Shown: positions 1 to 64,000 of the stretch, piece after piece
How positions within the stretch are numbered: position 1 is the stretch's first letter
Layout of the letters: every line of letters starts with the position of its first letter
NCBI GenBank assembly: GCA_964016885.1
Contig: OZ024740.1
Span: forward strand, 109,430,001-109,494,000
Length of the DNA stretch: 64,000 nucleotides
From: Eledone cirrhosa
Lineage: Eukaryota
Direction: 5' to 3'
Translations under genes and position numbers: made by a program
Notes under the pieces: model-generated
What the model saw: only the letters and a program-made list of their open reading frames with translations
Told to the model about the DNA's origin: nothing
The model's database searches: none

Positions 1-1029
1 TTCATGCGCATCACGTGACCATACCAATGTAGCCTTCTCTCGAGTAAACAACATCTGATCCCTCTTATTTCTAATTTTTTCCTTAGTTCACGTATATTAC
101 TATTACACATCCAGCGGAGCATGCAAGCTTCATTCCTCTCTAGTCTGCGTATATCCTCTGCACACAATGCCCAGGTCTCACTGCCATGCAACATTGCTGT
201 TCGTATGCAGGCATCGTACAACCTGCCTTTCATTTTTAGGGAGAACCCTTTAGCGGCTAATAGTGGTATAAGCTCTCTGAACTTTTTCCATCCAGTTCTG
301 ACTCTAGCTACTGTACTTTCAGAGCACCCTCCCCCACTGCTGATTTTGTCACCCAGGTAACGGAAGCTGTCCACTATTTCTATAGAACCCTCTGCGCAAT
401 TGAAAGAGTTAGTATTTTGTGGGCACTTGCTGCTACTTATTGCACCAGAGCACCGGCCACATGTAAAATCTGTGTTCTTAGTTAGCTTACCTGTGATCCC
501 ACTACATCTTTTATGCACCCATACTTCCATTTGGGACATAAAATGGAGTTTCTACCTACGCCTTTCCTACACACTGAGCATGGCCATTTCCCGGAGGGGA
601 CTGGCGCCTTATTTTCTTTCCTACAAACTAGAACTTTAGTCTTAGCCAGGTTAATTTTAAGGCCTTTTGATTCTAGGCCATGCTTCCATGTTTGGAATTT
701 CTTCTCTAGCTCGGCCATTGATTCAGCTATGAGCGTTAGATCATCTGCGTATAGGAGTTCCCATGGGAAGCCGGTCTTGAACTCCTCTGTTATAGCCTGA
801 AGGGCAATAATAAATAGTAGGGGGGCTAAGAACAGAGCCCTGATGGACACCAACTTTTACACTAAACTCTTCACTATATTCGTTGTTAATTCTAACCTTG
901 CTGACTGTTTCTTTATACATGGCTTGTATGGCTCTCGCAAGCCATTCGTCAACACCTAGTTTTCTAAGAGCCCACCAGATAATGGAACGGGGGACTCTGT
1001 CGAAGGCTTTCTCCAAGTCGACAAAAGCT
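1..1029 (-). mobile_element. RTE-clade LINE fragment (RT motifs to C-terminal region), frameshifted, 5'-truncated into a TA/TG microsatellite; runs off window start
   Basis: Minus-strand translation gives AFVDLEKAFDRVP, GVHQGSVLSP, LLYADD, KTKVL; near-identical to the 21850-22900 part of the copy at 20035. Confidence 0.93.
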
Positions 1030-1333
1030 ATATGTGTATATGTGTATATATGTGTGTATATGTGTATATATGTGTGTATATGTGTGTATATGTGTGTATA
1101 TGTGTGTATATGTGTGTATATGTGTATATATGTGTGTATATTTGTGTATATGCGTATATATGTGTGTATATATATATGTTTATGTGTGTATGTGTATATG
1201 TATGTGTATGTGTATATATATATATATGTATGTGTGTATGTGTATATATATATATATGTATGTGTGTATGTGTATATATATATATGTGTGTATATATATA
1301 TGTGTGTGTGTGTGTGTGTACATATATATGTAT
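1030..1333. repeat. (TATGTG/TA/TG)n compound microsatellite
   Basis: Directly visible. Confidence 0.95.
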
Positions 1334-1411
1334 GAAGAGATGCTGTGCTGAATAGGACCCGTCCCAACCTTGCAAGTAGGGAAAAGCGGACATAAAATGA
1401 TGATGCGTGTG

Positions 1412-1445
<34 letters not shown>

Positions 1446-1512
1446 CTCTGGCATACACTGAGGGACACAGGCGTACACACATATATGTATCATCATTATT
1501 TTATGTCTGGTG

Positions 1513-1694
1513 GATATCATTTTAAGGGCAGTGGATTGGCAGTATCGGTAGAGGGTCGGACGCCATGCTTTCCAGCATAGTTACGTCCCTTTACGATCCG
1601 AGTTCAAATACCGCCGAGGTTGACACGGGGTCGATAAAATAAAGTACCAGTAATGCAGTGGGTAATTGCTGGCCTTGTGCCTAAAGTAGAAACA
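1513..1694 (+). mobile_element. tRNA-head SINE (family A) with 18-bp target-site duplication
   Basis: A-box-like TGGCAGTATCGG, B-box GAGTTCAAATACC, core GGGGTCGATAAAATAAAGTACCAGT, (ATT)n end; flanked by ATTATTTTATGTCTGGTG at 1495-1512 and 1695-1712; many copies in window. Confidence 0.8.
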
Positions 1695-1777
1695 ATTATT
1701 TTATGTCTGGTGTCCATGCTGGGTTAGATAGGGTATCACAATCCAAGAGAAGGTATTGTCAGATATCAATGTCTTGC

Positions 1778-2207
1778 TCATCATCGTTTAACGTCTATCT
1801 TCCACGCTTGCATGGGTTTAGACGGGAATTGTCCCACTTGAGGCAAGAGTGATTGTCTTGATTGCATAGGACTGTCTGGCAGGTTTTCTATGGCTGGATG
1901 CCCTTCCTAACACCAACCACGTTTACAGTATGGACTGGGAGGTTTTTACCATGTTACCTACACGGCCACATTACAGCGTGGACCGTGTGTGTTTTTTTGT
2001 TGTGACACCTACACGACCTCATTTATTCAGGACTGGATGTAGCGGTACCAACATAACTTTACAGCGAAAGGGGTGTTGTAGAAAGGGTTTGGGGATGGGT
2101 ATATTTTGGTTAAGAGGTGCCTACTGACTGTAGGTTTCGCTTTGTACTTAGGCAAGGCGGGTTTTCTGTATTACTACGTAACGCCAAAGATATCAGTCCA
2201 GTGACAT
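1778..2207 (-). mobile_element. RTE LINE 3' end (3' UTR and last codons)
   Basis: Reverse complement matches the 3' UTR of the 20035 copy and ends in (GAT)n. Confidence 0.85.
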
Positions 2208-2413
2208 TGTCTTTATTTTCCATATTTTGACAGCATTTCTGCAGGTGGATTCCCTTTCTAATGCCAACCACTTTACTGAATGTACTAAATGGCACTATCA
2301 CTACCACTTTACAGAGTGTACTACGTGCATTCTATATTGCAGAATCAGTTTGGGAAAGGTTGTCATATGCTTAGCCTGACTTAAGAGATCTCTCTCTACC
2401 ATATACTGTCCAT

Positions 2414-2625
2414 TTAACCCTTTAGCATTTACACTTTTCTATATGGTAAAGGCTTTATATCACATGATATCTCACATAATATTGTATCTGAGATTTTGAT
2501 ATTTATTTTGTGACCAATACCTTAACATCTATATGAGCTAGTTATGGCTAGTTACGGCTAGTTACGGCCAGTTTGAACAGAAGGAACTAGGAGAATTCTG
2601 GCTGGTTTAAATGCCAAAGGGTTAA
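2414..2625. mobile_element. piggyBac-type MITE
   Basis: TTAA-CCCTTTAGCATTT ... AAATGCCAAAGGG-TTAA terminal inverted repeats with TTAA TSDs; related copy at 35196-35414. Confidence 0.75.
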
Positions 2626-2876
2626 TAATCAACCAGTTTACAGTGTGTACTGGGTGCATTTTATCATGCCACCAACGTTAGAGAGGTTGTCAAGCCTTCT
2701 TTATCCTATGTTGATTTCTTTTGTTCATCTGCCTCTGATTTTTTACCATAATTACAATTAGCATCAATATGTGCTTGTATCAATGGGGGTGTTCTTTTTA
2801 AGTATGGAGAGTCATCAGTTATCATGCTCCTCTTTCTCTGTGTGTTTAACATTAATAAATATATACATATGTATAT

Positions 2877-3463
2877 CGCATGAAAGACGACAGCTGTATA
2901 AAAAAGTGCAGGGCGATCAAAATAGACGGTAGCCACGGAGTAGGCAGACCCAGAAAAACCTGGGACGACTTGATAAATTCCGACCTCACACACACCTCTC
3001 CAAGACAATGTCACTGGACCGAGATCTTTGGCGCTACGCAGTAATACAGAAGACCCGCCTTGCCTAAGTGCAAAGCGAAACCTACAGTCAGTAGGCACCT
3101 CTTAACCAAAATACCCCCCCCCCCCCCCCCCGTCCCACTACCCCCACCCCATCCACACCACCCCTTTCGATGTAAAGTTATGTTGGTACCACAACATCCA
3201 GTCCTAAATAAATGAGGTCGTGTAGGTGTCACAACAAAAATAAAAACACACGGTCCACGCTGTAATGTGGCCGTGTAGGTAACATGGTAAAAACCTCCCA
3301 GTCCACACTGTAAACGTGGTTGGTGCTAGGAAGGGCATCCAGCCATAGAAAACCCACCAGACAGTCCTATACAAGCAGGACAACCAATCTTGCTTCAAGT
3401 GGGAAAATTCCCGTCCAAACCCATGCAAGCGTGGAAGATGGACGTTAAACGATGATGATGATG
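2877..3463 (+). mobile_element. RTE LINE 3' fragment (ORF end, 3' UTR, (GAT)n tail)
   Basis: Encodes [29 protein letters not shown]; UTR contains GGTGCTAGGAAGGGCATCCAGC; tail GATGATGAT. Confidence 0.9.
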
Positions 3464-3611
3464 ACACACACACAAAAATCGCCACAAGCATGGCTATGGG
3501 TTAAGAAATTTGTTACACAACCATGGGGCATTCATGGGAGCTGCTGAGGCTACAGCCCACCCTATGTATGGAAGATGGACGTTAAACGATGATGATGATG
3601 ATCTATACATA

Positions 3612-3860
3612 TGTGCCATGACAAAAAGCGCCCAGCCCACACTGTGAAGTGGTCGTGTTAGTGACACAGCAAAAAACGCCCAGTCCACACTGTAAATGAG
3701 GTTGGTGTTAGGAAAGGACATCCAGCCATGGAAACAAAGCCAGAATCAGCTCTGTATGAGCAAGATATGGTCATCTGATCTGGCTTGTCTCACAACAGGA
3801 CAATTTGTCATCCATGCTAGTGTGGAAAGACAGAGGTTAAATGGTGATGATGATGATGAT
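3612..3860 (+). mobile_element. Diverged RTE/SINE 3' tail
   Basis: GGTGTTAGGAAAGGACATCCAGCC motif followed by (GAT)n. Confidence 0.65.
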
Positions 3861-6084
3861 CAGTTCACAACAATGGCAAATTCAAAACACAGCATTAGGC
3901 AAATACTTCTCTCTCTCTGTTTATTATAAAAGGTAAGAGAGATGGTATCATGTATACTTTTTCATTTTATTACATCATTCTCTTACGTACATTTCAAAGA
4001 CATCAAAGTTGTGGTGGAACAATTATTTGATGTGTTGTCATCAGACAAGTATTTAGGTGTAATGTTATTTTGCTTTTTGTTATGCTCGCCATAGTATGGA
4101 ACTTGATGTTAGCAATCCGACTACACACACATGCACATGTACGCGTGTGTGTGTGTGTGTATATATATATAAGGGTTTAGAATGATATCCAAGTGATTTT
4201 GATCTCATTGTTTACAATTTGTTCAACAAATTCCTTTGGAGCACAGGCATAGGATTAATTGTAATACAACATTCCCGGCCAGAAGCTTAAGCTATGAAAA
4301 CTATCTAATTATTGTATTGACAGATTAACATATAAGTATAAAGGGCAGTGTGCTCAAGTGCAGAGATGCTATAGAAATAGCTTATAAAATAGGAAGATAT
4401 ATATATATATACATATGGTAAACATGTTGACTAACTAGGGTTGCATATATGCACCAATCAATGAATAATGATGCAATTCGATTTAAGCACTCAACATCAT
4501 GTATTTTCTTTGAAATATTTGTCAGTCACTGATGTAATATATGTAGAATAAGGAAAATAGTTCAATCAATCATACAACCAGTCATGCAATATCACCTGAC
4601 AGCATCTTATGTAATAAGGTTTTGAAGCAATACAATCTAAGGACAAAGGAACTGTAAGATGCTGTCTGATGATATTGTGTGACTGGTTGTATGATTGAAC
4701 AATCAGAGAGCCATGATTGGCATTGAAATATGTATCATAGCTTTGTTACTAAAGGACTTAACATCTAAACAAAACTTCGCATTTTCGCTATTCTCTCTCT
4801 CTCTCCACACACTTTTTCTCAAACCACTTAGTTACGAGTCATAATTATAGTCAGCACCGTAAACACAGTTATGAACACACACATTCATACATATATATAT
4901 ACACATATACAACAGGCTTCTGCACTTTCTGTCTCCCAGATTTCACTCACAAGGCATCAAACTCAGGCTCTAGTAGATACTAGCCAACTGGGACTGAACC
5001 CCAAACGAAGTGGTTATGAAGTGAACTCCTTAACTATGCAACCATGCCTGTACCTACCTACCTACCTACATACATAACACTTCTGTTTTATTTCTATATT
5101 TTTATTTATTTATCTGTAAAGACCTCATCTGATATAAACAATTCCCAGGTTGGGTTTCCTGTACTGTTAATTCAAACAAACAACTTTTAAGTCACTTTGA
5201 TCTTCAACAAATATTTTCTTCCTGATAAAAATAGATATGAATATAGAAAACGTTTATAACAGTAGCAGAATTAATTCTCAGCTCAAATCTATTTAATTTG
5301 TTTGAAATTAAGGAAAAAATATTTCCCCATCTTACACCATCATCATCATCATCATCATTTTATGCCTGCTATTCCACACTTGCATGGGTTGGACGGGTCT
5401 TTTTTAGCTCAGCATCTCTCCACTTGTCTCGTTCCTTTGTCATCTTCTTTGTGAGTTTTGGCAATTTAAGATCAGCTCTCACCACCTCTGCCTCTGCTTC
5501 ATTCCACTTGGATTTCTTGGCACTTCTTCATCTTGTGATCATCATTCATGCATATCACATGTTCATAGCAATGCAGTCTTCTGTCTTGCACATTACATTT
5601 GATTCCTCTTATACTCAGTTTCTCTCTCATACATATATACATACATATATGTATGCGCATATGTATACGTATATATATATTATGTATATGTATGTATACA
5701 TATATTCATTATCATCATTGTTTTTACATCCGTTTCTCCATGCATGCATGGGTTGGACATTTATCCATATATTAATATTATATATGTGTGTATAATATGG
5801 ATTTACAATAAGAATGAATATCATGTTTATGTAGAAAAATGAAAAAGATACAATACATAATGAAATCTGAGAATGAAACCAGTTTATATTTCATGTCTAT
5901 TCTTAGTAACCACCACCACCACCACTACTACTACTACTTAAAATAACACCAACATAGTAATAACTATGATCTCTTTTATTGTGCACACAAGTACAAGATG
6001 TAGGGGACATTCCAAAGTAAGGCTTACATTAAGTAAAGAGAGGGGGATATCATCATCACCATCATGAACAAAAACAACAGAAAT

Positions 6085-6220
6085 AATAATAATAATAATT
6101 GTTTCTACTTTAGGCACAAGGCCAGCAATTACCCAGTGCATTACTGGTACTTTATTTTATCGACCGCGTAAGGATGAAAAGCAAAGTCAACCTCGGCGGG
6201 ATTTGAACTCAGATCGTAAA
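6085..6220 (-). mobile_element. SINE family A, 5'-truncated
   Basis: Reverse complement of B-box, core and CCTAAAGTAGAAACAATTATT end. Confidence 0.75.
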
Positions 6221-6479
6221 TAATAATAGTAGTAATGATTTTTTTATTAGCCTCAAGGGCCTGCACAATAATATCAATAATACGTTATCTAAAATATTGA
6301 CTCCTTGTATTGCAAAACACACAAAACACCCCACAAAAACTCTACTTGAAACCAATATCAAATTTGCCATCCACCATATCATTACATACAGCTTGAGGTG
6401 GAATTGCAGGTGGGGAATAAATATAAAGTTAGCTAGCTTTCCATTGTTGTTGAAGAGCATAAAACAATTTAACAATCTT

Positions 6480-6533
<54 letters not shown>

Positions 6534-6620
6534 GTATCTATGTATGTATCTGTATGTATATAAATGATTGTGTGTATGTATATATATATATGATTGTGTG
6601 TATGTATATATATCTATGTA

Positions 6621-6651
<31 letters not shown>

Positions 6652-7111
6652 GTTTACACACACACACACATATGGATATGGCTAGTTTCCAGAGCAAAAA
6701 GCAGATTGATTTATCCTTTGAACATTGGCAGATAATAAATAATAATAAGACATGGTTCCAGGCAGGCAAAGCTATTCTGGTTTTTGCTTATTGATTTGTG
6801 GCTTTTTTTTTTCAATGAAATCAAAAACATCATGAAAACATTTTACACAGAAAACAAGGTTTTCAGATACAGAAACACAAGAACAAGAATCTTGGAGTTA
6901 AAAGAAGACAGAAATTAATTTAAATAGCATAGAAATCTAGGACAAAGTCTTGTGACTTTGGTTTTTAACCTTTGTTTCCTTTCTTCCTATCTTGTGAAAT
7001 GTGTAATGTGAGCCTCTGATATGGCACAAACATGTTCTGATTATTTACATCACACTGTCGATATTTTATAACTTCTTCTGTGTTAGGACCTGATAAATTT
7101 CTTCACTTCTT

Positions 7112-7470
<359 letters not shown>

Positions 7471-8759
7471 ATGACCGTAGGTATGTATGTACATATGTAT
7501 GTATGTATTATCATTTAATGCCTATCTTTCCACACTTGCATGGGTTAGACTGAATCTCAGGTCTGGAGACCACATTATGATCATACAGATCTGTCTTTTG
7601 GCTTGGTTTCTACAGCTGGATACCCTACCTAACACCAACCACGTTAGGGTGGAATATGCACACACGTGCGCATGCACGCACGCACGCAGTGTTGCTGATG
7701 CCTAAAGCTGTATTTATATCTTTCTTCAGGTTTGTAATTGGACGTAGAAAGTTGTTACTACAGATAGTCATAGAGGATCATAGAAATAATTGTTAAAGCA
7801 TGGAATAAAAAGTGTTGTAGTCTGTATTTGTTCTAACTCCTGGTGATCTGAGTTCAAGTCTATATGATGACTACTCTGTGGTTGATAAAATAAAGTACCA
7901 GTCCAGGGCAGTGAATTGGTAGAACTACTAGGGTTTGATGAGATGCTTTTCTCCGGATTCTTTGAGTTTTCACTAAAATCCCCATTATGTCCTATTTAGG
8001 TGGTAAACTTAATTCATCATCACTATTTAGCCCTTGGGTGCCTTTAGTGAAGTCCACTCTGTTGTAAGCATTTGAATCAAATCTTCAGTTCGAGAACACC
8101 TTCCTTCCTTCCTCCCACTCACCAGTATAGGATGTCCTGAAAACCATGAAGTGCACTAACTTCCCTCTCTGACTAAACACTAAAAACAAACAAAACAATA
8201 GAATCAGTGTAGCTTTGTGTTTGGGGTGTTTGAGTCACGATCATAATGTCCTGGTTTCAATTTCTGAACTGGATGGTACATGAGAGCGTCATCTAGTGGT
8301 TAGGATGTTGGAATAGGAATCATAAAGTTGTGTATTTGATTTCTTGATTGGGTGGCACATGAGATGGCGCATTGCCTAGTGGTTAGGATATTGGAGTAAC
8401 AAATATAAGGAGTGTTAATTTGATTCCTGGACTGGGTGGCACATAGTGTTCATGAGCAAGAGACTACATTTCCTGTTGCCTTTCATGATAGGACAGAGGT
8501 CCCTATCATTAAAATGCCAACGAAATCTCCCATGAGATGCTACCTTATAGGAAGCCAGCAGCTAAACTATCACCAAGAGAATATTAAATTGAGGGAAATT
8601 CTCCAGCATTATATGTCTGTGTGTGTGGGGGGACTTTATATGATTGACAGATAGCAACTGAAGACTACAAAATATTGACTCAACAAGAGATTCTCTAAAC
8701 TGTTAATTGGTTTGCTTGAAATAGTAGCAAAATATCTTTCAAATCTTACTATGGTATCT

Positions 8760-8992
8760 TTAATCCTTTTGTTACCATATTTCAAATGAAAGTCTCTGCC
8801 ATTGATTTTCAAATAATTTTGAAAATAATCAAGAATTTGCTAGGATTTAGTAATATAACTTTCTCATTATTCATCTCTTTGGAACTTACAAACTCTTTAT
8901 ATGGAATTATGATGGAAGATTCTTTGATAAATATAATGCTTTGTATCATAGAACCAGGACAGTTTCAGGCAGATTGCTATCAAAAGGATTAA
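8760..8992. mobile_element. TTAA-flanked MITE (piggyBac-type, second family)
   Basis: TTAA-TCCTTTTGTTACC ... TATCAAAAGGA-TTAA; related copies at about 35018-35473, 53274-53519 and 59760-59980. Confidence 0.65.
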
Positions 8993-9065
8993 AGATGGTT
9001 GGACACAAAGTCTGCTGAAGATGGCTGAGTCTAAATTACTGGAAACTAGTATGAAATCATAACGG

Positions 9066-9345
9066 ATCATCATCATCATTTTACGTCCGCTTTTCCCTGC
9101 TTGCAAGGGTGGGATGGGAACTGATTCTGGCTTGAATTCTACAGCTGGATGCCCTTCCTAACACCAACCTCATTTACAGTGAGTGCTGGGTGCTTTTTTG
9201 CTGTGGCACCTCCACGACCACTTTGCAATGGAATGATAAGGACCCCAGTCCCTATCATCTCATTTCTACAGCTGAGTAAACTGGAGCAATGTGAAATAAA
9301 GTGTCTTGCTCAAGGAAACAACCCATCACCCGGTCTGAGAATTGA
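9066..9345 (-). mobile_element. SINE family B (tRNA head, core, RTE-derived tail), truncated at B box
   Basis: Reverse complement is near-identical to the 44440-44788 SINE. Confidence 0.85.
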
Positions 9346-9354
9346 ATATATATA

Positions 9355-9585
9355 TATTTGTTTTGCGAGGTTTTTGATATGAAATCGTGTGTCGAAACAA
9401 ATATTGTTATACTTGGGGAGGGTCATATTGTTGTAATAATATTGCCAGAATTAATAACAGAACACACTCACTGTTTGGTTGGTTTTCGCTTCTGTATCTT
9501 TTATATCAGTTAATTTACTCAGCCCCCAATGTTCTGTTATTAATTCTGGCAATATTATTACAATAATATGACCCTCCCCAAGTAT

Positions 9586-9593
<8 letters not shown>
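9355..9593. mobile_element. Short inverted insertion of the PLE-pLTR/retrozyme-like family seen at 23606-24327
   Basis: 64-bp arms 9401-9464 and 9530-9593; shares GAAATCGTGTG..GAAAC..ATATTGTTATACTT.GGGAGGGTCAT with the 23.6 kb copy; TA tracts on both sides. Confidence 0.7.
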
Positions 9594-9625
<32 letters not shown>

Positions 9626-10339
9626 GCACACACACACACACACACGCACAGATCTGGTTCAAACATGGGTTTTAGTTGTATAGAGGGGCTATCATCTTTG
9701 TTTAATGTCCATCTTCCACGCTAGCATGGATATATTTATTAAATGTACACATGTAAGCTTATTTATATTTTGTGTGTGCGTGTGTGTGTGTGTGTGTGTG
9801 TGAGAGTGAGTGGCAGTGCACATGTTGAGAAGTAAGCAAAAATACACATACATATTGAGACAAAGAAACATTTGCATATACACACATGCATACACACACT
9901 CACAAATTCCCACATTCCCATGCCCACACATACAGATTGTCTCCCCTCCCCTACACACACAGTCCCTCATATCCCTACACATTCCCTCACGCATACACAG
10001 TATGCATGGTAAATGAGAAATTTGGAAGCAATTACAAAGATGATAAATATCTTTATGTTGAGATAAAGTTGGATAATCTAAATTATTAAACATGGTGGTG
10101 GTAGTGTACTGTCTTGTCCAGAGAACTGGCTAATGGTAATATATATTAATGGGTATATTAATATATTATGCTGCTCAGTGTATGTGTGTGTCTGTATGCA
10201 CACCATTTAACGTCAATTGTATATATTACAGAGATTACTTTTTCTTGTTACTCTGAGTTTCATGGGTTGCCAAAGATCATGCAACTGGGAATGATTTCTA
10301 TATGATATTGAGTACATTTTCCTCTTGTTTATAAACCCA

Positions 10340-10409
<70 letters not shown>

Positions 10410-11834
10410 CATCATCATTGTTTTTTACGTCGGTTTTTCCATACTTGAATAGGTTGGACATGTATAACATCATCAGTGTTTAACGTCCATTTTTTCCATG
10501 GTGGCATGGGATAGATGAGTTATCCTATTGTAAGTAATGCCAGGTCAGGTGACCATGTCTTGCTCATTTAGAACTGACTTTGGATTGGTTTCTACAGCTA
10601 GATGTCCTTCCTAATGCCAACCTTATCCTTTTGATGTAAATAAAAAAAATTTTAAAAAGTTACCAGTCCAGGACTAGGCTTGATTCTTTCTCTATATTTC
10701 TTTCTTCCTTCCCCTCATTCTTTCCCTTTCTTTTTCTGGAAGAAATCAGGTGATTCAGACCTGGAGAGGGTTGAGCTCCACTAGGTACATTCTCTACAAC
10801 TCCATGGGGTATTACTAGTCCACAGAGGGATAACTCAAGATCACATGATTGTGAAGCCAACTTTTTAACTCCCCAATTTCACTAACACGGCTTGAGTTGA
10901 CCTAAATGCAAATACACACAGACGTGTGTGTGTGTATATATATATATATCACACTATAAAGTGGTCGTATAGGCATCACAACAAAAAGCACCCAGTCCAC
11001 ACTGAGGTCGGATTTGAACTTAGAGTATAGAGTTAGAATGAATACCAAACAGCATTCTTTCTGATGTTCTAACGATTCTGGGATTGGATATCATGGCAAT
11101 ACATATTGGCCAAGTGTCTTTTTCCATAACATCAAGTCGACCTTGCAAGTGAAATTGTGTAAAGTCAAAAAGCAGGAATACTTTTCTTTCTTTATCCTGT
11201 TTCTTTTTTAGTGGATGTATGCAGTGTATATTCTGGTTTTTAGGAGAGGTACACCATATTCTTGTGCCGTAGTGGCACTCCGTTGGTTACCACAAGTATT
11301 TCTGTTATGATCAACAGAACAGCCTGCTTGTGTACCCTTAACATAGTTCTCAGTAACCACAACTATGTGCCTCTTAAGAGGTGACTAAAAGGTTTGGTAT
11401 CAAGATGGGTATCTGACCATAAAACATTGCCACAGAACATCTTGTCCAACCCATGCCAGCATGGAATAGTGGATGTAAAAACATTGATGAGATCTAAGGT
11501 GAATTGGCAGAATTGTTAAAATCTTAAATAGAATACATTACTGTATTTGTTCTGGTTTCTTCTGCTCAAATCCCACCCAAGTCAACTTTGCTTTTCATTC
11601 TTTAGTTAAAGCAAATAAAGTACGAGTCTAGTATGGGGTCTGTTTCTCCTATGCATTACTCTTTCTCTCTATCTTTCACTAGAAAAAATCAGCTGTGTTC
11701 AGACGAAGAGAGGGATGGGCTCAATCAGGTTCAACCGATCAAAGTACTCCTATGACCAAGTGTTGGGTAGGTAACTGGATGGTATGTGTGTGTGTGTATA
11801 TATATATATATATAGATATATATAGATATAGATA

Positions 11835-12240
11835 GACTGGTTTTTCTGAAAACAAAACCCACTCCTCCCACTGCAGTATTGGTCATGTTCCTCATTGCCA
11901 ATGTGGTGATGAGCTGGCTCATCTTCCCAATAATCAACACTCCTCACGGGCTCATCGTGTAGGATCCTGTGTTCTTGGATCGCAAGTATCTGTATACCAC
12001 TCTCCTCGAACAGATGTCCCAACTCCTCTCTTCTCCAGCGTCCGAATAGTCCTCACATTCAAAGTGCCCATTTTGATGGCTCTTCTGCAGGACAAAACTG
12101 CATTCTTTATATTTGTCTGAGACAGCTGATCCATCATCCACTGGTCCTCCCTGTGGCTCTAAACCAGCAGTCATAACGACCAGACTTCTCCTTGTCAGTG
12201 TAATTAGGGGCTCTAACCCTAGTGCTGTTAGATAGGCTCT
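11835..12240 (-). mobile_element. 5' (APE endonuclease) fragment of a second RTE-like LINE family, frameshifted
   Basis: Translates to KMGTLNVRTI, IQILAIQEHR, GGVGF (APE motifs I-III). Confidence 0.8.
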
Positions 12241-12705
12241 CCATATTTCTTTTCAAAGACCTGAAAATCCGCCTCTTCATTGCTGTAGTGGAGTCTGTGC
12301 TGCTGTACGAGTCTGAGACTTGGACAGTGACCAAGAAACTCACTCAGATGGTGGATGGGTACTACATGAGAATGCTGAGGATGGCTCTGAATATTAATCA
12401 GTATACACTGAGGATGAAAAACTCAGAGCTGTATGGGAGCGTCCCAAAAGTCAGCTCAAAAGTGACAGAGGAGACTGAGGTTAGCTGGACATGCTCACCG
12501 ACATCCAGAGTTGACATTGCACTCAGTGCTCCTGTGGGAGCCCCTGCATGGACACACTGGAAGAGGAAGACCAAGGTTAACGTATGTTGATGCCCTAAGG
12601 ACAGACACTGGTCTGCTGGAGATGCAGGACATGGCAGCGATAATGAGGGACAGAGACTGCTGGAGAGAACTCGTCCATGGATCTCGGGAATTTTACCTGC
12701 TCTAG
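12241..12705 (+). mobile_element. 3' fragment of an RTE/RTEX-like LINE ORF
   Basis: LKIRLFIAVVESVLLYESETWTVT..RMLRMALNI; LWEP..GRGRPRLTY..WRELV. Confidence 0.85.
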
Positions 12706-13499
12706 ATATATATAAAAGAATAAGTATTAACAAGGATTTAAATGAAATCATTTAATTGATTTATGGTCATTTCATTAAAATAACTGGAATATTCCATCAG
12801 TTGTCTACAGAGGTCTCGGATATTTCAATGCTTTAAAGACAATATATCTACCCCAGAGCCTTCAATAACTAGGTAAGTTATTGGGAAAACGGAGGAGAGA
12901 GGGAAGGAGCTCTGTGTGTGTGTATATATATATATGTATTCTGTTTTAGTTTTATTGATTATAGTCATTAGACTGCAGGTGGAGGTTAGTATAGTAGAGC
13001 ATACACACGCACATATGTATACATATATATATATATATATAATACACATATACACATACATATGTATGCATTTTTGTTTATAAAATATCTGTATGCATGA
13101 CAGTCTCCACTGCCACCATGAACACACCAACAAGCCTACTATGACTCCCCACTACCAACATCATTATTATATTATTATACAGGGATGGGTGAGGCTATAG
13201 AGCTCACCCACCAACCCACCCCACTCACAGTATTTATTATTCAGTTTACAGTTTACCCATGTTGATACAATCTATCAGTGTCCTCGTTAATATTTAAACC
13301 ACCTTCATCATCATCAGTGATGATAATGATGTCGATAATGATATGGGGACATCATGAATCATATCAGACATGATGAATATCTTCATGGCAAATACATAGG
13401 AAGGGAATTACTTACATATATACTGAGAGCAGAAAAACTTTATCTAGATTCGTATAGCTATGTCTGTGTGTGTGTATGGTGTATATATGTTTGCATATG

Positions 13500-13539
<40 letters not shown>

Positions 13540-13732
13540 TATCATCATCGTTTATGTCTATTTTCCATGTTAGCATGGGTTAGAGAAGTTTGTCCCATTT
13601 GAGGCAAGTTGGGTTGGGTGACTGTGTCTTGCTCATATAGGACTTTCTGGCTGGTTTTCTATGGCTGGATATATGTGTATCAAATGAAACCGTTCTATTC
13701 CTATAGAAGCCATTTCTTTATATATATATATA

Positions 13733-13897
13733 TATCATCTTCCGTATTCCCAATCTTTGCTCCCAAATACAGGAAGCCCTCAACCAATTCTAGCGGCTTC
13801 CCGCCTACATTAGTGATCCCCTCTGGCTTCTCAACATTCTCTACCAGATATTTTGTTTTAGTCTCATTCATTCTCAGCCCCACACTCATCGACACAA
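13733..13897 (-). mobile_element. Internal RT fragment of an RTE/RTEX-like LINE
   Basis: VGLRMNETKTKYL ... FLYLG (RT motifs 6-7). Confidence 0.75.
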
Positions 13898-15545
13898 GCA
13901 TAAATAGAGAACAGATATCAATATATCAATAAAAATATCAGAAACAAAAAAATAAATAAAAAACAAAAACAAAAAAATATATTAAAAATAAAAATATTAA
14001 AAATATTAAAAACAAAAATAAAACATAGTATGCCCCGCAAATCAACCACAGAGATCAACCCTTCAAAGTTAATTGACAATATATTGCCAAGTTCGTTATA
14101 AGCATCAGAATCAAAAGCAAACAAAACCAAAAATTATTTACCAAATCCTGTCTAGCAGAAAACATTCCAAAAGTTTAGGATACCCATTTGATCTACAGAT
14201 GGTTTTATATTTAATATAGAGGTTTATCTAGTGTAAAATTTATTCGATATATTTGGAGCATCAGCTTTTAGGGTAGTTTAATTATTCATGAAGAATGTTT
14301 AAAATAAAAAAGAAATCGAAAGATTTATCGGCGAGTTTCATAAATAATTATAAATCAAATTAAATATACTACATTTTAAATTTATATTTATATTTAAAAG
14401 TTGAGTTCAATCTATGTCTGCAGCAACTGAATAAATTTGTCCGTAAATTAAGGGAATTTTTAGATTTTAGTATAAAGAATATCTCCTCCGCGCAGAGGTC
14501 ACATGTCTCAGAGGATGAATTAAAAGGAATCCCTCTTGAGACTATATTCCAAGCCGTCGAATATCCAACGTTATCATGCCTAAGTTGCCAGAGTAAGCCT
14601 GATAGTGATGTTGAAGATTTTTTGCTTGGATCTGTGAAAGAATTCTTGTGGTTATTATAGCGAAGTTTAAATTCTGTCGAGGTGGAACCAACATAGTTAA
14701 AAGAATTTAAGTCCGTTTTAACATCACAGTTGTATATTATATTTTTAACTAAGCAATTGTTATTTAACGGACATTTAGATCTATCTCTACAGTTACATTT
14801 GTTAACTTGGATATTATTTATGCTATTATCGGTATTTTGGCTAGGTTTTAAATTCCTATTATTTATTCTATTAATATTTTGTGCTAAATTTTTGGTGGAT
14901 GAGTAGGTTAATTTTATAGTATGTCTATTGAAAATTGAGTGATACCTATGTGTTCTAGGGAAGCGATTATCAAGAGCATTAAAAAATAGTTTAGCGATGT
15001 GGGTTTTAATGTTTAGTGAGAAAGGGGGGGGGGGGGCAAACCATATTATATTCCTAGTTCTATTTCTTTTTTGACTTTTGGAATTATTGTAATGCTTTCT
15101 ATTATAGTTGTTAAAGTTGTTGCCGTAATTAAAATTGTTGTTATTTTGGTTAGTTTGTCTATTATTATCTATGTACATAATTTTATCACTATATCCTGCT
15201 CTAGCTAACGCTTCATTGTAATACTGGGCTTTTTCGTCGAAAATCTTTTTATTAGATGAGATTCTAGAGATACGTTTTTGAACAGAGTTTACTATAGTAT
15301 TTTTAACAGATCTGGGGTGGTTAGAGTTAAAGCTGACATAGTTTAAGTTTTCATTCAACTTGTGAAATGGATAGTGAAGACATGTGTTGAGATTTAATGT
15401 TACATCTAGGAAATTGACTATTCTATGGTTATTCTCAATTTCTATTTTTAGATTAAAGTAATTAAAAAATTGTGTAATTTGTTTTCTTTTTCTATTTAGT
15501 TCAGAGTTATTATTTTCAATAAGTAAAAGCATGTCGTCTCTCTCT
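13898..15545 (-). mobile_element. Penelope-like element, 5'-truncated at the RT catalytic motif; C-terminal GIY-YIG (probably Hydra-type)
   Basis: (R)[22 protein letters not shown]-x5-CPLNNNCL linker, IIY-x12-[23 protein letters not shown]; followed by about 470 bp of 3' non-coding sequence. Confidence 0.88.
14369..15532 (-). CDS. PLE RT thumb plus GIY-YIG endonuclease (partial ORF, 387 aa, uninterrupted)
   Basis: ORF track plus the motifs above; no internal stops. Confidence 0.85.
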
Positions 15546-15642
15546 CTATATATATATATATTTATATATATATATATATTTATATATATATTTATATATA
15601 TTTATATATATATATATATTTATATATATATTTATATATATT

Positions 15643-15673
<31 letters not shown>

Positions 15674-15836
15674 TTATATATATATTTATATGTATATATT
15701 TATATATATATATTTATATATATATATTTATATTTATATATATATTTATATATATATTTATATATATATATTTATATATATATATATTTATATATATATA
15801 TATTTATATATATATATATTTATATATATATATATT

Positions 15837-15867
<31 letters not shown>

Positions 15868-15908
15868 ATTTATATATATATATTTATATATATATATTTA
15901 TATATATA
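15546..15908. repeat. (TA)n microsatellite with TTTA interruptions
   Basis: Directly visible. Confidence 0.95.
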
Positions 15909-16176
15909 TAAACGGAAAAAATGAAACGATATTTCATTTCCCACTCTTAGTACGGCTGTTACTTAAATATAAGTATGTACACGTACATACATATATGTAT
16001 ACCGACGTACAGTAGTATGTATATATATATATACATACATGCACACATATATATATGCACGTATGGATTCACCGAACATTTATTATAATGCTCGGTGTGT
16101 TTGTAAACAAACATCCCGTATTAAGCCGTAGTGTCTAGCAACCACCGTTGCTCGTTTGTTCAACACTGACAAAGGA

Positions 16177-16219
16177 ACGCTGTACTAGTTTCAAGCTTGT
16201 TAGCTATCGTCAGCAACGT
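16177..16219 (-). ncRNA. Type I hammerhead ribozyme (422-bp family, copy 1)
   Basis: Minus strand ACGTTG-CTGACGA-T-AGCT-AACA-AGCT-T-GAAA-CTAG-TA-CAGCGT; stem I pairs, palindromic stem III ACTAGT, GUA cleavage triplet. Confidence 0.85.
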
Positions 16220-16598
16220 ATACCTTCCTGCCAGATTGTTGAACGTATATACTTACCTTATGCATATTAACGGCTGAGTAGCCCAATATGCATATCGAGT
16301 GGGTTAATCGGCCGGGTGCACCGAAAACGATAAACGGAAAAAATGAAACGATATTTCATTTCCCACTCTTAGTACGGCTGTTACTTAAATATAAGTATGT
16401 ACACGTACATACATATATGTATACCGACGTACAGTAGTATGTATATATATATATACATACATGCACACATATATATATGCACGTATGGATTCACCGAACA
16501 TTTATTATAATGCTCGGTGTGTTTGTAAACAAACATCCCGTATTAAGCCGTAGTGTCTAGCAACCACCGTTGCTCGTTTGTTCAACACTGACAAAGGA

Positions 16599-16641
16599 AC
16601 GCTGTACTAGTTTCAAGCTTGTTAGCTATCGTCAGCAACGT
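16599..16641 (-). ncRNA. Type I hammerhead ribozyme (422-bp family, copy 2)
   Basis: Identical to 16177-16219, offset 422. Confidence 0.85.
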
Positions 16642-16903
16642 ATACCTTCCTGCCAGATTGTTGAACGTATATACTTACCTTATGCATATTAACGGCTGAG
16701 TAGCCCAATATGCATATCGAGTGGGTTAATCGGCCGGGTGCACCGAAAACGATAAACGGAAAAAATGAAACGATACACACCGAGCATTATAATAAATGTT
16801 CGGTGAATCCATACGTGCATATATATATGTGTGCATGTATGTATATATATATATACATACTACTGTACGTCGGTATACATATATGTATGTACGTGTACAT
16901 ACT

Positions 16904-16935
<32 letters not shown>

Positions 16936-17168
16936 TATATATATATATTTATATATATATATATTTATATATATATATATTTATATATATATATATTTAT
17001 ATATTAGAAATTGGAATAAATGCTCTGAAATAGCGATATATATGTGAATATAGACATAGAATATTCGAAAATATTCTGTATGTTTATAATAAACATTTTG
17101 AAGACCTAATCGCTATAGAATAGAATACGTCACGTATTACAATTAGATTCTCGATAAAAGCAAGGGAA

Positions 17169-18141
17169 GTAATCTACGCGTTTCATTCTCGTTAGAAATC
17201 ATCAGGACTACATATCCAGTGCTTTTATCGAGAATGACACAGCTAGAGACTTATAGAATACTTAGCTGTGTACAGGAACTGGTTTGAAAGAGCGGTTGCC
17301 GGTCCGGCAGAAATTAGAAATTGGAATAAATGCTCTGAAATAGCGATATATATGTGAATATAGACATAGAATATTCGAAAATATTCTGTATGTTTATAAT
17401 AAACATTTTGAAGACCTAATCGCTATAGAATAGAATACGTCACGTATTACAATTAGATTCTCGATAAAAGCAAGGGAAGTAATCTACGCGTTTCATTCTC
17501 GTTAGAAATCATCAGGACTACATATCCAGTGCTTTTATCGAGAATGACACAGCTAGAGACTTATAGAATACTTAGCTGTGTACAGGAACTGGTTTGAAAG
17601 AGCGGTTGCCGGTCCGGCAGAAATTAGAAATTGGAATAAATGCTCTGAAATAGCGATATATATGTGAATATAGACATAGAATATTCGAAAATATTCTGTA
17701 TGTTTATAATAAACATTTTGAAGACCTAATCGCTATAGAATAGAATACGTCACGTATTACAATTAGATTCTCGATAAAAGCAAGGGAAGTAATCTACGCG
17801 TTTCATTCTCGTTAGAAATCATCAGGACTACATATCCAGTGCTTTTATCGAGAATGACACAGCTAGAGACTTATAGAATACTTAGCTGTGTACAGGAACA
17901 GGTTTGAAAGAGCGGTTGCCGGTCCGGCAGAAATTAGAAATTGGAATAAATGCTCTGAAATAGCGATATATATGTGAATATAGACATAGAATATTCGAAA
18001 ATATTCTGTATGTTTATAATAAACATTTTGAAGACCTAATCGCTATAGAATAGAATACGTCACGTATTACAATTAGATTCTCGATAAAAGCAAGGGAAGT
18101 AATCTACGCGTTTCATTCTCGTTAGAAATCATCAGGACTAC
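17169..18141 (-). ncRNA. Four type I hammerhead ribozymes (17169-17211, 17479-17521, 17789-17831, 18099-18141)
   Basis: Reverse complements of the motif at 18446-18488. Confidence 0.87.
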
Positions 18142-18445
18142 ATATCCAGTGCTTTTATCGAGAATGACACAGCTAGAGACTTATAGAATACTTAGCTGTG
18201 TACAGGAACTGGTTTGAAAGAGCGGTTGCCGGTCCGGCAGAAATTAGAAATTGGAATAAATGCTCTGAAATAGCGATATATATGTGAATATGTCTATATT
18301 CACATATATATCGCTATTTCAGAGCATTTATTCCAATTTCTAATTTCTGCCGGACCGGCAACCGCTCTTTCAAACCAGTTCCTGTACACAGCTAAGTATT
18401 CTATAAGTCTCTAGCTGTGTCATTCTCGATAAAAGCACTGGATAT

Positions 18446-19418
18446 GTAGTCCTGATGATTTCTAACGAGAATGAAACGCGTAGATTACTTCCCTTGCTTT
18501 TATCGAGAATCTAATTGTAATACGTGACGTATTCTATTCTATAGCGATTAGGTCTTCAAAATGTTTATTATAAACATACAGAATATTTTCGAATATTCTA
18601 TGTCTATATTCACATATATATCGCTATTTCAGAGCATTTATTCCAATTTCTAATTTCTGCCGGACCGGCTACCGCTCTTTCAAACCAGTTCCTGTACACA
18701 GCTAAGTATTCTATAAGTCTCTAGCTGTGTCATTCTCGATAAAAGCACTGGATATGTAGTCCTGATGATTTCTAACGAGAATGAAACGCGTAGATTACTT
18801 CCCTTGCTTTTATCGAGAATCTAATTGTAATACGTGACGTATTCTATTCTATAGCGATTAGGTCTTCAAAATGTTTATTATAAACATACAGAATATTTTC
18901 GAATATTCTATGTCTATATTCACATATATATCGCTATTTCAGAGCATTTATTCCAATTTCTAATTTCTGCCGGACCGGCTACCGCTCTTTCAAACCAGTT
19001 CCTGTACACAGCTAAGTATTCTATAAGTCTCTAGCTGTGTCATTCTCGATAAAAGCACTGGATATGTAGTCCTGATGATTTCTAACGAGAATGAAACGCG
19101 TAGATTACTTCCCTTGCTTTTATCGAGAATCTAATTGTAATACGTGACGTATTCTATTCTATAGCGATTAGGTCTTCAAAATGTTTATTATAAACATACA
19201 GAATATTTTCGAATATTCTATGTCTATATTCACATATATATCGCTATTTCAGAGCATTTATTCCAATTTCTAATTTCTGCCGGACCGGCAACCGCTCTTT
19301 CAAACCAGTTCCTGTACACAGCTAAGTATTCTATAAGTCTCTAGCTGTGTCATTCTCGATAAAAGCACTGGATATGTAGTCCTGATGATTTCTAACGAGA
19401 ATGAAACGCGTAGATTAC
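18446..19418 (+). ncRNA. Four type I hammerhead ribozymes (18446-18488, 18756-18798, 19066-19108, 19376-19418)
   Basis: GTAGTC-CTGATGA-T-TTCT-AACG-AGAA-T-GAAA-CGCG-TA-GATTAC; stem I GTAGTC/GATTAC extended by a perfect 16-bp helix ATTCTCGATAAAAGCA/TGCTTTTATCGAGAAT; palindromic stem III ACGCGT. Confidence 0.88.
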
Positions 19419-19540
19419 TTCCCTTGCTTTTATCGAGAATCTAATTGTAATACGTGACGTATTCTATTCTATAGCGATTAGGTCTTCAAAATGTTTATTA
19501 TAAACATACAGAATATTTTCGAATATTCTATGTCTATATT

Positions 19541-19588
19541 TATATATATATATATTTATATATATATATATTTATATATATATATATT

Positions 19589-19619
<31 letters not shown>

Positions 19620-19622
19620 ATT

Positions 19623-19693
<71 letters not shown>

Positions 19694-19728
19694 ATTTATA
19701 TATATATATATTTATATATATATATATT

Positions 19729-19795
<67 letters not shown>

Positions 19796-19810
19796 ATTTA
19801 TATATATATA

Positions 19811-19893
<83 letters not shown>

Positions 19894-20034
19894 ATTTATA
19901 TATATATATTTATATATATATATTTATATATATATATTTATATTTATATATATTTATTTATATATATTTATATATATATATTTATATATATTTATTTATA
20001 TATATTTATATATATATATTTATATATATATATA
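19541..20034. repeat. (TA)n with TTTA interruptions
   Basis: Directly visible. Confidence 0.95.
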
Positions 20035-23000
20035 CGCAATCCAAAACTTCAGAGTTGGTACCATGAATGTAGGCACCTTAAAGGGTCGCTCTAACGAGGT
20101 TGTAGAAATGCTTGAACGTAAGGAGGTCGATGTTTGTTGTATTCAAGAGACCAGGTGGAGGGGAGGGTCGGCTAGATTCATCGTGGGTAAAGAACGATGC
20201 TATAAGCTTTTCTGGGTGGGAAATGACAATGGGTTGGGTGGGGTAGGAATCATGGTAGCAGAAAAGTGGGCAGATAAGATAATAGACGTAAATAGAGTGA
20301 ACGACAGAATAATTAAAATAAGACTTGTCCTCAATAAAACTACGGTGACAGTAATATCTGCGTACGCACCCCAATCCGGACTGCCCGGCGCTATAAAAGA
20401 CAGATTCTACGAAACACTGATGCTCGCTACCTCCCAAATAACCGACAGTGACTATATAGTTATTGCAGGCGACCTAAATGGTCACGTTGGACAACATTGT
20501 GACGGCTATGACGGAATCCATGGAGGCTATGGGTTCGGTACTAGAAATGAGGAAGGCTCCAGAATCCTGGAATTCTGCGACGCAAATAACTTAACTATCT
20601 GTAACACTAACTTCAAAAAACGAGACAATCACTTGATCACCTATAGATCGGGGGAACACACAAGCCAGGTAGATTATATCCTTACCAGAAGACGTGACAG
20701 AGTGTCTGTTGTTAACACTAAATCCCACCCCCATGAAGAATTCACCTCCCAACATAGACTGATAATTAGCGACCTCATAGTCAGGACGAGACGTACTAGA
20801 CAGCGGAAGAGGACTATCCTCAGGAGAAAAATATGGAAGCTAAAGGACCCCATAGCCAGAAATAAATTTCAAAGCATATTACTTGACGCTTTCGACAGTA
20901 AGGAAGAGCAATTAGAGTCGTATAATATAGAGGAACAGTGGGAATTCCTGAGAGCAAACCTGCTGACGGCGGCAGACGAAGTCTGTGGCTGGAGCAGGCC
21001 TGTAGGTAGGAGGAGAGTAACATGGTGGTGGAACAGTAAGGTGGAGGAGTCAATTAAGGCCAAAAAGCAGGCTTGGAAAGTATGGCGGGATGGGGGAAGT
21101 AGAGAAGACTATCAAGTGGCCAGGAGGGAAGCTAGGAGACAAGTGTACTTCGCAAGAAGGGAAGCAGAGGAAAGAAAGTTAAAGCATGTTCTACAACGTG
21201 AGGACCAAAAACGTGAGGTGTTCAGGATTGCCAGGCAATGTGTCAAGGAAAACCGTGATATTGTCGGGGAGAAGTGTGTACTTAACGATGATGGCATACT
21301 TGCCATCACCGACGCTGATAAGAAGGTAGCTTGGAAGTGTCACTACGAAAGGCTTCTAAATGAGGAGAACAAATGGGAGAAAGACAGTCTCCCCCACATC
21401 GACCCAATAGAGGGACCAGCAGTGTTAGTTGAAGGTAGTATAATAAGTAAGGCAATCAAAGATATGAAGACGGGTAAGGCGGCTGGGCCTTCGGAAATAG
21501 TTGCTGAGATGCTGAAGGCATCTGGTTCGGTGGGACACACCATGGTCACCCGGATAGTTAACCAAGTCGTACAGAATGGGGTTGTTCCGAAGGAATGGCG
21601 TAGCAGCATCATCGTTAACTGCTATAAGGGAAAAGGAGATGCCCTAGATAGGAGTAACTATAGAGGCATTAAATTAATCGACCAGGTCATGAAGGTCACG
21701 GAAAAAGTAATAGCGCAACTAATCAGAGAGAGAATTGATCTAGATGAAATGCAGTTCGGGTTTGTGTCAGGCAAAAGTACCACAGACGCTCTTTTCATTG
21801 TACGACAACTACAGAAGAAGTACCTAGCTAAAAGTAAACCCCTATACTTAGCTTTCGTCGACTTGGAGAAAGCCTTCGACAGAGTCCCCCGCTCCATTAT
21901 CTGGTGGGCTCTTAGAAAACTAGGTGTTGACGAATGGCTTGTGAGAGCTAAACAAGCCATGTATAAAGAAACAGTCAGTAAGGTTAGAATTAACAACGAA
22001 TATAGTGAAGAGTTTAGCGTAAAAGTTGGTGTCCATCAGGGCTCTGTTCTTAGCCCCCTACTATTTATTATTGCCCTTCAGGCTATAACAGAGGAGTTCA
22101 AGACCGGCTGCCCATGGGAACTCCTATACGCAGATTATCTAACGCTCATAGCTGAATCAATGACCGAACTAGAGAAGAAATTCCAAACATGGAAGCACGG
22201 CCTAGAATCAAAAGGCCTTAAAATTAACCTGGCTAAGACTAAAGTTCTAGTTTGTAGGAAAGAAAATAAGGCGGCAGTCCCATCGGGGAAATGGCCATGC
22301 TCAGTGTGTAGGAAAGGCGTAGGTAGAAACTCCATTTTATGTCCCAAATGCAAAGTATGGGTGCATAAAAGATGTAGTGGGATCACAGGTAAGCTAACTA
22401 AGAACATAGATTTTACATGTGGCCGGTGCTCTGGTGCAATAAGTAGCAGCAAGTGCCCACAAAATACTAGCTCCTTCAACTGCGCAGAGGGTTCTATAGA
22501 AATAGTGGACAGCTTCCGTTATCTGGGTGACAAAATCAGCAGTGGGGGAGGGTGCTCTGAAAGTACAGTAGCTAGAGTCAGAACTGGATGGAAAAAAGTT
22601 CAGAGAGCTTATACCACTATTAGCCGCTAGAGGGTTCTCCCTAAAAATGAAAGGCAGGTTATACGATGCCTGTATACGAACAGCAATGCTGCATGGCAGT
22701 GAGACCTGGGCATTGTGTGCAGAGGATATACGCAGACTAGAGAGGAACGAAGCTTGCATGCTCCGCTGGATGTGCAATAGTAATATACGTGAACGGCAAA
22801 GCATAAACGAACTAAGGAAAAAATTAAAAATAAGAGGGATCAGATGTTGTTTACTCGAGAGAAGGCTACGTTGGTACGGTCACGTGATGCGCATGAAAGA
22901 CGACAGCTGTATAACAAAGTGCAGGGCAATAAAGATAGACGGTAGCCACGGAGTAGGCAGACCCAGAAAAACATGGGACGAGCTGATAAATTCCGACCTC

Positions 23001-23590
23001 ACACGCTTACACCTCTCCAAGACAATGTCACTGGACCGAGACCTTTGGCGGTACTCAGTAATAGAGAAGACCCGCCTTACCTAAATACAAAGTAAAAACC
23101 TACTACAGTCAGTAGGCATCTCTATCAAAACACACCCCCGTCCCACCACCTCCACCCCACCCGCACCGCCCCTTTCAATGTAAAGTTATGTTGGTCCCAC
23201 AACATCCAGGCCGAAACAAATGAGATCGTGTAGGTGTCACGACAAAAAACACACAGTCCACGCTGTAAATGTGGCCGTGTAGGCAACGCGGTAAAAACCT
23301 CCCAGCCCCACACTGTAAATGTGGTTGGTGTTAGGAAGGGCATCCAGCTGTAGAAAACCCGCCAGACAGTCCACGCTGTAATGTGGCCGTGTAGGCAACA
23401 CGGTAAAAACCTCCCAGCCCCACACTGTAAATGTGGTTGGTGTTAGGAAGGGCATCCAACTGTAGAAAACCCGCCAGACAGTACTATGCGAGCAAGACAA
23501 CCACTCTTGCCTCAAGTGGGAAAACCCCCGTCCAAACCCATGCAAGCGTGGAACACGGACGCTAAACCTGATGATGATGATGATGATGAT
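20035..23590 (+). mobile_element. Near-full-length RTE LINE (APE-RT-PHD-like finger), 3' UTR with about 119-bp internal duplication, (GAT)n tail
   Basis: [33 protein letters not shown]; NYRGIKL, FVDLEKAFD, HQGSVLSP; tail at 23569-23590. Confidence 0.96.
20063..23084 (+). pseudogene. RTE APE-RT polyprotein, inactivated (YADD to YADY; frameshift near 22592)
   Basis: Split ORFs 20063-22630 and 22647-23084; GCAGATTAT here versus GCAGATGAT/GCTGATGAC in sister copies. Confidence 0.9.
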
Positions 23591-23605
23591 ATATTTATAT
23601 ATATA

Positions 23606-24327
23606 TATTTCGTTTCTGAATTTGTTTAGCAAGATTCTTTATCTGAAATCGTGTGTTGAAACCGATATTGTTATACTTTGGGAGGGTCATGTTGCCAATA
23701 AGAAACACACGCACCAGTTGCTTTCACTTCAATTTAATTTATTATATATTTATAAATTTACAAATTTATAAATTTCTGGTTGGTTGGTTGGTTCCACAAC
23801 CAGATAGTTGTTTATATATATATAGTCATAGTTCTTTCGTCACACACTCTGTGACCTCTTCAGTGACTGGGGATTTCTTTCTTCGTTTCTGTGCCTTTCC
23901 TTTCTTCTATCCTACGCCATTTTGTTTGTGTGTGGGTTGCGTGCTCCGTTTGCGCATGCGCCACATCCGGGTGTCTGTGTGTGTTTGTGTTCATTGTGTT
24001 CACACAAACACACACAGACACCCGGATGTGGCGCATGCGGAAACGGAGCACGCAACCCACACACAAACAAAATGGCGTAGGATAGAAGGAAGGAAAGGCA
24101 CAGAAACGAAGAAAGAAATCCCCAGTCACTGAAGAGGTCACAGAGTGTGTGACGAAAGAACTATGACTATATATATATAAACAACTATCTGGTTGTGGAA
24201 CCAACCAACCAACCAGAAATTTATAAATTTGTAAATTTATAAATATATAATAAATTAAATTGAAGTGAAAGCAACTGGTGCGTGTGTTTCTTATTGGCAA
24301 CATGACCCTCCCAAAGTATAACAATAT
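23606..24327. mobile_element. Palindromic PLE-pLTR/retrozyme-like insertion (326-bp arms, 11-nt spacer, 59-nt extra left tail)
   Basis: 23665-23990 is the reverse complement of 24002-24327 with about 2 mismatches; flanked by TA tracts. Confidence 0.88.
24124..24168 (+). ncRNA. Hammerhead-like motif, slightly non-canonical (mirror copy 23824-23868 on minus strand)
   Basis: AGTCA-CTGAAGA-G-GTCACA-GAGTG-TGTGAC-GAAA-GAAC-TA-TGACT; stems I and II pair; stem III imperfect; one unpaired G before stem II. Confidence 0.65.
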
Positions 24328-24938
<611 letters not shown>

Positions 24939-25989
24939 TCATCATCATCGACGTTTAACGTCCGTGTTCCACGCTTGCATGGGTTTGGACGGGGGTAGTC
25001 CCACTTGAGGCAAGAGTGATTGTCTTGCTCGCATAGGACTGTCTGGCAGGTTTTCTACAGTTGGATGCCCTTCCTAACACCAACCACATTTACAGTGTGG
25101 GTCTGGGAGGTTTTTACCGTGTTGCCTACACGGCCACATTACAGCGTGGACTGTGTGTTTTTTGTCGTGACACCTACACGATCTCATTTGTTTCGGCCTG
25201 GATGGCGCGGCACCAACATAACTTTACATAGAACGGGGTGGTGTGGATGGGGTGGTGGTGGTGGGACGGGGTGTATTTTGTTAGAGATGCCTACTGGCTG
25301 GAGTAGGTTTTACTATATATTTAGGTAAGGCGGGTCTTCTCTGTTACTGAGTACCGCCAAAGGTCTCGGTCCAGTGACATTGTCTTGGAGAGGTGTAAGT
25401 GTGTGATGTCGGAGTTTATCAGCTCGTCCCAGGTTTTTCTAGGTCTGCCTATTCCGTGACTACCGTTTATCTTTATTGCCCTGCACTTTGTTATACAGCT
25501 ATCGACTTTCATGCGCATCACGTGTCCATACCAACGTAGCCTTCTCTCGAGTAAACAACATCTGATCCCTCTTATCTCTAATTTTTTCCTTAGTTCGTTT
25601 ATGCTTTGCCGTTCACGTATATTACTGTTACACATCCAGCGGAGCATGCAAGCTTCGTTCCTCTCTAGTCTGCGTATATCCTCTGCACACAATGCCCAGG
25701 TCTCACTGCCATGCAGCATTGCTGTTCGTATGCAGGCATCGTACAACCTGCCTTTCATTTTTAGGGAGAACCCTTTAGCAGCTAATAGTGGTATAAGCTC
25801 TCTGAACTTTTCCCAACCAGTTCTGACTCTAGCTACAGTACTTTCAGAGCACCCTCCCCCACTGCTGATTTTATCGCCCAGGTAACGGAAGCTGTCCACT
25901 ATTTCTATAGAACCCTCTGCGCAGTTGAAAGAGCTAGTATTTTGTGGGCACTTGCTGCTACTTATTGCACCAGAACACCGGCCACATGT
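24939..25989 (-). mobile_element. RTE LINE 3' fragment (about 1 kb), 5'-truncated
   Basis: SFRYLGD ... [10 protein letters not shown] ... GRPRKTW; 3' UTR lacks the internal duplication. Confidence 0.93.
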
Positions 25990-26022
25990 ATATTTATATA
26001 TATATATTTATATATATATATT

Positions 26023-26077
<55 letters not shown>

Positions 26078-26438
26078 ATATATTTATATTTATATATATA
26101 TATATTTATATTTATATATTTATATATATATATTTATATATATATATTTATTTATATATATATATTTATATATATATATATATATATTTATTCATATATA
26201 TATATTTATATATATATATTTATATATATATATTTATATATATATATTTATATATATATATTTATATATATATATATATTTATATATTTATATATATATT
26301 TATATATTTATATATATATTTATATATATATATTTATATATTTATATATATATTTATATATATATTTATATATTTATATATTTATTTATATATTTATTTA
26401 TATATTTATATATATATTTATATATTTATATATATATT

Positions 26439-26473
<35 letters not shown>

Positions 26474-26512
26474 ATTTATATATTTATATATATATATATT
26501 TATATATACATA

Positions 26513-26557
<45 letters not shown>

Positions 26558-27230
26558 ATATATTTATATATATATATTTATATATATATATTTATATATC
26601 TTTATATATATATATTTATTTATATATATATGTATATATATATATTTATTTATATATATATATTTATATATATATATTTATTTATATATATATATTTATA
26701 TATATATATTTATTTATATATATTTATATATATATATTTATATATATATATTTATTTATATATATATATATTTATTTATATATATATATATTTATTTATA
26801 TATATATATATATTTATTTATATATATATATATATTTATTTATATATATATATATATATTTATTTATATATATATATATTTATTTATATATATATATATA
26901 TTTATTTATATATATATATATATTTATTTATATATATATATATATTTATTTATATATATATATATATTTATTTATATATATATATATATTTATTTATATA
27001 TATATATATATTTATTTATATATATATATATATTTATTTATATATATATATATATTTATTTATATATATATATATATTTATTTATATATATATATATATT
27101 TATTTATATATATATATATATTTATTTATATATATATATATATTTATTTATATATATATATATATTTATTTATATATATATATATTTATTTATATATATA
27201 TATATTTATTTATATATATATATATTTATT

Positions 27231-27264
<34 letters not shown>

Positions 27265-27286
27265 TATTTATATATATATATTTATT

Positions 27287-27318
<32 letters not shown>

Positions 27319-27336
27319 TATTTATATATATTTATT

Positions 27337-27370
<34 letters not shown>

Positions 27371-27374
27371 TATT

Positions 27375-27410
<36 letters not shown>

Positions 27411-27414
27411 TATT

Positions 27415-27450
<36 letters not shown>

Positions 27451-27454
27451 TATT

Positions 27455-27486
<32 letters not shown>

Positions 27487-27557
27487 TATATATATATATT
27501 TATTTATATATATATATTTATGTATATTTATATATATATATTTATATATATATATAT
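25990..27557. repeat. 1.6-kb TA microsatellite with TTTA/TTTATTTA higher-order units
   Basis: Directly visible. Confidence 0.95.
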
Positions 27558-27762
27558 GCAAAAGTTTTATTTAAAATTGTTGGGTTACAACGAGTAAATA
27601 TTTTATAACTCATATAAAGCACTCAACAAGTTTTGGAGTTGATATACGATATTAAACAAATGGAAACTATATTTATAAAACCATATTTATTTCATTATAC
27701 ATATTTCAGGGATACCATATTATGGTTTTATAAATATAGTTTCCATTTGTTTAATATCGTAT

Positions 27763-27808
<46 letters not shown>

Positions 27809-27829
27809 GCATACACCTGAATTAGAAAT

Positions 27830-30480
27830 CATTGTTATCGTTGTTGGTGTCATTGTTATCGTTGTTGGTGTCGTTGTTATCGTTGTTGGTGTCGTTGTTA
27901 TCGTTGTTGGTGTCGTTATTATCGTTGTTGGTGTCATTGTTATCGTTGTTGGTGTCATTGTTATCGTTGTTGTTGTCATTGTTATTGTTGTTGTTGTCAT
28001 TGTTATTGTTGTTGGTGTCGTTGTTAGCGTTGTTGGTGTCATTGTTATCGTTGTTGTTGTCATTGTTATTGTTGTTGGTGTCGTTGTTAGCGTTTTGGTG
28101 TCATTGTTATCATTGTTGTTGTCATTGTTATCGTTGTTGGTGTCATTGTTGTCGTTGTTGGTGTCATTGTTGTCGTTGTTGTCATTGTTATTGTTGTTGG
28201 TGTCGTTGTTAGCGTTGTTGGTGTCATTGTTATCGTTGTTATCGTCATTGTTATTGTTGTTGGTGTCGTTGTTAGCGTTGTTGGTGTCATTGTTATCGTT
28301 GTTGTTGTCGTCATTGTTATCGTTGTTGTTGTCATTGTTATCGTTGTTGTTGTCATTGTTATCGTTGTTGGTGTCATTGTTGTCGTTGTTGGTGTCATTG
28401 TTGTCGTTGTTGGTGTCATTGTTATCGTTGTTGTTGTCATTGTTATCGTTGTTGGTGTCATTGTTGTCGTTGTTGGTGTCATTGTTATCGTTGTTGGTGT
28501 CATTGTTATCGTTGTTGGTGTCATTGTTGTCGTTGTTGGTGTCATTGTTGTCGTTGTTGGTGTCATTGTTGTCGTTGTTGGTGTCATTGTTATCGTTGTT
28601 GGTGTCATTGTTGTCGTTGTTGTCATTGTTATCGTTGTTGGTGTCATTGTTATCGTTGTTGGTGTCATTGTTATCGTTGTTGGTGTCATTGTTGTCGTTG
28701 TTGGTGTCATTGTTGTCGTTGTTGGTGTCATTGTTATCGTTGTTGGTGTCATTGTTATCGTTGTTGGTGTCATTGTTATTGTTGTTGGTGTCATTGTTGT
28801 CGTTGTTGTCATTGTTATCGTTGTTGTCGTTATTGTTATGGTTGTTGGTGTCATTGTTATCGTTGTTGGTGTCATTGTTGTCGTTGTTGTCATTGTTATC
28901 GTTGTTGGTGTCATTGTTATCGTTGTTGGTGTCGTTGTTATCGTTGTTGTTGTCATTGTTATCGTTGTTGCTGTCATTGTTATCGTTGTTGGTGTCGTTG
29001 TTGGTGTCGTTGTTGGTGTCATTGTTGTCGTTGTTGTCGTTGTTGGTGTCATTGTTGTCGTTGTTGGTGTAATTGTTATCGTTGTTGTTGTCATTGTTAT
29101 CGTTGTTGTCGTCATTGTTATCGTTGTTGGTGTCATTGTTATCGTTGTTGGTGTCATTGTTATCGTTGTTGGTGTCATTGTTATCGTTGTTGTTATTGTT
29201 ATCGTTGTTGGTGTCATTGTTATCGTTGTTGGTGTCGTTGTTGGTGTCATTGTTGTCGTTGTTGGTGTCATTGTTGTCGTTATTGGTGTCATTGTTGTCG
29301 TTGTTAGTGTCATTGTTATCGTTGTTGTTGTCATTGTTATCGTTGTTGTTGTCATTGTTATCGTTGTTGGTGTCATTGTTATGGTTGTCGTTGTTATCGT
29401 TGTTGGTGTCATTGTTATCGTTGTTGTTGTTATCGTTGTTGTTGTTATCGTTGTTGGTGTCATTGTTATCGTTGTCGTTGTTATCGTTGTTGGTGTCATT
29501 GTTATCGTTGTTGTTGTCATTGTTATCGTGGTTTTCCTGTCATTGTTATCGTTGTCCTTGTTATCGTTGTTGGTGTCATTGTTATCGTTGTTGTTGTCAT
29601 TGTTATCGTTGTTGGTGTCATTGTTATCGTTGTCGTTGTCATCGTTGTTGGTGTCATTGTTATCGTTGTTGTTGTCATTGTTATCGTTGTTGGTGTCGTT
29701 GTTGTTGGTGTCATTGTTATCGTTAATGGTGTCGTTGTTGTCGTTGTTGGTGTCGTTGTTATCGTTGTTGGTGTCATTGTTATCGTTGTTGGTGTCATTG
29801 TTATCGTTGTTGGTGTCGTTGTTATCGTTGTTGGTGTCATTGTTGACGTTGTCATTGTTATCGTTGTTGTTGTCATTGTTATCGTTGTTGGTGTCATTGT
29901 TATCGTTGTTGGTGTCATTGTTATGGTTGTTGGTGTCATTGTTATCGTTGTTGGTGTCATTGTTATGGTTGTTGGTGTCATTGTTATCGTTGTTGGTGTC
30001 ATTGTTATCGTTGTTGGTGTCATTGTTGTCGTTGTTGGTGTCATTGTTGTCGTTGTTGGTGTCATTGTTGTCGTTGTTGGTGTCATTGTTATCGTTGTTG
30101 GTGTCATTGTTATCGTTGTTGGTGTCATTGTTATGGTTGTTGGTGTCATTGTTATCGTTGTTGGTGTCATTGTTGTCGTTGTTGGTGTCATTGTTATCGT
30201 TGTTGGTGTCATTATCATTGTTGGTGTCATTGTTATAGTTGTTGGTGTCGTTGTTGTTGTCATTGTTATCGTTGTTGTTGTCATTGTTATCGTTGTTGGT
30301 GTCGTTGTTATAGTTGTTGTTGTCATTGTTATCGTTGTTGTTGTCATTGTTATCGTTGTTGTTGTCATTGTTATCGTTGTTGGTGTCATTGTTATCGTTG
30401 TTGGTGTCGTTGTTATCGTTGTTGGTGTCGTTGTTATCGTTGTTGGTGTCATTGTTGTCGTTGTTGGTGTCATTATCATT
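27830..30480. repeat. 21-bp minisatellite (GTTGTTGGTGTCATTGTTATC)n and triplet variants
   Basis: Directly visible. Confidence 0.95.
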
Positions 30481-31411
30481 GTTGATATTGTTATTATTTT
30501 TGCTGCTGTTGTTGTTGCTATTGCTCTTGTTGCTGCTGCTGCTGCTGCCCTTGTTATTGATGTTGTTTTGCTGGTGTCATTGCTGCTGCTGCTCTTGTTA
30601 TTGCTGTTATTGCTGCTGCTGCTCTTGTTATTTCTGTTATTGCTGCTGCTGCTGTTATTGCTGTTGTTGCTGCTGCTGCTCTTGTTATTGCTGTTGTTGT
30701 TGCTGCTGCTGCTCTTGTTGTTGCTGCTGTTGTTGTTGTTGCTGCTCTTGTTGTTGTTGCTGCTGCAGCTCTTGTTATTGCTGTTGTTGTTGCTGCTGCT
30801 GCTCTTGTTATTGCTGTTGTTGTTGCTGCTGCTGCTCTTGTTATTGCTGTTGTTGCTGCTGCTGTTGTTGCTGCTATTCTTGTTATTGCTGTTGTTGCTG
30901 CTGCTGCTGCTCTTGTTGTTGTTGTTGTTGTTGCCGTTGCTCTTGTTATTGCTGTTGTTTCTGCTGTTATTGCTGCTCCTCTTGTTATTGCTGTTGTTGT
31001 TGTTGTTGTCGTTTTTGTTGTTGTTGTTGTTGCTGCTGTTGTCGTTGTTGCTGTTGCTGCTGCTGTTGCTGTTGTTGTAGCTGTTGTTGTTGTTGTCGTC
31101 GTTTCTGTTGTTGTTGCTGCTGTTGTTGTCGTTGCTGTTGTTGTTGCTGCTGTTATTGTTTTTGTTGCTGTCGTTGCTGTTGTTGTTGCTGCTGTTGTTG
31201 TTTTTGTTGCTGTCGTTGCTGTTGTCGTTGCTGCTGCTGTTGTCGTTGCTGCTGCTGTTGTCGTTGCTGCTGCTGTTGTCGTTGCTGCTGCTGTCGTCGT
31301 TGCTGCTGTTGTCGTCGTTGCTGCTGTTGTTGTCGTTGCTGCTGTTTGTTGTCGTTGCTGCTGTTGCTGTCGTTGCTGCTGTTGCTGTCGTTGCTGCTGT
31401 TGTTGTTGCTC
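30481..31411. repeat. (GTT/GCT)n degenerate triplet repeat
   Basis: Directly visible. Confidence 0.93.
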
Positions 31412-31609
31412 CATAGTTCTAGATGTAAAGATCACACTTGGTAAAATGTGAAATTATAAAAGAAATGTCCAAGAAATAAACAATAAAAAAACAATCAAAT
31501 AAATAAAAACCACAAAAAATGTTTCACCTAAAACATTACTGGAAACAGGTTTGTACTGGGTTGACATTTCACTACATCATCATCATTATCTGTAGCAGCA
31601 GTAAGTTCA

Positions 31610-32200
31610 CAATTACCAACAACAACCACATGAACAAGAACAGCAAAACCTCCACCTCCACTACCATCACCACAACACCTCCACTACCATCACCACCACA
31701 ACACCTCCATTACCACCACCACCACTCCACCACTCCACCACATCACCACACCACCACTCCACCACATCACCACACCACCATCACCACCACACCACCATCA
31801 CCACCACTACAATTACCAACACCCGCACCATAACAAACAATGATAGCAATACCACCACAATAACCGTAGTAGCAACACCACATCACTGCCACCACCATAC
31901 CACCACCACCACACACCACCACCACCACCACCACTCCACCACACACCACCACCACCACCACTCCACCACACACCACCACCACTCCACCACCACACCATCA
32001 CAACCACACACCACCTCCACCACCACTCCACTATCACAACCACCATCACAACCACCATCACAACCACACAACCACCATCACAACCACCACACCACCACCA
32101 CACTATCACAACCACACACCACCACCACCACTCCACCACCACCACTTCCCCCACACCACCACCACCACCTCCCCCACACCACCACCACCACCTCCACAAC
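31610..32200. repeat. (CAC)n-rich low-complexity tract
   Basis: Directly visible. Confidence 0.9.
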
Positions 32201-32304
32201 AACTTTAGTTCAATAAGTTCTGTGGCTGAGTGAAGTAAAAGAAAGTACATCAGATTTATCAGAAAAATGTTGGATATTAAAATTCCAATATGTCAACAAG
32301 AAAC

Positions 32305-32740
32305 AACTCTCTCCCTTCCGCTCTCTTCTGCTCCTTCTCCCTTCTGCTCTTTCCCGCTCCCTCTGCCTTCCGCTCCTTTCCGCTCCCTCTCCCTTCTGCT
32401 CCCTTCCGTTCCCTCCCTCTCCCTCCCATTCCCTCCCTCTCTCACCCTCTCTCACCCTCTCCACTTTCTCCCTCCCTCCTGCTCCCGCTCCCTCTCCCTC
32501 CCGCTCCCTATCCCTCCTTCTCCCCCCTCCTGATCCCTCTATACACCCCCCTCTCTCTCGCCCCTCTCTCTCTCGCCCCCTCTCGCCCTCTCTCGCCCCC
32601 TCTCGCCCTCTCTCGCCCTCTCTCTCTCTCTCTCTCGCCCTCTCTCGCCCTCTCTCTCTCTCTCTCTCGCCCTCTCTCTCTCTCTCGCCCCCCCCCCTCG
32701 CCCTCTCTCTCTCTCTCGCCCTCTCTCTCTCTCTCGCCCT

Positions 32741-32776
<36 letters not shown>

Positions 32777-32830
32777 CCGTTTTCTTCCCCCACCTTCCTC
32801 ATCTTCCCTCCCAGCTCCCCTCCTCTTTCC
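32305..32830. repeat. Polypyrimidine (CT/CTCTCGCC)n tract
   Basis: Directly visible. Confidence 0.9.
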
Positions 32831-33444
32831 AGTTAACTATGTGTTATATCTTACCATGGCAAAGGTGAAAGTTGACCCAAAAAAATTGAACTAGGTAACA
32901 ACAAAAAACAAGTGTGTACAATTGAATAGACATTTGTTCTGGATGTTTATACTGTGAGTTCAAATCCCAGTGTAGCATACATGGATGATAAACTCAATTG
33001 ACTGCCCAGTTTAGTACTACTACCTGGTCTTTGTTTGCTTTGTGGCTAGTATTCCGATCAAGTCACTGAGATGATGATATTGTCCTGACAAGAACAGTAA
33101 AACCTCCACTACCACACCACGACCACACCACCACGACCACACCACTATCTCCACTACCATCACCAACAAACAATATCAGCAGTAGCAACATCACCATCAC
33201 TACCATTACCAACACCCCCCACCATAACAAACAAACAAAAATAACACCTCCACCACAACACCACCAATCTCTGAGGCCACAAAAACTGTCATGGCCACTG
33301 TCTTTCTTTCTTTGACCAAACAATAAAGAAATATAAAGGCCTTAGACCAGATGAGATTCTGCTAAAGCAACCAAGGGCCAGTAATGGTTGTTAAATGAGG
33401 CGAGTATAAGTTAAATTTTCCATTTTAACATATCTTTAACACAT

Positions 33445-33645
33445 CGCATAAGGCAAGCAATTTTGGGGGGAAGGGAAAATCGATTAAATCGGCCCCAGTA
33501 CATTACTGATACTTTATTTCATCAACCCTGTAAGGTTGAAAGGCAAAGCTAACCTTGGCAGGATTTGAACTCAGAACGTAAAGGGCCGTAACTCTATGCC
33601 AGAAAGCATAGTGTCTGACGCTCTACCAATTTTGCCAATCCACCC
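33445..33645 (-). mobile_element. SINE family A
   Basis: Reverse complement contains GGATTGGCAAAATTGGTAGAG, GAGTTCAAATCC and the core; older copy at about 33930-34080. Confidence 0.75.
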
Positions 33646-35017
33646 TCTGTAGCTACGAGGGGCTATGGAAGAGAACTACCCCCTCCCACACACACACATA
33701 TACACACTTTTCAATTGTACACTCTCATATTCAGAATAATTTACTGTGTTGTACTTATTCAAAAACATCACCTTAGAATTATTGTGAAATAGTGTCCACC
33801 CAGAATGTCCTGAAGCCACCACCTCTTTTCCCATAACTCTAGAAATTGGCATAGGCCTGTATATAATGTTTCCTATTTTAGACAAGTTCAGCAATTTTTG
33901 TAGTATGTGTGTGGATGTATGTGTGACAATTATAGCAACCCCAGTACTTGACTGATCTTTTATTTTTATTAACCTTGGAAGGATGAAATGCAATGTTGAC
34001 CTCAGTTGGATTTGAACTCAGATGATAATGTCATAATTTAATTAGCACAAGGTAATTTTGTCCAAATGCTTTAACATAATGTCTATTCTATCATCTTACA
34101 ATAATAGCTACATCTATTGTTATTATTAAGCAACTCTGTTGTTCTATTTTACTCCAGGGCCTTGTGAAACCATATATCTTCATCTTGAACATTCCTCTCC
34201 AAAAGCAGGCTCGGGCAAAGTTTTTGTTTAAGACCAGCAGTTTCCCATGCAAGTAAGTGTTCTTTCTCCATGTCACCGATGTTGTCCATCAATGATGATA
34301 TGTTTATTCCAAAGCCCTTTCATGAAATTACTGTGAATTAAAGTACCCACACAGAATATTCTATGTGAGCCTAGGTTTGTGGTAGATAAAAAAATTAGGC
34401 ATGCATGCTTTGCTGGATGTGCAATGCCAGTGTGTGGGTGACAGAGCTTAAGTAAATTGAGTGAGAAGTTGAGAATAAGTAAAACTGAATATAGTGTGCA
34501 AGAGAGATGATTGTATTGATATAGACATGTGGTGCATAAAGAGAGATAGATAGAGAGATAGAGAGATAATTGTATAAAAGAAGTATGAAATGATTGAAGT
34601 GGACAGAACTTGTGGAAGATTAAGAAAGTCATGGGGCAAAGTTGTGAGTCATCACCTCAAGAAACTGAACCATAGAAAGGAGATGGCATAAGACCAATTG
34701 ACTGGTGATATGCCATAGTACAAAAAGACCCATTCACCAGTACAAACAGTGTGACACTAATAGTAAATAAGGGTAACAGACCAGACACTAAAGTGTTTGG
34801 CAATTGAATGGAGACAATATAAGGTTTGACAAGACACTTGTAAAATAATGACAATAGCCCCATCCAATGCTATGTCTCCCAATCTACTGCTCTGGACTTC
34901 TACTTCAGTTATTGGCCAACCCAAAAGCATGGAAGGTAAGGTTGACTAAGACAACATTTGAATTCAGTATGTAGGTAATTCATCAACGTTCCAGACAGTT
35001 GGAACACCATGATCAAT

Positions 35018-35473
35018 TTAACCCTTTGTTACCATATATCTAATGAAAGATAGTCTATTATTTCCAATGAATGTTGAAAATAATCAAGAATTTGGGGGGT
35101 AACATAAATAACTTCCTCAGTATTTATCTGATGCTTGGAGCATAACTTTCCTACATATAATTATAACGGAAAGTTTTTAGATAAATATAAACACTTTAAC
35201 TCTTTGGCATTTAAATTGGCCATATCCAGCCAGAAATCTCTCACCTCTTTCTGTTCAAACTGGCTGTGACCAGCCGCTCATACTGATGTTACGGTATTGT
35301 TCTTAAAATAACATCAAAATCTCATAGATTCAATATTTTGTGAGATAATTATGTGAGCTTTTACCATGAAAATATAATAGTAAATATAGAGTAATGTAAA
35401 TGCTAAAGGGTTAAAGCAGTTTTGCATCATAGAACCCTGGGCAGTTTCAGGCAGTTATGTATCAATCAGATTA
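35018..35473. mobile_element. TTAA MITE with a second TTAA MITE (35196-35414) nested inside
   Basis: Outer element homologous to 8760-8992; inner TTAA-CTCTTTGGCATTT ... AAATGCTAAAGGG-TTAA homologous to 2414-2625. Confidence 0.65.
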
Positions 35474-35835
35474 ACAAAGGTTCTTACATAAAATCATGAT
35501 GAAAGGGTGTTAGACAGATATCAACACTTTAAAATAAACAGCTTGGTATTGTAGAACCAGGAGTTGTTTCAGTATCAAAAAGGTTAGCCCGACATTCTGC
35601 CAATTTGTTACTTGTCTCACTATTAACACTATTCATATTGCAGTACAAACCACATGCTTACTGTGCACTTTAGAAGCCTCATTGCAGCAATAGACTGCAA
35701 TAATAGCAGCAGCAGGTAATCTATAATGCTTATATACAGCCCAATATATTTACTAATCATTATTCTTCCTGTTGGTGTTGTTGTTATAGAGAGGTGCTGT
35801 CTTACTTCTTCACTAGTCTTTTTTACGAGGTGTTT

Positions 35836-35849
35836 GTTGCCATAGCAAC
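35836..35849. promoter_or_regulatory. RFX X-box motif GTTGCCATAGCAAC
   Basis: 13/14 match to the palindromic X-box GTTGCCATGGCAAC, in non-repetitive sequence. Confidence 0.45.
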
Positions 35850-36196
35850 GAACTTAGTACATTGCATAGCTTATGTTTCACCCACAGAGACATATAAACC
35901 ACTCTTTAAATCTTTGCAGCCATCCATTATTGCCACCCCTCTTACTCTCTCACATCATTATCATCATCATTTCTTCTATGCTTCATTTCAAAGATAAAGC
36001 AACGAAAAGAGTTTTTCTGCTTCTATTATTTCAGGGTATGTTGTTAGGTGGGTTCTGCATTTGTATATGCTTGAGAAACAACTTGAGTGTGTTATTTATA
36101 AATATTTATATCTATATATATATATATATATATATATAAGTATGTATATATATATATATATAGGTATATATATATGTATGTGTATATATATATATG

Positions 36197-36225
<29 letters not shown>

Positions 36226-36227
<2 letters not shown>

Positions 36228-37250
36228 CATCATCACCGTTTTACGTCCGTTCTTCCACGCTAGCATGGGTTAGACGGGTTGTCCTGTTGTGGGCAGTGTC
36301 TGATCGGCTGACCATGCCTTGCTCATACAGGAACTGATTTGGCTTGATGCCGGATGCCCTTCCTAACACCAACCTCATTTACAGTGAGTGCTGGGTGCTT
36401 TTTCGTGGCGCCTACATGTCCACTTTACAGTGTGGGCTGGGTGCTTTTTTGCTGTGGCACCTCCACGACCACCTTGCGGTGTGGGGGCATATTGTCTATA
36501 TGCTTCAGCTTGTACCCATGGGAGGTCGGGTACTCTGTATTACTGCGTGACGCCAGAAGTCACGGTCGTGTGTCATTGCCTTTGAGAGGTGCAATTGGGT
36601 AAGGTCGGCTTTTATCACCTCATCCCAGGTCATCTTGGGTCTCCCCACTCCGCGGTTTCCATCAACTTCTAGTGCTCTGCACCTTTTTATGCAGCTGTCA
36701 TCCTTCATACGCAACACATGTCCATACCAGCGCAACTGCCTCTCCTGCACACAGCATTTGATTCCTCTTATGCTCAGTCTCTCTCTCAACTCATTTATGC
36801 TTTGTCGTTCACGTATATTACTGTTACACATCCATCGGAGCATGCAGGCTTCGTTTCTCTCTAATCTACGTAAGTCTTCCACCTTCAGCGCCCAAGTCTC
36901 TCTACCATGCAACATTGGTGTTCGGATACATGCATCATACAGTCTGCCTTCCATTCTGAGGGAGAAGCCTTTTGCAGCTAGCAGTGGTAGTAGTTCCCTA
37001 AACTTCTTCCATCCCGTTCTTACCCTAGTTATTGTACTTTCTGAACACCTACCTCCGCTGCTAATTCGGTCACCTAGGTAGCAGAAGCTGTCTACTGTTT
37101 CTACAGAGCCCTCCCAGAGATTGGTGGTACTTGTTTCCTGTGGCTGTTTGCTGCTTGCTGTCTCAGCACAGCTGCTGCATGTGAAGCCTACATTCTTAAT
37201 TAAGCTTCCTGAGATCCCGCTACATCTCTTGTGTACCCATTGTTTGCATT
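36226..37250 (-). mobile_element. RTE LINE subfamily 2, 3' fragment
   Basis: CKQWVHKRCSGI..FTCSSC..SFCYLGD..LRWYGHVLRM..GRPKMTW; distinct 3' UTR shared with 61612-61780. Confidence 0.92.
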
Positions 37251-37732
37251 TGCGTCCACACAAGATAGCGGTTTTGTTTCAGTGGCGTGAAAAGGTATTC
37301 GACAACTAGAAACAGCAGTCAAAATTCTTCTCAACAGAAATAGCTCTACAATTAAGGAGCCGTATATATATATCTAAGTCCAAAATTAAGATAAATGAAT
37401 TAAATGAATTTAATCTAAATCGAAATCATGGGTGTCATGACATAATGCATGCGCCATATATCCTGAGAGTTTAAGCTCAAAGATAAATAAATCTGAGCAT
37501 ATTATAATAACTAGAGATTGATTAACATATAAAAATACATGAATAATCACAGGAGATAATTTAAGCTTGCGTGTAACTGCGCATAGCTAGTTTAGGCAAT
37601 ATTTACCTTTAAGTGTGATTAACTTTAGCTGATATTATCCTTTCCTTGTTGACAATCCAATAATATCCACTTTCCGTGACTTACCATCTGATTAATTGGT
37701 GAAATATATTTCTTTAATGGGATATATACAAG

Positions 37733-44439
<6,707 letters not shown>

Positions 44440-44786
44440 GGAGGCATATGGCTTAGTGGTTAGAGCATTGGCCTTGCAATCGAAAGGTTGTGAGTTCAAT
44501 TCTCAGACCGGGTGATGTGTTGTTTCCTTGAGCAAGAGACTTTATTTCACATTGCTCCAGTTTACTCAGCTGTAGAAATGAGATGATAGGGACTGGGGTC
44601 TCTATCATCCCACTGCAAAGTGGTCGTGGAGGTGCCACGGCAAAAAAGCACCCAGCACTCGCTGTAAATGAGGTTGGTGTTAGGAAGGGCATCCAGCTGT
44701 AGAAATCATGCCAGAATCAGTTCCCGTCCCACCCTTGCAAGCAGGGAAAAGCAGACGTAAAATGAAATGATGAAATGATGATGATG

Positions 44787-44788
<2 letters not shown>
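44440..44788 (+). mobile_element. Full-length SINE family B: tRNA-derived head, central core, RTE-derived 3' tail, (GAT)n
   Basis: A box TGGCTTAGTGG, B box GAGTTCAATTC, core GTTTCCTTGAGCAAGAGACTT, tail GGTGTTAGGAAGGGCATCCAGCTGTAGAAA identical to the RTE 3' UTR. Confidence 0.9.
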
Positions 44789-48964
<4,176 letters not shown>

Positions 48965-50074
48965 TGTTGTCTCTTTCTCTTAATTTCGAGTATATTTTTT
49001 TGACCGGCCACCTTCCTGGTGGCAAGTCTGTAAAAGAAAAGAAATTGTCATCCCTTGAATCGCAAGAATGTTTTGCAAATTTTGAAGGTGCCAGCTATCG
49101 CAGCCATTTGTAGACTATGAATTAGGGAGCTGCGCTTTTTGTCCGCAAATCCAAGTTCAGTCATACTTTGGTCCAAGCGGGTTGGTATATAACCCGTAGC
49201 ACCAATAATGATGGGTATGAAGCTAAAGGTGTATCTTGGATACTGGATTTGTAAACTCCTCATCAATGGTCCGTAGATGTCCTCCTTCTCCTGTATTTTT
49301 CTGACAACGTTTACATCAAGTGGGCAGCTGATCTCCACAACAGAACACGTTTTCAATGTGTGGTCCCAAACTACAATATCAGGCCGGTTGTGCTTTAATT
49401 TGGTGGCAGTTTTTATCTTCCGGTTCCACCAGTATTCCTTAGTGCCATCTGTCTCAATATATTCTTCCTCGTTTGTTGTTAATTTTGTTTTCCGAAGTGC
49501 GTTCCAGATGGTTCTAGCTATCCCATCGTGTCTCATGGGGAGGTAGTAGCGAGATGACATTCTTTCGCAGCTGGCAACAATGTGGCTTACATCCTCGATC
49601 TTTGTTTTACATAGCCTACATTTATTGTCAGCTGCTGGCCCTCCTCTTTTGTGCAGCAGATATTTGGTAGGGAGTTCTTGTTCCTGTATTGCATAGAGAT
49701 ATCCCTCAAGGTGTGATGTCATAAACTTGTCGGAACTCCATGCCAGGCTTTTTGAGTGGTTTATCCCCTCTATGGTCTGTGTTTTACGCCTCAAGTATCC
49801 ATGCACAACTTTTTCTGTAAATTGGTCAATTTTTTTATCTTCTTTGAACATTGAATAGGATCTTCCGATTTCTCTGGGTGAGAGATTTATATCAGGCTTT
49901 ATTCCATATCTCTCCTCCAGATCAGTCGCTATTCTAATGATATTTCTTTTTTCATAGTCATAAACCTGGGCAAGATGGTTGCCAACCTTTTTCCTCTGTT
50001 GAAGGTGTTGCTTCAGTGTTACTATCCGGGTCTCATATGTTGTTAATATTGATTTTAGACCCCGGCCACCTTCC
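48965..50074 (-). mobile_element. R4/Dong-like non-LTR retrotransposon, 3' part (CCHC knuckle plus restriction-like endonuclease)
   Basis: Frame open from about 50073 (EGGRGLKSI) to 49048; AIQEQ, CRLC..E..SHI..SC, RHD, RPDIVVWD..VEISCP..K..Y. Confidence 0.88.
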
Positions 50075-50131
50075 TACATACATACATACATACGTATGTA
50101 TGTATGTATGTAAGTATGTATGTATGTATGT

Positions 50132-50350
50132 ATGGCATTGCTTTATATCTGGAGATCTCTTTGCACTTGTCGTCACATGGTATCATGGGCCCTGCACTAT
50201 GTCTCAATAATTGTCACAAGTGTAGTGTTTGTACCAGAGTTTTCAAGTCGCTGGCTGGACTAAAAAGCCACTCGTTCAGCGCATCGGTAGGGGTTCTCCT
50301 ATATGGATATAAAGTAGTGGCCGTACTCGAAAACGAGTTGGCAGCCAGCA
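50132..50350 (+). mobile_element. 5'-truncated copy of the RTE-derived non-autonomous element at 50370
   Basis: Near-identical to 50760-50973; (TATG)n tail. Confidence 0.8.
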
Positions 50351-50369
50351 TGTATGTATGTATGTATGT

Positions 50370-50973
50370 GTCAAGTCACCAGTTGGTGCTATTGGTAACA
50401 TGTATCCCAGTACAACCTGTCTCATGGTCGGGTCGTTGGCGACTAAACTGGTAACCCCACCAAGGTTTCTTGGTGAGGAGGGTGGCTTTGGACATCCTGC
50501 AGGACTAAAGACAAAACCTGTCAAAAGGCAAAGGGGCTCTTAAGAGTCAATAGCCATCCAAAATCACCGGGAGAGATGACCCCTTAGCCTTTGTCAAGGC
50601 AGAATTCTAGGAGAAGGAAAACTCTGATATAACACCTGCAACCCTGATGGTATCCAATGATGTTGAATTGTTCTTCTTTTTGGTAAATATCATCTTGGTT
50701 AAGAGAGTGGGACTGGCTTTGTGCAGTGCCTTTGCTCACTATAAAAGCTTCACAGCACAGGCATTGCTTTATATCTGGAGATCTCTCTGCACTTGTCGTC
50801 ACATGGTACCATGGGCCCAGCACTGTGTCAATGATTGTCACAAGTGTAGTGTTTGTACCAGAGTTTTCAAGTCGCTGGCTGGACTAAAAAGTCACACTCG
50901 TTCAGCGCATTGGTAGGGGTTCTCCTACATGGATATAAAGTAGTGGCCGTACTCGAAAACGAGTTGGCAGCCT
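50370..50973 (+). mobile_element. About 600-bp bipartite RTE-derived non-autonomous element
   Basis: RTE-type 5' UTR motif CTAGGAGAAGGAAAACTCTGA joined to a C-terminal C2H2 remnant CSVCTRVFKSLAGLKSHTRSAH, short UTR and (TATG)n tail; 5' part has a diverged homologue at about 54130-54310 (minus). Confidence 0.65.
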
Positions 50974-51021
50974 GTATGTATGTATGTATGTATATATATG
51001 TATGTATGTGTATGTATGTAT

Positions 51022-51156
51022 GTTATCTCTTTCTCTTAATTTCGAGTATATTTTTTTGACCGGACTCCTTCCTGGTGGCAAGGTTGTAAATGAAAAGAAA
51101 TTGTCATCCCTTGAATTGCAAGAATGTTTTGCAAATTTTGAAGGTGCCAGCTATCG
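51022..51156 (-). mobile_element. 3' end of a second R4/Dong-like copy
   Basis: Near-identical to 48965-49100; abuts (TATG)n. Confidence 0.85.
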
Positions 51157-51244
51157 TGTGAGTATATATATATATCGTGTGTGTGTATATATATATATAT
51201 ATATATGTGTGTGTATATATATATATGTGTGTGTATATATATAT

Positions 51245-52010
51245 ATCATCATCATCATCATCATCATCAGGTTTAGCGTCCGTGTTCCACGCTTGCATGG
51301 GTTTGGACGGGGGTTTTCCCACTTGAGGCAAGAGTGGTTGTCTTGCTCGCATAGGACTGTCTGGCGGGTTTTCTACAGTTGGATGCCCTTCCTAACACCA
51401 ACCACATTTACAGTGTGGGGCTGGGAGGTTTTTACCGTGTTGCCTACACGGCCACATTACAGTGTGGACTGTCTGGCGGGTTTTCTACAGCTGGATGCCC
51501 TTCCTAACACCAACCACATTTACAGTGTGGGGCTGGGAGGTTTTTACCGTGTTGCCTACACGGCCACATTTACAGCGTGGACTGTGTGTTTTTTGTCGTG
51601 ACACCTACACGATCTCATTTGTTTCGGCCTGGATGTTGTGGGACCAACATAACTTTACATTGAAAGGGGCGGTGTGGGTGGGGTGGTGGGACGGGGGTGT
51701 GTTTTGATAGAGATGCCTACTGACTGTAGTAGGTTTTTACTTTGTATTTAGGTAAGGCGGGTCTTCTCTATTACTGAGTACCGCCAAAGGTCTCGGTCCA
51801 GTGACATTGTCTTGGAGAGGTGTAAGCGTGTGAGGTCGGAATTTATCAGCTCGTCCCATGTTTTTCTGGGTCTGCCTACTCCGTGGCTACCGTCTATCTT
51901 TATTGCCCTGCACTTTGTTATACAGCTGTCGTCTTTCATGCGCATCACGTGACCGTACCAACGTAGCCTTCTCTCGAGTAAACAACATCTGATCCCTCTT
52001 ATTTCTAATT
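51245..52010 (-). mobile_element. RTE LINE 3' fragment with duplicated 3' UTR
   Basis: Near-identical reverse complement of 22820-23590. Confidence 0.93.
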
Positions 52011-52060
52011 TATATATATATATGTGTATATATATATATATATATGTGTATATATATATA

Positions 52061-52107
<47 letters not shown>

Positions 52108-52158
52108 ATATATGTGTGTATATATATATATGTGTGTGTGTGTATATATATATATATA

Positions 52159-52207
<49 letters not shown>

Positions 52208-52258
52208 ATATATATATGTGTGTGTGTGTGTATATATATATATGTGTGTGTGTGTGTG

Positions 52259-52303
<45 letters not shown>

Positions 52304-52396
52304 GTGTGTGTGTGTATATATATATGTGTGTGTGTATATATATATATATATATGTGTGTGTGTATATATATATATATGTGTGTGTGTGTGTATATA

Positions 52397-52456
<60 letters not shown>
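52011..52456. repeat. (TA)n(TG)n compound microsatellite
   Basis: Directly visible. Confidence 0.95.
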
Positions 52457-52459
<3 letters not shown>

Positions 52460-53609
52460 TCAACCCATTTATATATTTATCTAAATAGTGTGTGTATCCG
52501 AGACTGTACTAACATGTATAAATATATACACATATCTAATAAGTACATACCTTCAGATGATGGTCTAATTAGATCTGAAAATTGATTAAATGTGTTTATC
52601 ATTTTCTCAATTTTCAAGGAAGTTCAGCTGTTAGCATACACTTCTTACTATATACTATTTACAACATAGAACATTAGGTAATTATCATCACCATCCTCGT
52701 GTTGCTTCCATTTCCCCTGTTAGCATGGGTTTGACATGTTGTCCTAGACTGGTTAGTACTCAAGTGGAGCCACTGAGCTCCAGCTGGACCAGGGTCCTCG
52801 CATACGACCCCATGCTCTTCTAAGTGCATTCTATCATGGCACGAACACTAGGCAAGATGTCAAGTACTTGACACAGCTGAAGAGTTCTTTCGAAAAATTT
52901 TTTTGGAAGATTTTGCACAGCTGGATGACCTTATCACCAACTACTTTACAAAGTATACTGGGTGCATTCGTCATGAAGATCAACACAAGGAAATTGTCAT
53001 ATCTGTAGGACAACTGAAGCATCTTTCTGAACTTTTGTTTGGCACAGATTATGGAACAGTACATAGTATTCTATAAAGTACATACTAGCTAGAATATTAG
53101 ATACTATCATCATCTAACGTCCATTTTTCCAGTAGTATGTACTATTCTATAGACTGAAACCTTATAGAAAGGCAAGTATTATTCCATATTGAATTGAAGC
53201 AATGTTAAATGTTTCCCTTGCTACTATTTTAATCTTGAAATATTCATCAAAGTAAGATGATCTGAGAAAACATTTGACCCTTTAGTTACCAACCTGGTTA
53301 AAACTGGCTCTGGCTCTGGTTCTATGAAATAAAACCACTAATTTTAAAGGTTTCCAATTTAAAGTAAAATCTTTCAACATAATTTTATATAAGAACCTTA
53401 CATTAAGTTACTATATTAGCAATGAAATAATTAATAATTTTAGTAAATCCCACATAATTTTTCATTAATCAATTAAAATACACTGCATTTTATTAGAAAT
53501 GCAGTCATGAAAGGGTTAAATCAATAAATAATTTATATTTCATCATGCAGTTTGCCTATAGGGGTATGGCAGTGTCTGCCTATAGGGGTATGGCAGTGTC
53601 TGTCATGGT

Positions 53610-54110
53610 TGTGGATTGGCAGTTTCGGTAGAGGGTCGGACGCCATGCTTTGCAGCAAAGAGTTACGGCCCTTTATGGTCTGAGTTTAAATCCCACCAAG
53701 GTTAACTTTGCCTTTCACCCTTACGGGGTCGATAAAATAAAGTAACAGTAATACACTGGAATAATTGCTGGCCTTGTGCCTAAAGTAGAAACAATTATTA
53801 CATTCTGATGAATTGGCAGTATCGGTAGAGAGTTGGACGCCATGCTTTCTAGCATAGTTACGTCCCTTTACGGTTTGAGTTCAAATCCCGTTGAGGTTAA
53901 CTTTGCCTTTCATCCTTGCGGGGTCGATAAAATAAAGTACCAGTAATGTACTGGGTAATTGCTGGCCTTGTGCCAAAAGTAGAAACAATTATTATATTCT
54001 GAGTTCAAATCCTGCTGAGGTTGACTTTGCCTTTCATTCTTACAGGGTTGATGAAATAAAATAGCAGTAATGTACTGGGATCGATTTGACTTTCCCCTCT
54101 CTTTCCAAAT
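53610..54110 (+). mobile_element. Tandem cluster of three SINE family A copies
   Basis: Repeated head/B-box/core at about 53610, 53810 and 53996. Confidence 0.8.
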
Positions 54111-54430
54111 TATTAAAATTGAAGTGAGCTATCCTGCAATGGGCATCAATACAGCTGGAGATTTTACAAAATTTGGATGGCTGTTGAATCTCCTGAGTTC
54201 TTCCACCTTTTTACAAGTTTTGTTTTTTCATCTCATAGGATGTCCAAAAATTACCCTCCTCACTGAGGAAGCTTAGTGGGGGTGCTGGTTTAGTTGCTGA
54301 TGACTTGACCATGTATCACTATTGAAATAACGTTTTTTAAAACATTTGTATCACTTTGAAATAAATATTTTTTAAAACTTCTTTTGAACAACAATACATC
54401 CAGTCATGAAATAACGATTGTTCATTAACT

Positions 54431-55131
54431 TTGTCAGTTCGAGTTAAACTCTATAGGCATGGAATTGCTGTTAGCCAGGCCTGTCTGAGATGTGCACAGG
54501 GTGATGAAACAGTCCTGCATGCAATTGTCCAGTGTCCAAGCATTGCTGACTTGTGAGTTCATGTTGAACACCTGCTGTCACGTGTAGGACAACTCCAGCT
54601 CTCTGCCGATTTCATTATGAAGATTATTATAGTTTAGATTGTCTCGTTGCCTTCTTTTAGTCAGGAAGGGCAGGCTGTTTTATTTGTCTTGTGGCAATGG
54701 CAAAAGAGGTTGTATGGTGACACATTTGAAAGGGTTGAAGATGAGCACTTTCCTCTTAGGTGAAGCCCTAATTAACTTCTTCAGGTTTCACTTAAAGAGG
54801 AAAATCTGGTTGAAACGTCGGTGAGAGAGGCAAGCACGGCCCAAGTAAATGGGCCCCGCTCTGAGTGTGAGCCTGTACATTGGAGAACTAGGACAGGGCA
54901 CTTACCCTAAAGATGAGGGCACCTGTGCTTTTATGAGGCCTTCCGATGAATGACCCATGAACATCTCTTTATTGAGGAATCCCCTTTATTTTAATTTTTA
55001 TTATCTTTCTTTTTTAACATTGTTAAAATTTGTTTACATTCACACCCCACACTTATTTTATCCTGTGCCGTATTAATGTTTTTCTGGATGTAAACCCCTC
55101 GTGGTTGATGAAGAAATCAATATTATTATTA
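54431..55131 (+). mobile_element. L1/Tx1-clade LINE 3' fragment (zf-RVT), degraded
   Basis: Manual translation LSVRVKLYRHGIAVSQACLRCAQGDETVLHAIVQCPSIADL*. Confidence 0.7.
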
Positions 55132-55961
55132 TACAGACATTTTCCAAATATTTTTTCCATGGAAATCTCCAAAGATATACAAAATTCTGTTTGATGGCTC
55201 AACATGAAAGGTCACAGTTGAGGCAAAAATGTTAAGTTTACATCTACTAATAAATGTAATTTGATTGAAGATTGCCTCCAGTTAGTGACTGTTTTATGGC
55301 TTTTTTTTAAATGTTATGATATAATAATGCAAGGATCACTTCTTCATCAAGAATTTATATATGATTGTGTAGTTCTTCCATAGTGCGTGCGGTCCAGGGC
55401 AAGGCAAGAAGAGTAAGTTGTGGAGAGGGAGAAGCTAGAATGTAATAAAATACAATAAACAAGATAAAACTTGTTTAAAAACAGTATACACCAATGCATT
55501 ATATATATATATCAATCAGGATAGAACCAGTTTAAAGCTAATTAGACCATTACTCAACAGAGTACTATATATATATGTATATGAATGTATACTAGTATAC
55601 TACTAGTCAAAAAGTAAAAAGATAATGTAATTTAATAATTTCTGGATTATAATATTCTGTGTAAATATGTTTGAATCCTTTTGTTACTCCAGCTATTCAT
55701 TTTATATATAAGTCAATTACAATAATTTTCTTCCATATTTTCTGTTACCATTATCAAACATATATCCATTAAATTAGGATGGGTTTGTTCTATCTATGTA
55801 TTTGTTTACCTTTGGACTGTTGTTATTATTCATGCTTTGTTGTTGTTGTTATTCATGCTTTGTTGTTGTTGTTCTTGGTAAATATACATATATAGATAGA
55901 CAGTTACAGCCAAGTGGAAGGAAGCTGCAGAAGAGGAAAACCATGGAAGATGTGTGTGTGT

Positions 55962-56192
55962 GTTGATATGGACATGAGATGCATATGAAGGATGACAGCT
56001 GTATAAAAAGGTGCAGAGCACTCAGTTGATGGGAGCCTTTGAGTGGGGAGACCCAGGAAGACTTGGAATGAAGTGATAAAAGCTGACCTTGGTCAATAGC
56101 ACCTCTCAAAGACGATGACACAGGTCCGAAATCTCTGGCATTATGCAGTAATATAGAAGACCCGCCTTCTTATGGACACAGACTGAAGCTGA
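55962..56192 (+). mobile_element. Degraded RTE subfamily 2 ORF-end fragment
   Basis: YGH..MKDDSCIKRCRAL..GRPRKTW homology. Confidence 0.75.
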
Positions 56193-56211
56193 AGCATTTT
56201 ATATATATATG

Positions 56212-56410
56212 AGTGGAGGGATTGGCAGTATTGGTAGAGGGTCGGACGCCATGCTTTGACGCATAGTTACGGCCCTTTATGATCTCAGTTCAAATCCTGC
56301 CGAAGTTAACTTTGCCTTTCATCCTTACGGGGTCGATAAAATGAAGTACCAGTCATGCACTGGGGTCGATTTAATTGACTTTCCCCTCCCCCAAAATTGT
56401 TAGCATTGTA
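56212..56410 (+). mobile_element. SINE family A
   Basis: Same head and core as 1513-1694. Confidence 0.8.
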
Positions 56411-56434
56411 AGAAAATTGTTAGCCTTGTAAGAA

Positions 56435-56472
<38 letters not shown>

Positions 56473-57379
56473 GTGTGTTTCAAAGAGATCAAAGTAAGAA
56501 AAAGCTGGAAAAGAGGATATCTGAGGAAGACAGACAGAAGTGGTGAAAGCTGATCTCAGGATGCTAAACTTCACAAAGGAGATGATAAAGGAACGCGACA
56601 AGTGGTGAGATACTTGGTTGAAGAAGACCTATTGAACCCATGCAAGCATAGAAAATCAGATGTAGAAATCATAATAATGAGCATGATGATTACACACACA
56701 CTCTCACTCACTCTCAGGTATTGATATGAGCTGTAATTATTATTCCAGTTAAGACCATTTAACCAATTCTATAAGCTATGTTAACCCCTAACTACAAATC
56801 TCTCCCTCCTCTCTGTTCCTCTCTCCCATTGATTACCATACCATCTGGAAGACAATAGAAACCATAATTTACATACCATTCCTATATTTTATGGTGGAGC
56901 CATTTGATTTCATATATGTGCCAGTGAAAATGTGTGTATATCAGACGGGTGGAGTTGGCAGGTATTTGGTAAGACAGTAGTGGTTTACTAGTGGTGGTGA
57001 GGGCTTTACTAGTGGTGGTGAGGGCTTTACTAGTGGTGGTGGGGGCCGCTTTACTAGTGGTGGTGGTGAGGTTTCCTGGATTAATCTAGTGTCTGTACAT
57101 CAAAAATTCAGGTATGACTGTGAGGTTAAGGACTTCACCTCTCAAACATTTCATTTCAGGTTCTTCCCCTCTGTATGGCACCTTCAGCAAGTTTCTTCTT
57201 CTATAGCTTCGAATTGGCAAATATCTTTATTTTTTATTTTTTATTTATTTATTTATTTTTTATTTATTTTCTTTTTTCTTTTTTCTTTTTTCTTTTTTCT
57301 TTTCCTTTTCTTCTTGAGGGGGACATGGGGACTTAGTCTTCAAACACATTTTCCAGCAGGTCCTGTCAAAAGCAACTGT

Positions 57380-58075
57380 ATCTAACCATCTTGCTTTGGG
57401 TCTACTCCTGGGTCTCCTGCTGATGCTGATTGGTTTTGCCCATAAAATCAGTCCAACAATTCATTCCTGAGGGATTTTAACCACATGCCTATAGTATCGG
57501 AGCTGTGATCTCTCAATTTGGAGAAGTAGCAGCTCTACATGGAGCAACTCTCTGATCTCCGAGCTATGCACTCTATCAAGTAACATGACTCCAAAGATCT
57601 TTTGGAGGAACCCCCATTTAAGCCACTTGCATTCAGAATCATAATCTTTCGGTCATTACCCAAGATTCATGACCATAGGTAACGGTTGGCATGAATAGCA
57701 AGTTTGGCATTTACACCTACCTCCCTTCTTCTAATTACTGAATACTGAAGCTGGTGCATTACTGCACCAGCTCTTGCAATTCTTTCACTTAATTTAACCT
57801 CCTACCTTCCATTACTCATGAACATGGCTCTGAGATACTTGAACTTCTTTACCTGTTTCAGTGGAACTCCATTCACAGCACTGATTTTCATTCCAGCCAT
57901 GCAGCACTCGGCATCAAACCTATCAAGTGCAAGTTGTAGATCATCTTCTGTTGATCTTCTGTTGAGCTAAGTACTACCATGTCATCTGCAAATTCCAGCT
58001 GACTGATTCTACACATGCCAGTTGAGATAACACTTCCAGCCTGGCTATGCATGTCAAGCCTGTAAATGAAATCTA
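57380..58075 (-). mobile_element. Old RTE-clade RT/C-terminal fragment
   Basis: Manual translation includes KFKYL, PTVTYGHESWVMT, QLRYYRHV and RPKARWLD, with stops. Confidence 0.7.
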
Positions 58076-58314
58076 TAGTTGATGGGAACTGTAAAAGCCT
58101 GGTGAATATATATATATATAGATGTGTTACTAGTTGAGACTAGTAAGGCCATGTACACATTGTATTGTGTAAGGATGGCCATGCTTGGAATGCACTTGAA
58201 AATAGATCAACTCCATGTTGTTTGACCAACTGACTTTTCTGCCAATAAGTCTGTTGTTTAATTAAGCTTGACTGATGGCCACACACAATAGCAACAGATT
58301 GTAAATTGATTAAG

Positions 58315-58575
58315 ATGGTTGTTGTTGTTGTTGCTGTTGCGGTGGAGATGGAAATGGGGTGGTGGTGGTGGTGGTGGTGGGGATGGAGTGTTGGTGGTGT
58401 TGGGGATGACAGTGTTGGTGGTGTTGGGGATGACAGTGTTGGTGGTGTTGGGGATGACAGTGGTGGTGGGGATGATGAGATGATGATGATGATGGTGGTA
58501 GAGATGGTGCTGGGATGATGATGATTTCAGTGATGTTGATTGTGGTGGTGGTGGCAATGTTGATTGTGGTGATGA
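58315..58575. repeat. (GGT/GAT)n tract with a 24-bp unit repeated three times
   Basis: GTGTTGGTGGTGTTGGGGATGACA repeats. Confidence 0.9.
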
Positions 58576-60004
58576 GTATTATGTTAGTGTTGACAGGTAA
58601 ACTACGCACGCACACACGCACGCCTACCTAGCTACCTATTTGTATCCTATATCCTTTCCAAATCAAGATACTTCCTTTCACATAACAGGAAGATGTTCCA
58701 GTTTGACATACCTCTACCTATCTGTTTCTTAATTAAAAGTTGGATGGTTTTCTTTTAATTCATTAGTCTTAATCAAAGTTTGTAAAGTCAACGCTACCAT
58801 TGACGAACTAGACAGACACTTAGGGCATAGACCTCAAAGAGATGCATTACTGAACCTTAAAGGATCAGTTTTATATTAATCTGGTAGTGGGGTTTAGAAC
58901 CTTCTAAGAAATGGAAAAAGATGAGTTTTGACGTACATGGGAGTCAAACCCACATCTTTGGTTATTCAGACCACTGTGTTACCATTAGCATGTGTTGGTG
59001 TAATGTTCTAAACCCCACTCTCAGGCTAAAATTTCTTTAGTAAAAAAAATATGGCGAAATCTTCTATTTCTAATTTTAGATATAATAATTTTCAGCAATA
59101 AATAAATAAATCACTAAGTATCTTTCATGCAGCAGTTTTGTGGCGAGGGTTGTATGGACTGTATAGTGGAAAGTGCAGGTTAGTAATTTTTTTAGTGTGG
59201 TCAGAGCAAGAAATGTAAAAAATGAGATTTGTCAGCTTGCTGAATTGTAAGATGAAATTATTATATTGGGAGAATGGGGCATATTATAGAACTAGCCTAT
59301 GGTGCTAAATACCTAGGCATAGATTGTAGAGCTAGCCAAAGGTGGTAAATACTCACGCACATTGTTGAGCTGGCTTAAGATACTAAATACCCAAGCACAT
59401 TCTAGAGCTGGCCTAAGGTGCAAAATACTCAAGCACCGACTCTCGAAAAGATTAATCTCCCCCTCTCATACTATGAAGCAATGGTCTTCAGCTTGAGTTC
59501 ATATGAACCCAAATGACTCATAAAAATATTAGAGAAAGGGATCATGAAAAAAAGGGCAAGGGGAGCAGCTGTAAGGTTTGCCAGTGAAGTTTCACAGTTC
59601 TCTATGGCATTCTACAGCATCTATTTTAATGTTATTCTATTATGAAATGTTATTCTTTTATTCATTATTCTTTTACTGGTTTCAGTCACCAGATTCCGGC
59701 CATGCTTGAAGCACTGCTGTTCTTGGTCAATCAGCAGCAGGTACTTTCATAAAAACCATTTTGTTATCTTATTTCTAAAGAAAGCCACTGTCTATGATTT
59801 TCAAATAATTAAAAAAAATAATGAAGAATTGGGAAGGATTTAGAAATATAACTAACATTTTCATTATTAAGCTAGTCTTTGGAACATAACATAATAGAGG
59901 TTCTTACATAAAATTATGAGGAAAGTATGTATCATAGAACCAAGGGCAGTTTCATGTAGTTTGGTATCAAAAGGATTGAGTCTATTTTATTTATTTCTTC
60001 TTTT

Positions 60005-60420
60005 GGCAGCAAATTGAAGGAGGTGGAAAGTCAACGAAACCAACCCTAGTACATCACTGGTCCTTTAGTTTATCGACCCTGTAAGGATGAAAGGTAAACC
60101 TAATCTCAGCGGGATTTAAACTCAGAATGTTAAGAGACGTAACTACATACTGCAAAGCATGTTGTCCAAGACTCTACCAATACTGGCAATCTAGTGCCCT
60201 CAGGTTAAGCCTTGGCTGTATTGATAGTGTCGGACACCATACTTTGTGGCATGGTTATGTCCCTTTATGTTCTGATTTCAAATCCTGCTGAGGTTAGCTT
60301 TACCTTTCATCCTTACAGGGGTCAATAAAATAAAGTACCAGTCACACGCTGGAGTCGATCAATCGACTTCCCCTCCCCCCAAATTGCTGGCCTTGTGCCT
60401 AAATCAGAAACCATTATTAA
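60005..60420. mobile_element. Head-to-head pair of SINE family A copies
   Basis: Minus copy about 60005-60195, plus copy about 60215-60420. Confidence 0.7.
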
Positions 60421-60664
60421 ACAGACCTATTGAAGTTTCAAATCAACACAAATGTGATTTTCCATTTTCATATTTGATTTGTGTGATTGCATCATTCCAA
60501 CAAATAGAGCAAGAGAGATATACTCATCTAGGCGAAATGTTCATCTAAAAATTCAGTTAACTGTTTTATATAATCCCCCCCCCCCCCCCCAATAATTTGT
60601 AATGGCAAGGTGAATTAATATTACAGAAATACCTCCCAATTTAGCATCATCATTTTTAGGAAAC

Positions 60665-60864
60665 TATGAGGGTCGGCTGAAAAGTACATTGGCTTACCAA
60701 GATACTCTCACGGAATGACGAAATGAGGTTGATTTTTCAACACAGTCCCTGGAAAGAAACAAGGCAGTTACTAATAGGAAGAGTTGAAATTAATTCATGC
60801 AATATTTCACAGCAATAGCATCATTCCTTCATAATTAGCCTATGAATTTTTCAGTCGCATTGTA
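60665..60864. mobile_element. Mariner-type MITE remnant
   Basis: TA-TGAGGGTCGGCTGAAAAGTACATTGGCT ... AGCCTATGAATTTTTCAGTCGCATTG-TA imperfect TIRs. Confidence 0.6.
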
Positions 60865-61250
60865 CATTACAATGTAATTTTCTCCAAACATGTTGAGTAT
60901 AAATAAATACTTTGGATATCACTACAATTTAATGTGTGTGTGTGTGTGTTTCCTGCTAGTGAAAGTTTATTATGATTACTTAGAAATGAAGAAAGGAACC
61001 TAATACTTTAATTATTGTATATGTACTTTCTATTGTTAATGTTTTTATTACCAAATACATTTAATTTCTGTTTGCAGTAAGATAAACATTAACTCGGAAT
61101 GATTTTCATCATACCTTCCAATTTCATGTTAATAATGAGTAGATAATATCAATCAAGATTTAGGATATCATTAACAATACATCTGCTTTGAAGAGAATGA
61201 ATATATCTCAGCCAATTCACCAGATTCATTTTGCATACTCTAATCATGTA

Positions 61251-61313
<63 letters not shown>

Positions 61314-61562
61314 ATAAATACAAAGACCAAAATCCAGAGAGGACTCAATAAGGGTTATATATATATATTATTAATAATAATAGTAGTAGTAGGTATAATT
61401 CGAAGTTGTAGTCACAGTAGACCAGATACCAATTGAATTGTTTGAGGCAATCACAAAGCACTCGTGATGGTGTGAAAAGTTAATACAATTTTGTCCAAAG
61501 TAAACACAAAGTTAAGAAAGAGTGACACCATGAATTGTAGATTTGGGAACTCTGTGTGAGTA

Positions 61563-61598
<36 letters not shown>

Positions 61599-61611
61599 AA
61601 CAAATATATAT

Positions 61612-61780
61612 ATCATCATCATCACCGTTTTACGTCCGTTCTTCCATGCTAGCACGGGTTAGACGGGTTGTCCTGTTGTGGGCAGTGTCTGGTCGGCTGG
61701 CCATGCCTTGCTCATACAAGAACTGATTTTGGCTTGATTTCTACAGCTGGATGCCCTTCCTAACACCAACCTCATTTACA
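61612..61780 (-). mobile_element. RTE subfamily 2 3' tail
   Basis: Near-identical to 36226-36382. Confidence 0.85.
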
Positions 61781-61789
61781 TACATATAA

Positions 61790-64000
61790 TTTTCAGAATC
61801 AATAGATGAAATATGAATCTGCGAGCTACCAAGAACCCACGTGAAGCGCCAACCCAGAGACCCTCCCCTACGAGTGTCGACAAATGCCCAAAACTCCGAG
61901 TTGGTACCATCAATGTAGGCTCAATGAAAGGAAGAGCAGGAGAAATCGTAGAAATGCTAGAGCGAAAGGAAGTTGATGTATGCTGTGTGCAAGAGACTAG
62001 ATGGAGAGGAGGGTCTGCTAGAGTTCTTGTAGGAAAAAGCCAGTGCTACAAATTTTTCTGGGTGGGAAATGACGATGGGATGGGTGGTGTAGGTATACTA
62101 TTAGCTGACAAGTGGGTAGATAAAGTAATCTCAGTGTACAGGGTAAATGCAAGAATCATTAAACTCAGACTAGTCCTGAATAAGACAATTACCACAATAA
62201 TATCAGCTTACGCACCCCAATCGGGGCTGCCAGACGAACTTAAGGATAGGTTTTACGAGTCCCTAATACACACTACTGCTCTAACAGACGACAAGGACTT
62301 CCTAATCATTGCAGGAGATTTTAACGGACACGTAGGTAAACACTGCGACGGCTTCAATAGAGTACATGGAGGCCATGGAGTTGGCACAAGGAATGAGGAA
62401 GGATTCAGACTTCTAGAATTCTGCGACGCCAATGACATGTCGATATGTAACACAAACTTTAAAAAACCCGACAACCACCTGATCACCTATAGATTAGGGG
62501 AGCACTCTAGTCAGTTAGATTTTATCCTCATCAGAGGACGTGACAGATGGACGGTCGTAAACACAAAAGCCTTCCCTAGTGAGGAATGTACATCCCAACA
62601 TAGCTTAGTTGTCAGCGACCTCACGGTCAGAACTAGACGAACCCGGAAACAGAGGCCAACCTGGAGAAGAAAGATCTGGAAGCTGAAAGTCCCCTCAACC
62701 AGTAACAGATTTAAAGATATTTTACTCAACGCCTACGACAGTAAAGAACAGATAGACATTTAACGTAGAAGAGAACTGGGAGTTCCTAAAAAATAACTTA
62801 CTAGAGGCGACGGATGAGGTTTGTGGCTGGAGTAAGACCTCAAGCAGGAGGAGAGTGACTTGGTGGTGGAACAATAAGGTAGATGAAGCAGTCAAGGCCA
62901 AGAGACAGGCATGGAAAGAATGGAAGAACGGGGGGAGCAGGGTACATTACATAGAGACCAAGAGGGAAGCTAGGCGACAAGTATACTTAGCTAGGAGGGA
63001 AGCAGAGGATAGAAAATTCAAGCATGTTTTACAACGTGAGGACCAGAAACGGGAGGTATTCAAGATTGCGAGGCAGTGTGTCAGAGATAGTTGTGATGTC
63101 ATTGGAGAGAAGTGTATCTGGAATGATAAAGGTGAGCTTGCCCTCACAAGTGCTGAGAAGAAAGATGCATGGAAGAGTCATTATGATAGATTACTAAATG
63201 AGGAGAATGCATGGGAAGAAGAGACCCTACCCCATGTAGACCCTATAGAGGGACCAGCAGTACAAGTCAGCAGCAGCGTAGTAAGTAAGGCAATCAGAGA
63301 TATGAAGATGGGGAAGGCAACTGGTCCATCGGGTATAGCTGCCGAGATGCTGAAGGCATCTGGGTCTGTAGGTCACACTATAACCACACGTATCGTTAAC
63401 CAGGTAATACTAGAAGGGGCCATACCAAAAGATTGGTGCAGTAGCATCATTGTCAACTGCTACAAAGGTAAAGGCGATGCACTAGATAGAGGAAACTATA
63501 GAGGTATTAAGTTGATGGACCAGGTCATGAAAGTAACAGAAAGAGTTATAGCACAGCTGATTAGGGACCGGGTGAATATAGACGAGATGCAATTTGGGTT
63601 TGTACCAGAGAGAGGCACCACTGATGCCCTCTTCCTTGTGAGGCAATTACAGGAAAAGTACCTAGCTAAAAGTAAGCCACTCTACTTGGCATTTGTCGAC
63701 CTTGAGAAAGCCTTTGACAGAGTTCCACGTGCAGTAATCTGGTGGGCTCTTAGAAAACTAGGAGTAGATGAATGGCTTGTGAAAGCGGTACAAGCCATGT
63801 ATAGGGGAGCAGTCAGCAAAGTTAGGATTAGCAATGAGTATAGCGAGGAATTTAGCGTACAGGTTGGGGTCCACCAGGGCTCTGTTCTTAGCCCTCTCCT
63901 GTTCATCATAGTCCTGCAGGCAATAACGGAGGAGTTTAAGACCGGATGCCCATGGGAACTCCTGTATGCTGATGACCTCGCACTCATAGCTCAAAGTCAA
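61790..64000 (+). mobile_element. RTE LINE subfamily 2, APE plus RT, frameshift near 62760; runs off window end
   Basis: ORF 61813-62763 (APE), then a shifted frame NVEENWEFL..TWWW..NYRGIKL..FVDLEKAFD..LLYADD (intact YADD at about 63965). Confidence 0.94.

Follow-up and report, generated by a model that had tools for sequence, protein, structure and literature searches.

A 310-nt hammerhead-ribozyme repeat in Eledone cirrhosa whose inverted arrays have insertion ends of the Penelope-like type

Metazoan non-LTR retrozymes are known from coral, mussel and axolotl, where self-cleavage and circular RNAs have been demonstrated (Cervera and de la Pena, 2020; PMC7229834). The 310-nt repeat of Eledone cirrhosa described here shares with them short tandem units of low GC content (150-450 nt with G+C under 50% in those elements), a type I hammerhead with a weak palindromic helix III in every unit, the lack of a long open reading frame (ORF), and coexistence with Penelope-like elements (PLEs). 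However, cleavage and circles were observed there, whereas our element is known from sequence alone. The main text of that paper describes direct tandems only, and the words "inverted" and "octopus" do not occur in it; the 310-nt element, in contrast, mostly forms two diverging arms with fixed ends in (TA)n. Circular templates are put forward in the same text, with PLEs as possible helpers. For vertebrates, the text of a preprint proposes retrozymes to be non-autonomous users of PLE machinery on the basis of co-occurrence and homology to the PLE pseudo-LTR (pLTR) (Li, Clavereau, & Pollet, 2026; 10.64898/2026.07.22.740005). In our family the evidence is a footprint of the reaction instead, and pLTR homology was not found. 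The terms "tail", "inversion" and "orientation" are absent from that preprint text.

PLE insertions, as described in the available text of PMC8557442, comprise partial tandems with an inverted 5′-truncated copy and a tail of 30-40 bp at one end, and often lie in microsatellites; (TA)n targets are given for the octopus Naiad and Hydra families in the part of the supplement of Craig et al. available to us. In the available text of PMC11167929, purified PLE protein from Anolis is described as cleaving and extending the two strands of AT-rich DNA, and as starting at a pair of internal RNA sites between which the tail lies. The EN+ PLEs in the accessible parts of these papers (Poseidon PAc, Neptune, Naiad, Hydra; PMC11167929, PMC8557442) are like our element in the partial tandem with an inverted 5′-truncated copy, the 30-40 bp tail, the two reverse transcription start sites downstream of the hammerhead, and the AT-rich or (TA)n target. 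They are unlike it in that the 310-nt element has no reverse transcriptase (RT)-endonuclease ORF, carries a canonical hammerhead with an extended stem I and not the minimal pLTR type, repeats up to 27 identical short units per arm, and has no detectable homology to the pLTR compared. The literature, as far as it was accessible, names as open questions what mobilises animal retrozymes and how the tandem and inverted PLE insertions and their tail originate.

The Avsunviroidae and viroid-like satellites resemble the repeat in size, in the predicted self-paired circle, and in a cloud of close haplotypes that keep the ribozyme fold, but the 310-nt unit has its ribozyme on one polarity only and spreads via genomic DNA copies. 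In a search of the accessible literature, with few subscription papers and with the main texts of PMC7229834 and the preprint, inverted, tailed retrozyme arrays or cephalopod retrozymes were not found. The class is a known one, and it is the insertion anatomy and the within-family selection pattern that appear, from this search, to be absent from print.

The window is the whole stretch of 64,000 nt that was analysed (assembly GCA_964016885.1, contig OZ024740.1, positions 109,430,001 to 109,494,000). Its positions 17003-19540 hold two diverging arms of the 310-nt unit, 8.2 units in all, between two (TA)n tracts. Unit numbering starts at the base after the predicted cleavage site, and the features are as follows.

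16899-17002, unstranded: left (TA)n target tract, with TTT interruptions
17003-18291, minus strand: left arm of 4.16 units, ending at unit position 172 on the outside (site B) and at 124 on the inside
17003-17046, minus strand: 44-nt "tail" (unit positions 129-172) at the left outer end, missing from the other end; equivalent of the PLE tail in the available text of PMC11167929 and PMC8557442
18289-18291, unstranded: inversion junction, 3-nt overlap of the arms
18289-19540, plus strand: right arm of 4.04 units, ending at unit position 117 on the inside and at 128 on the outside (site A)
18446-18488, plus strand: type I hammerhead, first of four on this strand (the rest follow at 310, 620 and 930 nt), with cleavage predicted after 18482
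18099-18141, minus strand: type I hammerhead, first of four on this strand (the rest 310, 620 and 930 nt leftward); predicted cleavage after 18105
18422-18510, plus strand: ribozyme with its 16-bp stem I extension (18422-18437 pairs with 18495-18510)
18483-18792, plus strand: one cleavage-to-cleavage monomer of 310 nt, the predicted circle; ~34.5% G+C, taken from the unit at 19103-19412
19541-20034, unstranded: right (TA)n target tract, oriented like the left one (unmirrored)

An earlier, sequence-only reading of this DNA had described near-identical 310-nt units diverging from a centre, with array ends 128 and 172 nt past a cleavage site. Both descriptions hold: a minus-strand arm is followed by a plus-strand arm, the 8.2 units carry 3 substitutions in total relative to one reference unit, and the ends map to unit positions 128 and 172. 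Cleavage is predicted after 18482, 18792, 19102 and 19412 on the plus strand and after 18105, 17795, 17485 and 17175 on the minus strand. The TTT interruptions number 6 in the left tract and 33 in the right (AAA, 0 and 0); the flanks are thus not mirror images, which excludes a fold-back read. Both outer ends lie inside (TA)n, where a target-site duplication, which in metazoan retrozymes exceeds 4 bp when present, cannot be read. The coding capacity of the unit is one 30-codon ATG frame and none longer. This frame spans unit positions 79-171 (for example, window 18561-18653), covers both start sites and has its stop at site B; it might be a relic or chance, since PLE start sites sit in the early ORF.

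With a descriptor search, eight type I hammerheads were found in the array and another four in the rest of the window; when the window was shuffled 20 times, every shuffle gave 0. The core given in the sequence-only reading is complete in 8 of 8 units, and the hammerheads lie on one polarity of the unit only. The cleavage site after 18482 was predicted again at the same base, and stem III, ACGCGU, is self-complementary as had been claimed; RNA of two units is predicted to fold as a double hammerhead through this stem. The monomer fold was more stable than 100 of 100 shuffles (z = -3.6; -5.9 for the ribozyme region). Among the hairpins proposed earlier, the 16-bp helix, CACAGCUA and AGAAUAUU are present in the predicted folds, but TGCCGG/CCGGCA forms 4-5 pairs and not 6. 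In a covariance-model scan, suggested as a check, Rfam models gave no hammerhead match to the unit either at the gathering score or at E up to 10. The other Rfam matches to the unit were set aside as miRNA-like hairpin noise and further sub-threshold matches. Units in the window have a U.U mismatch at the base of stem II (10.1/11.1), replaced by A-U in ~4,100 units of the genome. The mismatch is shared with axolotl HHR_Amex2, which also has U.U under helix II and cleaves, better as a dimer (PMC7229834, in the text available).

The same TA region contains, at 15908-16908, a second retrozyme-like element with a 422-nt unit. It has two type I hammerheads on the minus strand (predicted cleavage after 16605 and 16183) and a 134-nt inverted arm, and it ends at unit positions 275 and 216, 59 nt apart; its ribozyme core pattern has 14,197 matches in the genome, in several unit lengths. 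This ribozyme has the same architecture as that of the 310-nt unit in different letters. When six sequences of the two families were compared, 90 of 90 cells were paired and 8 of 15 pairs were changed on both sides; in slid alignment controls, 0-1 pairs were. Such covariation supports a real ribozyme, with two lineages giving support short of formal proof.

Family size was measured as exact pattern matches across the genome. The window's 43-nt ribozyme has 4,033 exact copies in the 3.0 Gb genome, and a 23-nt stretch common to more variants has 15,730. The genome-wide count that the sequence-only reading had called for is thus 15,730 units in roughly 1,500 insertions at many loci, and its own proviso, a unit confined to this locus, falls away. 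Its retrozyme reading gains from the genome-wide dispersal, the tandem 310-nt units of low G+C content, the hammerhead in each unit, and the pattern of selection on the ribozyme described below; these data support a large, young family of metazoan non-LTR retrozymes. A supposed sister family turned out to be the same family, with 306-308 of 310 nt identical. An older, diverged relative occurs at locus L189 (2440-2865), where an inverted element with a degenerate hammerhead is 78% identical over unit positions 59-154 and ends at sites homologous to those of the 310-nt element; unit positions 59-172 are its best-kept part. The retention of this segment together with the homologous ends suggests that the start-site region is the recognised part.

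At least half of the sampled unit words were present in 20 of the 24 sequencing runs listed (17 studies, 18 organisms under code); none of the runs listed with unit words was an RNA run. Units in runs labelled as other organisms were 98.7-100% identical. Four runs were compared: the contigs of X4 and X5 (340 nt) showed one difference, that of X7 (331 nt) showed none, and X20 gave a 313-nt match with four differences, embedded in other sequence. In three of the four, depth was 3-10, which is little for a repeat of high copy number. The length of 340 nt corresponds to a single unit with an overlap, and fits a tandem as well as a circle. A flank motif from one of the compared runs was not matched anywhere in the window. 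These units may reflect horizontal spread, but may also come from close relatives, prey or contamination.

The anatomy seen in the window proved to be general. On the forward strand genome-wide, unit sequence gives way to TA 686 times at site A (128-139) and 800 times at site B (163-172), compared with 1 at a control site; reverse-strand counts were inflated by several gap lengths per end, so only forward counts were used, and doubling them gives ~1,400-1,600 insertions, a lower bound. The first 10 loci in listing order included 9 that were inverted with the same polarity and a centre of their own. In the first 86 Mb of contig 1, among the 89 distinct ends listed, 70 form diverging pairs within 12 kb and 19 are unpaired. 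All 35 pairs are A+B (21 with A on the left, 14 with B on the left), and none is A+A or B+B. We examined 40 further loci, 28 picked as pairs and 12 as unpaired ends. Among the 51 loci mapped, 42 are two-armed, all of them A+B, and 9 are one-armed or have a very short second arm, one being interrupted by N. The end mapping proposed earlier thus places the outer ends at two fixed internal sites, in (TA)n. The tail is 26-44 nt long, most often 35. The 42 junctions comprise 22 with overlaps of 1-5 nt (of which 1-2 nt may arise by chance), 1 with an overlap of 16, 4 blunt, and 15 with inserts, several copied from adjacent unit sequence. At locus L159 (1499-1770), 272 nt of G+C-rich foreign sequence are caught between the arms; the junction at L148 (~2043-2220) is complex, with two additional short inverted pieces that reuse the same breakpoints. 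An AUAUCG motif lies near several start sites, and overlaps the TA target.

A PLE of the same genome follows the same rule. The window itself has, at ~23605-24326, a truncated inverted copy of a young autonomous PLE with a minimal hammerhead in each arm (predicted cleavage after 23829 on the minus strand and 24163 on the plus strand). This family has 7,529 exact tail matches in the genome, and its best 150 copies are 98-100% identical. In its long frames the RT matches Pfam weakly and the GIY-YIG domain scores above the Pfam cut-off, with a CX4CX2C linker also present; the best named homolog of the protein, from Octopus vulgaris, is 65% identical. From the linker and the C-terminal endonuclease, the family may be labelled "Neptune-like", a label given without a tree. 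Its copies end within one of two short stretches of the ORF, +21 to +26 and +81 to +86, and 16 of 18 two-arm insertions have one end in each. In both the 310-nt element and this PLE, the outer ends are antisense when read 5′ to 3′ from the flank, as flank-primed cDNA would be. The simplest reading is two primings, one per end of the cut, followed by joining of the cDNAs. The PLE tail is ~60 nt, as against 26-44 nt in the 310-nt element.

The 310-nt element therefore has the PLE-type features of an inverted 5′-truncated copy, two fixed start sites and a (TA)n target, but lacks an ORF with RT and GIY-YIG, and so is not an autonomous PLE though its ends are PLE-type. The sequence-only reading had called it protein-free, which is correct in that it encodes no protein; the ends, the inversion and the target being of PLE type, it cannot be protein-independent. 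Likewise, the palindrome and permuted ends described earlier are present, and are traced to the insertion reaction and not to RNA replication. Against the pLTR and ORF start of the young PLE, the unit showed no significant DNA similarity (38, 126 and 52 of 200 shuffles scored as high), and it had none to PLE sequence in 30 of at least 150 listed GIY-YIG loci. Those 30 contain several other, older PLE families.

Several further elements were seen in passing. The other PLE families, at loci L188-L217, have a C-terminal GIY-YIG and are older, with ~72-95% DNA identity in the pairs shown, and a degenerate motif resembling a hammerhead, its stem III palindromic, was spotted by eye in the 3′ region of the L189 PLE. 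In the upstream pLTR of the young PLE at L101 (~5480-5700, minus strand), 32 of 34 differences from the window copy are sense-strand changes of A to G, which likely reflect ADAR hyper-editing of an RNA that was then fixed by reverse transcription. A LINE frame for an APE-type endonuclease (PF03372, above the cut-off) follows the right TA tract at 20063-20398, and the same frame lies past the PLE end in L101. The window also contains TA-based simple repeats of 11 kb (37722-48965) and 1.6 kb (25989-27557); TA tracts of this genome are very long and carry nested PLE-type insertions.

The variants within arrays were sorted in 50 loci with 473 units. Substitutions that are array-wide were taken as inherited from the template, and those private to a unit as having arisen during or after insertion. 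The count disregards the L184 variant that is mixed, any site with a coverage below 3, and a 1-nt insertion in stem I that was inherited; the ribozyme alignment was made without L137, in which stem I does not pair, and L066, which fell outside the extraction pattern. In the 43-nt ribozyme, inherited substitutions were compatible with the fold in 8 of 8 cases, compared with 32% of all possible substitutions (p ~1e-4, with the tolerated classes, N7, loop II and 10.1/11.1 free and G.U allowed, set after the variants were seen), and 5 of 5 private substitutions break it. These classes follow the hammerhead consensus. In the 16-bp extension helix, pairing is kept in 2 of 2 inherited and 0 of 6 private substitutions. 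There were 63 private substitutions in 146,572 bases (0.043%), which indicates a very young family; this figure and the single haplotype of each insertion agree with the recent activity proposed earlier.

Both arms of an insertion derive from the same sequence. Among 27 loci with two full arms, 26 have one haplotype on both, with 17 haplotypes present (3.3 agreements expected, at most 11 in 10,000 shuffles). Conversion in place is an unlikely source of this agreement, because most private variants are confined to one unit. Arms pass the cleavage site in 80 of 84 cases and exceed one unit in 76, the longest being 8,459 nt or 27.3 units, and inner ends fall within 5 nt of the cleavage site in 1 of 84 compared with 3 expected. 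Since arms cross this site and inner ends are not gathered there, the template was continuous at that point, being either a circle or an uncleaved multimer. New variants are fixed in all units of both arms (up to 7 in L180), and such array-wide fixation needs a one-unit bottleneck, which favours the circle. The earlier proposal that a monomer is copied over many rounds is consistent with the read-through arms of up to 27 units and the one haplotype per insertion. Mixed arrays count against pure copying of one monomer: in L184 a variant occurs in 9 of 13 units, in L175 one variant occupies the outer unit of both arms, and in L156, L158 and the window array a private variant is repeated in two units each. 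In L158 two variants recur seven units apart, which may be a sign of DNA-level duplication.

We consider it likely that the inverted array arises when a PLE RT copies one predicted circular monomer from both ends of a (TA)n cut. Transcripts of an array would self-cleave as the double hammerheads predicted above, releasing 310-nt monomers, and a host ligase would close these into circles, as in the axolotl and mussel retrozymes. A PLE endonuclease would then cut both (TA)n strands, so that each DNA 3′ end could prime at one fixed RNA site, ~130 or ~165 nt past the cleavage site; the sites, the one-per-end rule and the target are observed, and the enzyme is presumed. Each cDNA would run around the presumed circle several times, leaving the arm lengths and read-through that we observe. 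Finally, the cDNA ends would be joined at variable points with short overlaps or inserts by some repair route, yielding the inversion and the tail. The young PLE is a candidate helper only, as it differs from the repeat in sequence and tail length; the ends of the 422-nt element, 59 nt apart, match its tail more closely than do those of the 310-nt element. A bolder form of the proposal, which we regard as doubtful, is that a viroid-sized RNA circle replicates through the genome by seizing a dimeric PLE enzyme, which copies this one circle from the two broken DNA ends simultaneously. Each array would then be the fossil of one RNA, the ribozyme would be selected at every passage, and the near-identical units in runs labelled as other organisms would mean that the circle moves between species too.

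A two-ended insertion of PLE type could also take up a long, uncleaved linear multimer, as in Chlamydomonas MRC1, with arrays lengthened by DNA duplication or template jumps and with no circle at all. The Anolis PLE inserts uncleaved RNA in vitro, its ribozyme being dispensable (PMC11167929, available text), cleavage was absent in 8 of 9 retrozyme dimers of Xenopus (bioRxiv 10.64898/2026.07.22.740005, preprint text), non-autonomous Chlamys elements make multicopy head-to-tail insertions (PMC8557442, available text), and the outer-unit variant of L175 and the seven-unit repeats of L158 fit such a multimer. However, fixation of up to 7 variants through a whole array (L180), together with private variants that mostly stay in single units, points to a single-unit bottleneck; inherited variants spare the ribozyme and private ones do not; and copying that truncates at the 5′ end would shorten arrays, yet arms reach 27 units. 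On this balance we think the uncleaved multimer unlikely.

The other explanations fare worse than this multimer or our preferred copying of a circle. In L1-type twin priming, one outer end is the RNA's 3′ end and the second priming site is variable. Were a LINE enzyme to mobilise the RNA here, the APE-type frame directly after the right TA tract, the many LINE frames in the loci examined, and the 1-5 nt overlaps at 22 of 42 junctions would find an explanation, but both outer ends are fixed internal sites that may occupy either side (21 A+B, 14 B+A), there is no poly(A), and an autonomous PLE follows the same end rule, which makes this very unlikely. Spread as a satellite at the DNA level, by unequal exchange, extrachromosomal circles or fold-back repair with the hammerhead as a passenger, would account for variants that recur inside arrays, and the hairpins of the unit could seed fold-back (the centre of the window array sits in one). 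It leaves unexplained the young insertions that are scattered and end at two fixed sites in (TA)n, their fixed polarity relative to the ribozyme strand and their variable centres, as well as an RNA fold conserved among inherited variants; the A+B rule largely refutes it, and we rate it as highly improbable. Assembly is difficult where a perfect palindrome lies between simple repeats, and an assembly or fold-back artefact was the other proviso attached to the sequence-only reading. It is practically negligible given the unmirrored flanks, the unequal arms, a centre and haplotype particular to each locus, and the same anatomy in 42 of 51 mapped loci.

With one start site used per end and a single template haplotype in each event, the insertions suggest a target-primed reaction that is two-ended, and sequence evidence that spread requires the ribozyme fold comes from the way inherited variants differ from private ones. 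The 310-nt family connects the two questions raised in the literature, as a non-coding ribozyme repeat here bears, in ~1,500 near-pristine insertions, the footprint of a PLE-type reaction. For an in vitro PLE assay, its 310-nt unit offers a minimal substrate on which the start sites are mapped.
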